In this document: in pieces, positions 1 through 64,000 of the stretch
Position numbering within the stretch: the stretch's first letter is position 1
Layout of the letters: each line of letters begins with the position of its first letter
NCBI GenBank assembly: GCA_010093745.1
Contig: MU005983.1
Coordinates: 62,001 to 126,000, forward strand
From: Piedraia hortae CBS 480.64
Lineage: Eukaryota
DNA length: 64,000 nt
Reading direction: 5' to 3'
Translations under genes and position numbers: made by a program
The notes under the pieces: model-generated
Databases searched by the model: none
The model's input: only the letters and a program-made list of their open reading frames with translations
What the model was told of the DNA's origin: nothing

Positions 1-140
1 ATTTGCTTTTCAACGGACTTCACCAAACGTGTGCCTTTCAAAGTTCCCAAAAAGCAAAAGATCACTTCACACTCTATATTCAACTTCCCATAACTCCTAT
101 GAAAAGCACACATGCTATGTACAAACAATAGCCAATCTAA

Positions 141-1268
141 TCACTCTGCAAACACCTGGTTCATCAGCTTACAAGCCCTAAGATAATGCTCCCTCACACC
201 AGGAGTAGGTTTCAACGGGTTCGGAGCCTTATCCCAACCATGCGGCACGCCGGGGACCATGTGATAGTGGACCGTCTTCCCGAGCTCCTGGGTTAGCCTT
301 TTCTCAAAATCCTTCCCTTCGTCGAGCAGCATATCAAACTCGCATGTGTGCATGATGATGGTCTCGGGAAGAGCGTTCTTCAACAGCTCAGCCGAGGCCA
401 CGCCGGGGGACAAATAGGGCGAATCAAGCGCGATGGTGTTTGGCGGGTGAAGGTAGCTGTCATCGAATAAATCCGTGAAAACGGCGGGCAGTTCCTGGTC
501 CTTGCGGACGTTTGTCGCCCTGCGCTGTTCGCGCGAGCGAGTATAGTCCAAACTTGGGTACCACGGTACAATGCAGGCGAGATTTATGACTGGCTCGTCG
601 CGGGTTACGCTGGGTTTGGGTAAGATTTCTTCTGCGATGCCGGTTTCATCAACCCGTGTGGTGCTGCTGGCCGTGGAGTGGCCACCTGAAGACCTGAGTT
701 CCACGCGAGCTTCCTTGTGGGTTTCCATACGGAAGCCAGTTTGCTCGTGGTAGAGCCTTATGGGGACTGTGAAGGCCATATTGCCGCCAGAGGAGAAGCC
801 CGAGAGGGCAATCTTGTTGGGGTTGATGCCCAATTCCGCAGCGTTCGCATGTACCCAGCGCACGGCATCTACGCCGTCTTCGACAGCTGTTGGAAACGGA
901 CACTCGGGAGCCAGACGATAGTCTACTGAAACTACGACTGCTTTACATTCTGTCACTACCGTGGCACACCACCGCGCATCGTCGGTGGCGCTGCCGAGCG
1001 TGAAGCCGCCGCCATGGAAGTTAATGACCACTGGTCGACTGTCTGACGGCTTATGGTTGGGCGGCAGGTAGAAGTGAAGGGTAATGTAACCAGACTTCCC
1101 GGCACAAGTGGTTGGAACCTGTCGCGTGAAGTTAGGATTTGGTGGCTGCGGAGGAGCGAATTTATGAAAGAAGATGCCCAGTTTCATAAGGACGCGCCAA
1201 AAGGTCGCCTGGAGGTGCAGCACCCATCGCGGCCGGCCCTGGCCTTGCTTGCGCCATTCACCCGACAT
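141..1268 (-). CDS. Alpha/beta hydrolase, hormone-sensitive-lipase family (Abhydrolase_3) esterase/lipase
   Basis: 375-aa ORF with HGGGF oxyanion motif, VDYRLAPE, GFSSGG nucleophile elbow, and catalytic Asp/His regions (CEFD...PHGW). Confidence 0.9.
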   Translation of the reverse strand: MSGEWRKQGQGRPRWVLHLQATFWRVLMKLGIFFHKFAPPQPPNPNFTRQVPTTCAGKSGYITLHFYLPPNHKPSDSRPVVINFHGGGFTLGSATDDARWCATVVTECKAVVVSVDYRLAPECPFPTAVEDGVDAVRWVHANAAELGINPNKIALSGFSSGGNMAFTVPIRLYHEQTGFRMETHKEARVELRSSGGHSTASSTTRVDETGIAEEILPKPSVTRDEPVINLACIVPWYPSLDYTRSREQRRATNVRKDQELPAVFTDLFDDSYLHPPNTIALDSPYLSPGVASAELLKNALPETIIMHTCEFDMLLDEGKDFEKRLTQELGKTVHYHMVPGVPHGWDKAPNPLKPTPGVREHYLRACKLMNQVFAE

Positions 1269-1350
1269 TGTTTTCTGTCACGTTGTCGGCGGATGCACAC
1301 GGGGATGACTGACGTCATGGCGACGATTACGCATTACACTACGCTAGCTG

Positions 1351-2480
<1,130 letters not shown>

Positions 2481-2663
2481 ACTGTCAACCGCTGTTGACC
2501 TTTATTTTTTTATTCCAGCAGGCAAGTGTGTGGTGGGGCTAGTCCAGATTGCCCTAGCCTGACTCAGTTAGCGGCTGGTGTCGTCCCGCCCCCGCTATGT
2601 CAATTTCCAACTTCACGCCACATTTGCATCGTTGCACCAAACCCAGACGGCGCTCGGAAGGAA

Positions 2664-4484
2664 ATGGTCTTGTCCCGTGAAATTTCTGATTTGGGAACAG
2701 AAGCTCATCATGGACACAGTCGCCCGGGAGACGTCAACTTCGGCAGCCGTCTTCAGAGACGGATCAGCCGTGATCCGAATAAATTCCCGACAGCACAGTT
2801 GGCTTTGCTTGCCCTCATAAGGGTGGCTGAGCCAATCGCCATCACGTCCATATTTCCATATGCGTGGCAGCTAGTGCTGGACTTTAAAGTCGGTGATCCC
2901 GCAGATGCATCATTCTATGCCGGGATCTTGATATCTGCCTTTAACTTGGCCGAAGCCATATCTGGAGTGTAGGTATCATCAAGACGTTCAACTACCATAT
3001 GTTCTAACAGGTGCAGCTTCTGGGGCGGGGTGTCTGATCGATGGGGACGTCGTCCTGTACTTTTCATTGGTTGCTTCGGCACCATTCTGACTCTGCTGAC
3101 AATTGGGTTCTCAGTGAATTTCTGGATGACACTGGCCGGGCGCATAGTCGGTGGGGCACTGAATGGGAATGTAGGTGTTATCCAAACGATGGTGGCGGAG
3201 ATAGTCGTGAATCCCGCCCACGAACCGAAAGCGTACGCTGTCATGCCATTTGTGTGGAGCGTTGGCATCATTGTTGGGCCGGCTGTGGGTGGCTACTTTG
3301 CAAGTCCAGCTGAGAGCTTTCCCGGCAGTTTCCTAGACATTCCCCTTTTCCGCAGGTTCCCATATGCGTTGCCCAACTTGATTTGCGCTTCGTTGATGCT
3401 GGTGTCCATTGTCATTGGGTATCTGACACTGGAAGAAACTCACCCCGATATGCAGCCGTGGAGCACCAAGGAAGACCTTGAACACACGGATACCGTAACG
3501 CCTTATAGCGCCCAAGGCAGTACCCAGTACCAAGCTGTTAATTTAGAGCGCCCCGAGACGTATGGTACTTTTACAGAAGTCAATGAAGACGTTGGGGAGG
3601 AGTGGAACTTGCGGCGTGATGGCACAAGTCGGCCACCGAGCTTAAAAGGCAACTCCGGTCGAGTCTTTACCAAACGCATCATGATGCTCATGCTTGCTCT
3701 TGGCATCTTTACCTATCACAGTATGACCTACGATCATCTGATGCCCATCTTTTTCCAGGACGAGCGAGTTCCCGGTGTGCATACGAATTCATCACCTCTT
3801 ACGACCAAGAATGGTGCTTTTGGCAACCAAAATGGTTCATTTGCCGGTGGACTGGGCTTATCGGTCAAGCAATGCGGCATTATACTTGCCGTGAATGGCG
3901 TAATTGCCCTTTTTGTCCAGGCCGTCATCTTCCCCTTCGCCGCCAGCCAACTGGGAGTGTGGAGATCTTTCCTCATGACGGCCATCCTACACCCAATTGC
4001 CTACTTCATCGTGCCATGGCTGGTGCTACTGCCCCCATCCCTATTATACCCAGGAATTTACACATGCCTGGTGGTCCGCAACCTCATGTCAATCCTCGCC
4101 TACCCACTCCTGTTAATCCTGATCAAAGAGGCATCGACCTCGAGCTCCTGTCTTGGCAAGATCAACGGCCTCTCAGCTTCCACTGGCGCCGCCTGCCGAA
4201 CTATCGCCTCTCCCATAGCCGGGCTGCTTTACAGCATGGGCGACAAAACCGACTTTACCCCCATGGCCTGGTGGGCCAGTGCCTTGGTTGCCGTCATTGG
4301 TGCTTTTCAGGCATTTTCCATCACAAACCAGATCAAAGGACCTCATTATCAAGTCCGCCCCGTGGCCCCGTGTCGCTTCATGCCAAACGACGAGGGGCTC
4401 GTTAACACGGTCAAGATCAGAGTATACGATTCGCCTGACAGTGCTAGCGTAGATGAGAACACGCCGCTGATGACTTCGCCTTAA
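2664..4484 (+). CDS. Major facilitator superfamily transporter (YCR023C/ZIFL-like), 2 exons
   Basis: IRVAEPIAITSIFPY N-terminal helix, MFS motif A (GGVSDRWGRRPV), multiple hydrophobic helices; intron 2969-3016 (GTAGGT...CTAAC...CAG) joins the two ORFs in frame. Confidence 0.88.
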
Positions 4485-5029
4485 TTGGGCATTAGAAGGG
4501 AGTTTAGGGCGCTTGTTTTGTAAAAGTATAAATACCTCGCACCATGGATAAAAGTGTGTATTGTACCAGAGAATGCGTATAGCAGCCTTTTCGCCGGCAC
4601 GAGCTTATTCGAGTCACGTTTGGGCACTTCCAAGGAAAACAGTTGTTCGAGATGGACTGGTCCCTCATCTTGGACGGATGGATTAAGATAAACGAAGACA
4701 GTTGCCAGATTATGAGCTCAAATATGGGCCAGACTGTATCATTATGGTTTTGTGAGCCGCCCAAGAGGAAAATCGAAAAACCTTAAAATTTCGAAAATTT
4801 TGATTTGAGGTGGAAAGCAAGAAAAGCAGCTTGCGAGTTTGGTATTCCACCGAAAAAGCACGGAGAGGAAGAGTTCGGGTAGAGATTAATTTTGTATAGA
4901 CTCGACAGAATCATTTACGACATTCTGATGCGACTAAATCACTTCTATCTCGGGATCCATCCATCTCTTATTGTACATGTAGAATTACACGAGTTTGGAT
5001 TACAGTACATTATATACAGCCCACAACGT

Positions 5030-6439
5030 CTATCGAGATTTCTTGAGTGTCTCCACCATCTCAATCGCTCCTCTCGGGTTATACTTGTTATCCAGATAAA
5101 GCCCCTGTATCTGAGCAGGACTCACACTGCCCAAGAGGTCCAAGTCTGCCAATCTCTGCACAAACTCGTCCTTCATCTTCCCATCAACATCCTTCTCCCC
5201 GTAATACCTTTCCCACAGCCTAGCAGCCTGGTCTGTATCCACATTACCGAGCTCAATTACCTTATCAACCCTACCCGGTCTCACAAGCCCAGGATCCAGT
5301 CTATCGATGAAATTCGTCGTCATGAAAACGATCCTTCCCTCACCGACTCCCACACCATCCAACGCATTCAACAGCCCGGAAAAGGTGACATTCGCCCCAG
5401 CATACCCATCGCCATCAGCCTGCCGTCTATTATTAAACGCCGCATCCGCATCCTCTAGCAGCACGATAGTATCAGCCGGCAGGTTCCGAAGGAGAAGCTT
5501 AAGCCTATCATCGGTCAAACCGCGCTGGCTCAACGAAAGCATGGCAATATTATATTCCAGTGCACCAGCGAGAGCCTCAACATACGATGTCTTTCCCGTT
5601 CCCGGCGGACCGTGAAGGAGGTAACCCCTCGTATACCTGATACCTCTATTCAGATACAGCTGTCTCTCGCTCAGAAAACCCTTAACATCGTTGAGGATGA
5701 ACTCAGCCTTGTTGCGAGCGAGGACGACAGAGTCGAAAGGTTTCCTCGGCATCGGGGGTCCATCAACAGCCCACCCCATCGCTGATGTTGAAGTATACAC
5801 AACCATCTTTCCCTCAACAACCCGCGACGCACGCAGGTGCGCCTCGCGGAACATATCATCTAAGACGAACCTGTGTCGGTACAGTGTCGTGAAACGGATA
5901 CTCTCAAACGGCACACCGTTGGAGTCGAAGGCTCTGCCTACTCGTTCGCGGGTGACTGCGATCCACGCACCGCGGAAGTAGAGGAATGACCGCCCCAGAC
6001 CGGGTAGGAGGGAGAATACGACCTTCTTCTTCCCCGAGGGGTCGCCCATTGCGTCCATTCGCGTATGTGCCTGTAGATGGTGTAGCCGTGGGGCTAGTCT
6101 CTCCATCCATCCGCCCGCTCCGTTTTGTTGTCTGGTGGCATGGTGTTGGGTTATCCACTCGAGGAACCAAGGGAAACTTGCGTCGTTGCGCTGCACTTCC
6201 ATGTTTACGAGTATTCGCTCACGTAATAGTGATGCTGCGCTGCGCACGCCCACAGAGCCATATCGCACTACTGCGCCTATGCATGCTAATCCGAATCCTC
6301 CGGTGAAAAGTGGATTGCTTAGCAGCTGTTCGTAGAGTGTGGGATTGTTATGCACAGCTTGTGACACTCCTTCGGCAATGCTCGTTGTGGTTCCATTGGT
6401 TGGTCCATGTCCTTCTCGCTGTGTAAAGAGTTGGTTCAT
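5030..6439 (-). CDS. BCS1: Mitochondrial AAA chaperone Bcs1
   Basis: N-terminal LLSNPLFTGGFGL transmembrane segment, [15 protein letters not shown]alker A, LLEDAD Walker B, VTFSGLLNALDGV, RPGRVD. Confidence 0.95.
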   Translation of the reverse strand: MNQLFTQREGHGPTNGTTTSIAEGVSQAVHNNPTLYEQLLSNPLFTGGFGLACIGAVVRYGSVGVRSAASLLRERILVNMEVQRNDASFPWFLEWITQHHATRQQNGAGGWMERLAPRLHHLQAHTRMDAMGDPSGKKKVVFSLLPGLGRSFLYFRGAWIAVTRERVGRAFDSNGVPFESIRFTTLYRHRFVLDDMFREAHLRASRVVEGKMVVYTSTSAMGWAVDGPPMPRKPFDSVVLARNKAEFILNDVKGFLSERQLYLNRGIRYTRGYLLHGPPGTGKTSYVEALAGALEYNIAMLSLSQRGLTDDRLKLLLRNLPADTIVLLEDADAAFNNRRQADGDGYAGANVTFSGLLNALDGVGVGEGRIVFMTTNFIDRLDPGLVRPGRVDKVIELGNVDTDQAARLWERYYGEKDVDGKMKDEFVQRLADLDLLGSVSPAQIQGLYLDNKYNPRGAIEMVETLKKSR

Positions 6440-6592
6440 GGTCGTGGGAGAGCAGATAACTGTGTTACGTCGGTCTGCTGCAGCTTTTTGATTAATGGAT
6501 TACTCCAGTTCTGTTAATCACCAACAGTGAGGATGTGCTTCCGAGCTGCAGTCATGAAGCCAAAATAAAAAGCTGAGGAAAAAATTATCCTC

Positions 6593-6673
6593 TGCCACCA
6601 GGCGGAATCGAACCGCCGATCTTCTCATGATCACGCTTACGAGTGAGACGCTGTACCACTAAGCCATGGCGGC
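6593..6673 (-). tRNA. tRNA-Thr(CGT) with 9-nt intron
   Basis: Reverse strand folds as GCCGCCA/TGGTGGC acceptor stem, D loop AGTGGTA, TCTCA/TGAGA anticodon stem with CT-CGT-A, intron AGCGTGATC, GGCGG-TTCGATT-CCGCC T arm; T6 Pol III terminator just downstream. Confidence 0.93.
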
Positions 6674-6927
6674 CGTTGACATGAAGGCCAACAGACACAT
6701 TGACATATTACAGTACTTTCATACACGACCCATAGGATCAACATGGCTTGCATGAGATGCAAGCAGTGAAAAACTGTTTGTGTGGCGGGTCTCTTGAAGG
6801 AATATGTAGCTACGTGATGGTCCGTCTCTTGTTCGAAATGCTGACCCCCTTTCAAGCTGTGCACGTGCTCAACACAAGCTCCACCGGTTCGCCGTCACGC
6901 GCAGGTCTCACGGCAAGATAAGGAGCT

Positions 6928-9900
6928 ATGACGGATTCCGAAAACGTAGCCTCGGGGCCTTCGTCGCCGTCCAGTCCGCGCCGGAGGTCGACGCATTCGC
7001 AGGGCAGAGTCGGTGAACCGAAGAAGCTTGGAGCCGCCGGTCGCAACACGCAACAGGCCACTTCGCGTCCACAGCAGCGGCCCTCTCTTGCAACAATGTC
7101 CTCTGCCGCACCCCATCGTGGGCAGGAGTTCTCGGTCGATGACAACATTACGGAAATTGAGGGCGACCTGCAGCAAGCGCGGGCTAGAAGGAAGGAAGAA
7201 CAGCAGCGGGAAAGACAACAGCTGAGGAGGAAGGCGAGTACATTGAGGAGGAAGCCATATACGTTGAGTATGATTGAAAGCGAAGATGAGCCACGCGCTC
7301 AGGCATCGGGAAGCGAGTTCAGACAAAGGGTTGGTGGTGGTGAGATGACGGAGGAACCACAACAGCAGGACGAAGATGAGGATACGCCAGATGGGGATAA
7401 TAATGACGACGATGACGACGATGAACCGGATCTCAGTGATGCCGAGAGCTTCACGCTAAAGGATAGGCAACAAGCCATCAATGAAACCCACCCATTCGGT
7501 ATCAGGATCTGGAAGCCTGCGCTATACAAGAAACATCGCTCTGTTCAGACGAATGCTGAGGGAGACATTCACAGCGCGCCTGGTGGGAACGTGAGCCACT
7601 GGCTGTGGTTCTTCAACGGGCTTTGGACCTTGGTGTTTGGCTGGTGGCTGGCTATCCTGGCTGGAGCCGGTGGGATCGTCAATCTTCTAGTGGCTGCCGT
7701 GCTCGGCCTTCAAAGTTCGTTAGAGTACGGACATGTTCTCCTCAACCTCGCCAGCTACCTGTTCTATCCGTTTGGAAAATGCCTCAGGCTGGAGCGGGAC
7801 GAGGCATATCTAGACGAAGATGAAGGCGAAGGCCGGAGCATCAGTGAATACGAGCGATGGCAGACTGGCGATCTGGAAGAGGGGCGGCTGTTCTTTGGAC
7901 CTACAGATATCACTCATTCCATCGTAGGCAGAAGGCGAGAAGAAGTCGAAGATGTTGAGCCTCCGCCCAACGAGACTGACAGCCTTCTCGGTCGGCCGAA
8001 CCGTCACGAGTCTCCGTCAAGGACGATGAGAATGCAGACGAAGAACAGACTCTTCGGCCGCGGCGAATGGAACACTGGCAGAGTCATCTTCTTCCTCTCC
8101 TTCTACGCCATAATCGGCCCCTGCCTTTTCGTCGTTAGCGCCATCTGCTGGTTCTTGGTCTTCACCATCCCCATGGGCAAGGTGACTCTGTTGCTTTTCT
8201 ACCACCTTCGTCGTCACCCGCTGGCGATGCGGTTCGGGTCTGGCTCTACCAGAGCCGGCGAAGGAGGCTCCGTTGTCCTCTGCACTTACCGTGCTGTGGG
8301 CATCAAGTACTGGAAGTACACCATCGACGGGACCAATATCTTCCTCATCAACCTTCTTGGCCTCGTCGTCTTTGCCATTATCGACTACTTTGTGCTTTAT
8401 GAAGCCCTGGGCTTCCGAACCTGGTTCACTAATTTGGGACTGATATTCACAATGTCCCTTGCATCAGTTATCCCGTTGGCCTATTTCATTGGCCAGGCTG
8501 TTGCGTCCATCTCGGCCCAGTCTTCCATGGGCGTGGGTGCAACCATCAATGCGTTTTTCAGCACTGTCGTTGAAGTCTTCCTCTACTGTGTTGCTTTGAA
8601 AGAAGGCAAGGCGCAGCTGGTGGAGGGGAGTGTCATTGGCTCGATCTTCGCAGGTATTCTGTTCCTGCCCGGGCTGTCAATGTGCTTTGGCGCCATCCGT
8701 CGTAAGACCCAGCGGTTCAATGTCAAGTCCGCTGGAGTCACATCCAATATGCTCCTGTTCGCCGTCATTGGTGCTTTCGGGCCCACACTCTTCTACCAAA
8801 TTTATGGCACCCACGAACTAAAGTGCCGACAGTGTTCTCATATCGGTTCAAAGGACCAGCAAGATTGTAGAAGATGTTACTTTGACCAGACGCCATTGAT
8901 AAATGATCGCTTCTTCCTGGATGCTGTCCAGCCCTATATTTGGTTCTCGGCAATTTGTCTCTTCCTGAGCTATATCATCGGGCTGCTCTTCACGCTCAGA
9001 ACGCATGCAGCAATCATCTGGAGCAACGAACCAGATGAGAAGAAAGAGGCAATCAAGGAGGAAGCGATGAGGCGATGGGAAGAAAGGCATCACCCATTGA
9101 AAGCGAGGCCTGGTGAACAGAGGCTGTCTCGAGACAACATCAAAGACAGCCAAATGTACAAACGACTCGTAAAGGAAGGACTCAAGCAAGCTGGCGTCGT
9201 AAAACCGAAGCAGCCCGAGGATCAGCCACCATACATGGTCCCGCCTAAAACACCAGAGGGGGATGCGAGGAAGATTACAGGGCTGAGCGCAGAAGACAAC
9301 CGGGCTCTCGTACAACAAGTCATCGAAGCAGCAGCCACGGTGGCAACGGCAGCAACCCGGGATGCAACAAAAGCACCCGCGAAGAGCGCCCTCATGGCTA
9401 CGACGGCAGCTAAACGCAGTCAATCGGTCGGTAGTACACGACACAGCGTGGGCTATGGGACTGCAGAGCCCAGCCGCCCGCCCACTATCCCAGACAAGCA
9501 CGACCACGACGCATCTGGTGGACATGATGCGCCCAACTGGTCCCGCATGAAATCATCCGTCATCTTGTTGACGGCAACTGTGGCCTACGCCGTCATTGCC
9601 GAGATCCTCGTAGGCACTGTCGACGTCGTCTTGAGCAACTCGGACATTGACGAGAAGTTCCTCGGCATCTCCCTATTCTCTCTCGTCCCCAACACAACCG
9701 AGTTTCTTAACGCCATCTCATTCGCTATGAACGGAAACGTGGCGCTGTCGATGGAAATCGGTTCCTCTTACGCGCTGCAAGTCATGCTTCTGCAGATTCC
9801 ATGTCTGGTGTTGTTCTCTGCCCTCTTTGGCTACTATTTTCACCCACCAGACCCGATGCAGCATTCATTTCTCTTACTGTTCCCACAGTGGGACATGGTC

Positions 9901-10136
9901 ACCGTCATCTTGGCTGTCATCCTCATGGGATGGATCTTCGGCGAAGGGAAGAGCAATTACTTCAAAGGCAGCCTGCTCATCTTTACTTACCTCGTTGTCA
10001 CGGTGGGCTTCTATTTCAGTGGCTACGTTGATACGGTATGGACAACGCCCTGCACGAACGGGAGAGAGCTAACATGACACAGGCCACCATGGGCGTTGAC
10101 CGGAATGATACACTTGCTTTGGGCATTGTTCGTTGA
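6928..10136 (+). CDS. VNX1: Vacuolar cation/H+ antiporter Vnx1 (CAX type II family), 2 exons
   Basis: TLKDRQQAINETHPFGIRIWKPALYKK, YccF-like segment, two Na/Ca-exchanger repeats (GATINAFFST; PNTTEFLNAISFA); terminal intron 10036-10082. Confidence 0.93.
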
Positions 10137-10184
10137 GATATATTAGTCAATTACAATATGTTTACAGCACGCTTCTTCCATTAT

Positions 10185-10470
10185 TTAAAGCCTATTCCTG
10201 TCAGTACTTGTTGCAGTCGTTCTTGAGTGAGACATACGGAGGCAGTAGAAGCTCGCTCCAGCTGCTGTGTAGAAAGGCAACTCCGACCTATACAAGCCGT
10301 TAGAATCGCCTGTTGGGTGACGGTGTCGAACGTACGGCGAAGAAGGCGATTGACTTTGCAATGTTCCTGTACTCGGGGCTTTCGGCCATTTCGCGGGCCT
10401 TATCCGTGAAGCTTCCGCCGCCGCGTTGAGTGGTGCCGATGGCGCGCGATGAGGGAATCGGTCGGGGCAT
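10185..10470 (-). CDS. TOM6: Mitochondrial TOM complex small subunit Tom6, 3 exons, 63 aa (absent from ORF track)
   Basis: Exons 10470-10336, 10287-10238, 10191-10185 with GTACGT..CTAAC..TAG and GTATGT..CTGAC..TAG introns give MPRPIPSSRA...SPEYRNIAKSIAFFAVGVAFLHSSWSELLLPPL; C-terminal transmembrane segment plus FLHSSWSELLLPP is typical of Pezizomycotina Tom6. Confidence 0.82.
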
Positions 10471-10615
10471 TTTTGAATTGTTCGATGAAGTCGCAGTTCA
10501 GAGGACGTTTTGCTTCGCCGCTGGCTGCGGGCCGTTCCGCCGCTAAACCTTTGGGAGCACCGCTGCCAACGCGGCTCTTTTTACAGCCCGCGACATCTTT
10601 CAGACACCTTACACC

Positions 10616-11834
10616 ATGGCGCTCGACACTTTCTTCCATAACAAGATTGAGAGCATGAAAATCGAGATTAGGCAAGGTCAGGCCGTTCTCCGGCGTCTGG
10701 AGGCACAGCGCAACGAATACAACAGCCGGGTACGGTTATTGCGCGAGGAGCTGGGCCTTTTACAGCAGCCGGGGAGCTATGTTGGAGAGGTAGTCAAGGT
10801 CATGGGGTCCAAGAAGGTGCTGGTCAAGGTTCATCCCGAGGGGAAATACGGTCAGTACAGCATCTTCATACATCGAATTCTATACTGACAATATACCAGT
10901 CGTCGACGTTGCGGACAGTATCGACATCAGTCAACTGACCGCCGGAAAACGTGTCACCCTTCTCTCCGATTCCTACAAGCTCTCTTCCTTGCTACCGTCG
11001 TCGGTAGACCCACTAGTGTCGCTCATGATGGTGGAAAAGGTGCCAGACAGCACATATGACATGATTGGCGGACTAGATGAGCAAATCAAGCAGATTAAAG
11101 AAGTCATCGAGCTGGGTCTGAAACACCCAGAACTCTTTGAATCTCTCGGCATCGCGCAGCCCAAAGGTGTGCTGCTCTACGGCCCCCCAGGAACAGGCAA
11201 GACCCTCCTTGCGCGCGCCGTTGCGCACCACACAGACTGCCACTTCATCCGCGTCAGCGGCTCAGAGCTGGTACAAAAGTACATTGGCGAGGGATCCCGC
11301 ATGGTGCGCGAACTCTTCGTCATGGCGCGCGAACACGCCCCAAGCATAATTTTCATGGACGAAATCGACTCCATCGGCTCCTCTCGCGTAGACGGATCCT
11401 CTGGCGGCGACTCCGAGGTCCAACGCACCATGCTCGAGCTCCTCAACCAGCTCGATGGCTTCGAACCCACCAAGAACATCAAAGTCATCATGGCAACCAA
11501 CAGACTGGACATCCTTGACCCCGCGCTTCTTCGTCCCGGCCGCATTGATCGCAAAATCGAATTCCCTCCTCCAACAACGGAGGCGCGAGCGGATATCCTC
11601 CGCATCCACTCCCGCAGCATGAACCTGACCAGAGGCATCGACCTTAACAAGATCGCAGAAAGGATGAACGGCTGCTCGGGAGCAGAGCTCAAGGGCGTCT
11701 GTACCGAGGCGGGAATGTACGCCCTGAGGGAACGAAGGGTACATGTTACCCAAGAGGACTTTGAACTTGCAACCGCAAAGGTCCTCCAGAGACATGACGA
11801 TAAGGAAATGAGCTTGACTAAGCTGTGGAAGTGA
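10616..11834 (+). CDS. RPT6: 26S proteasome regulatory AAA-ATPase Rpt6, 2 exons
   Basis: [45 protein letters not shown]-terminal KLWK; intron 10851-10899. Confidence 0.97.
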
Positions 11835-12607
11835 ATATGTAATACTAGAATTTGCTGTGCTCACCCTCCCTCTGTTTCGTGATTGTGTCTTGCCACTGAT
11901 GCTTGTTAAGAGGTTGGTGATTTTTGGGGTTGGGATATATGCACTCGCTCCAGCGGTATTTGCACACAAAGTCTTCATTGGCCTAGTGGCTCCGCTTGTT
12001 GATCACTGGTGAGCCCCCAATGAAATGTTCTTGTTTTCTAAACGCTCATTCTGCCTAACCCCATCTACGCTCGAATGCAGTTTGCACAGACAAAAATCAT
12101 TTCGATGGAGAACGGGTTATGCGGTATCCAGCATTCGAAATTTTACCTAGCTACGTTATCTACCTATTTCCAGCTCAACTCTTCAAGAATGGAAGAGCGT
12201 GTTTACTACGAATCAACCGCTCATCCCAAGCTCTGAATGGGCGAATGAAGGAAGCACCCTACCCATATCATTGGTCCTCGCAGCAGCTGAAATCGCAAAG
12301 CGCTCCGGGAGCCTTTGTCTTACTACCTTCCCATTTCCTGTGTGGGTATTGCATAATAGCAAGCTGCTTCCATTGGAGACAAAGTACCTCGCAGATGTCT
12401 CGCAAGACAGGAAAGATAAATCACGACTTTACATTGTTGCGCTGTTGGTAGCAAGTGGGAGTATGCATATACTTCCACTTGCCATCAGAGCAAAACATCC
12501 TTTGCGTCGCGTTTCACAGTACTCACCGTGAAATCATTGCCGCAGCTGTGTTTCCTGAAATTCGTCAGATTCTTTCATTATGCTTACATGTAGCGATTGG
12601 TATGGTT

Positions 12608-12946
12608 ATAATCTTTCATTTCTCAGTCCTAGTACACGAAAAGCCACATTTGGCGCGGTGGCTCTCGTTTGAATTAGCCCGTCTGCCTTAGTAGTCGTGG
12701 TTCAAATCTGTCGCTGATTAAAACACTCCTTTTTTTTTTGCACTTTCACATTTAGTGCTCAAAGATGTGAATACACACATCTCATGGTCGTGAGAATGGT
12801 AGACATTCACTGCTGCATCTTGTTTCGCTGTTGTTGGTCGCTTTTTCGAGGTGTTGATTGTGCTGGGTGTTGTTCATAATCAATTCATTTCCAGTCTTAG
12901 TATACCAAAAAGTCCTCGTGGCGTGGTGGCTCTCGTTTGCATTAGC
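12608..12946. repeat. Degenerate direct repeat, two ~70-bp cores (12608-12678 and 12876-12946)
   Basis: ATAATC..TTCATTTC(T)CAGTCYTAGTAYAC.AAAA...TGGCGYGGTGGCTCTCGTTTG.ATTAGC occurs twice, offset ~268 bp; each is followed by AACACT and a poly-T run. Confidence 0.8.
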
Positions 12947-13572
12947 ACTTGTTTGAAATGACACTCGTTTGGAATCGGGTTGTAACATTACTCAATCTTT
13001 GGAACACTTTTTTTTCTTGAGCGTTATTTTAGTTTTTGCTGACTGCTGATGAAGAAGTTGTGAAGGCGATGCTGGGTGAAAAAGTGCTGAGGTTTCGAGT
13101 TCGGGTGCTTTCGACTCCCGTTACGGCTGTCCGGACTTGTGACCATAAGGGGTAATTTGGCGATATGCATGTCGACAGGTCTGACTGGCTCCAAATTGGA
13201 GTGTCTGCTTGTGAGATTGATCGTATTGTATGTCCGGTCGTGCATGGACACCCTTGCCATGTTATCATGTGAGTGGTTCTGACGTGACGTGCAGGATGAC
13301 GGGTACGTAGGGTTGCGACGTGTATGCCGATCCGCTCAGCCAAAGGTTACCAGTTGTCATGCAGTCCGCTCGTCGATTAGTAGGTCTGGTGGCCGTTTAG
13401 TGGGTCAGCTTGTCTCTGGTCAGTTTGTTGTGATGAGTGAAGCGAGAGTGGGGACGATCTGATCTGCAGGGACCAACTGTCACCACAGGCGCTAGGCCAA
13501 GTCGAGGCAAGTGGGCGCACACCTCTCGTCTTTTTTTTTTCCTGGATCGCAAAAGCGACATTTTCAGTAGAC

Positions 13573-14820
13573 ATGGCCAAAAAGCGAGTGAAGAAGCGTA
13601 CGCAGACCGTGGCTACCAATGCCCCAGGCGCATCCAAACCTGGAGGTAGCGGTAGTAGCCGCGTCCCGCAAAGCATGGTGCTTCGAGTAGGCGGCAGCGC
13701 CGTCGGACCGTCTATAACACAACTGGTGCATGATGTCCGAGGCGTCATGTCACCGAACACTGCATCGCGATTGAAAGAGCGGCGAACAAACAAGCTACGG
13801 GATTATACAGCCATGGCCGGGCCGCTGGGCGTCACGCACCTGCTACTATTCAGTAGGAGTTCAGAGACAGGAAATGTCAACCTTCGCCTTGCACTGACTC
13901 CACGAGGGCCGACGTTCTATTTTAGGGTGGAGAAGTATGCGCTCGCAAAAGACGTCAAGGCGCACCAGAAGCGGGCGAAAATGGGAGTAGAAAAGGAAAT
14001 GAGAAGGGAAGCCCCGATTCTCGTTTTGAGTAATATCGTTACATCGGATAAGAAGTCTGATAAGGAAGCGGATGGTGCTGCTACAGAGGGTAGCGTTCCC
14101 AGAAGACTCGAAACCCTGACCACGACCGTCCTGCAGTCCCTCTTCCCAACTCTTAACCCCCAGACCGCTTCCATTTCTTCCATGAAGAGGGCCCTGCTGA
14201 TTGACAGAGTTGCTTCACCTGAAAATGGCGGAATGGTTTTAGACTGGAGGCATTACGCCATAGAGACGAGGACGTCAAAGTCACTTCCTCGAAAACTGCG
14301 GAGGATCAACCCCGACTCAGTGCCGAATCTGGGGGCTCTAGGTGATGTTTCCGACTATCTTCTAGGGCCCCAGGATGGGATCGGAAGCGAGGGTGGCTTT
14401 ACTTCAGAAGAGGACTCGGAAAATGAAGTCGAGGTATTGAAGGCGGCTCGTGCGAGGAAAGATGATAGGCGTGCCCCGTGCTTAGTGGAGAAGAAGGCCT
14501 TACGGCTTGTGGAGTTGGGGCCGAGGATGAGGTTGAGACTGCTGAAGGTTGAGGAGGGCCTCGTCGGTGGGAAGGTCATGTGGCATGAATATATCACCAA
14601 GGGGAAGGGTGAAGTGGAGAAGTTGGAAAAATTACATAGATTGAGAAGAGAAGAGAAAGAGAGGAGGAGAAAAGAGCAAGAGGAAAATATTCAGAGGAAA
14701 CGGAAAGGCAAAGGTGAGGATGGAAAGAACGAAGATGAGGAGGATGAGGAAGATTGGGATTGGGATGACGATGAGAGTGGAGACGATGCTATGGATGTGG
14801 ATGAGGATGAGAACGAATAG
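13573..14820 (+). CDS. SSF1: Brix-domain 60S biogenesis protein Ssf1 (Peter Pan homolog)
   Basis: VPQSMVLRVG, MSPNTASRLKERRTNKLRDY, GPLGVTHLL, PRGPT, LVELGPRMRLRLLKVEEG; acidic tail. Confidence 0.95.
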   Translation: MAKKRVKKRTQTVATNAPGASKPGGSGSSRVPQSMVLRVGGSAVGPSITQLVHDVRGVMSPNTASRLKERRTNKLRDYTAMAGPLGVTHLLLFSRSSETGNVNLRLALTPRGPTFYFRVEKYALAKDVKAHQKRAKMGVEKEMRREAPILVLSNIVTSDKKSDKEADGAATEGSVPRRLETLTTTVLQSLFPTLNPQTASISSMKRALLIDRVASPENGGMVLDWRHYAIETRTSKSLPRKLRRINPDSVPNLGALGDVSDYLLGPQDGIGSEGGFTSEEDSENEVEVLKAARARKDDRRAPCLVEKKALRLVELGPRMRLRLLKVEEGLVGGKVMWHEYITKGKGEVEKLEKLHRLRREEKERRRKEQEENIQRKRKGKGEDGKNEDEEDEEDWDWDDDESGDDAMDVDEDENE

Positions 14821-15029
14821 CATTTGCGAACTCAAACACAGTGTGCAAAAAAGTGTGAAAGGGAAAGGTTCAGCCGAAACTTGAAAAGTTCCTGTCTCCA
14901 GCCTGCGGTGGACTTCACATTCGTTGTGTGATGCTTGTTGATAACAGTGCGGGTGTTTTTGGTGACACCATCGTCTCATCCTTCCATATACCACGTCTCG
15001 CAAAGTTCAATGACAAACCGCCGGGCTAC

Positions 15030-15360
15030 TACCATCCAGCAGAAGTTTGCTTCGAGGCAGCCTCGTCATGAATCACCGAACCACGATAATCATTTGCTAG
15101 AGACCTGGTCTGATGCCAACTTGCATTGCTGGAAGCAAGCACGGCCGCACAAATGGCTTGTTCTGTAAGATGCTTCGAAAGAGTGGATCGTCCGAGCAGA
15201 GCAACCCATCCCCATAATCGGCGAATTGATCAAGAAGAAGGCGGCATTTTTCTGGGGCAGGTTGCCTGAACATGAAGGGCAATCAAAATCCCCTTTCAGC
15301 ATTGGATGGCTGTCCGGCTTCCAGAACCGGAACAACATCAAGAGCCGTATGCAGCACGGG
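15030..15360 (+). mobile_element. Relic of a pogo/Tc5 (CENP-B-like) transposase DNA-binding HTH
   Basis: KWLVL*DASKEWIVRAEQPIPIIGELIKKKAAFFW...FSIGWLSGFQNRNNIKSRMQHG matches the Tc5/CENP-B HTH pattern; in-frame stop; no DDE domain follows. Confidence 0.8.
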
Positions 15361-15653
15361 GCTCAAGGACATCGAACTCAGCGATGCTCCCTTGCAGAAT
15401 ACGACTATACTTTAGGTCCCAGCTAACTCCACGAGAAAGTATCAACTGCTGGATCAAGGAATAATCGCATCTTGGAGGACCTATCGGGGACACAATTGTG
15501 TATCCTTTCTAGGGAGGAGACACAGATTTAATATGCCCCTTGAACAGGCGTGAGCGTATGATGTTGGCTTGATAGGCATTGATTATTATCATATTGACCA
15601 AGTGCAATCTGTTTGCCTTGTCCTGGCCGAGGTGCCTCAAGATCACCCCCAAA

Positions 15654-15960
15654 CTATAGTTGCGAAGAGTCGAGCGAAGGAGGAGTTTCTTTATACCAGT
15701 CCAGCTCAAGAGCTTGTCTTGCTGAGATGCGCTCCCAGGGCTCCCGTTGTAACCTCTTCTCGAACATCTCCCCAGCCACGCGAAATACTTTTTCTGTTGG
15801 CAGATCCTCCAAGAACTTGTCCGCAGTCACGGAGATCCGAATCAATTCTCGCTTGAAAGCTCACGAGATTCTGCAACGCCCATTATGCAGGATGTCCCCG
15901 AGGTTCACAGGGTGATATCGGCCCGGCTCATAGGTATACAATGGTTCACAGCCAGGCAAA
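15654..15960 (-). pseudogene. Internally deleted SRPK-like protein kinase relic
   Basis: EPLYTYEPGRYHPVNLGDILHNGRCRIS* (kinase N-terminus) joined directly to DLPTEK...EKRLQREPWERISARQALELDW (subdomain XI). Confidence 0.8.
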
Positions 15961-16095
15961 TTGCTCATCAGAAGTCGGCTTTTGGGTGATAAAATCAAGG
16001 TGGAGTTTGGCTCGTATACAGCCAGCTAATTAGACTCACTGCAACTAACCAGAGTTCGGAGGTTAATAGACCTCGAGGGAGTACAGCATGGCCAC

Positions 16096-17850
16096 TCACC
16101 CAGCCAACGTCGTAGAATCCACTCTTTTAAACCTCGCTTTGGGGACAGTCATCTGCTCCTGTGCATGTACAGGGCCGAACCTTTCCTCCCTCTCTTCCCT
16201 ATCATCCCCACCATCAAAATGTTCCCTCAGCTGTCTCAACACCTCAGCATCAAAGACAGACCATCCCTCCCAAATATCCAACACAATAGCGACTTTTCTC
16301 CTCCACAACTCAGCCTTCAATTTCCCCCAGGCCAACTTCTTAGCCAGCTGACCGAGACGAACAAACGTCCGCCTCTCCACAAGCGCCGTCTCGAAAAACG
16401 AGCGAAACTTCCACGCATCTTTCGCACCCGCCGTGCTGGAACAGGAGAGCAAATCCGAAATGAGATAAAGACCAATCAGCTTCGCGTTGGAGGGGTCTTC
16501 ACTTGCGTTAGTGGTGGGAGCAGCCGTAAGATCTACACCAACTTCTGGATCGTAGTCATCCGCATCATCGAGTTCATCATCCTGTTCATATCTAGCTGCG
16601 CGGGAAAAAGCAAATGGTTTCTCGACGTTTAAGAGTAGCAGATCCACGATGGCGTCTGCGCCGATGGTGGCTGCGTGGGCTACGGCAAAGTGCGTTACCC
16701 GCGCCACGTCGCCTCTGCGTAACTTGGCATTCGTGGTGGGCAACCTTGATAGGAGGAATGTTAGTCTGGCCATTTTTAAGGGTGTTCTGCGTTTTCTTCC
16801 AGCAGGACGTTGTTCGGCCTCTGAGTCGGAGTCGCCTTCTTCCTCGCTTGAATCGTAGTCTTTGTGTGTGATGGCCTCTCGTAGACTGGCCAGATTGGCG
16901 AATGGGACTTCACTGCTGCGAAAGGTGAAGTTGGTGTCGGAGAAAGGTCTTTGGGGGTCGCCCGTAGAGCCACTGGTCCAGAGTAGATGGCGGTAGTAGA
17001 TTCCCGCAGGGCTTTGAGAGTCGTAGAGAAATGCCATTCGTTCGTCCATTTGTACTGAGGGAAGCGCCATTAGCGTCGCCTCCAGCTCCAGGGCACGCAT
17101 GGGGTCTGTCTGCAGTAGAAGTTTTTCAACCAAAACGTGAATTGCACGGACGGTAGACATATCAAAAGGGGGCTGCACCGAGACGATGAGTTCGCTTTTG
17201 GGTTGGCGTCTGGCAGTGGAGTGATACGCTTCTGGCGGCGCAAAACTGGACGTAGCTGACTGACGCTCGGCGCCAAATGGCTCCGGGCTGCTCTGCCGCG
17301 GACGGGCGGTGGATGAGGCAAGATGGCGCGCAATGGACAGATAGTAGCCGCAGCCCAGGTACTTGTCCCGGAGCTTCACAACAGCTGCGTCGACCTCGCC
17401 GGCGTCAGTGGAGAGGATGGCGACGGCAGTGCGCGAACGCCGCGCGGCCATCCCTGGTCTGAACTCAATGCTGTGTATCTTGCAGCTATCCTGTAGAAGC
17501 TCTTGTACATGGCGCTCAGTGTAGTTTGGAGGAAGGGAGGAGAGTTGGACGGCGGGCTTCGGGGCCTCGACCTCGTGGTCTGCGGGCGCGACGATGGCGG
17601 TCAAGGGCTTTGCGCGATCATGCTGTAATTCCCTAGCCTCGTCCAGCGCACGTTTTCTCTTTGGCGGAGCGGCCGCATGGTTGGCCGGAGCGTCATCGGC
17701 AAAGTCGTCCTCGAACGCTTTCAAAGCCGCCGCATTCTCGGCCTCAGCCCGACGCCGCTTGGCTTCGGCGGCTTGGCGCTCCTTTTCAAAGGCGGACCGT
17801 TTCTTGGGGGCAGCAAGTTTGGAGGAGACGTCTGGGAAGGCAGGGTCCAT
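16096..17850 (-). CDS. U2 snRNP-associated SURP-motif protein (U2SURP/SR140-like)
   Basis: Starts MDPAFPDVSSKLAAPKKRSAFE; RRM-like segment, SURP-like FLYDSQSPAGIYYR, CID-like KLIGLYLISDLLS...AWKFR...WEGWSVF; the 3' end may be spliced (GTGAGT overlaps the stop). Confidence 0.85.
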   Translation of the reverse strand: MDPAFPDVSSKLAAPKKRSAFEKERQAAEAKRRRAEAENAAALKAFEDDFADDAPANHAAAPPKRKRALDEARELQHDRAKPLTAIVAPADHEVEAPKPAVQLSSLPPNYTERHVQELLQDSCKIHSIEFRPGMAARRSRTAVAILSTDAGEVDAAVVKLRDKYLGCGYYLSIARHLASSTARPRQSSPEPFGAERQSATSSFAPPEAYHSTARRQPKSELIVSVQPPFDMSTVRAIHVLVEKLLLQTDPMRALELEATLMALPSVQMDERMAFLYDSQSPAGIYYRHLLWTSGSTGDPQRPFSDTNFTFRSSEVPFANLASLREAITHKDYDSSEEEGDSDSEAEQRPAGRKRRTPLKMARLTFLLSRLPTTNAKLRRGDVARVTHFAVAHAATIGADAIVDLLLLNVEKPFAFSRAARYEQDDELDDADDYDPEVGVDLTAAPTTNASEDPSNAKLIGLYLISDLLSCSSTAGAKDAWKFRSFFETALVERRTFVRLGQLAKKLAWGKLKAELWRRKVAIVLDIWEGWSVFDAEVLRQLREHFDGGDDREEREERFGPVHAQEQMTVPKARFKRVDSTTLAG

Positions 17851-18060
17851 GGACTTAGCGGAGTGGACACAGATGAACCTGGCACGCCGAGTGTGGGGCC
17901 GGAGCGGGGAAACGTGGGGGCGGGGCCCAGAAAACGGGAACGCGGCGGGGCGGAAATGCGGGGGCGGCACGGGGCGGGTGCGGGGAGCTCGGGCAACACA
18001 GAACAACGCGGAAGCGAAACACGACGATTTCAGACGCGGCAAAATGTCAGCGATAATGAA

Positions 18061-21000
18061 ATGATGCACTCTCTTGACGCCGTCTTCGCGGAACTGCGGT
18101 CGCGCTCAGATGCGACGCGACAGGCGGCGGCGGCGCGGCTGGCCGAGCAGGTGGCAGCGTCCCATCGAGAGCTCCAGACGGCCGAATTCAACCGCTTCTA
18201 CGACGATGTCCACCGCCGCATACACACTCTGGTCACGGCCAGCGATACAGCGGAGCGAACCGGCGGTCTTTACGCGCTCAGCGCCCTTGTCGACTTCCGC
18301 GGCGACGATGCCGCCCTCAAGGTGGCCAAGTACAGCAGCTACGTGAAGCGTACCCTCGATGGCAGCGACCCGGTGGCCATGGTGGCCGCTGCACGGTGTC
18401 TGGGCCGGCTAGCGGCGCCCGGCGGACCGTTTACGGCGGAACTTGTCGACGCCGAGGTCAAGCACGCGCTGGAGTTGTTGACAGCTACGGAGAGGAACGA
18501 AACCCGGCGGTTTGCAGCTGTCCTGGTACTTCGCGAGCTGGCCCGGAACAACGGCACGCTTTTGTTTCACGCAGCGCCGACAATCATGATGGCGCTGTGG
18601 GAAGGCCTTCGTGATACGAAACCGACCATCCGCGAGACCAGCGCCGAGCTGCTGGGCCTAATGCTGGGTATCCTGGCCGCGCGGGACCAGCAAACACGCC
18701 AAGTCTGCATCACCCGCACGTTCGACACTGCCGTCGATGCCTTCCGCCGGGGAACAGCTGAAAGCGTACACGGCGCATTGTTGGCTTTCCGCGAGATGCT
18801 GATGCACGGCGGCATGCTGATGCACGGCACGCGCTATCAGGACATTTGCGGACTGGCGCTGAAGCCACACATGCGAGACCACCGGGACCCGGCAGTGCGG
18901 CGCGGCGTGGTCGAGCTGCTGCCGGTGCTGGCCGGATACGCACCCAACGAATTCTGCCGATTTTACCTGGACCGGTCCATGCAGCTGCTTCTGACGCTCC
19001 TCAAGGACACGAAGCAGCGAAACCTGGCCTTCACTGCCATTGGGAAGATTGCCAACGCCGTTGGTTCAGCCATTGCGCCCTACCTGGACACCATTTTGCT
19101 ACATATCCGCCAGGCTCTGTCGCCCAAGCCCCGTGGAAAGGACCCGGACGATGCTCCCGTATTCGAGTGCATCAGCATGGTGTCGATTGCGGTTGGGCAG
19201 ACGCTGAGCAAGTACATGGAGGCTCTGCTGGATCCCATATTTGCCTGTGGGCTGAGTGATGCTCTCACCCAGGCGCTGGTCGACATGGCCCACTACATCC
19301 CCTCCATCAGGCCGAGTATCCAGGAAAAGCTGCTCGATCTGCTCTCCCGTGTGCTCTGCGGCCGCTCGTTTGCGTCGCTGGGCCACCCGACCCTCAGCCA
19401 GAACTTGCCGCCCATCTTCACAAAGGAAATCCGGGAACAGCGAGACCCCCAGCATCAGGAGCAAAAGACGCAGGAAATCGCCCTGGCCCTGCACACACTG
19501 GGCTCGTTCGACTTTACGGGCCACATCATGAACGAGTTTGTGCGGGACGTAGCCATTCGCTACGTCGAGGACGATGATCCGGCCATTCGCAAAGCCGCGG
19601 CTTTGACCTGCTGCCAGCTCGTTGTGCGCGACCCGATTGTGCACCAGACGAGTTATCACGCCATCCGCGTCATCGGGGACATCATCGAGAAGCTGCTAAC
19701 GGTAGGCGTGGCTGATACGCGGCCGGAAATCAGGCAGACGGTGCTGTCGTCGCTCGATGCTCGTTTTGATCGTCATCTTGCAAAGGCCGAGAACATTCGC
19801 TCGCTTTTCCTTGCGCTCAACGATGAGAATTTTGCCATCAGAGAGGCTGCCATTGCCATCATCGGACGGCTGACCAACGTGAACCCGGCCTATGTCTTCC
19901 CCTCGCTCCGAAAGGTGCTCATCCAGCTGTTGACCGAGATCCAGTACAGCAACAATGCAAACGACAAACGTGAGGCTGCTGAGCTTATCGGCCATTTGGT
20001 CGGTGCTAGTACCAAGCTCATCAAGCCCTATGTTTCGTCCATGGTCAACGTGCTGCTGCCCAAAGCGGACGACATCAATGCAGATGTGGCTGCTGCGACC
20101 CTCAAGACGCTGGGTCAGCTGGCCACGGTGGGCGGCGATGTGATGATGGAATCCAAGTCTTCTATCGAGGAGCTGATGAACATTATCATGCGCAGCCTGT
20201 TGGATCTTTCCAGCAACAAGAAGAGAGAGGCCGCCCTTTGCACGCTGGGGCAGCTGGCGAGCAACGCCGGTTACGTGATCAAGCCGTACGAAGATCACCC
20301 GCAGCTGCTGAATATCCTCATCAACATTGTCAAGACTGAGCCACCCGGTGATATGAGGCGGGAGACAATTCGTCTATTGGGTATTCTCGGTGCACTAGAC
20401 CCTTATCGACACCAGGAGATCATGGAAGAGTCCCCCGACAACAATTTGAGGGCCGAGGCCGAGGCAGAGTCGGACGTGAGCTTGATCATGCGAGGAATGC
20501 CGCCCTCGAATGAGGAGTACTACCCGACCATTGTGATCAACACGCTGATGGCCATACCGAGGGACGATACGCTGAAACAATACCACTCTGCCGTGGTTGA
20601 TGCCGTTATGAACATCTACGCCACCATGGGCATGAAGTGTGTGCAGTTTTTGCACATTGTTGTGCCCGGCATAGTGTCCATTTTGAACGAGGCTCAGAGC
20701 GACGAAAGACGGGAAGCGTACTTCAACAATCTTAGCGTTCTGGTCAAAATCGTCAAGCAGCACATCCGCCCCCATCTGCAGCTTATTTTGCGTGCGGTGT
20801 CGCAGAACTGGAACACGTCAACGCGTCTGCAGGCGACGATCCTGAGTCTGATTGAAAGCATCGCACGCAGCCTGGAGGGAGAATTCAAAATCTACCTGGC
20901 AGACGTTCTACCGCTCCTGCTTGGGGTTCTGGAAGACGAATCCAAGATCGAGTCCTCGCGCGCTGCATGCCAACGTGTTCTGCACGCCTTCCTCGTCTTT

Positions 21001-24000
21001 GGCTCCAGCGCTGAAGAGTATACGCACTTGATCTTACCAGTTATTGTTCGTTTGTTCGACACTGGACGGCCGCGGAATCGCGAACTGAGGAAGTTGGCCA
21101 TTGAAACGGTCGGTCGTTTGAGCAAACAGGTCAATATCTCCGAGTTTGCTGCCCAGATTGTTCATCCAATCACCCGTGTACTGCAAGGTACGGAGCCGAG
21201 CCTAAAACAGCCGGCCATGGACACCCTCTGTGCCCTCGTCTACCAACTGGGCCTGGACTATTTGCGTTTTGTGCCGACCATTGACAAGGTGCTGCAGCAG
21301 CAAAAGATCCAACACGTTGGCTACGCCAATATTGTGAGCAAGCTGAAGCGTAACGAGCCCTTGTCTCAGAATTTGAGCCCCGAGGAACGCTACAGGGACG
21401 AAGACGATGACCCATACCCGGCAGAAATCTCGACCAAGAAGCTGGCAGTGAACCAGCAGCATCTGAAGAATGCGTGGGAGGCGTCTCAAAAGTCCACAAA
21501 AGAGGACTGGCAGGAGTGGATGCGGCGCTTCTCGGTCGAACTGCTCAAGGAAAGCCCTCAGCACGCCCTTCGCGCGTGCACCCCGCTGGCCTCGGTCTAC
21601 CCTCCACTCGCCCGCACACTGTTCAACAGCGCTTTTGCCAGCTGCTGGACGGAGCTGTACGACCAGTACCAGGATGAGTTGGTGCGGTCATTGGAGGTGG
21701 CCATCACGAGCCCTTCCATCCCTCCGGAGATCCTGCAGGTTCTGCTGACTCTAGCCGAGTTTATGGAGCACGATGATAAGGCATTGCCCATCGATGTTAG
21801 AACTCTCGGTATGTACGCTGCCAAGTGCCATGCATTTGCCAAGGCCCTGCACTATAAAGAGCTCGAGTTCAACGCCGAGCAAAATGCGAGTGCGGTGGAG
21901 GCGCTCATCTCGATCAATAATCAGCTGCAGCAGACGGATGCCGCGTTCGGAATCTTGCGTAAGGCCCGAGGTTACCGAGACGTGGAGCTCAAAGAGACTT
22001 GGTTCGAGAAGCTGCAGCGCTGGGACGACGCTCTACAGGCGTACCAGAAGCGGGAAAAGGAGGCTGGCGATAACGTCGGGCTGGAAATCACGATGGGCAA
22101 GATGCGCTGTCTACACGCCCTTGGCGAGTGGGATACCCTGTCGAATATTGCACAGGATCGGTGGCTTAACACGTCATCCGACCACCACAAAGCCATTGCA
22201 CCGCTGGCGGCAGCAGCAGCCTGGGGCATGGGACAGTGGGATGTCATGGACACGTATCTCAACGCCATGAAGCCGGCAAGTCCGGACCGCAGCTTCTTCG
22301 GTGCCATTCTGGCCATTCACTGGAACCAGTTTGACCAGGCCAACCAGCACATTGCAAAGGCCAGAGACGGTCTGGACACGGAGTTGGGTGCGCTCCTCGG
22401 CGAGAGCTACACGCGGGCCTACAGCGTCATTGTGCGTGTGCAGATGCTGGCAGAGTTGGAGGAGATCATCACGTACAAGAAGCATGAGCATGACCCAGAG
22501 AAGCAAGCGCAGATCCGGAGCACCTGGACCAAAAGGCTGAGCGGCTGCCAACGTAATGTTGAAGACTGGCAGCGTGTGCTCAAGGTTCGTGCTCTGGTCA
22601 TCACTCCGCAAGAGAACAGCGAAATGTACATGAAATTTGCGTCCATCTGCCGAAAATCCCATCGGCCAGGCCTCGCCGAGAAGAGTCTGAATTCTCTGCT
22701 TGGAGACGGTGGACACATCACGTCGCCTGACAGCGCTGACAAGATCAAAGCGGCGCCGTATCCGGTGCAATATGCCATTTACAAGTTTCTGTGGAGCAAC
22801 GGTCAAGCCGATGTTGCACTCGAGTCGCTCAAGGAGTTTACGCAGCAGCTGAGAAGTGACTACGAGGATCGTGCCGAGTCTCTGGCGTCGCAGCAGCAGC
22901 CTGGTAAGACCAACGGTATCAACGGTATCAACGGTGTCAATGGTATCAGCGGTATCAACGGTGTCAGCTCCCTGGCGCCTTTTGGTCCTGCACACTCGCC
23001 TGTCTCGTCAGCGGAATGGGACGAGCTGGAGAAGTGGCGCAAGCTGCTTGCTCGCTGCTACCTCAAGCAGGGCGAGTGGATGACGAAGAAGTTGGACGGG
23101 GAATGGGATTCTTCTGACCTGGTGCAGGATATTCTACAGTCCTACTATGCCGCTACACGGTTCAATGAAGAGTGGTACAAGGCATGGCACGCATGGGCTT
23201 TAGCCAACTTTGAAGTCGTCAATTCAATGGCCTCAAAGGGTGAGGGAGAAGAAGTTCCCCAGCAGCTTGTGGCTGCCCACGTTGTGCCTGCCATCAAGGG
23301 CTTCTTCAAGTCGATTGCACTATCTTCCATGAGCTCGCTGCAGGACACGCTGAGGCTGTTGACCTTGTGGTTCGCGCACGGAAAGTACAGAGACGTGAAT
23401 TACTGCGTAACCCAGGGGCTGTCCAGCGTCAGCATCGACACTTGGCTGGAGGTCATTCCGCAGCTCATTGCGCGGATCAACCAACCCCATAGGATGGTGC
23501 GCGATACCATCAACCAGCTCCTCGTCGAGGTCGGCCGAGCACATCCGCAGGCTTTGATTTACCCTCTCACCGTCTCGATGAAGTCGGAAGCGGGTAATCG
23601 GTCTCGCGCGTCCAAGAACATCATGGAAGCCATGAGACAGCATAGTCCTCATCTGGTTGAGCAAGCTGATATGGTCAGCCATGAGCTAATTCGAATTGCT
23701 GTTCTCTGGCACGAGCTGTGGCATGAAGCGCTGGAAGAGGCGTCTCGTCTATACTTTGGCGATCACAACATCCAGGGCATGCTCGATACCCTCACTCCTC
23801 TGCATGACTTGTTGGACAGAGGCCCCGAGACTCTGCGTGAGATTTCGTTTCTGCAAAGCTTCGGCCGCGATCTTCGAGAGGCTCGGGACTGGTGTAGGGC
23901 GTATCGCAACTCCAAGGAAATTGGGGACCTCAACCAAGCCTGGGACCTGTACTATGGGGTTTTCAAGCGCATCGCTCGCCAGCTTCCTCAGCTCATGTCT

Positions 24001-25431
24001 CTAGAGCTGCAGTATGTGTCTCCCCAACTCAAGGAAGCCCACGACCTCAAACTAGCCGTACCCGGTACATATCAAAGCGGCAAACCCGTTGTGCGAATTC
24101 AGTCATTCGACCCCGTTGCCAGCGTTATCTCATCCAAACAGCGTCCGCGGAAGCTGTCGATACGTGGCAGCGACGGGGTGCGATACGACTACGCACTCAA
24201 AGGCCACGAAGACATCCGCCAAGACGAGCGGGTGATGCAACTCTTCGGCCTGGTCAACACTCTATTAGCCACCGACCCCGAATGTCTCAAACGCCATCTC
24301 AACATCCAACGCTACGCCGCCATCCCTCTCTCCACCCAGTCCGGACTCCTAGGCTGGGTCCCAAACAGCGACACCCTCCACGTCCTCATCCGTGAATATC
24401 GCGAAACGCGCAAAATCCTTCTCAACATCGAACACCGGATCATGGTCCAAATGGCGCCCGACTACGACCACCTAACACTAATGCAAAAAGTCGAAGTCTT
24501 CGGCTATGCCTTGGACAACACAACAGGTCAAGACCTCTACCGCGTCCTCTGGCTCAAGAGCAAAAGCTCCGAAGCTTGGCTCGACCGCCGAACCAATTAC
24601 ACCCGTTCCCTCGCCGTCATGTCTATGGTAGGCTACATCCTTGGCCTAGGCGACCGCCACCCCTCCAACCTCATGCTCGACCGCGTCACCGGCAAAGTCA
24701 TCCACATCGACTTTGGCGACTGTTTCGAAGTCGCCATGCATCGTGAAAAATACCCTGAACGCGTCCCCTTCCGACTCACCCGAATGCTCACCTTCGCCAT
24801 GGAAGTCAGTAACATTGAAGGCTCCTTCCGTACAACATGCGAATACACCATGTCCCTCCTCCGCTCAAACAAAGATTCCCTCATCGCCGTCCTGGAAGCA
24901 TTCATCCACGACCCCCTAATGAACTGGAGGTTGAACGTCCCGAAAAACGGCCCAGAGCCAGGTGATCCTGCACCCCCGCAGGCGGTGTTAGAGCCTGCGG
25001 CAGCGAATAGAAGACCAAGCGTCATGGGCGCCGTGGACGCGGAACCACTCGTTGGCGCTCCCACTACGACAGCGGGAGGATCGCTTCGCGTAGGGGGGAA
25101 ACATCCCACCACTAATAATATTGAGGAAGGGGAGAGGGAAGTTCAAAACGCTAGAGCAGTGCAAGTTCTGGAACGTGTTAAAGAGAAGCTTTCGGGGAGG
25201 GATTTTGTTAAGAAGGATGCGGTGCAGGGGGGGAAGAAGATTCTGGCGAAGAAGCCGGGTGAAGGGGTAAAGAGGGGGAGAGGGGAGAAGGTTCGCTCGA
25301 CACCGGAGGGTGAGGGGGGGGAGGAAGAAGAGGAAGACGAGGGATCAAGTGAACTTGATGTTGAAGAGCAAGTGGAGCAGCTAATTGTCGAGGCGACGAA
25401 TTTGGAGAATCTGTGTCAGCATTATATTGGG
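18061..25431 (+). CDS. TOR: TOR serine/threonine kinase; final short exon probably lies in the N gap
   Basis: HEAT repeats, FAT, FRB (LWHELWHEALEEASRLYF), kinase domain (LKGHEDIRQDERVMQ, LGLGDRHPSN, IHIDFG), FATC ending ENLCQHYIG followed by GTGAGT...GCTAAC intron running into the gap. Confidence 0.97.
22912..22965 (+). repeat. 9-bp coding tandem repeat (AACGGTATC-like x6, NGI/NGV) inside TOR
   Basis: aacggtatc aacggtatc aacggtgtc aatggtatc agcggtatc aacggtgtc. Confidence 0.9.
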
Positions 25432-25476
25432 GTGAGTTTGGGGGTTTTCAAGGGGTTGGGGGAGGCGCTAACGTTG

Positions 25477-25601
25477 NNNNNNNNNNNNNNNNNNNNNNNN
25501 NNNNNNNNNNNNNNNNNNNNNNNNNNNNNNNNNNNNNNNNNNNNNNNNNNNNNNNNNNNNNNNNNNNNNNNNNNNNNNNNNNNNNNNNNNNNNNNNNNNN
25601 N
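25477..25601. other. Assembly gap (125 N)
   Basis: Run of N flanked by G-rich sequence. Confidence 1.
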
Positions 25602-26727
25602 TGAGGGGGGAGGAGGCAGTGGGGTGGACAGTGGGATCGATATATGATGTACATTCAGATAAAAGTTCCTTGGGGGATCATGTAGGGAGTATACATAAAC
25701 GGTATGCATTACGTAAAATCTAATTTGCGGTTAGAGAGAAGTGGGGAAGACTATACTTCTCCCTTCCCTTTACCACTCAGGGTTTGCGTAACAAGCTTTT
25801 TTTGAATTCGCTCTCATAGATTTTGCGATAGAAATGATGTCTTTGGTCATGTCGTTATATTGGAGTGTATGTATGCAAATTAGACGCATAAGCCAAAATT
25901 GTACAGTGCGTGAAAATTCTTGTAGTGGAATTCACTAAGTTGGTTGGTGGGCTTGGCGCGGCTAGTGACGTGCGGAAGAGTTTCCGTTGTCTGATGAGAT
26001 GACCGGGACTGACTCCACGGGCAGATAGAGTGTGATAACGTACGTACGTCCCCAAGATCTCCCCTCTCCCCCTCGAACCTCCCTCCTATCCTCCTGCCTT
26101 CGGCCCGTTCCGGCCCTTCCAGACACTATCATACGTCACGCCTGTCACAATTGAAAACAGACGGTATGTGCGAGTGAGAACGATGGATGGAGAGTAGAGA
26201 CGTGTTTTTGAGTGAATACAAGTGTATCTACGAGGGGACATTAGAGAATATATTCTGGGCTGGAAGGCCCGTGCGTAGCCTCGCATGAAGAGTCATCAAT
26301 CGTATTACCGTAAGCATGTGGTCATACATGCAGTAAGGCCGTCAGCGTGCAGTCTTACTCCATGACTCACCTCAAACAGTAACAGGGCGCATTCACCATG
26401 TCGCATGTGACATGACCCTAAGGGAAACCTCTGTGAGGACAAAACCTAGGGTGCAGCTGCTGGTGTAAGAGGTGTCGTGTAGTGGCATCGTACATTCATG
26501 GCAACGAGGCTTCATGCCAGCAACAATCTCACAAGAGGATAGCAGATGGAAAAAGTCGTTCAAACTCGATATCGATAGAGCACAGCAGAACGACAGGAAA
26601 CACGACCCAAAGCTAATAGGCTTAACCGAATCTGATCACGTTATCTTTTGTCCTACTGTAACCATCGATAGCCGCTCATGAGGACTCAAAATATTGAGTG
26701 CAATTCCTCTGATCCAAGCAGCACGAA

Positions 26728-28704
26728 ATGCACACTATCGGGGACCAGGATGAAGCTATGCCTACGGCGAAGCATCCCTATCTGACCAGGAACTTCACTC
26801 CTGTCCAAACGACTATCCCATTGACGTCTTGCGAGTACGTTGGAACCATTCCCGTTGAGTTCCATGGGGGACAGTACGTTTGTAATGGAAGCAATCCCGT
26901 GACCAACTCTGACCAGTCTCGCGACGCACACTGGTTCGACGGCGATGGGATGCTCTGTGGTGTGCTGTTCTCGATCGATGAGGAGACTGGAAAAGTCGTC
27001 CCTCAATTTGTGAATCAGTTTGTTTTGACGGATCTTTATCTTTCAGCGATCAATTCACCGAATCTACGCGTTCCCATTGTGCCTAGCATTACTATCTTGA
27101 TAAACCCGCTGACTAGTTTGCTGAAGATTGCAATGAGCGTCATGCGAACTGTTGCACTGGTCATATTGAGCTTCTTGCCCGGCTCGAAACAAAAGATCAA
27201 GCGTGTCAGCGTGGCGAATACGAACATCGTCTTTCATGACCGCAGGGCTCTGGCGCTTTGCGAGAGCGGACCGCCCATGAGAGTTCATTTACCAGGGTTG
27301 GAAACGGTGGGTTGGTTTAATGGCCACAGAGCCGAGGGTGAGGGTGAAGGTGTCCCTTCGGACAGTGCAGTCCTAGGAGGAAAGGGCCCATTAAGTTTCT
27401 TCTGGGAATGGACAACTGCCCATCCAAAGATCGATCCGACCACAGATGAAATGCTGCTTTTCCACAACAGTTTCTTGCCACCCTATGTAAAGGTCAGCGT
27501 TTTACCTGCTCGGGGAAAGAACAGAAGGGGCGACTTATTGAACAGGCCCGTTCCAGGCATGATACGACGAGGCAAGGTGATGCACGACTTTGGCGTCTCA
27601 CGCACCCACACCGTTATCATGGACTTGCCACTCACCTTGGACCCAATGAACCTACTCAAGGGTCTACCAACGGTACACTTCGACGAAACCATGCCATCTC
27701 GCTTTGGCGTATTCCCGCGTCATCGACCAGAAGACGTCACCTGGCTCGAAACAGCCCAACCATGCTGCATCTTCCACACAGCAAACACTTGGGACGAAAC
27801 GGACAACAATATCGTCAACCTCCTTGCATGTCGAATGACAAGCCCCTGCATCGTCTACATATTGGGCAACCTCCCCGTCCCCAGCTCTTTTTCCCCTTTT
27901 ACAAAACGAGAAAAAGCCCTTGGTCTTGAAGAAACACCCCTCGTCCCCGAAAACGAATCCCTCTCACCAGGTTCTTACAACTGGGACATGGCCCAGTGTC
28001 GGCTATACTTCTACTCCTTCAACCTCTCCACAAAACAAATCGCCCACGAATTTGCCCTCTCAAGGATTCCCTTCGAGTTCCCCTCCGTCTCACCAGCCTA
28101 CAACATGCAAAGCGCACGGTACGTCTACGGGTGCAGTACGACCTCCCCGAGCGGGAGTTTCACCACCACTTCCCCCGACAAGGTGATGAAAATCGACGTG
28201 CTTGTAAAAATGGATGTCGCTGCTTTGATACAAAAGGGGAAACAGGAGGGACATCCTTCAGGCTGTGTGGATTTACGCCTTCCGAATGACGTGTTTGGAA
28301 GCAATGACGCGAATGATTTTATTAAGAGTTTCAAGATGCCGGAAGGGTGGATCGCGCAAGAGCCGAGGTTTGTTCCGCGAAAAGAAGGAGAGAGGGAGGA
28401 TTCGGGGTACCTTGTTTTTTTTGCGTTTAATGAGGGAAAAATTTTTCATGATGGGGGTGTTCCTGATGGAGGGGCAACGTCGGAGTTGTGGATACTTGAT
28501 GCGAGGAGTATGGAGGGGGTTGTTGCGAGGGTACGGCTGCCGCTGAGGGTGCCGTTTGGACTTCATGGGATTTGGTTCTCGGCAAGGGAGGTTGGAGGGC
28601 AGAGAGAGGTGGAGAGGTTTCGGGATGTTAAGGGGGTGAGTGGGAAAAGGGAAGGGGGGGTTTGGATGGGTATTAGAGGGTGGATTGAAAGGAGACTAGG
28701 TTAA
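26728..28704 (+). CDS. Carotenoid cleavage oxygenase (RPE65 family), CarX-like
   Basis: HPYLTRNFTPV, RDAHWFDGDGM, SVANT, and four iron-ligand His (TTAHPK, VMHDFG, IFHTAN, PFGLHG); QEPRFVPR. Confidence 0.9.
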   Translation: MHTIGDQDEAMPTAKHPYLTRNFTPVQTTIPLTSCEYVGTIPVEFHGGQYVCNGSNPVTNSDQSRDAHWFDGDGMLCGVLFSIDEETGKVVPQFVNQFVLTDLYLSAINSPNLRVPIVPSITILINPLTSLLKIAMSVMRTVALVILSFLPGSKQKIKRVSVANTNIVFHDRRALALCESGPPMRVHLPGLETVGWFNGHRAEGEGEGVPSDSAVLGGKGPLSFFWEWTTAHPKIDPTTDEMLLFHNSFLPPYVKVSVLPARGKNRRGDLLNRPVPGMIRRGKVMHDFGVSRTHTVIMDLPLTLDPMNLLKGLPTVHFDETMPSRFGVFPRHRPEDVTWLETAQPCCIFHTANTWDETDNNIVNLLACRMTSPCIVYILGNLPVPSSFSPFTKREKALGLEETPLVPENESLSPGSYNWDMAQCRLYFYSFNLSTKQIAHEFALSRIPFEFPSVSPAYNMQSARYVYGCSTTSPSGSFTTTSPDKVMKIDVLVKMDVAALIQKGKQEGHPSGCVDLRLPNDVFGSNDANDFIKSFKMPEGWIAQEPRFVPRKEGEREDSGYLVFFAFNEGKIFHDGGVPDGGATSELWILDARSMEGVVARVRLPLRVPFGLHGIWFSAREVGGQREVERFRDVKGVSGKREGGVWMGIRGWIERRLG

Positions 28705-28892
28705 ATGGCATGTCGTTACACAGTCTAGGTAGGCAGGGTAATACGTAGGACACTAGGATAGTAATATCGTTATCTTGAGCGAATCGTCGTGTTACCGGAT
28801 GCTATCTAACGCGGGGCGGATGCTGCGGGTACTGCGGGCGGGAGGAAACGCGACGCGATAAATATCCCGCAGTCGCACAGGAACTGCTCAAC

Positions 28893-31800
28893 ATGTTACC
28901 ACAAACGTCCGCAAAAGTGGCGGTGCGGTTCTCGTCCACTCGCTCCATCCACCTAAAGCGACGGTTGAGACCAACACTCAGAACCCTAACACAGATATCA
29001 AATAGTCGGCCCTTTTATTCCTCATCAACAGAGGAAACTAAACCAGCAGATCCCAAACTTGGAAATGCATCTGTATTCGCGCCCCTTGACACTTTTCCCA
29101 GACGCCATCTTGGCCCAGATGCCTCCTCTGTGGGTGCCATGCTGGCGAGCCTCAATCCACCAGTGTCTAGTCTAGATGAATTCGTGAAAGAAGCTCTGCC
29201 TAATACCATCCTGACGAGTAGAAACTTGAAAATCCAGGGTCCAGTTCCCGAATCTGGATCAATGGCTACCAATGAAGGCGGCTATTCAGAAAGTCAGTTA
29301 ATGGACAGGCTTCGTCAACTCGCAAACGAGAACAAGGTCTACAAAAGCTACATTGGTCAAGGTTACGCGGGAACCAAAGTGCCAGAGGTGATCAAGAGGA
29401 ACATGCTAGAAAGCCCGGCTTGGTACACCAGCTACACGCCCTACCAGCCCGAAATCAGCCAAGGGAGGTTAGAGTCGCTCCTTAATTTCCAAACAATGGT
29501 CACCGATCTTACTGGTTTGCCCATTGCGAACGCTTCAGTCTTGGATGAGCCTACCGCTGCTGCAGAGGCCATGACGCTCGCTATGAACGCGTTGCCCAGT
29601 GCACGCCAGAAACAAAAGAATAAGGTATTCCTGGTCTCTCATCTGTGCCATCCGCAGACGATCGCTGTCCTGCACGGTCGTGCAGTGGGTTTCGGCATCA
29701 CCATAGAGGTCGCCGATCTGCTAAAAGACGATTGTGCTCGAGTCGATGAACTTGGCAGAGACCTTATTGGAGTGCTGGCTCAGTACCCTGATACTCTCGG
29801 TGGAGTCAGCGACATGCGTGGCTTGGCAGACAAAATCCACAAACAACAGGCAACGTTTGCTGTCGGAACCGATCTCTTGGCCCTAACACTGCTCACACCG
29901 CCTGGAGAATTCGGAGCAGATGTTGCCTTTGGCAATGCACAACGCTTTGGAGTGTCCCTTGGATTTGGCGGGCCTCATGCAGCGTTCTTTGCAGTGGCTG
30001 ATAAGCACAAGCGTCGCATCCCTGGACGTCTTATCGGTCTGTCCAAAGATCGATTAGGAGATCCAGCAGCTCGCTTGGCGCTGCAGACGAGGGAGCAACA
30101 CATCAGACGCGAAAAGGCGACAAGCAACATTTGCACCGCTCAGGCTCTCTTGGCTAATATGAGCGCCATGTATGCAGTCTACCACGGTCCAATGGGACTG
30201 AAGCGGATTGCGGAAAAGGTGGCGAGCATGGCACAGGTCATCGCCAGAGGGCTGCGTAAAGCTAACTTTGAAGTCAACCAACCAATCGCATTTGATACAA
30301 TCGTTGTTAAAGTGCCGGATGCGGCCCAGTTTGCGAAGAAGGCTGCTGATGAAACTCAGCAGAACTTCAGGGTGGTGGATGAGAATCACATTGGAATCAC
30401 AGTCGATGAAACAGTCGGCAAGAAGCAAGTTGAGGAGATCCTGCGGGCTTTTACCAAGGAAAAGATTAATGTTATAAGCCTTGCTGAGGGCTCAGACCAT
30501 GAATTACTCGCCATACCTGAGAATCTGAAACGCAAGAGTCCATATCTCCAGCATCCGACCTTCAACAAGCACCATTCCGAGACGGAGCTACTTCGTTACA
30601 TACGCCACCTAGAGGCCAAGGATCTCTCGCTTGTCCACTCCATGATCCCGCTCGGATCGTGTACGATGAAACTCAATGCCACGACGGAGATGACTCCTGT
30701 GTCATGGCCCGAATTCGCCGGTATCCATCCTTTTGCTCCGGGAGACCAGACCGCTGGGTATGCGACTCTGATCAAAGAACTCGAGGAGGATCTTGCTGAG
30801 ATTACCGGGTTCGATAAAGTCAGTCTCCAGCCAAACTCTGGTGCCCAGGGCGAGTTCACTGGTTTGCGTATCATTCGCGAGTATCACAAGCAGAACACTG
30901 ACCACAAGCGCGATATCTGCCTCATTCCCGTCTCGGCTCATGGTACAAACCCCGCCAGTGCGGCCATGGCTGGTATGCGCGTTGTTACCATCAAATGCGA
31001 TAATACCACCGGCAATCTGGACATTGCTGATCTGAAAGCGAAATGCGAAAAGTACTCTGATGAGCTTGGGGCCATAATGGTTACGTATCCCAGTACGTTT
31101 GGTGTGTTTGAGCCGAACATCAAGGATGTGTGTCACATTGTGCACGAGTATGGAGGCCAGGTATACATGGACGGCGCGAATATGAATGCTCAGATTGGGC
31201 TGTGCTCTCCAGGCGAGATTGGCGCCGATGTGTGCCACCTGAACCTTCACAAGACGTTTTGCATCCCGCATGGAGGTGGAGGGCCTGGTGTAGGCCCCGT
31301 TGGAGTGGCAAAACATCTATCACCTCTTCTGCCAGGTCACCCGTGTGAGCCTGGACTAGGAGGAGAGAATGCCATTTCGCCCGTCTCTGGTGCTCCTTGG
31401 GGATCTGCCAGCATTCTCCCCATCAGCTGGGCTTATATCAAGATGATGGGCGCTCGGGGATTGACCCATGCTACCAAGATTACTTTGCTCAACGCAAACT
31501 ACATAATGTCGCGTCTGCGTGAGCACTATCCGATTCTTTACACCAACGAAAAGGGACGATGTGCGCACGAGTTCATTCTGGACATTCGCGAGTTCAAACA
31601 GACGGCTGGGATCGAGGCGTTGGATGTAGCAAAGCGGTTGCAAGACTATGGTTTCCACGCACCAACCATGTCGTGGCCAGTGGCTAATACGCTCATGATT
31701 GAGCCTACGGAATCTGAGAGCAAGGCTGAGTTGGATCGCTTCTGTGACGCGTTGATTTCAATTCGTCGGGAAATTACCGAGATTGAACAAGGGAAGCAGC

Positions 31801-32094
31801 CACGAGAAGGGAACGTGCTCAAGATGGCACCGCATACGATGAAGGATATTGTCATGGGTGGCTGGGAAAAACGACCGTATAGCCGCGAAAAAGCAGCGTT
31901 TCCTCTGCCGTGGTTGAAATCGAAGAAGTTCTGGCCCAGCGTTACGCGATTGGACGATGCTTATGGCGATATGAATCTGTTTTGCAGGTGGGTTGTTGAG
32001 ATTTGAGGACAGGACTTTTGCTAACGATGGCAGCTGTGCTCCGGTGGAGACGATAGACGAGATGACGGGAGCGGCAGCGCCTATGCCCACGTAA
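28893..32094 (+). CDS. GCV2: Glycine dehydrogenase (glycine cleavage P protein), mitochondrial, 2 exons
   Basis: WYTSYTPYQPEISQGRLESL, REKATSNICTAQAL, PLP-lysine motif HLNLHKTF, presequence-like N-terminus; intron 31988-32033. Confidence 0.97.
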
Positions 32095-32696
32095 TGGACT
32101 TTCACTTCCCCTTCCCCGCGTTACAGCAGGCGTCAACGGCTAGATGAGGCGTGGCTTTTGTTACGAGCCTTGGCGTTTTGTTGGATAGCAGAGCACTGGC
32201 TCTCTACCAGTCCATGTGACCATTCAATCCATGATCTGGACTCTTACAAGAACAAGCGTTTGCCCCCTACATGTACGCTTAGTGCCAATGTAACCCATTG
32301 CTTTTTCCTCAGGAACCAGCCACCTCCTGGGATGACGGTCATGCCTATTGGTAGTCCCGCGTAAAGCCGGCGTAAATAATGGGGCAACAGCCACGATTGC
32401 GTAATAGATGACCTCCACCTCCGCATTCTAGACAGGTGTGATTCGCCTGTCTCTTCCAGAAGCGGCTAGTGAAGAACAAGACGCGGGGTTCTGCGGGGGA
32501 ACCTTGATCGCTCCCGGCCAGCCGCGTGGAGTGGCGTCGTCGTCAAGCGTCATCGTAAACACCCAGTAGCATAAAGAATGTCCGCGCCCGCCATGGTTTG
32601 GGCTACCCTGTTCGATCGCTACATTTCCGCGTACGGGTAGGAGTTGTTCGTTTGTGTGAAAAGGACCGCCGTTCAGCATTGACCTGAACAGCCGAG

Positions 32697-35600
32697 ATGG
32701 TGCGTTCTTCCTTGGGTCTTGCGGCTCTGGCCAGTGTGGCCTGCGCCCAGGTCTATGACACTCGCTTTGAAGGCACAACTTGGGATGACGCCAATTGGAT
32801 CATCAAGTCTACAAACCTTGACCAGGGTCACTATCAGTCCCGTATATCGCTTGCGAATGGTTATATTGGTATAAATCTGGCATCTTTGGGTCCCTTTTTC
32901 GAAGCCGATGTACCAGTCGATGGAGACAACATCTTTGGTTGGCCTTTATTCGCCCGTAGACAGAGCTTTGCTACAGTTGCCGGGTTTTACGATTCCCAGC
33001 CACAAACAAACGGAAGCAACTTTCCCTGGCTGTACCAGTATGGCTGGGACAGTGCCATTAGCGGTGTCCCTCACTGGGCCGGTCTGCACATCAAATCTGG
33101 TGGTAACATCCTGCGTGCCAATACACCTGCTTCGCAAATCTCAAACTTTTCAACTTCTCTCAGCATTTCTGACGCCACCATGAACTGGAAATTCCTGTGG
33201 TCGCCGGGATATGGGCCAAATTTGAATGTAGAATACACAGTGTTTGTGCACAAGCTGCGTATTAATCAAGCCGCGGTTCAGCTCAAGGTGTCGTCTGAGC
33301 AGAATGCGGAGATTGAAGTTATTGATGTCTTGGAAGGCGAAGCTGCTGTGCGGACGACTTTTGTTGATAAGGGCTATGGGCAGCGATTTCCTTTGATCTG
33401 GTCTGCTGTCAGTCCTAATGGTACTCCTAATGTCACTGCCTGGGTCTTTTCCTCGTTGGAAGGTGACAGTTACTGCCGCAAGAAAACCAGAAGACGGTTC
33501 GAGGATAGTAGTCTGATTGGAACCAACAGCTCTTCAATCGCTCAGAGCATGAAAGTCCATCTCAAGCGCGGCGAGACCAGCACGGTCACAAAGTACGTTG
33601 GTGTTGCGTCTACTGATGACTTTGCGCAGCCAAAGGAAGTGGCCTGGAAGGCAACTCGTCAAGCTGCAGAAACTGGCTTTGAAAAAATGCACAAGTCCCA
33701 TGCGGCTGAATGGGCAAGCATTCTGACCAGAGACTCGGTCGATCGGTACTATCAAGCAAATGGGTCGCTGCCGCAGCAAGTGAACGATGAAAATATTGTT
33801 GAGCTGCAGATTCTCGCTGTCACGAACCCGTTCTTCCTGCTGCAACAGACTGTCGGATCAAATGCCATTGCTGCTGCGGGCAACAACACTGGGCTGGGCA
33901 CACACAGCATTTCTGTTGGTGGACTGGGAAGCGATGCCTACGCGGGACAGATCTTCTGGGACGCTGATGTCTGGATGGCACCTGGTCTTCTTCCAAGTTT
34001 CCCCGAGGCGGCTAAGCAGATTGCCGAGTATCGTGTGGCCAAATTCCCACAGGCTCGGGAAAACATCAAAACGGCGTATCAGTCTAGCCAGAACAAGACG
34101 GGCAAGTTCTCGACCGAGGGAGCAATATTCCCGTGGACCAGTGGAAGGTATGGCAACTGTACCGCCACCGGGCCTTGCTTTGACTATGAATATCATCTTA
34201 ATGGTGATATTGGATTGGAAATGTACAGCTACCTCGCCCTTACCGGAGATGCTGCTCTGTTCAAGAAGGATTATCTCCCCATTTACGACGCTGTGGCTCA
34301 GATGTATGCTGATCTCGTCACTTGGAATGAGACGTTGAAGGCGTACGAGTTGTACAATGGAACTGATCCTGATGAATATGCCAACTTTGAAGACAACATT
34401 GGCTTCACCATGGCGTTGATGAAGGTGCACATTGACTCGGCTAATGATCTTCACACTCGGTTTGGTCTGGATCGAAACGAGACTTGGGCCAATATCTCGT
34501 CTCAGATTTTGATTCCTGCTTATGAGCCAGCGAATATTATCAAAGAGTATGCAGATATGAACGATACTGTGGAAGTGAAGCAGGCCGATGTCGTGCTTGT
34601 TGATGACTTTCTCAACTGGCCGAACAAGTACACCCTCAGTGACTTGGACTACTATGCTGGGAAGCAGTCTCTGAACGGGCCTGGAATGACGTACGGAGTG
34701 TTCAGCATTGTTGCCAATCGGGAATCTCCTTCAGGCTGCTCTTCATACACGTATGATCTGTACAGTTCCCAGCCCTATCTCCGCGGGCCGTGGTTCCAGT
34801 ACAGCGAGCAAATGTTGGACGACTGGCAGACAAACGGCCACACGCACCCAGCCTACCCCTTCCACACCGGCATGGGCGGTGCCAGCCGCATTGCCATCTA
34901 CGGCTATCTAGGACTGCGTGTCATGCTGGATAGTCTCAGCATCGATCCCTCATTACCTCCTCAAATCCCCCAAATCCACTACCGAAAATTCTACTGGCAG
35001 GGCTGGCCCATTGATGCCGTCTCCACCCAAACCCACACCACCCTCAAACGTCTTCAAGGTCCCTTGCCCAGCGCAAACCAGAAATACGCCGATTCCATCC
35101 CAGTGGCCATTGGCCTCAACTCAACCACAAACCTCACCCTCACCTTCTCCGCCCCTCTAGTCATTCCCAACCGCCAAATCGGCAATATCAAATCCGTGGC
35201 CAACAACATCGCGCAATGTCTTCCCGTAACCTCCAACCGTCAATACCGCCAAGGTCAATTCCCCCTCGCGGCCGTCGACGGCGCTTCATCAACAAAATGG
35301 CAGCCCATCTCCGCCAACGAATCCTCCTCCATTTCCATCCACCTCAGCGAACCCTACGTCCCAATCAAAGAAGTAATGCTCGACTGGGCGCAGTCTCCAC
35401 CGAAATCCTTCCGTCTCGTATTCACAAACACATCCGCCGACCCAGACACTACAGAAGGAACCCTCTTCACCGAGGACAACAATGTCAAAATCTCTAGCCC
35501 CTACGATGCGGTTACAGCATACGTGATCAAACCTGTCGGTGCGAACACGACGAATATTACAGTTGACACGCCGAAGTGGAGCGGCAAGTATGCGATTCTG

Positions 35601-35708
35601 ACGATTGAAGGGAATCAGGGCGATGGGGGGGTGCTGGGTTACGGGGCGAGTGTGGCTGAAGTTGCGATTGTTGCGGAAAATGGGAGGGATGTAGTTAAGA
35701 GGTTGTGA
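32697..35708 (+). CDS. ATH1: Secreted/cell-wall acid trehalase, glycoside hydrolase family 65
   Basis: Signal peptide, SLANGYIG, YAGQIFWDADVW, GPCFDYEYHLN, TDPDEYAN, VKQADV, C-terminal AVDGASSTKWQP module. Confidence 0.93.
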   Translation: MVRSSLGLAALASVACAQVYDTRFEGTTWDDANWIIKSTNLDQGHYQSRISLANGYIGINLASLGPFFEADVPVDGDNIFGWPLFARRQSFATVAGFYDSQPQTNGSNFPWLYQYGWDSAISGVPHWAGLHIKSGGNILRANTPASQISNFSTSLSISDATMNWKFLWSPGYGPNLNVEYTVFVHKLRINQAAVQLKVSSEQNAEIEVIDVLEGEAAVRTTFVDKGYGQRFPLIWSAVSPNGTPNVTAWVFSSLEGDSYCRKKTRRRFEDSSLIGTNSSSIAQSMKVHLKRGETSTVTKYVGVASTDDFAQPKEVAWKATRQAAETGFEKMHKSHAAEWASILTRDSVDRYYQANGSLPQQVNDENIVELQILAVTNPFFLLQQTVGSNAIAAAGNNTGLGTHSISVGGLGSDAYAGQIFWDADVWMAPGLLPSFPEAAKQIAEYRVAKFPQARENIKTAYQSSQNKTGKFSTEGAIFPWTSGRYGNCTATGPCFDYEYHLNGDIGLEMYSYLALTGDAALFKKDYLPIYDAVAQMYADLVTWNETLKAYELYNGTDPDEYANFEDNIGFTMALMKVHIDSANDLHTRFGLDRNETWANISSQILIPAYEPANIIKEYADMNDTVEVKQADVVLVDDFLNWPNKYTLSDLDYYAGKQSLNGPGMTYGVFSIVANRESPSGCSSYTYDLYSSQPYLRGPWFQYSEQMLDDWQTNGHTHPAYPFHTGMGGASRIAIYGYLGLRVMLDSLSIDPSLPPQIPQIHYRKFYWQGWPIDAVSTQTHTTLKRLQGPLPSANQKYADSIPVAIGLNSTTNLTLTFSAPLVIPNRQIGNIKSVANNIAQCLPVTSNRQYRQGQFPLAAVDGASSTKWQPISANESSSISIHLSEPYVPIKEVMLDWAQSPPKSFRLVFTNTSADPDTTEGTLFTEDNNVKISSPYDAVTAYVIKPVGANTTNITVDTPKWSGKYAILTIEGNQGDGGVLGYGASVAEVAIVAENGRDVVKRL

Positions 35709-35727
35709 GGCGGGTAATTGTATGAAA

Positions 35728-35805
35728 GGGCGTGTAGCTCAGTGGTAGAGCGCTCGCTTTGCATTGGTGTGCGAGAAGTCTAGGGTTCGATCCCCTACTC
35801 GTCCA
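35728..35805 (+). tRNA. tRNA-Ala(TGC) with 6-nt intron
   Basis: GGGCGTG/CTCGTCC acceptor stem with G3:U70, GCTC/GAGC D stem, CTCGC/GCGAG anticodon stem with TT-TGC-A, extra TTGGTG after position 37, TAGGG-TTCGATC-CCCTA T arm, T7 terminator. Confidence 0.93.
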
Positions 35806-36135
35806 AGATTTTTTTGGGGGTTTTGGGGGTGGAGAGTGGGAGTGAGAGTGGATGTCTTCCCGGCTGCGTGGACTGGACATGTGGCGTGGTTGCTTTCGTT
35901 GCTTCTGCACACATCCCTGTTGTATATTCGTGCATCTTGGCGTAGAAGTCTCTCCTCTACTATGTATCTGTCCACGGAAATGTTTTGGTAAAGGGGAAGG
36001 ATGCATTCTCCTCGGCGTTTTCATACACCCTACCCATCCCTATCAACCTTCGAATCTCTACGCCTTCATCTTGACTTTACGATGAACTTCAGACTGCATC
36101 ATAGATACATCCTCTTCATCCTCTCTCAGTTACTT

Positions 36136-39114
36136 TCATCCCCATCCACCAATAAATCCCACCACCCCACGACAAAACCTCACCTTCCCCGCCACCTCCC
36201 CATCCACGTTATCCCTCCACTCCCCCAACAGTTCTCTGGCTCGTCCCGACGATGTCACGAAATCGCCATGCACCCGTAGAAAAACAGCCATCCAAACCTG
36301 CACCACCTCGAACTCATCCCTCTCTTGCAGTCCCCAACTCAGCGCTCGAAGGAAAGGGAGGATTTCACCCTCCCCATCAAGTAGCCTAATCGAAACTTCC
36401 GCCGCGGAGGGAGTTGATCGTTTTAGATGAGCGATGATTTTCGCGGGGAGGGAATCTTCCTTTACTGCTCCCTCAACTTCGGGCCCGGATTGGTGGTATT
36501 CGTGTAGCAATTTTTTGAACCCATCCTCCCTCCCCAATTTGATAACCCTACTTTCTTCTTTTGCTAAAGCTTCTTCGGTGGGAATCTCCTCCTTCCCCTC
36601 CCTCCCCTCCCGCTCCTCCCCCTTCACAGCCAACGAGGGAAGGAAAAAAGGTGCAGATTTCGGCTTCTCAGGCGGGGCGATTGGTCTGTTCCGCCTCCTG
36701 ATGAGATCGATATATAATAAATTCCGCCATTGCGAAGCCGGCACGTTACTCAACCTCAAAAGCCCCTTCGGGGGTTCCGGGAGGGAGGGTTCTGGGAGGG
36801 ATATCCCATCACCCTGTAAATCCAAGCCGTGTTCCGCTTCATCTGTAGCTGAAATCAGAGCTGCTTCACCTCTCACACTTTGCGGGTCGGAGGAGAGGAG
36901 GACATCCAGCTCCCCGGCAGTGATACTTCGTGAGGCTACCGTCGAGAAGAGGGATTTATTACTCCAGATTTCTATCCCCACGGAGGATTGTGTCGCTGCC
37001 GCGAGATATTCGTCAGTGGGTGAGAATGCTAAGCTGGTACAACCCCCCTTGAGGGGTAGACAGTCGACTAGATTCCCGGTCGGCAAATCCCAGATTAGGA
37101 TCGCGGTGGAGATTGTTGCTGCTACCCACCGCCCTGTTGAGGAGAATTTTACGGAGTTGATTGGTTTGTTGAGGAGGGTAGGGATGACTGGTCGGGAGGG
37201 ATGCAGTTCGCGAATTAGCCTGTGTGTTGAGACGTCGACGACGCGGATGGATGTATCTCTGCACGCTAGCGCGCAGAGGTTGGAGATTTTGTGGAAGTGG
37301 AGGTGGGCTATGGGGGGGAGAGTGAGGGTATGCTGTAGCTGCCCGGTGATGAAGGACCAGAATTTGAGCGTACCGTTCGCGGAGGCGGAAATGAGGGTTT
37401 GATTCCCGCTTGATACCGCCAGTCCTACTATAGGGGAATTATCTCCCTCGTCGTTGGGTAGGGGATCGCCCTTTTTGAGACGCTTGGGGGGGAAGCGCTG
37501 CCGATGCTGGCCGGACTGGAGATTGTACGTGTCGATACTGCCTTTGAAACTGCCTACGATGGCAAACGTCCCGCAGGATGTGATAGCTACGGAAGAGACG
37601 GGACTTCCGTCGCTGGTTGTGAAAGCCCATCGGCCCGCTTTCTTTCGACCCCAGAACCACGTTCGAGCTTTGTTATCGTTTAGGTGCGCAGTGATAATGG
37701 ATTCCCACCCCGTCATGGCTGCGGTTTCGGCGTTTTTGGATTTGGGGTTCGACCAGATGGGGTGTTTGCCGGGTAGTGAGCCCATGCCGCCGTCGCGGTT
37801 GAGGCTGCATGCTATGGAGACTATGGGCGGGCATTTGAGGTTTTCGCTGACATTTCCAGAAAGCAGACCCTTCTTCTTGGCCTTGCTTTGGATAGCACCC
37901 TGGCTGATTTCTGTGCTTTGGCCGTCACGACGTAGTGACCACGCCCAGAGACTGCGGTCTAGACTGGCGGACATGAGCCATTTTCCTACATCGTCGGAGC
38001 CGTCGGATGCTGAGGGGAGGAATTCGAGGTTGGTGATTGTTGCGCCGTGGCCTGCTCTTTGGTGTAGAAGGCGTGGGATCGGGGAAAAGGGGGAGTTGTC
38101 GAAGATCCAGGTTCGAAGACTATTGTCCATTCCGCTGCTGACGAGAAGAGGCTGTCCAGATAGGAATTCGATATTGCTGACGCCCGGGGAGCCGTGGGCT
38201 GAGCGTAACACGCCGGATTTACGGCCGCCGTCGTTGAGATCCCACAGAGTAATATCGCCCGAGTCGGATGAGGCTGTAGCCATTACCCCCGCCTCTTGGC
38301 CATTGGATCCCGCCCCTAATCCATCTGAGCGGAATGATATAGATGATACAGGCACGTCCTTGGCTACAGACAACTCTATCAGCGTCTCGTCAGAGCGGAC
38401 GTTGTGGATTAAAATGGGACCGGACTGGTAGGCCACGGCCACGACCGCCAGTACCGGCACATTCTCCAGCGCAGTCACAGCCCCGTAGTCGGCTGATGGT
38501 GGCATAATTGTGTAGATAAGACGGCCACTGCTGACGTTCCATATCTCCACGCTGCCATCGTTTCGTCCAACGAGGATTTTATTCAGAAATGTCGGCAGGC
38601 TAATGATGCATTTGGTAAATGGAATGGGCGAAACACCACGCAGGGCTGCATGAAGCTTGAATGAAGCCTTCCATACCAAAAGACTCCTCTCACCGACGCC
38701 GACAATCCACGCGCCAAAGCAGCAAATGGCCTGAATGTCCTCGTGCCATCCGTCCGGAAGCTCCAGCTCGGCCTCCTTCTTCCCGCGCTTAAACACCCAC
38801 ACGCCGTGCTCGTCGCCCGATGACCACGCGCCCAAAACCTTGTCCCTCCATGCCTGAGTCGCTGAGATTGGTCCGGGAGTCTGCGGGCGCGAGATAAAAA
38901 CGAGATTGAGGCCGCGGCGCAAGTCGTACGTCTGCAGCGAGCGGCCGATGCTGGTGGTTATCTGGAACGTCTCCTTGCCCAGCGGCACCGATGTGAACGG
39001 CACCGATGTTGGCGACACGAGGCCGACGATGCGGTACGGCGCAAAGAATCGGGAACCTCCCGTGACCTTAGACTCGCCATTCGTAAGCTTCTGCCTCTTC
39101 GATCCGTGGCTCAT
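36136..39114 (-). CDS. UTP21: SSU processome WD40 protein Utp21
   Basis: SRFFAPYRIVGLVS, WD repeats, NLLYIDLIRRRNRPIAPPEKPKSAPFFLPS, FEVVQVWMAVFLRVH. Confidence 0.95.
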   Translation of the reverse strand: MSHGSKRQKLTNGESKVTGGSRFFAPYRIVGLVSPTSVPFTSVPLGKETFQITTSIGRSLQTYDLRRGLNLVFISRPQTPGPISATQAWRDKVLGAWSSGDEHGVWVFKRGKKEAELELPDGWHEDIQAICCFGAWIVGVGERSLLVWKASFKLHAALRGVSPIPFTKCIISLPTFLNKILVGRNDGSVEIWNVSSGRLIYTIMPPSADYGAVTALENVPVLAVVAVAYQSGPILIHNVRSDETLIELSVAKDVPVSSISFRSDGLGAGSNGQEAGVMATASSDSGDITLWDLNDGGRKSGVLRSAHGSPGVSNIEFLSGQPLLVSSGMDNSLRTWIFDNSPFSPIPRLLHQRAGHGATITNLEFLPSASDGSDDVGKWLMSASLDRSLWAWSLRRDGQSTEISQGAIQSKAKKKGLLSGNVSENLKCPPIVSIACSLNRDGGMGSLPGKHPIWSNPKSKNAETAAMTGWESIITAHLNDNKARTWFWGRKKAGRWAFTTSDGSPVSSVAITSCGTFAIVGSFKGSIDTYNLQSGQHRQRFPPKRLKKGDPLPNDEGDNSPIVGLAVSSGNQTLISASANGTLKFWSFITGQLQHTLTLPPIAHLHFHKISNLCALACRDTSIRVVDVSTHRLIRELHPSRPVIPTLLNKPINSVKFSSTGRWVAATISTAILIWDLPTGNLVDCLPLKGGCTSLAFSPTDEYLAAATQSSVGIEIWSNKSLFSTVASRSITAGELDVLLSSDPQSVRGEAALISATDEAEHGLDLQGDGISLPEPSLPEPPKGLLRLSNVPASQWRNLLYIDLIRRRNRPIAPPEKPKSAPFFLPSLAVKGEEREGREGKEEIPTEEALAKEESRVIKLGREDGFKKLLHEYHQSGPEVEGAVKEDSLPAKIIAHLKRSTPSAAEVSIRLLDGEGEILPFLRALSWGLQERDEFEVVQVWMAVFLRVHGDFVTSSGRARELLGEWRDNVDGEVAGKVRFCRGVVGFIGGWG

Positions 39115-39159
39115 GGCCTCTGTCGCGAAGAAATTTTTGGGAAGCGGTGTGGATGACGT

Positions 39160-39222
39160 AATCAGAGTAGATCAGATAGCGAATATCAGATGGATCAGAT
39201 GACAGAGTATCAGATGTGACAG
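39160..39222. repeat. Clustered ATCAGA motifs in the UTP21/VIP1 divergent promoter
   Basis: Five ATCAGA copies plus GACAG variants within ~63 bp. Confidence 0.7.
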
Positions 39223-39346
39223 TCGATGTCATGGGGATTACATGAACGAGGCAGTTTGGACAGTTTGTCAGCTCTTGCCTCTGTTTTGTCCTGTAAAGAG
39301 ATAAAATTCCAGCAGTAGATCAACTTTATACCACAAATTCTTCATC

Positions 39347-42300
39347 ATGGCAGACGACAAGTCGAGCAGCATTTCTGATGCACAGCTGAAAGATTTACGG
39401 CAGGACAATGCAGGTGCGTTGCAATCCTCCCAGAGCCTCTCCGGCTTGGACAAACTGGGAAATTCTGCTCCAGCTGCTACAACCCCTGCTCCTTCTCGTC
39501 CAAGTCGAGATGCCAGGCTGGCTAGGGGTCGTGCTGCAGGAAGCCGTCCTGTTTCTTCATCCATCTCTACCAGTGGCTCTCCCTCGGCTGATCGGCCTCC
39601 TCCATCCAACAAGTTGGGCACAATTGGCATCTGTGCGTTGGACTCCAAAGCAAGAAGTAAACCGAGCAGAAACATCCTCAACAGAATCATTGGCAAGGAC
39701 AGCGAGTTTGAAGTCATCATCTTCGGAGACAAGATCATCCTAGACGAAGACGTTCGAAACTGGCCGCTGTGTGATTATTTAATCTCGTTCTTTTCTGACG
39801 GATTCCCACTGGAAAAGGCCATAGAGTATGTCAAACTCCGGAAGCCTTTTTGCGTGAACGATTTGCAGATGCAGACGATTCTGTGGGATCGTAGGCTGTG
39901 CTTGGGCATCCTGGATCAGCTGGGAGTGCCAACGCCAGACCGTATTGAAGTCAGCCGTGATGGGGGTCCCGTAATTCTTAGCCCGTCGATTGCCAAGAAG
40001 GTCTATGAGCTTACCGGTCTGCAACTGGAAGGCTCTGAAGACGGCCGTGGTGGAGGGCAAAGGCCACCAAAAGATATCCACATGGAAGATGACGACGACA
40101 CGCTGGTTGTAGACGGTAAAAGATTGACCAAGCCGTTTGTTGAGAAACCGACGAGTGGAGAGGATCACAATATCAACATTTACTTTTCAAAGTCTCAGGG
40201 CGGTGGCGGACGCAGGCTGTTTCGGAAGATCAACAACAAGTCGAGTGAAAAGGATGATAGTCTGACAATTCCTCGGGCTGTCACGGACAAGAATAACAGC
40301 TACATCTACGAACAGTTCCTTAAAGTGGAAAATGCAGAAGATGTCAAGGCTTACACGGTGGGTCCAGACTACTGCCATGCCGAAACCCGCAAGTCTCCGG
40401 TGGTGGATGGCGTTGTCAGGCGGAACCCGAATGGTAAGGAGATCCGCTACATTACTCCCTTGACCAAGGCAGAGCAGGTTATGGCGTCCAAGATTGCCAC
40501 TGGCTTTGGACAGCGTGTGTGCGGCTTTGATCTCCTCCGCATGGACGACAAGTCGTACGTTATCGATGTCAATGGATGGAGCTTTGTCAAAGACAATAAT
40601 GAGTACTATGACAAGTGCGCGTCTATTCTGAAGGGCATGTTCATCCAAGAACGGCGCAGGCGAGAGAATTTGACTGCCAGTTCCGGTGAGAGTAATGACG
40701 GCTCAGACGTTAGAAGCCCTGACCGGTCAAACCGGAGATCGATTGCCAGCGATCCTCTGACGCTGGAGGGAGTTTTGGGATCTAACACGTCCAAGAAGTT
40801 TTCTTCCAGCGCCGCCAGCCCTTTGGCTAGTCCGCCGCTTACCATGCACGATGCTCTGCGAATGCCCCCGGCAGCTGTACAGAAGGACGCACTGCCTGTG
40901 CCACCTCGGCCTGACAAATCGGGAGAGAGGCGGTCGGCTTCTGCGGATCCGTGTCTATTGTCGACGGAGAATTTACCCGCCCCAGCAGCCAAGAGCCAGT
41001 GGAAATTGAAGGGAATGGTTGCAGTTATCCGTCATGCTGACCGCACTCCGAAGCAAAAGTTCAAGTATACGTTTCATACGGAGCCGTTTGTAGAGTTGCT
41101 GAGAGGGCACGAGGAAGAAGTGTTGCTGGTGGGCGAGGCAGCGTTGGATTCGGTTATTAAAGCAGTGCAGCGAGCCATGGAGGCTGGTGAAGAAGACATG
41201 TCTAAATTGCAACAGCTTGACAATGCGTTGAAGAGGAAGAAGGATTTGCCCGGTACCAAGGTGCAGATCAAGCCCTTGTTCAAGCGGCCTAAGTCTTTGC
41301 AGGACAATACAGAGGCGGTTGAGAAGTCCCAAGAACGAAGCGATTCTCTGTCAGAAGTCACACGGTCCCGCGATGCCGCCAAGGACAATAATCTGGTGCT
41401 TGACAAGCTGCAGTTGGTAATCAAATGGGGTGGCGAGCCTACTCATTCTGCTCGATACCAGGCGGCTGACTTGGGAGAGAATATGCGCAACGACCTCTTG
41501 CTCATGAATCGTCATGTGTTGGACACTGTGTCTGTCTTTACATCTTCTGAGCGTCGTGTTACGACATCTGCGCAGATTTTCACCAGTGCCTTTTTGGATG
41601 AAGAAGACATTCCAGAGGGTCAGATTGTTGTGCGGAAGGATTTGCTGGATGACAGTAATGCAGCGAAGGATGAAATGGACAAGGTGAAGAAGAAGCTCAA
41701 GGGACTACTTCGTCAAGGCCACAAGGCACCCGAGCAGTTTGCCTGGCCCAAGGATGGCACGCCCGAGCCGTATGTGGTGGTGCGTAATGTAGTGGAGCTG
41801 ATGAAGTTTCACCAGCGCGTCATGCGGGAGAATTTTGACTTGGGATCGTCGTCTTCGCAAGACGGAACATCGGAACAATCGGATAGCAACTCTTCTGAAG
41901 CCGTATCGAATGTGCAAGCTAGATGGTGCACTGGCGAGGACGCGGCTCTGTTTCGAGAGCGGTGGGAGAAGCTCTTTGACGAGTTTCAGGACACGGAAAA
42001 GGTTGATCCTGGGAAGATTTCGGAGCTTTACGATACCATGAAGTATGATGCTCTACACAATCGTCAGTTTCTTGAATGGGCTTTTACGCCCAGCAAGGCC
42101 ATGTTGACGGAGCAAGAGGATGCGAATGACCAGGCTGAAGGCCAGTCTTCTCGTCGTCAGTCTAACAAGCTGAGCGAGAAGATTGGATTTGGCCGGAGAT
42201 CGCACGACCTTGTGAATGTTGCCAAGGGAGCCATGGCGAACATGTCGGCTGAAACGGAGTCTTACTTTAATCTATACCGTGGTCCTACAGGTGGCGGTGT

Positions 42301-42964
42301 AGAAAACAACAAACTTGTAATGGACGCTCGTCTTTCTAAGCTCAACGAACTGTACCTTCAGTCAAAGGTCCTATTTGACTTTATCGGCCCCCAGGAATAC
42401 GGCATAACCGATGCAGAAAAGCTCGAGATTGGCCTCCTGACTAGTCTGCCTCTGCTAAAGGAAATCGTCCTGGATCTAGAAGAAGTCCAAGCCTCTGACG
42501 ATGCCAAGTCGTTTATTTACTTTACCAAAGAATCGCACATTTATACCCTGCTCAACTGCATTCTCGAAGGAGGCATCACCACGAAAATCGCACGCAACGC
42601 GATTCCAGAACTAGACTACCTCTCGCAGATTTGCTTTGAATTATACGAGAGCGAGAATGCGGATGAGCCAGGGACACAGCAGATGGAATCAACCAAATCC
42701 GAAGACGACAAGGATGAAAATTACAATTACTTCAACTATTCGATTCGGATTACAATTTCGCCGGGATGCCACACGTTTGATCCGCTTAGTGTGCAACTTG
42801 ATTCGAAGCACTGTATTGGATGTGCGCAGAGACGGTCACTGACTCCGCATGGGGATTGGAAGGAAGTGCTGGAGACGCTTCGCGCAAAGTTTGATACGGT
42901 CAAGCTGCCGAAGAGATTTACGGCTGTTAATTTGAGTGAAAAGGTTGCTGGTGGGGAGTTTTAG
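39347..42964 (+). CDS. VIP1: Inositol hexakisphosphate/diphosphoinositol pentakisphosphate kinase Vip1/Asp1
   Basis: ATP-grasp kinase domain (KARSKP, HAETRKSPVVDG, IDVNGWSFVK) plus histidine-acid-phosphatase-like domain (RHADRTPKQK, YFTKESH). Confidence 0.96.
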   Translation: MADDKSSSISDAQLKDLRQDNAGALQSSQSLSGLDKLGNSAPAATTPAPSRPSRDARLARGRAAGSRPVSSSISTSGSPSADRPPPSNKLGTIGICALDSKARSKPSRNILNRIIGKDSEFEVIIFGDKIILDEDVRNWPLCDYLISFFSDGFPLEKAIEYVKLRKPFCVNDLQMQTILWDRRLCLGILDQLGVPTPDRIEVSRDGGPVILSPSIAKKVYELTGLQLEGSEDGRGGGQRPPKDIHMEDDDDTLVVDGKRLTKPFVEKPTSGEDHNINIYFSKSQGGGGRRLFRKINNKSSEKDDSLTIPRAVTDKNNSYIYEQFLKVENAEDVKAYTVGPDYCHAETRKSPVVDGVVRRNPNGKEIRYITPLTKAEQVMASKIATGFGQRVCGFDLLRMDDKSYVIDVNGWSFVKDNNEYYDKCASILKGMFIQERRRRENLTASSGESNDGSDVRSPDRSNRRSIASDPLTLEGVLGSNTSKKFSSSAASPLASPPLTMHDALRMPPAAVQKDALPVPPRPDKSGERRSASADPCLLSTENLPAPAAKSQWKLKGMVAVIRHADRTPKQKFKYTFHTEPFVELLRGHEEEVLLVGEAALDSVIKAVQRAMEAGEEDMSKLQQLDNALKRKKDLPGTKVQIKPLFKRPKSLQDNTEAVEKSQERSDSLSEVTRSRDAAKDNNLVLDKLQLVIKWGGEPTHSARYQAADLGENMRNDLLLMNRHVLDTVSVFTSSERRVTTSAQIFTSAFLDEEDIPEGQIVVRKDLLDDSNAAKDEMDKVKKKLKGLLRQGHKAPEQFAWPKDGTPEPYVVVRNVVELMKFHQRVMRENFDLGSSSSQDGTSEQSDSNSSEAVSNVQARWCTGEDAALFRERWEKLFDEFQDTEKVDPGKISELYDTMKYDALHNRQFLEWAFTPSKAMLTEQEDANDQAEGQSSRRQSNKLSEKIGFGRRSHDLVNVAKGAMANMSAETESYFNLYRGPTGGGVENNKLVMDARLSKLNELYLQSKVLFDFIGPQEYGITDAEKLEIGLLTSLPLLKEIVLDLEEVQASDDAKSFIYFTKESHIYTLLNCILEGGITTKIARNAIPELDYLSQICFELYESENADEPGTQQMESTKSEDDKDENYNYFNYSIRITISPGCHTFDPLSVQLDSKHCIGCAQRRSLTPHGDWKEVLETLRAKFDTVKLPKRFTAVNLSEKVAGGEF

Positions 42965-43291
42965 TCATATGTCTTTGTGCGTTGTAGTAGGCCATCCACG
43001 TCTTTGCACGGAATAGACAATATAATTATTTCATCGATACAGTCTCCTTGACGAATGTTGAAAATCTGTCCCTATACCCTAATCCTCCCTCCCCCACCCC
43101 CACTTCCCATGATTATACTAAACTTTCCCCAAGGTCGCTGCAGGGGAGTTGTAAATAGACTATCCATTTCATCCACCGTCTTTGCACGTTACAACACCAT
43201 GGGAATAGACAACACAATTGGTCAACAATTCATCCATACACTCTCTACCCATACACTACCCACCAACAAAGTATCCCTCCCCTTCCCCTGA

Positions 43292-45021
43292 TTAAACCAG
43301 TATCTCCCTAACCCCCCTAGGCCCAAGATCATTATACTCAATCCTGTTCAAAAACCCCTTAATCCCACTCTCCCCGTTAACCGAAGCCTGGGGAGAAGCA
43401 TACAGAACCCTAGCCGCAATCTGCGCCCCAACAAACCCAGCATCATAATAATTCACTTCCTTCCACTCGGCGAAATGTTCGGGGACTTTAGCCATCTTGA
43501 TCGAACTCGGGGTTTGGGGGATGGAAAATCCTCCTGCGCCTAACCCGCCCGCGGCGTATAAATTTGGGGGGGGGGCGGGGTGAGCGGACTGGGTAGGGTG
43601 ATATCCCCCCACCGCCAACCCTTCCCCACTCCCAACCTGAAACCGTCTCTGCAGAGAAAGAAGGACAGCTTCGCGGAAGCCGGGAACACGACTCCCCTGT
43701 CCCGTGATGATGATATTTTCCCATAATTCCCCCCTTCGCGATGTCACCGGACATGTAGTGATGGAGAGATAGATTTTTGAGGTTAGTGTGTTGAGGAAGG
43801 AGGGCGAGGCGGGGGAGAAACGCTCTGTTCCAACTTCGATTTCTCGGTTATTCTCTTGGGGTTTGCCTGGGGAGGGTTTGTCTTGGGATGCTTCACCCGT
43901 TTCGGTTAGTTTATCACTTGAGGTTGATGCACCCCCTTGTACTCCAGTGTTGGATTTCTCAGAAACACCCTGGCGGGGAATATTCTCATAGAGGAAAGTG
44001 TTTATGATGCGTTTATGATTCGCGAGTTTCGCAGGCGGGAGGGCCGCTTCTGCGCCCTTCTTAGCCTGTTTAGCTGCTTTCTCGCGCTCTTTCTGCGCAA
44101 GATATTCATTCATATGACCTCCGGTGACGATACTCGCAATGTCGAGAACGCCTTCGTCGTCTTCGAGCCGTTTCTCTACTGTCACTTCCACCGCGGGGGG
44201 TTGTAGGGCTGCTACCGTGGTGGGGTTGTGGTCAGAGGAGGGGACTTCGCTCAGCTGCTCCGGCGAGAGGATCTCACAGATGGGACTCTTTTTCAGCTGT
44301 TCGCACATTTCGTGGTCGAAGTCCCTACCGCGTAAAAGTTCAAGGAGATGCTGTGTCATCGCCTCCCCTCCGCAGCCCGGCATCGCCAGCGTACGGCCGA
44401 TTTCGTGGACGGTATAGTCTGTTATGCATGTTACGTCTGCTTTGTCGAGACCAATGTCGACGATTGTTGCGGTGCTGACGTTATAGGCATACGCTACGGC
44501 CGAGGCGGAATCGATCATGGAGAAGGCTGGGACCTTGAATTTTTCGAAGAAGAATTGCGTGATGCGCTCGTGATCGCGGACGGTCCAGACTGGCTCCGCG
44601 ACAATGATGACGGGGGTGTGGAACGGGGGGTTAACCATGTTGTAGACGTGCGTCATTAGTGCGAAGAAACAGGGCCAGTCGACGATGCGGCCGTGTTGGA
44701 TGGGCCACACGGCGCCGGATTGTGAGATATCTTCTTCCCATTCGGCTTCGTCGTTGTCATCATCCTTCACCCCACCATCCTTGGGTGTATTACCCCCCTC
44801 CTTCACCTTCTTCCGTACTTTGATCGCTTCAAACTCGCCTGCTTTGGCCGCGCGGAACATGCGCGACGGGATGTGGTGTCGCGGGGGAGAAAACGACTCC
44901 AGCAGGCCCAGCTGCGCTAGCGTCGTCGCTGAGCCGGGCGCGATGATCTGCTGATGTTAGCTCATGACATCCTTGTTGGGTTTCCCCGTACAAAGAGCTG
45001 GTCCTCGCGAAAGGCGGGCAT
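43292..45021 (-). CDS. ARP9: Actin-related protein Arp9 (RSC/SWI-SNF), 2 exons
   Basis: Spliced N-terminus MPAFREDQLF/IIAPGSATTLAQLGL (intron 44948-44991), WPIQHGRIVDW, CEQLKKSPICE, WENIIITGQGSR, PEHFAEWK. Confidence 0.88.
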
Positions 45022-45177
45022 CGTGCGCGCAACTTAAGGCCGTTTGCGACAAAATTCCCCGCGGCGGGGGGGGGGGGGTGGCGGAATTGTTCCGTCTTCC
45101 GTGAGCTTGACCAGCATGTGCAACTACATGCAACTCTGAAAAAACCCCCCCCACATCCAGTGTGGCGTACCGCTGCC

Positions 45178-46265
45178 CTACTCCAAAAACCACTTCGGCA
45201 CCTCCGGCCCCCACACCGCCAACGACTCATTTCCCGCGGGAACCCATTTCACCGGCGTCTCATTGGTAACCATATCTCCATCCGCATAATGCTCAATCAT
45301 ATTCCCGTGCACATCCCACCAATAATCAAAAATGTTCTGCCATCGTCAGCTGATCCCCCCACCCCGCATCACTGGTATCAACTCATCTGAGAACCAAGAA
45401 TATGTCTCCCAATCCCCCAAACACTCTCATACCCCCTCTTCCTCAACCACTGATGTCCAATATGCTGCGTATCAAAATCATGTACCTCAAAACTCGCATG
45501 GTGCACATGTCTCGTCTCGTTCTGCGTAATAAACAACGAATGATGATCCACAGCCTCGTCGCCCCGATCAATATGCATAAAAACACCAATATCCCTCTTC
45601 CCTTCACCATCCGTCACATACAAAAAATCCGACGGCGCAAAGTTGAAGGTGCGGGTATACCAGTCCAACTGCCTCTCAAACTTCTGCGAGCAGAACCCGT
45701 AATGACCCAGTTTATGCACCGCTGCAGGGCCGACCTCGAACCGATTGAACCTCCTGATCCGCGGCTTTTCGTCCTCATAATTATACTGTATCTTCTCCGG
45801 AAACTCTCCCTTCGTGGCCCGCTCCTGGCCGTAGATCAGACTTATGGGAAAGCCCTCTAGATCATGAAGAGTGAGCATATACCCCCCTCCGGGGGAATAA
45901 TCTAGCGAAACAATCCCCCCAGCACCTTTCATCCTCGAAGCTTTTTCCATCTCCCCGTAGTCGTCAACTTCAAACACCCCACCGAGAAACTTCCTCTCCC
46001 CCTTGCAAGCGTAGTACACATACGGATCGGTCCCGTACCCGCGGAACCAGGCCTCGGTGGGGGTTCGCTTTGCAACGACCATGCCAAAGTCAATGAGGAA
46101 AGTCGTTATCCTATCGAGGTCGGGGTGTTGGTACCGCACATGCGAGATTCGGGTGAGATTGATCAGTTTTGTAGGATCGATCCCGTTGCGCTGCCGCCAT
46201 TGGGCGAGGGATTCGTCGTAGGGACTTAAGCCCTTGGTATCCGGGACGGTTACGCCGTGAGCCAT
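45178..46265 (-). CDS. Two-domain VOC/glyoxalase-family extradiol dioxygenase (trihydroxytoluene oxygenase-like), 2 exons with non-canonical intron
   Basis: VHKLGHYG, VDHH, HVHHASFEVHDFD, WGIGRHILGSQ, then exon 2 IFDYWWD...IEHYADGD...WGPEVPKWFLE*; the intervening 45334-45386 starts ATGAGT. Confidence 0.88.
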
Positions 46266-46345
46266 TGTTGCATCTCTGATGCTGCTCCATCATATGATGC
46301 GGGGTTAACTTGCCTGTGGCCTGCCTACCAAAAGCGGTATACCGC

Positions 46346-47375
46346 TCACTCGTACCTCACTCTATTGACCAGCGTCCCCAGTCCCTCAATCGTAATCCTT
46401 ATATCATCCCCATCCATCAACCCACGCTTCGGCTCATGAAAGAACCCAATTCCCGCCGGCGTGCCAGTGAGAATCATCGTGCCCGCCTCCAACATCGTCC
46501 CCTGCGAAAAATACGAAACCAGCTCCCTAACGGGGAAAATCATATCACTTTTAACGTCAGCACAACACCCCCCCCCAAAAAAAAAAAAAACTCCTACCAC
46601 ATACCTCGTCCTCCCACTCTGCACCACAACCCCATTATGTCTCGCCTCAATGCCTAGCCCCTGCGGATCTCTTATTGCGGCGGCCGAAACAAGCGTCGGT
46701 CCAACTGGACAGCTGGAATCGAACCCCTTAGAGAATGACCATTGCGTGGTCATGAACTGGAGATTTCGCGCGGATACGTCGTTGGAGATTGTGTAGCCTA
46801 GGATGTGGTCGTAAGCGTCTTCTTGCGGGATGTCACGACCGGATTTGCCGATCACGACGCAGAGTTCGGCTTCGTAGTCGCTTGTTCCGTCTTGGGCGAT
46901 TTTGGGGATGGTGATGGTGCTGGGGTAAGGGTCGGTTAGGGAGGTGCGGGGTTTGGTGAAGAGGATGGGGACTTTGGGGGGGGACATTTGCGCTTCCTGA
47001 ATTGATGAGTTGGGGGGTTGCAAGGAGGGGGGGAGGGGGGGAGGGGAGGAAGATGACCTTCGCGTGGTCATGGTAATTGAGGCCTACGCAACGGATGTAG
47101 GTGCATTGTTCGGGTGTGACGGGGGAGAAGACCTTTGGGGTAAGTTAGGATGGGTTGGTTTTTGGGGAATGGGTTCAGCATACCCTCCGAACGGTCAAGA
47201 GAGCAGATGTGACTGTGCCGGTGAATATGTCTCCGTTGATGCGGTATGCTTGGACCACATCGCCTTTTTCTAGTGCGAGGCCGACGTCGAGGTTCGTGTT
47301 TTTTAATTGGCCAAGGTGGATGCGCCCGTCTTCAATGGCTTCGAATCGCACGAGATGCGTCCATGAGGGTGCCAT
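46346..47375 (-). CDS. Fumarylacetoacetate hydrolase family protein, 4 exons
   Basis: WTHLVRF, IRCVGLNYHDHA, PILFTKP, DYEAEL, GYTISNDVSAR, KGFDSSCPVGP, ILTGTPAG; introns 47133-47183, 46997-47057, 46548-46604. Confidence 0.93.
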
Positions 47376-48284
47376 TGTGAAGAGTGTCTTCGGGTTGCCC
47401 AAACGGTTTACCCCACCACAGATAGATGCCGAGGATAGTTTGGATTTTAGGCGCACTGTGCGAAGATGAATTGGTCTGCTTCCACACTGTTGGTTTCGGT
47501 AAATTGAAAGTTCCCGTCGTAGGACTTTGGACGTGGTCGGTTTGCGCAGAGGGGACTGGAGGCCATATGGTTGGCTGTTGATCAACTGTAGTTGTGCCAA
47601 AACTCTTGTTTCCACCATTGGAAAAATTGTTGTCATGGCGGACAATAATGGTCGCTTCAGCTAAAACCACCGACTAAATGGCCTCCTCTCTGACAAATGA
47701 CAGCTCAACTATTGCCTTTCCGCACACTGCACACTGTCGACAAAGGGTCTACATGGGTTATACATCGAGGGCGAGGTGTTGGTTCTCTGAACTGTGTGGC
47801 GTTGCTATTTGGAAGGCGTGAGTTGTTAGCAGTTGAGTTGGTTGGGAATGTTGGATTGGGCTCGAGGTGCAAAGTTTATCGCAGAAGTTTGAGCGTGGGT
47901 CTGTGGAGTTTGATGGGTTTTTGAGGATGTCACTGGCTTAGCAAGGAGGGTGCTAATGGAAGAGGTTTTGCAACTCGTGAGCGTAACCTGAAAGTTCTGG
48001 AGCGAATTTCCCGGTCGGGAATAACCCCACCCGAGTTTAAGGATATCAGGACGAAGGGGTACTATTCTCGACCAGGCTGCGTGAAATGCAAATTCCCGTG
48101 GGTTTGATTTAAAGGCAAAGGGGCATGGAGATAACTATCGTACGAGAATCAGCGATTCGACGGACTGGTCGACAGCTTCATCCTTAGATGTATAATATCC
48201 CTAACCTCAGTCGTACTTTTCCAAGCCTTCGGTCAATGTCTGATCTGTACCCTATCAATCAAAGTCCCATCAGCATAATGACTT

Positions 48285-49560
48285 TGTCTTTGGACCACTC
48301 CAACTCCAGAGCTTCTCCGGCTGAAATCCGCTCGTTGGACTCAAACCGAAGTACCTTCTCAAATAGCTCCCCCGCCCTGGAAAATCTCTCTGTTGGCAAA
48401 TCCTGCATGCCTTCCCTCAAAAATAACTCTCAACCATCTCTTGAAAGCTTTGAAATCTATTAGAAGACGGAGGCCCAGCTCCAGCTTAAATCTCTTGCCA
48501 TGCTTCCTGCCAGCGGGCTGGGAGCTGACAATGGGGCATGTTGAGCAGGCCGTAAACAATCTGGCCTTTGTCCCAAAACCCTGATCCTGTTGGCAGGCAG
48601 GTGGTCAAGAACATGTAGCACTATCGACTTTAGCTTCCTGACGTGTCGGAAGGACATACCAAAAGGCAAGCACGCCACACATCGATCTTTTCATCAACAT
48701 TCTCGTTAAAGAGAAGCTCTGGAGCACGGAAATGAAAAGGTGTCGCGATCTCTTCTGGTGGAACGCAGATAAAACGCATGTCCGAAATCTATGAGCCTGA
48801 TATCGTCCTTGTTCCCAACCTGGGTGGGGCGACAGTCGTGCATTACAAGGTATTTGGGTATATTTGGCGGTAGAGGGGATTTATCCCTGCTTTTCATTTT
48901 GTGGGTTCTCGCGTGGCGGAAGGACTGTAGAAACTCTTCTTCTGTAAGGTCGTTAATGCCGGGTGCTGCCCAGACGACGTTGCCGGTTTGTGAGTCGCTG
49001 TGCACAATGCCATGTTGGTGTAAACAACCGACGGCCTGGAGGATGTATTTTTGGAGTCTCCTTGCTGCACTGACCTTGAGGGGTCACTGAATTTCCTCCC
49101 AATGGAGCCTGATGGGAGCGCCAGAAGCATCCGTCACAATGCAATGTGTTCCGTTTGGTCCTTCCAACTGAATCTAGTCACGTAAAGAGGGTAACCAGGC
49201 CATTCTGGGGTGATTAGTCGTACTTGCTGTCAGAGTCTCGATCTCGAGGCTTGACGAAGCACTGGTAATGGGGATCTTTATCGCTACTCATCTTTGGTCA
49301 CTGCAAACTGTTAAGTTCCAAAACAATAAGACGACGAGGTCTTACCGTTCACCTCTCGCTGCCAGACGGTTGCATTCCATCCATGGCCTAACTTGTGCAA
49401 GATGCTGTAACGCTCTTTGTGTAGGATGTCCCCGAGATTCACAGGGTGATATGCGCCAGGTACATGGCCATGATTTTTATCATAGCGAGGCACCACAAAG
49501 TTGTAATCGGAATAAAGTTGTTCTTGGAGTGCCACTGGAATCGAAGTTTGGGTGTTGATG
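48285..49560 (-). pseudogene. Frameshifted SRPK-like protein kinase pseudogene
   Basis: Kinase motifs spread across frames: GAYHPVNLGDILHKERYSILHKLGHGWNATVW, LHQHGIVHSDSQTGNVV, IRLIDFGHAF, EKVLRFESNERISAGEALELEW. Confidence 0.85.
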
Positions 49561-49809
49561 TTGAAATTATGGTGGAGTGGGGCTTGTAACGTCGTGCGTT
49601 GGAACCTGCAGTCCAACCATGACGTCGAGCCTCCTCTCAAGGCCTGAGCTTACGTCACCCGCCGATTCAATGTTGGTTGTTCTAGTTACATCGTAGGAGA
49701 ACCAAGGCTGGAAGAACATTCCCATTGAAAGTCAACTCGATCACATCAACAACTTCGAAATACTGTAGCATTAGAGCAGTGCTTCATTGCCTGTTGAGTC
49801 TCCTCCCCC

Positions 49810-51582
49810 TCAAACCCCTTCCGTAGCCATCTCTGCAACCAGTCCCCCATCTTGCTTATTCGTATTCCTTCTCGCCAGTCTCTGTGTGATTGTACCAAGT
49901 ATCATCTCATACGGCTTTGTATCATGGTCATTGCTCTGTATCAGCGCTTGCACCCCGGTCGCCAGAGATTCCAAAGCCCTTCTTTTAGCATCTGCGACCC
50001 TCTGAGCCGAATTTCTCTCATCCCCCATAACACCCAATTTTAAGAACGACACATCATCCTCTAACAAGAATGGTAAAACGAATTCCAACGCCGGCGGGGC
50101 CAGGATTGCTTGCGTGCCTGTTTCGGGAGTCGCTATACCATGAGGGGGGCTCATTCGAGCAGAATAGTCCTCGGGGGGGGATTTGGCGCTGGAAGGCCAC
50201 GGGGCATTGATGATCGCTGTTATGAATGCTATAGCCGCGAGTGCGAGATCGACGAGTGCTACGCTTCTGGCGTGTGCAACAATGTCTTTCCACATATTGG
50301 GAGACATGGAGAGGTTCTTGTAATAAAGTGCACGTGCAGCAGAAGATTCGCCGGGGCTGGCTGCGTCGCCGGAAAAGATCTCTGCTAGGGCGTAGAGAAC
50401 TTTGGGGGTGGTGACCTGTGTAGTCAAAAGGGACAACGAGCTGGACGACCAAGGTTTTCTCATAAGAGCTTTGCGCGGAAGGCTGGAGAGGATACTGATG
50501 TGGTAGGGTGTTTGGTCGTTGTGGATGAAATTTGCACGGCGGAACTCTTCGCAAAGAGTTTTGTTGAGGGTGTTTGCGGTCTTTAGACAGTCCGTATGGT
50601 TGGGATAGAGCGTGATGTATGTGGTGATGTACTCGACTATAGGGCCGAGAAGAAACGTCCATTGCACACCTTGGTAGTATTTGTTTAGTATGCGGTCGTG
50701 ACTTCCGTTGCCCTGAAGGTATGACAAGGCCGCCTGATTGGATTTGAGAAGGCGAATGTAATACTCTACCAGATTAACTTGCATCAACTCGTCTTGGTCG
50801 TCAATCATATGGAGGCTTGCAAAATCAAGTAAACCGCCGCCTTTGATTCCGTACTCGGATTCTACTTCAGGGCAATGAGAGGACACTACTGTCGTCCAGT
50901 TCATGTGCGCAATGTCAGGCAACCACGCCAAGAGCCTTGATTGTGCGAAGGTATTTCCCAACGTTTTAGGCGCGCAGATCCGGAAAAACAGGTTATAAAC
51001 GTTTCTGTCATTGAAAATGCGGTTCCACATAGCTCCGGGTGGGTTTTGGTCTGCTCGCAAAAGGTCTAGAAGTGTCTGAGATGCTTTGACACTGACACCA
51101 ATGGCGGATGCTTTCAACCACAGCATCACTAGGGCAGGTACCACGGATTCCATATTTGCGACTTCTGCGATACTTTGCTTGTTTTCAGTTGCTCTCTCCA
51201 AGAGTGTTATCGTGAGCTTATTGAAATAACTAAATCCCTTTTGAGAATTCAGTCCAGACACAAGAAGGGATTCTGATATGCTTAAAAGGCGGCATTGCTC
51301 CCAGGTGAAAGTTTCCAGGAGCTCAATCAGTATATCTGCAATGAGATTTACGTTGTCATCGTCATCATCGTCATCTGGGGTTGGCATCTTCATGAGTGCT
51401 GAGAGAAAAGCAGAGGTGAGTTCAGCTCGTTTCTGGGGATCAATCTGATTGTTGGCAATATATCCGGGCAGCAATAGCTTTGCTCGACGGAGATTATCCT
51501 CATCTTCTGACGTCAGGCTCCCGGCTTTGTCAAGACGCTGTGCAAGTGCCAAAGTCTCTTCGTAGACAGATTTTACTGCCAT
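49810..51582 (-). CDS. Conserved fungal helical-repeat protein, probably Hsm3/PSMD5-like proteasome assembly chaperone
   Basis: 590-aa ORF from MAVKSVYEE; MWNRIFNDRNVY, AQSRLLAWLP and LLDFASLHMID motifs resemble Pezizomycotina HSM3-domain proteins (recognition from memory). Confidence 0.6.
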   Translation of the reverse strand: MAVKSVYEETLALAQRLDKAGSLTSEDEDNLRRAKLLLPGYIANNQIDPQKRAELTSAFLSALMKMPTPDDDDDDDNVNLIADILIELLETFTWEQCRLLSISESLLVSGLNSQKGFSYFNKLTITLLERATENKQSIAEVANMESVVPALVMLWLKASAIGVSVKASQTLLDLLRADQNPPGAMWNRIFNDRNVYNLFFRICAPKTLGNTFAQSRLLAWLPDIAHMNWTTVVSSHCPEVESEYGIKGGGLLDFASLHMIDDQDELMQVNLVEYYIRLLKSNQAALSYLQGNGSHDRILNKYYQGVQWTFLLGPIVEYITTYITLYPNHTDCLKTANTLNKTLCEEFRRANFIHNDQTPYHISILSSLPRKALMRKPWSSSSLSLLTTQVTTPKVLYALAEIFSGDAASPGESSAARALYYKNLSMSPNMWKDIVAHARSVALVDLALAAIAFITAIINAPWPSSAKSPPEDYSARMSPPHGIATPETGTQAILAPPALEFVLPFLLEDDVSFLKLGVMGDERNSAQRVADAKRRALESLATGVQALIQSNDHDTKPYEMILGTITQRLARRNTNKQDGGLVAEMATEGV

Positions 51583-51835
51583 AATGTTCTTGGATGTAGT
51601 CCCTTCCGACGCAACAGCAAAGATGAGTGGACGACTTCTGTGGAGCCTCCACGTGACGTTACACCAAGCAGATCTGGTGATCATCACAAAACGGGGAGGC
51701 ACAGTCAGGCACGCGCTTGCTTGAGGTCTAAATCGTTATATCATAACTGCTGTTAGCTTCCATCTACCCTGTGGTACATACAAGTGCACGTTCTCAGAGG
51801 GCCTACACCAGCTAATAATAAGACATTCACATTGC

Positions 51836-52900
51836 TTAGGGCGGCGGTAACTTTGACACGTGCATTTCGTGGTCGAGAATCTTTTCACTAAGAAGGGCAT
51901 CCTTTTCGTGATAAAGCACTTTATATGCCTGGCGTATGGTGCTGTCCGAAACTCTTGCAGCCACCATGATCTCCTTGGCGGTCTTCGGCTGGTCCATAAG
52001 ATGGCTTGCCATGAATATGCAGGTAGCTGCAGAGGATAGCGGTGAGCGTCCTGCGAGGACTCCAACAGAAGTGATGCGTCTCGCAAGTTCGGTCGCCACA
52101 TCCGTAGTTTCTTGGTCCATGTTGAGCATTTTACAGTACCTGTTGCAAAGATCAGCAGGGTCTGCCGCGACACTACCCTTGTAGGTTTCGCTGGGAACAG
52201 CAGTACCTCCAGAAACAACAGAGCCTGATGCAGCGTTCCCTAGAGAGTTTTGCAAGAGGAAAGATTCCAAAAGTTTAAATGTTTTTCCAATCTCTTTCTT
52301 GCTGATCTTTGTCAGCTCCATGATTTCGCGAAACGATCGTGGAACGTTATTTTGTCGGCAGGCTAGGAATATACAGCCGGCCATGAGCGACTCCTGGTTT
52401 TTGCCCCTGAACAGTAGACTTTCCGATGATTCTTTGTAGAGATGCTTTGCCGTATCGGTAACGGTATTGGGTACGTCCCAGCGGTCGCAGAGAGAGGTGA
52501 TGTGCTTGTACGCATGGGTCAGACCTCTGCTGTTCTTTTCAGCGCTGGACTTATTTTGCTCTGTACTTGATTTGTTCTGCTCACTACTGGGCTTGTTTCG
52601 GGTGCGTGGGAGCTCCGGGCTGTTTACGCCATCTCCAATGGCAGTAGGATTGGGCGCGTCGGAGTTATTGTACTGTGGATCGTTTGCATTGTCAACACGC
52701 GCATGGTTCTCGCGTTCTTTTACATTGTCGTGAGCAGTCCCCAGTTGCGGACCGTTGAGTGAACCTCTTTCGGAAAGCACAATTCCACACCTTCCGCAAG
52801 TTGTGTCTCCCTTCGTATCATCCTTGGCCAAATTGGAGGGATCTTCGAGGCATTGCTTGCATATCAATGCGCCTTTTTGCGGTTCCACCACATGCATCAT
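51836..52900 (-). CDS. SUA7: Transcription initiation factor IIB (Sua7-like) with divergent B-reader
   Basis: Zn ribbon CKQC...GDTTCGRCG, cyclin repeats (FRGKNQESLMAGCIFLACRQNNVPRSFREI; KKEIGK; LAGRSPLS; VSDSTIRQAYK). Confidence 0.9.
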   Translation of the reverse strand: MMHVVEPQKGALICKQCLEDPSNLAKDDTKGDTTCGRCGIVLSERGSLNGPQLGTAHDNVKERENHARVDNANDPQYNNSDAPNPTAIGDGVNSPELPRTRNKPSSEQNKSSTEQNKSSAEKNSRGLTHAYKHITSLCDRWDVPNTVTDTAKHLYKESSESLLFRGKNQESLMAGCIFLACRQNNVPRSFREIMELTKISKKEIGKTFKLLESFLLQNSLGNAASGSVVSGGTAVPSETYKGSVAADPADLCNRYCKMLNMDQETTDVATELARRITSVGVLAGRSPLSSAATCIFMASHLMDQPKTAKEIMVAARVSDSTIRQAYKVLYHEKDALLSEKILDHEMHVSKLPPP

Positions 52901-53144
52901 ACGGCTTCTAAGCGTTCGATTTGATATTCAATACTGTATATTCTGTCTTTAGCTGGAACGCAGCCCATTCATGAGCTGTCAAAAGTATTAATATTCCCAT
53001 CCGGTGCCTCTTCCTTGATCTGTTATCATCTGCAGTTATGGCGCCAGAGCACGGAGCGGCTCGGACCGACGGGCCGAAGGTTAACATCGAGGGGACTGAA
53101 GGCGACGGCCATCTTCTACTCTTTGCGCCAGAATAATCGCAATC

Positions 53145-53707
53145 ATGCTCGGTCCATTGACGTTGAGGACCTCGGTAGTTACCAATTCTGTGCCCAGTCA
53201 AGAACTATACTTACACGCACAGCGACTTGTCCTTGCGCGAGCAGGCCAAACCTCTGCGCGCCGCGCCATTGCAACAACACCCGTCCGTCGAGGTATGGCT
53301 GATATGTAAAGAAACGGGAAGACTCGCTAACGTAAATCAGCGGATCTGGTGCAGGAGCTTTACTTGGTGGGTTTAGCACGGTCGGAGGAGCTGGGCACGC
53401 ACTGACTGGCCGCAGAAAGAGCTTAAGAATTACAAAATACCTGCCGTTAAACCGTCGGATGCAGAGGGTAAGCTCCCGAGGAACACCAGTGATGATACGG
53501 ACGTTTACTTTGTCAGGCCAAGTTCAAAAGTTCTCGATGCCCAAGGCGCCGCAGTCGCCCGAGCAGCCCGAATTGGCGTCTTCATTGAAGGAGTACGAGG
53601 CTCAGGTACCGGAAGTTGAGGGTCAGTCGGCGGAGGGAGAGGCAGCGCCGGTAGAGCAGGATTGGTTCGAGGAGCCAGAGGATGATGAAGCGCCCGCCCA
53701 CCACTAG
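53145..53707 (+). CDS. ATP14: Mitochondrial ATP synthase subunit h, 5 exons
   Basis: Exons 53145-53174, 53223-53292, 53341-53366, 53416-53467, 53517-53707 give presequence + ADLVQELYLKELKNYKIPAVKPSDAEGQVQKFSMPKAPQSPE. Confidence 0.92.
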
Positions 53708-53866
53708 TGTATAGCTACCTAACCATCAACATGTTCCTATCAATCCATTGATATGCTGGCTGTTGGCAGCAATAGGTAAAGACTCATGACATCAGCCAAG
53801 CCAGGAGAAGTTTCAGGCTATATAAGAGCCCATGAAAACTCTTTCCCCCCTTCCACGTCCGCAGCA

Positions 53867-55234
53867 ATGTCCAAAACCATATACCGCGGCACATTCGTCC
53901 ACACACCCGACCCCAGGACCCTCACCATCTTCACCGGAAGCGTCTACGTCTCCAACGGTGAAATCACCGATATATCCAAACACGATCTCAACCAAGCCGA
54001 TCCCCTACCCTCTTCAGACTGGACCTCAGCAAACCTTATCACTGCCCACGCGACGAAACATGAATTCTTCTTCCCCGGCTTCATCGACACACATACCCAC
54101 GCCCCCCAGTTCCCCAACACCGGACTCGGCGGCAGCGAAACCCTACTCACCTGGCTCGAGAAGTACACATTTCCCGTCGAATCAACTTTTTCATCTGTCC
54201 CGCGTGCGAAGCACATCTACACACATGTCGTGGCACGTTTACTAGCGCAGGGTACTACGTGCGCCGCGTACTACGCGACTCTGCACGTGGACGCGACGAA
54301 TGAGCTGGCGCGCGTGTGTTATGATTTGGGTCAGCGTGCGCTTGTGGGAAGAGTGTGTATGGATTCTGCTGAGCATTGCCCCGAGTTCTATAGGGATGCG
54401 AGTGTTGAAGATGCGATGCGTGGTACTAAGGCATGTTTGGATTTTGTGAGGAGTCTTGATCCTGATGCTAGGTTGTTAAGGTCATGTGTTACGCCGAGGT
54501 TCGCGCCAAGTTGTTCCCCCCAGGCGCTAGAGCGGTTGGGGGACCTGGCGAGGGAGGAGGATCTCCCTGTGCAGACGCATGTGTCGGAGAATGTGGATGA
54601 GATTGAACTTGTGGGGAGGCTCTTTCCCCAGTGTGGTTCGTATACGGGTGTCTATGATAGATATGGACTGTTGGGGGGTAAAACGGTGCTGGCGCATTGT
54701 GTGCATCTCCAGGATGAGGAGATTGCGTTGATCGAAAAGAGAGATGCGGGAGTGGCACATTGCCCGCTTAGCAATGTTTGTTTGTCGTCTGGGAATGCCA
54801 ATGTTAGAAAATTGCTTGATGCGGGCCTCAAGGTGGGCTTGGGGACTGATGTTTCCGGAGGATATAACCCAAGCCTCCTTGCTCAAGCCCGCGTGGCTGA
54901 GATGGTGAGTAGACAGGTTGCCATGTCTACCGGCGTCGAAAGGTCGAGGCTTGCGCCAGCAGAGTGCTTGTTTCTTGCTACAAGAGGAGGAGCAAAAGTA
55001 CTGGGAATAGAAGATAAAGTTGGCGCGTTCGAGGTTGGAAAGTCATGGGATGCGCAGCTAATACGGCTTGATGCTGTTGCAGAAGACGATGGAGTCGACG
55101 GGGGATCAGTATGTCTTTTCGGATCCGAGAGCTGGGAGGAAAAGGTGCAAAAGTGGTTCTTTTGCGGGGATGATAGAAACACGGTCCTTGTGTGGGTTGG
55201 CGGAAGACTCGTCCATCAAAGAAAGTCTGGTTAG
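53867..55234 (+). CDS. GUD1: Guanine deaminase (amidohydrolase family)
   Basis: FFPGFIDTHTHAPQ, LLTWLEKYTFP, TPRFAPSC, QTHVSEN, AHCPLSN, GLGTDVSGG, GDDRN; TATATAA ~45 nt upstream of ATG 53867. Confidence 0.95.
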   Translation: MSKTIYRGTFVHTPDPRTLTIFTGSVYVSNGEITDISKHDLNQADPLPSSDWTSANLITAHATKHEFFFPGFIDTHTHAPQFPNTGLGGSETLLTWLEKYTFPVESTFSSVPRAKHIYTHVVARLLAQGTTCAAYYATLHVDATNELARVCYDLGQRALVGRVCMDSAEHCPEFYRDASVEDAMRGTKACLDFVRSLDPDARLLRSCVTPRFAPSCSPQALERLGDLAREEDLPVQTHVSENVDEIELVGRLFPQCGSYTGVYDRYGLLGGKTVLAHCVHLQDEEIALIEKRDAGVAHCPLSNVCLSSGNANVRKLLDAGLKVGLGTDVSGGYNPSLLAQARVAEMVSRQVAMSTGVERSRLAPAECLFLATRGGAKVLGIEDKVGAFEVGKSWDAQLIRLDAVAEDDGVDGGSVCLFGSESWEEKVQKWFFCGDDRNTVLVWVGGRLVHQRKSG

Positions 55235-55257
55235 TGATATGTACAATATATACCATC

Positions 55258-56284
55258 TCAAGCCTTGAGCCTCACGCTCATGAGATCTTGCTGGGCGTCC
55301 TTGATCAAAAAACTGTGAAAAAAAATTTAGCATGCCAAGAAAGAAGAAAAAGGAAACATACTTGTACCACCACACCGTCGGCGCCACAGTTGCAGCATGC
55401 CACAGTGCATGGGCATCAATCATGCCCTTCCAAGGCGGAAAGTCAAACAACTCCAGGCTCATGGCAGTTATTACCCAGGCAACAATGAGACCCGGCCATG
55501 CCGCCCACAGTCTACCAATCTTCTTGTACTGCCTGATCGAAAAGGCAGTCCAGAGCACGTTCTGTATGACACCCACAACGACGTTCGCAGCCATGTTGTA
55601 TGTGTAATCAAACCTCACCAGAGACAAATAACCCACATGCATCACGTAGAGGGTGACGCAGAGCGCAGCCCAAGCACGGATTACCGTCGCCGACTTCCCC
55701 TCCAGCGCACTAGACTTGTCCAGTCTAAAGACTCTAATGGGTGCGAAGAATAATCCGTAAAGCACACTTGCGCCTGCGGCAAAATAGTCCAGTTTTTCCG
55801 TGACACTGAAATCGCGAGTGTGGAAGATCATGCTACACACCCAGCTTATAAGGCCAAAGTATCCAAAGAGGATGTAGTAGCGTCTCAGTTTGTATGAAGT
55901 TGGAATCTCATCTCTCAACCTCTTGAGCCCAATGTAATGGGCCAGAAAGTTCAGCAGCGAAAAGAACACGCTAAAGGGCTCCTGCATGCCCATGAAGCGG
56001 TGAAAGGGCCATTTGCCGTGGAATTGGAGAACAGGTTGCAGATACGGCGGTTCGCGTGCAAGACGCGTGTTGGTTATCATGTGCTGACAGGCGTGGTCAC
56101 ATTCGCTGGGACAGCTCCAGAAAAGTAATCGACGATGCAGTGGAATTGGTGTGGGATTATCCCCATCGCAGTTGGCCGTTATGCACGTATTCACACATGT
56201 TTTAAACTCCGGGAGGCGGTCGCCTAGGCTTGCGTTGGTAGCTGTGATGAGGAAGGCGAGAAAGAGGGTTCTGTGGAGTTGCAT
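55258..56284 (-). CDS. PER1: Post-GPI-attachment lipid remodelling protein Per1 (PGAP3), 2 exons
   Basis: Signal peptide, ASLGD, Cys-rich N-terminus, QFHGKWPF, MQEPFS, FHTRD, TEKLDYF, IDAHALWH; intron 55313-55361. Confidence 0.94.
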
Positions 56285-56471
56285 CTTGAAACTTACCAGA
56301 ACTGACGTTGACACCGACGGTTTTGGGTGCGGAGAAATCCGGGGTGCCCCACACGAACCAGGGTCCAGGAGCCTTAACAGGGGTGGTTTCTCGATACGAT
56401 TACAAAATAGCTTAGATAGCTGAAACTATCGACCAAATTCACAGCCTGATTACTGCGTCTTGTCCACTGGC

Positions 56472-59042
56472 CTACTCATCCGTGCCCCTGGCTTCTTCTG
56501 CTGTCACCGGAACGGTCTCTCCCGGCAGCATGCTTTCCTCTCCCTTACTTGGCATTGCAGGTTCTGATGACTCCGATGGCAGTATAGCCTCGTTCTTTGG
56601 CAGCACTGAAGGCTTGGCCCCCTTCGAAGTTTCCGCTGGTAATATATCACTGTCGGCACCGGGCACGTCATGCCCATGACTTTCTTCCACAGATGGCTTA
56701 CCCGTCGCTTGACCATGAGTCGCAGACTCTGACTGCTTTGATGCCTGTCTTTCCGTTGATGTGGTTCCAGTAGCACTTTCTTCGAATTCTTTTGAGGCCA
56801 CTTTCGAAGTTTGGATAGGTGGAACCCGTAACTCGTCGTCCACAATCTCCCAAACCGTCACTGGTCCAGACATGGCCAAAGTGGGCTCGGCTACAGTAGC
56901 CTTGGTGGCAGTGCTGCGCTTAGCAGGCCCTCGAGCCCTTCCCTTCCTTGCATCAGCAAGAGGCTCTTGAGAGACCGCGGAAGCCGTGTCAGGATTGACC
57001 TCCTCTTTAGCCTTTGGTGGTGGAGCCTGAGGTCCGAGCTTCAGTCTGTTATTCAAATCGTTCATAAAAGACGACTGGAGTGCTGCAATTTTACCGCCAG
57101 CAGGTCTCGGAGGCACGGTGGGTTTTACACCCGGTACGGGTACGGGAGGGGATTTAACGCTGCTACCACTCACAGCAGAAGATGCTCCGGTAGAAGCTGC
57201 TGAGGTGGTTTTCGCCAAGGGTGCACCAATGCCATCCGAATGTGACGGGCGCGACGGGCGAGTAGGCACTGTTGGCTTGGGCCGCCCTGGAACGACTGGC
57301 TTGCTTTTTTCAATGCCTTTTTCTTGAATTGGCTCCTCCTTGACTGGTCTAGCGGGCATCGTTGATCCATCTCCTTCGGCCTTTTGCGCACTAGACGAGG
57401 TCTGAGGCGGGGTCGAATCCTCCGGGCTCGTCTGTTCCATCTGAGGCTTGCTGACCGTTGTCTCAAGATGCATACTCTCAGGGGTGTCCTCCCAAATATC
57501 CCTGCTTGGAAAGCGCTGAAAAACAGGTCGGTTGGGTTGCATGCGTCCCAGTTCCGTGCCGGGCTGAGCGTCTGTCTCCGGGCGGGGTGGCTCTGGAGTG
57601 CTCACCGTCGCTTGATCCTTCAGGGACTCTGGCGCGTCCTCCCACACATCTTTACTGGGAAAGCGATGGTATGCTGGCTTGGCCACTGCTGTACTACCTC
57701 TAGGCTTCTCATCGTCGGCAAATAGTGGCTCGTATTCCTCAATTTCTTGGAGATGGGTGTCTGGATGGTCATCATTGGACGAAATACGATGCTGTCGATT
57801 AGAGGCACGGCTAGATGAGCGGCTGTTTGCCCGTGCACTGCCTGAGCGGTTCAACGGAGTCACATGGTCATGTGGCTCGTCAGGTTCTACTGCCGGTGCC
57901 ATAAAGGCGCTGTGAGGACGTTTCACGACTTCGTCCGAGGCCAATATTGGTTCTTCACCGTGCTCCGTGTGGTCACCCTCCACATCAGTCTTGCCATCCA
58001 CAGCGCCGCCGCCGGTCACCTTGTTGCCTCTAAAATGTGGATCAATATGAATGACTTCATCCTGGGTACTCTCATGTCTACGCAACGGGGACACCATGGA
58101 CGGTTCATGGCCACTTGATGGCTGCTTCTGTAATGACAGACGGTTCTGGGGCGGTATTGGCGAGCCAAGACGCTTGGCGTAAATGTCATGGGCTTCAAAG
58201 GCAACTTCGGGTTCCGGTGTCCCCAAAGCTTGGCGCGACGATTCAGTGCCGTACTCGCTGCTCTCGGACACTAGTTTATTCAGCTGTTCACTGCTCATTG
58301 CCGATTCTGGCCTCAACAGATATGGACTGCGTTCCTTGGCAGCCTCCTCGGGATGCTTGGCGATCCAATCCTTTTCAAACCGATTTTGCTTTGCACTACC
58401 ACGACCGCGGATACCATAGCTGTCTGAAGTATAAGGATTGGGTCTCGAGCCCGGCTGTCTACCCGGCGAAGGCGCCTGCACGTCACCAGCATTTGGAAAT
58501 AAAGGAATCTGCTGGCCAATCTCTGGAATACCCTCGTGGTGGTCGTAATTTGGACGGTCGACACTCTGTCTCGGTTGCAAGGGGTGCGGGTCTGCCTCAT
58601 GGCCACCGGTTTCATTCGAGTCGTCCTCGGGTCTGCTGCGGCCGATGCCTGCCGCTGCAGCTTGGGCAGAGTCCGTACGAGTGACGCCGGCAATTCTACT
58701 CTTGGCAGTCGACTGCGGATGCGAAGCCGTGGGCTGCTGCAGTGGAACATCTGCCGAAACACTCATGGTATGGGGCGGGCGGGCAGACTCCTCCCCGCTA
58801 TTGTAGTGATTGTGTCCAACACCTTGTTCGCCAGCATTGGATGGCAAAGAGACACCGCCACCTTCCCGAGGCTCGTAGTGGGCAGACACTGGAAGGACGC
58901 TTTGGTCAGACGGTGGAACTTCATGGATCTCGGGTGGATTGGGTCTAGATGCAGCTGATGGACGAGGGGGAACCTGTGGAATTTGCTGTTTGGGCTCTTC
59001 TAGTCCTGGCCGGCTGGGGCGGGGAGGCACAGGGGGTGTCAT
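56472..59042 (-). CDS. AIM21: Aim21 (DUF3210) proline-rich actin-associated protein
   Basis: PEIGQQIPLFPNAGDVQAP, PILASDEV, twice RFPS.D.WED.PES, KIAALQSSFMNDLNNRLKLGP, PLADARKGRARGP. Confidence 0.85.
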   Translation of the reverse strand: MTPPVPPRPSRPGLEEPKQQIPQVPPRPSAASRPNPPEIHEVPPSDQSVLPVSAHYEPREGGGVSLPSNAGEQGVGHNHYNSGEESARPPHTMSVSADVPLQQPTASHPQSTAKSRIAGVTRTDSAQAAAAGIGRSRPEDDSNETGGHEADPHPLQPRQSVDRPNYDHHEGIPEIGQQIPLFPNAGDVQAPSPGRQPGSRPNPYTSDSYGIRGRGSAKQNRFEKDWIAKHPEEAAKERSPYLLRPESAMSSEQLNKLVSESSEYGTESSRQALGTPEPEVAFEAHDIYAKRLGSPIPPQNRLSLQKQPSSGHEPSMVSPLRRHESTQDEVIHIDPHFRGNKVTGGGAVDGKTDVEGDHTEHGEEPILASDEVVKRPHSAFMAPAVEPDEPHDHVTPLNRSGSARANSRSSSRASNRQHRISSNDDHPDTHLQEIEEYEPLFADDEKPRGSTAVAKPAYHRFPSKDVWEDAPESLKDQATVSTPEPPRPETDAQPGTELGRMQPNRPVFQRFPSRDIWEDTPESMHLETTVSKPQMEQTSPEDSTPPQTSSSAQKAEGDGSTMPARPVKEEPIQEKGIEKSKPVVPGRPKPTVPTRPSRPSHSDGIGAPLAKTTSAASTGASSAVSGSSVKSPPVPVPGVKPTVPPRPAGGKIAALQSSFMNDLNNRLKLGPQAPPPKAKEEVNPDTASAVSQEPLADARKGRARGPAKRSTATKATVAEPTLAMSGPVTVWEIVDDELRVPPIQTSKVASKEFEESATGTTSTERQASKQSESATHGQATGKPSVEESHGHDVPGADSDILPAETSKGAKPSVLPKNEAILPSESSEPAMPSKGEESMLPGETVPVTAEEARGTDE

Positions 59043-59486
59043 GTTGGCTGTCTACTGTGGATGTGATGGATGATGTCTGTCAAGCGTCACTTTGACAAGT
59101 TCGGCAGCTTTTCAAGTTGAGGTCGTATCACAAGTTCACGTGACTCACCCCTACGTCACAGCTTCTTTTTTGCTAATGACTGGTTTAAATTTGGGCCTAT
59201 CAAGTACGCAGTACTGCTGTGCCGAGTTGGTAGCTTACTATGACCAACTCAATGCTGATACTGTCATGCAAGGGATGGACGACGGAAGAATTACATTGAT
59301 AGCCATGAAGAGAACTACTGTAAGACCAGAAATCCTTGTTAATGCACAATGAGTTCAGGTTCGAACGAATCGTTGACGTACAACAGTCCATTGTTCATTG
59401 TTCCGCTAGCACAATAAACATTCAGAGCCTGCACGTATAAATCGCCTGCTCAGCAGCACTGGAAGGCAAAGTACGATATTTGAAAG

Positions 59487-59981
59487 ATGGAAGGTGTTTT
59501 CTGCAAGACCCGACTACTGAAGACGGCAGAAGATCAATCGACGTGGGGAGTTGAGACTATTGGCAGAGCCCGGGCGCAGATACAGTCTTTGAATGGACGC
59601 TTTGAGCACATACGTCAAAGAATCGTTGGCCGTGTTGAAGTTGCGCTTGAATATCGCTTGTGCTCAAACCAGATTGACGATATCTGCAACATTCCAAAGA
59701 GACTAGAAGCTATCTTGTGCGAGTTGGTGTTTGCCTCCTTATTGCTTACCACGGGAAATATCTTCGATGGCAGAGAACTTGTGGAAAAAGAGATTGAGCG
59801 GTTGAGGTTGCAATTGACGCAGCTGCACCATTTCGAAATAGCTGTGCGATTATGCGAGCATGCTCATGAAGCAGCCATGCGAGAGGAGCTTAGCTTGGAA
59901 ATGTCAATGCTTACCTTTGAGGTGGAGGAAACTCCCAATACGTTGGCATTGGAGCTGCAGAGGGGGTTGAGATTGGAGTAG
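59487..59981 (+). CDS. Hypothetical 164-aa helical/coiled-coil orphan protein
   Basis: ATG-initiated ORF in otherwise intergenic DNA, TATAAA at 59436, Leu/Glu-rich; no family recognised. Confidence 0.4.
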   Translation: MEGVFCKTRLLKTAEDQSTWGVETIGRARAQIQSLNGRFEHIRQRIVGRVEVALEYRLCSNQIDDICNIPKRLEAILCELVFASLLLTTGNIFDGRELVEKEIERLRLQLTQLHHFEIAVRLCEHAHEAAMREELSLEMSMLTFEVEETPNTLALELQRGLRLE

Positions 59982-60057
59982 CATCCAAAGAGTAGCTTTA
60001 GTCGTGAATATTCAGATTGAATGATGAATGGAAAGGATGTCCGAGTTCCCTGGCGAA

Positions 60058-60171
60058 GCGTTGTGCGTTGTGCGACGTGATATGTGAAATGTGAAGGGTG
60101 AAGGGTGGAGTGATGTGCGACGTGAAGAGTGAAGCGTGAAATCTGTGACGTGTGAAGTGTGAAGTGTGATG
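60058..60171. repeat. Degenerate 7-bp minisatellite (NNGTGAA-like)
   Basis: ...atgtgaa atgtgaa gggtgaa gggtgga...gagtgaa gcgtgaa...gtgtgaa gtgtgat; about 15 units. Confidence 0.85.
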
Positions 60172-60282
60172 TCCCCAGCGCGGGCACCTCCCATTTAGGC
60201 AATGATTGGCGCAACCCCAGAATTTGCCAAACGCAACATCAGATTGTTGGACGCGCGTTCACGCGACCAAAAGCCCATCAAA

Positions 60283-63200
60283 ATGTCTTCCATCTTCGGG
60301 ACTACACCAAGTATCGTAGTCACCCAGCCTGCGTCCGGCGATGGCAACAAGCCTAATCCCGGCGCCAGTTCCCTGTTTGGCTCTCTGTCCTCCAACGCAA
60401 CGCCGCAACCGCAGTTCTTCAGCTCTACCAACAGCAATGCGGATGGGACGAACCCCAACGGTAGTATATTCAATCACGGTATCCTCCCCTTACAAGGCTC
60501 AGTCAATTCTGTCGCGCGCGGTCCAAATGGTGAAGCGCCGCAGCCGGCCTACTTTCAGAATCTCCTAGACAAGGCGCCACATAAACGAGGAGCAGATGAT
60601 CGCGGAGGACTGCCACAGCTCCATTATGGGCTGCAGGACATCTCGCGCAAGGTGCGGAACATTGGCCAGGGCGGCCCTTCATCCGGGCTTGGACGAGGCA
60701 CAACAGACAGTCCACGGGGACTTTCTGGCATTAGCTTGGGTCAGTCTGTTCGCAATATTGATTTATTTGCGAGCAGCCGACAGCCGGTCTCTACACCGGA
60801 AGACGCTCTGGATACGTCGATGGCGGCCGGCGTGAAGAGCGATCTTGGCCAGCACCATCGGACCAACTTTGAGAAGTTGATTGCAGACCGTCTGCAGCAG
60901 GCGCAAAAAGAGTTTGATGAAATGATTTACCAGCAGCTGCATGACGTCGATTGGCGTGCCCAGCGCCAGCGCATCTATGAGCACTTTGGCCTGAAAAAGC
61001 CCAGTGGCGGTGTGGCCAGCTCTGTGTCTGGCGACTCACTCAGACGCAGCAAGGGCTTGGGAGGCTCGGAGCTCGGCAAGTCGTATGGCCTGGCTGGATG
61101 GTCCAAGTCGGTCATTGGCACTCCCACGGTTCGTGGTGGCATCCAGAGCACTTTCAATGATGTGGAAGAGAAACTGCCAGTCGACGGGCTCCGGCCGGCG
61201 GTGGAGAGCCGTGTGCAGCGGAAAAAGCAAGACGACTACGCAGTCAAGGTCAAGGAACTCAACGTTGCGCGCATCCAAGACAGTTGCTACCCAGTCTTGG
61301 CCCAGTTCGCCGAGGTCGAAGGCGCCTCGACCAGCGAAGACAATAATATGCTGATCAATGCTTACAGGGCGCTGATCTGCATCACGGGAGAGGATGGCAG
61401 CAAGACGCGACCGTCGGATCCTGGGGCCATTCGAGAGCGGCAATATGCCCAGGATTATCTCGACGATAATGCTGCCGGCAAGGCTCAGCGGGCCATCCGC
61501 ACTCGCATAATTAATGGCTCCCGCACCTTCATGGAGCAGCACTACCTTACCCAGCTTGAACAAACGGTGGCTAAGTACCCTCGTGAAGCTCAAATTGGTG
61601 GTATTCCAGACGTTATTGGCAAAATCAAGGGCTACGTCAAAGTGCGCATTGCCCGCAAGGAACTGGGTCCTGATTTGGATTTGCTGCAGGAGCTTGGTGG
61701 CGACTACTGTTGGGCCGTCGTGTTTTACTGCATCCGTTGCGGTCTCGTAGGCGAGGCTCTGCGCTACGTGGAAAGCAATGCTGCGGCCTTCAAGGCCATT
61801 GACCGCAACTTTGCCCGCTATCTTCGTGCCTTTGTCAACAGTCCACACAACCGGCTGCCAGCCGATATGCAGCGTCTCATCGACAATGAATACTCGACCC
61901 GTATGCGCATTGCACCGGAAAATTCTCTTGATCCCTTCCGCATGATTTGCTACAAGATTATTGGCCGCTGCGAGATAAATCGCCGTAGTCTGGACAACAT
62001 CACGAATGACATGATGGACTGGTTGTGGCTTCAGTTCGTCTTGGCTCGCGAATATCAGCGCGTTGATGAGATGGCCAACGAAGCCTTTGGTCTGGAAGAG
62101 ATTCGCACCGAGATCAAGCAGATTGGCGAGAAGTTCTTTGGTCCCGGCAGCGAGATCCCCAACGCACCAAACACCTTCTTTTTCATGCAGATCGTGGCCG
62201 GTTTGTTTGAAAAGGCCGTGGCTGATTTGTATCCGCACAACTACGTATCGGCCACGCACTTTGCCATTGTCCTCGATTACTACGGTCTGCTGCGCGTTAA
62301 CGGCGACGCCAATGCCGAGGATCTTCTGTCCCAGACTGTCCGTTCGCAGCCGCAGATAGCGTTTGGTCCCCTGGTCGGACGGTATACTGGCGACTTCCGC
62401 ACAGCCGATGCAACGGCCGCTGTAGACTACATCTGCCTCATTTGCCTCAACGCAGACCTAGTAGGCGAAATCGGCCGGGGACAGCGCGATATGTGCTACC
62501 AGGCTTTGCGAGAAGTCGTCTTGGAGACGCGTGAATACGCGCAGCTACTGGGTGATATCCGGTCCGACGGTCGTCGCATCGAAGGCGCCATTGAACAACG
62601 CTTGAAACTCATCAAGCTCGAAAACGAGCGCGATTTCCTCAAGACTATTACCGTTGAAGCCGCGCGTGTGGCCCAGGAACAGAGCCGCACCACCGACGCT
62701 GCTCTCCTATACCATCTCGCAGAGGACTACGACATGGTGATCCAGGTCATCAACGATGCAGTCTCAATAGCCCTCACCACCGAACTTGGCCACTCGCCCG
62801 CCCGCATAGCGCCTCTCAAGCCACGCGTTACGCAGCATGAAGACACAGTTCCCGGGAGCAGTTTAAGCCTGACGGCTGTCGATGACCCCATTGTCCTTGC
62901 CAAAAACATGAATTCACTGTATTCGACCAGCAGCATGTACATGGATAAGATCAGCCGCTTCACCATCGATGCCTCCAACGTTTTGCTTAACCTTGCCAGC
63001 GCGCGGGCTTCCTTTGAAGCGGGCGACTGGCCTGCCTGCATAGAGGTAAGTTGAAAATTCGCCCTTCGAACCGAGACCTTTGCTAACGTGGTAAACAGTT
63101 CATAACATCCTCCCATCTCCTCCCAACCGACGCCAACGGCAACATGACCGTGATCCGCTCACGCGCGCAAACCTTCAGCCAAGTACCCTCTGTTATTAGT

Positions 63201-63422
63201 CGCGTCATTGGCCCCGTCATCCTCTGGGCCGTGAAAAGCTGTGTCAACCAAGCCGACCGCATGCGTAACGCTGAATTCGAAACGGGCGCCCAGCACGAGA
63301 TGATCTCTCAGTGCAAGAGAATCGCCGAAGACGTTTACCTTTGGGCTGGACTAATCAGGTTCAAACTGCCAGGCAGGATCTGGGATGCGCTCGCTGAGGC
63401 TGGCGAGGGCTTTGGGAATTGA
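60283..63422 (+). CDS. NIC96: Nuclear pore protein Nic96 (Nup93), 2 exons
   Basis: LPQLHYGLQDI, DWRAQRQRIYEHFG, REAQIGGIP, WAVVFYCIRCG, DPFRM.CYKIIGRC, DWLWLQF, LLGDIRSDG; intron 63046-63098. Confidence 0.95.
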
Positions 63423-64000
63423 GAGATACAGGGCTACATGATAGGGCGAGAGTGTAATGTGATGGAGGGAGTTTTTTTTTCTTCTCTTTATCTTTCGTTG
63501 CGCCTTGAAGTGCTGTGGTGGTCATGATTGATGGGTTACTGTCAAGTTGCAGAATAGATGAGATTTGTAATACTATGGGAATTTTCGAGAGTGGTTGTGG
63601 CCTACTTGGAATTGTCAATCGTATGGCCAAGGTAAAAGGTGCCTCCCTAGTCTGGTAGGATGTGGGTACTTTTCGACAAGACTGCCAAATGTCGCATACC
63701 GCTTTCGGCAAACGCTAGACTCAAACAGTGCTGCTCCGGGAAGTTTCCCTGCGTGTCAAATTTTGCTTCGCAGTCACGTGCCTGCCATACCACTAAATCG
63801 TGGCTGGAGATCGAACAATTAGGCAAATCACGGATGAGAATACATTACACTCTAAACGAAGGGAAGGGATGGAGGCGCAAAACCCAATCATGTTAACCTT
63901 CCTCGAGTGAGACTGACGAGAGGTGATTGAGATAGGTTTTCCGTGCATCTGAGTTTCGTATATATTAGCGTGGCATCGCTAAGGAGGAAAAACTTTCTTA

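What the first reader, a model, noticed from the sequence alone, without database searches (positions are those of the whole stretch)
45334..45386. Apparent AT-AC intron with U2-type signals in the ring-cleavage dioxygenase gene
Seen: on the minus strand the frame reads ...GGT TCT CAG|ATGAGTTGA...GCTGAC GATGGCAGAAC|ATT TTT GAT TAT TGG. The donor is a U2 consensus (GTGAGT) with G1 changed to A. The branch point is ordinary U2 type. No GT donor restores the frame without removing the conserved WGIGRH motif. Splicing from AT to the AC three nt past the CAG gives GSQIFDYW, the form I recall for this family; the AG acceptor would insert an extra Asn. Both exons are otherwise intact. Established: filamentous ascomycetes lack the U12 spliceosome, the U12 donor is ATATCC, and in yeast a G1A donor mutation is rescued by C at the last intron base. 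Inference: this is a natural AT-AC intron handled by the major spliceosome, possibly limiting expression of the catabolic enzyme.
Basis: partly seen in the sequence, partly recalled or inferred. Interest (0 to 1): 0.75.

Follow-up and report, generated by a model that had tools for sequence, protein, structure and literature searches.

The report
Real AT-AC intron in fungal dioxygenase gene
A 53-base intron in a fungal ring-cleavage dioxygenase gene starts with AT and ends with AC instead of the usual GT and AG, is nevertheless cut out exactly, and seems to be shared by a small group of related fungi: a rare but already known kind of intron.

Summary
On the minus strand, exon 1 (46265..45387) ends in GIGRHILGSQ. 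A 53-nt gap follows (45386..45334): ATGAGT at its start, GCTGAC inside, a CAG, then AAC. Exon 2 (45333..45178) starts IFDYWW.

No GT/GC-AG intron keeps the frame without deleting WGIGRHILGSQ. No homologue has the extra Asn that the CAG acceptor would give.

A contig of run X2, from another study, skips exactly 53 nt and joins GSQ to IFDYW. The tool only guesses that X2 is RNA. Only three registers fit that contig: AT-AC, TG-CA and GA-AT. None is canonical.

A 100% identical neighbouring protein names the source as Piedraia hortae, a Dothideomycete. Dikarya are reported to lack minor introns. The 5' site and branch site are U2-like, not U12-like.

The four nearest relatives carry an Ile codon (AT.) directly after the Gln codon. 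Together with the window they form one supported branch.

Verdict: a genuine U2-type (type II) AT-AC intron, so a new member of a known rare kind. There is no sign that it limits expression. The role of the major spliceosome is inferred, not shown.

The parts
45387..46265 (-). Exon 1 of the VOC-superfamily, extradiol-dioxygenase-like gene (293 codons, ATG at 46265, ends GIGRHILGSQ)
   Evidence: Open frame. Pfam PF00903 scores 33.1 bits against a cut-off of 20.6. 567 homologues at E<=0.001, the best non-self at 65% identity.
45334..45386 (-). 53-nt intron, AT..AC in the preferred register
   Evidence: Sequence. The X2 contig skips 53 nt here, with 131 letters on the shorter side and 2 letters that fit either side.
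45381..45386 (-). 5' splice site ATGAGT (the U2-type hexamer GTGAGT with A at +1)
   Evidence: The metazoan U2-type AT-AC consensus /ATAAGT is quoted in PMC5029451.
45345..45350 (-). Candidate branch site GCTGAC. The branch A at 45346 lies 12 nt before the intron's last base and 9 nt before the G of the bypassed CAG.
   Evidence: Sequence. CTGAC/CTAAC sit in the same place in relatives' GT-AG introns. That CTRAC is the fungal branch consensus is recalled.
45337..45339 (-). CAG that is not used as acceptor; using it would add Asn
   Evidence: One search gives NIFDYW for this acceptor. The X2 contig skips 53 nt, not 50.
45334..45335 (-). Terminal AC of the intron
45178..45333 (-). Exon 2 (51 codons and TAG), IFDYWWDVHGNMIEHY... 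to ...WFLE
   Evidence: 42 of 52 aligned residues are identical to the C-terminus of P0051, and both end at the same place. It aligns with the Tyr..Glu part of a solved VOC dioxygenase (3b59).
46346..47083 (-). Upstream neighbour on the same strand: fumarylacetoacetate-hydrolase-family gene, about 80 nt from the dioxygenase ATG
   Evidence: Pfam PF01557, E 1.2e-55. The X2 contig runs from the dioxygenase gene into its last exon.

Best explanation
The 53 bases at 45386..45334 (minus strand) are a genuine spliceosomal intron of the rare U2-type (type II) AT-AC class. It looks like an ordinary short ascomycete intron, with an ATGAGT 5' site and a GCTGAC branch site 12 nt from the 3' end. The difference is that its first base is A instead of G and its last base is C instead of G.

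I infer that the major spliceosome removes it. I also infer that the A(first)-C(last) pair stands in for the usual G-G contact in the second catalytic step. That would explain why the AC is used and not the CAG three bases upstream.

Splicing joins GSQ to IFDYW. It restores the C-terminal 51 residues, which carry the likely active-site Tyr and metal-binding Glu. The AT start is inherited: it is shared by all five known members of one branch of the family.

Shown: the sequence, the failure of canonical alternatives, exact 53-nt removal in a transcript-like contig, the family junction, and the clade pattern at the 5' end. Inferred: the register, the major spliceosome, the A-C pairing, and the catalytic role of exon 2.
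For: (1) Searches give the anatomy described above. Both exons are open and in different frames, so the gap must be removed.

(2): the only in-frame GT/GC-AG options delete WGIGRHILGSQ.

(3): an X2 contig (1270 nt, from another sample and study, no other letters) covers 45201-45331 and then 45385-46500. It skips 53 nt. No X2 contig covers the intron.

(4): the contig's joined sequence fits only AT-AC, TG-CA or GA-AT. In every register the 3' end is not AG.

(5): 127 of 145 homologues read GSQ-[ILV]FDY and none has an inserted Asn; exon 2 is 81% identical to P0051's C-terminus.

(6): read-through gene calls P0004, P0005, P0009 and P0015 have Ile (ATH) right after GSQ, followed by Ser/Ser/Arg/Ser. 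These codons allow AG., as in AT.AG.. In P0004 and P0005 the last intron codon is His/Tyr (.AY), which cannot be AG. With the window, these four form one branch. Support is FastTree 96 (146 rows) and IQ-TREE SH-aLRT 97 (59 of those rows, picked by me).

(7): the host is a Dothideomycete; passages of PMC10639083 find no convincing minor introns in Ascomycota or Basidiomycota. The site has no ATATCC-type 5' motif.

(8): passages of PMC5029451 state that an engineered AT-AC intron splices in yeast, which lacks the minor spliceosome.
Against: The tool labels X2 'RNA?' as a guess; no listed run is on record as RNA.

The transcript cannot fix the register.

The only DNA run that confirms bases 45386 and 45334 (X1) may be the assembly's own source.

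The relatives' intron ends are inferred from amino acids, not read from DNA. Their third codon positions are unknown, so AC could be AT. Their DNA was not among the 80 metagenome loci fetched, and 0 of the 76 loci with the motif have an AT start.

Contigs drop rare variants, so a minor CAG-using or unspliced form is not excluded.

No genome was held. The absence of U11/U12/U4atac/U6atac in this organism therefore rests on the literature for the phylum.
Confidence: 0.8

Rival explanations
1. X2 is a DNA run of another strain in which the 53 bases are absent. That could be precise intron loss, or the window's copy could carry an insertion. would then show no splicing.
For: The tool marks X2's RNA status as a guess. 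The contig has no mismatch to the window, so X2 is the same or a very close strain.
Against: X2 has no cover over the intergenic 44954-45169, and its word depths are 610-737 against about 12 in the DNA run.

A second X2 contig starts to align at 44947, directly after a CTAAC..CAGCAG acceptor of the neighbouring gene, with 6 unaligned letters before it. That looks like another splice.

A precise 53-nt loss that restores the family junction would itself be best explained by reverse transcription of an mRNA spliced at these sites. An insertion is unlikely, because four relatives have an AT-start interruption at the same place.
Confidence: 0.07
2. The gene is a recent pseudogene or carries an assembly error. 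In this view a GT-AG intron suffered a G-to-A change (or a miscall) at 45386 and is no longer spliced properly.
For: ATGAGT is one change from GTGAGT. An in-frame CAG lies 3 nt upstream of the AC. The only confirming DNA run may be the source. The database's own entry for this gene stops at GSQM (P0003, 294 aa).
Against: With GT and the CAG the product would carry an extra Asn, which 0 of 145 homologues have. The X2 contig uses the 53-nt skip, whose 3' end is not AG whatever base stands at 45386. Exon 2 is intact and 81% identical to P0051. Four relatives also start the interruption with an Ile codon.
Confidence: 0.04
3. The 53 bases are removed in another register (TG-CA or GA-AT), or by something other than the spliceosome. 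Examples would be an endonuclease-ligase route as for HAC1, or template switching during library preparation.
For: All three registers give the same joined sequence. PMC5029451 leaves the mechanism of the yeast RPL30 AT-AC intron open (passages).
Against: Only the AT-AC register puts a five-of-six U2-type 5' hexamer at the intron start and belongs to a documented class. The branch-like GCTGAC sits at the usual distance. The region folds no better than shuffles (z +1.21; 183 of 200 shuffles fold as well). That gives no support to a structure-guided cut. The repeat at the joint is only 2 nt, and the joined form is the one assembled at depth 737.
Confidence: 0.05
4. It is a U12-type (minor spliceosome) AT-AC intron.
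For: The terminal dinucleotides AT and AC are the classic minor-intron pair.
Against: The 5' site is ATGAGT, not ATATCC, and there is no TCCTTAAC-like branch site. The host is a Dothideomycete, and minor introns and most minor snRNAs are reported absent from Dikarya (passages of PMC10639083). Rfam found only two tRNAs in the window. That says little, since the window is 64 kb.
Confidence: 0.01

Closest known systems
U2-type (type II) AT-AC introns, e.g. human SCN4A and SCN5A (Sheth et al. 2006, PMC1557818, passages read)
   Same: AT..AC ends combined with an otherwise U2-type 5' site, and borders conserved between distant species. That survey counted 24 among 610,067 introns of five species. 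It mentions that xylanase genes of filamentous fungi were hypothesised to hold such introns.
   Different: This one is a 53-nt ascomycete intron in a catabolic enzyme gene. Its position +3 is G (ATGAGT), not the /ATAAGT consensus quoted. Dependence on U1, U2, U4 and U6 was shown experimentally for SCN4A/5A and not here.
Engineered yeast intron with A at the first and C at the last position (Parker and Siliciano 1993). I saw it only as cited in PMC5029451; the details are recalled.
   Same: The same pair of changes (G1 to A, last G to C) is tolerated by a major-spliceosome-only fungus. It offers the mechanistic model for why AC is chosen here over a nearer CAG.
   Different: The yeast case is a laboratory double mutant with reduced efficiency (recalled). 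Here the pair is natural and apparently inherited within a clade.
Endogenous AT-AC junctions in ascomycetes: the intron nested in S. cerevisiae RPL30 (PMC5029451) and an AT-AC site among the non-canonical sites of Fusarium graminearum (PMC3577648)
   Same: These are AT-AC junctions seen in RNA of fungi without a minor spliceosome.
   Different: The RPL30 form makes up 1-2% of the mRNAs, and its 5' site does not resemble U2-type AT-AC sites. Here the AT-AC form is the only one assembled, is needed for the conserved reading frame, and has a near-consensus 5' site. The F. graminearum paper gives no conservation analysis in the passage read.
U12-type AT-AC introns
   Same: The terminal dinucleotides.
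   Different: There is no ATATCCTT 5' motif and no TCCTTAAC branch motif, and the host phylum is reported to lack the machinery.

Membership tests
U2-type (type II) AT-AC intron | Intron begins with AT and ends with AC | tested here: met
   45386-45385 = AT and 45335-45334 = AC. This is one of three registers that fit the X2 contig, and the transcript alone cannot choose among them.
U2-type (type II) AT-AC intron | 5' splice site matches the U2-type consensus except at +1 | tested here: met
   ATGAGT against GTGAGT. Relatives' GT-AG introns 1 nt away start GTGAGT, GTAAGT or GTATGT. The criterion is as in Sheth 2006.
U2-type (type II) AT-AC intron | Actually removed from the transcript at these borders | tested here: met
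   The X2 contig skips exactly 53 nt. Caveat: X2's RNA status is the tool's guess, and contigs hide minor forms.
U2-type (type II) AT-AC intron | Splicing depends on the major snRNPs (U1, U2, U4, U6) and not the minor ones | not testable with these tools
   Inferred from the U2-like signals and from the literature on Dikarya. No genome was held in which to look for minor snRNAs.
U12-type intron | 5' site /ATATCCTT (or GTATCCTT) | tested here: not met
   The site reads ATGAGTTG. The consensus is quoted.
U12-type intron | TCCTTAAC-like branch site 10-15 nt from the 3' end | tested here: not met
   The last 25 nt hold GCTGAC only. The motif is recalled.
VOC superfamily / type I extradiol dioxygenase (the host gene) | Pfam PF00903 above its gathering score | tested here: met
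   33.1 bits against 20.6 on exon 1.
VOC superfamily / type I extradiol dioxygenase (the host gene) | Equivalog of a named bacterial enzyme (HpaD, catechol 2,3-dioxygenase, BphC) | tested here: not met
   The best hit is TIGR02295 at 38.6 bits (64.2 for the full-length relative P0007) against a cut-off of 321. The substrate is therefore unknown. Names such as 'trihydroxytoluene oxygenase' are the sources' own labels.
VOC superfamily / type I extradiol dioxygenase (the host gene) | C-terminal Tyr and metal-binding Glu present | tested here: inconclusive
   FDYW..IEHY of the family aligns with FSYF..TEY of PDB 3b59 (E 1e-4). Which residues bind metal is recalled, not tested.

The most novel reading that the evidence does not exclude
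The AT..AC pair may not be a one-off lesion but an old, stably inherited state. All five known members of one deep branch of this dioxygenase family keep an A-first intron at this site (path lengths of about 1.1-1.4 changes per site between the window and the others). At least three of them have a non-AG 3' end. The site lies inside a 14-nt stretch where relatives place GT-AG introns at six or more other positions.

If so, this is a natural covariation record of the first-last nucleotide contact of the major spliceosome. It would also be a case where that contact overrides a nearer CAG. It would further point to a systematic blind spot of fungal gene callers, since the stored protein for this gene stops at the intron.
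Probability: 0.5. Interest if true: 0.5.

Novelty: new member of a known kind. Interest (0 to 1): 0.4.

Why it matters
Natural U2-type AT-AC introns are very rare: 24 of about 610,000 introns in the survey. In fungi they are mostly counted from annotations, not examined one by one.

This intron is short and near-consensus, appears constitutively spliced, and looks conserved within a clade. Its host should have only the major spliceosome. It also has a competing CAG 3 nt upstream of the AC.

That makes it a compact natural substrate for testing how the first and last intron bases are matched in the second step of splicing.

There is a practical side too. Gene callers restricted to GT/GC-AG truncate this enzyme: the stored entry P0003 ends at GSQM. 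Non-canonical junctions should therefore be allowed when RNA supports them.

It does not open a new class of mechanism.

Tried and rejected
- Own genome: not held. No genome-wide scan for minor snRNAs or other AT-AC introns could be made.
- Rfam on the 64-kb window gave only two tRNAs.
- Sequencing runs: no RNA holder is listed. X2 is 'RNA?' by the tool's guess. The single read-laying run was used on 44900-46500, so X2 could not be tested on other introns. Holes in X2 cover (44954-45200) prove nothing by the tool's own note.
- DNA of the AT-type relatives: the one metagenome scan returned 80 loci. None of them was P0004, P0005, P0009 or P0015, and 0 of the 76 loci with the motif had an AT start.
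The origin and names of those four proteins stay unknown.
- Canonical rescue: every GT/GC..AG pair in 45440..45290 was enumerated. Only two keep the frame, and both delete the conserved motif.
- Structure-guided excision: the fold of 45401..45319 is no better than shuffles (z +1.21).
- Origin by a 1-nt slide from the relatives' CA|GT..AG|R intron (L006, L007, L008, L046, L047, L054; L010 is cut off). I considered this and set it aside as less parsimonious, because it needs insertions at both ends. Two substitutions in a phase-0 GT-AG intron, like the one P0012 seems to have, would be enough. This is not decidable without DNA.
- 'Limits expression': nothing bears on it.
- PDB: no hit for exon 1.
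- Earlier findings of this scan: none for this genome or for these words.
- Literature: searches found no paper on this gene's intron. One search was too loose to be useful. Many hits of one search were polyketide-synthase 'AT-ACP' domain strings.

Full report
**Observation**

The minus strand of 44400..46600 holds an open frame from the ATG at 46265 to 45387. It is 293 codons long and ends GIGRHILGSQ. Directly after the CAG come ATGAGT and an in-frame TGA. The downstream frame, IFDYWWDVHGNMIEHY... to WFLE and a TAG at 45180..45178, is open from 45333. It is also open from 45336 if the CAG at 45339..45337 were the acceptor, and that choice adds Asn. The stretch between the two exons is 53 nt (45386..45334). 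It begins AT, ends AC, and contains GCTGAC with its A 12 nt from the end.

**Can a canonical intron do the job?**

I enumerated every GT or GC donor and AG acceptor in 45440..45290. Only two pairs leave an open frame. Both start at 45422 (GTTTGG), and both delete WGIGRHILGSQ.

**The gene**

Exon 1 matches Pfam PF00903 (glyoxalase/bleomycin-resistance/dioxygenase) above its cut-off. It hits bacterial extradiol dioxygenase equivalogs only far below theirs. It has hundreds of fungal homologues. The best non-self hit is 65% identical.

I classified 145 homologues. Of these, 114 continue GSQ-[ILV]FDYW and 13 continue GSQ-[ILV]FDY followed by a later intron. The other 18 are interrupted at or near the site, and none has an Asn between GSQ and IFDYW.

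Exon 2 is 42/52 identical to the C-terminus of P0051 and ends at the same residue. In the full-length relative P0007, the segment WGIGRHILGSQIFDYW..IEHY aligns with WGPGRHTAGNNTFSYF..TEY of the solved VOC dioxygenase 3b59. The intron therefore sits inside the conserved C-terminal active-site region. The exact residue roles are recalled, not tested. The gene looks functional and needs this exact join.

**Transcript evidence**

Two public runs hold the stretch. X1 is DNA and may be the assembly's own source. X2 comes from another sample and study and is labelled 'RNA?' as a guess.

I laid both on 44900..46500.
- X1 is colinear through the intron, with no listed difference.
- One X2 contig (1270 nt, word depth 737, no other letters) covers 45201-45331 and then 45385-46500. 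It skips 53 nt, with 131 letters on the shorter side and 2 letters that fit either side.
- No X2 contig covers the intron.

Three things fit RNA:
- X2 has no cover on the intergenic 44954-45169.
- Its depths are about 60 times those of X1.
- A second X2 contig begins to align at 44947, directly after a CTAAC..CAGCAG acceptor of the neighbouring actin-related gene, with 6 unaligned letters in front.

These are hints, not proof. Even if X2 were DNA, a precise 53-nt absence that recreates the family junction would be most simply a reverse-transcribed copy of the same splice.

**Register**

AT stands both at the start of the gap and at the start of exon 2. The joined sequence therefore fits three cuts: AT-AC, TG-CA or GA-AT. 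None is GT-AG, and in all three the 3' end is not AG whatever base is called at 45386. Only AT-AC puts a five-of-six U2-type hexamer at the intron start and belongs to a documented class.

**Which spliceosome?**

The window's glycine dehydrogenase ORF is 100% identical to a protein that its source names Piedraia hortae CBS 480.64. That protein lies on a contig of the same length as the one holding this gene's stored protein. The next best hits are 79-80% identical, in Capnodiales.

Passages of PMC10639083 report no convincing minor introns in Ascomycota and Basidiomycota, loss of most minor snRNAs there, and 'complete absence' of minor introns from Dikarya.

The intron has no ATATCC-type 5' site. 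Its branch-like GCTGAC resembles the CTGAC/CTAAC seen at the same place in relatives' GT-AG introns. Its fold is no better than shuffles. I could not scan the organism's genome, because none was held. Major-spliceosome removal is therefore a well-grounded inference and not a result.

**Relatives**

Many database homologues are gene calls that read through introns, so their tails reveal the first intron codons.
- Four of them (P0004, P0005, P0009, P0015) have Ile (ATH) directly after GSQ. It is followed by Ser, Ser, Arg and Ser, codon families that allow AG., i.e. AT.AG.
- P0004 and P0005 return in frame to IFDY after 19 codons. The last of those codons is His or Tyr (.AY), which cannot be AG.
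- Leu-Thr pairs in the tails could encode CTAAC.
- These four are also the window protein's nearest relatives.
- In trees of the exon-1 region, the five form one branch: FastTree 96 on 146 rows, and IQ-TREE quick SH-aLRT 97 on 59 rows that I picked to represent the clades.
- P0051 is their sister. Its intron state is unknown, because it is a spliced annotation.

In the 80 metagenome loci fetched with the family alignment, 76 hold the motif and none has an AT start. About 42 of these loci are continuous, although one search's sorting put at least two with a TG|GT intron (L030, L059) in this group. Fifteen have an intron in the Trp codon (T|GT). About twelve have TG|GT. Seven have an intron 1 nt upstream of the window's site (CA|GTRAGT...YAG|R); six are full and L010 is cut off.

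The DNA of the four AT-type relatives could not be fetched. The 3' AC in them therefore remains a codon-level inference.

**Mechanism**

The simplest reading is an ordinary short intron in which G(first) became A and G(last) became C.

PMC5029451 cites Parker and Siliciano 1993 for an engineered AT-AC intron that splices in yeast. The detail that each single change blocks the second step is recalled.

The pairing model would also explain why the CAG, 9 nt from the branch A, is passed over for the AC at 12 nt. A branch-to-AG distance of about 10 nt is used in relative L006, so the CAG is probably not too close. That is inference.

Only the spliced form was assembled, and contig depth is no measure of efficiency.

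**What is known**

U2-type (type II) AT-AC introns are documented, all from passages read:
- Sheth et al. 2006 counted 24 among 610,067 introns of five species. They note experimental proof for SCN4A and SCN5A and a hypothesis for fungal xylanase genes.
- Frey and Pucker 2020 find AT-AC rare in fungal annotations.
- An RNA-seq study of Fusarium graminearum lists AT-AC among the non-canonical sites.
- Yeast RPL30 has a 1-2% AT-AC isoform with an atypical 5' site.
- A survey of fungal pathogens counts AT-AC junctions.

My four searches found nothing on this gene or clade.

The finding is therefore a real, well-formed new member of a known rare kind. Its added value is the apparent inheritance within a clade and the competing CAG.

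**Limits**

- The RNA status of X2 is a guess.
- The register is ambiguous from the transcript alone.
- The DNA confirmation may not be independent.
- The relatives' borders are inferred from peptides.
- Spliceosome dependence is untested.

Noticed in passing
family-wide, around window 45387/45333; loci L001-L079; proteins P0006-P0136: Within about 14 nt around GSQ|IFDYW the family shows at least seven intron positions. They are CA|GT in the Gln codon, phase 0 after Gln (GT in P0012, AT in the window's branch), three positions in or after the Phe codon (read-through tails IL*, ICK/ICS, IFVS/IFVC), T|GT and TG|GT in the Trp codon. Close relatives within one subclade (P0010, P0012, P0016) differ in position. 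This looks like a hot spot of intron sliding or repeated gain.
   Followed up: partly
P0004, P0005 (relatives; no DNA held): Their read-through tails imply two interruptions only 13 nt apart: the AT-start one after GSQ and a T|GT one in the Trp codon. That would leave a 13-nt micro-exon coding IFDY plus one base.
   Followed up: no
window 45378..46265 (-); protein P0003: The database's stored protein for this gene is 294 aa and ends GSQM. It is one residue short of the GSQMS that plain read-through to the TGA would give, and it lacks the 51 C-terminal residues. The gene call evidently failed at the non-canonical intron. Why it ends at M is unexplained.
   Followed up: no
window 44948..44991 (-): The actin-related gene downstream (ATG at 45021) seems to have a 44-nt first intron, GTACGG..CTAAC..CAGCAG, with a tandem NAGNAG acceptor. 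The X2 contig aligns from 44947, i.e. after the second CAG.
   Followed up: partly
window 46266..46345 and 46346..47083 (-): A fumarylacetoacetate-hydrolase-family gene ends only about 80 nt upstream of the dioxygenase ATG on the same strand. One X2 contig runs across both. It ends about 3 nt short of the predicted acceptor (46527) of that gene's last intron (GTACGT..CTGAC..TTAG). This may be a catabolic gene pair with overlapping or read-through transcripts.
   Followed up: no
window 46567..46590, 45065..45078, 45143..45156 (-): Long homopolymer runs sit in an intron and in the intergenic DNA: T14 followed by G9, a run of about 14 C, and G8 followed by T6. X1 contigs break near one of them.
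   Followed up: no
window 35728..35805 (+) and 6593..6673 (-): Two tRNA genes are the only Rfam matches in the window.
   Followed up: no
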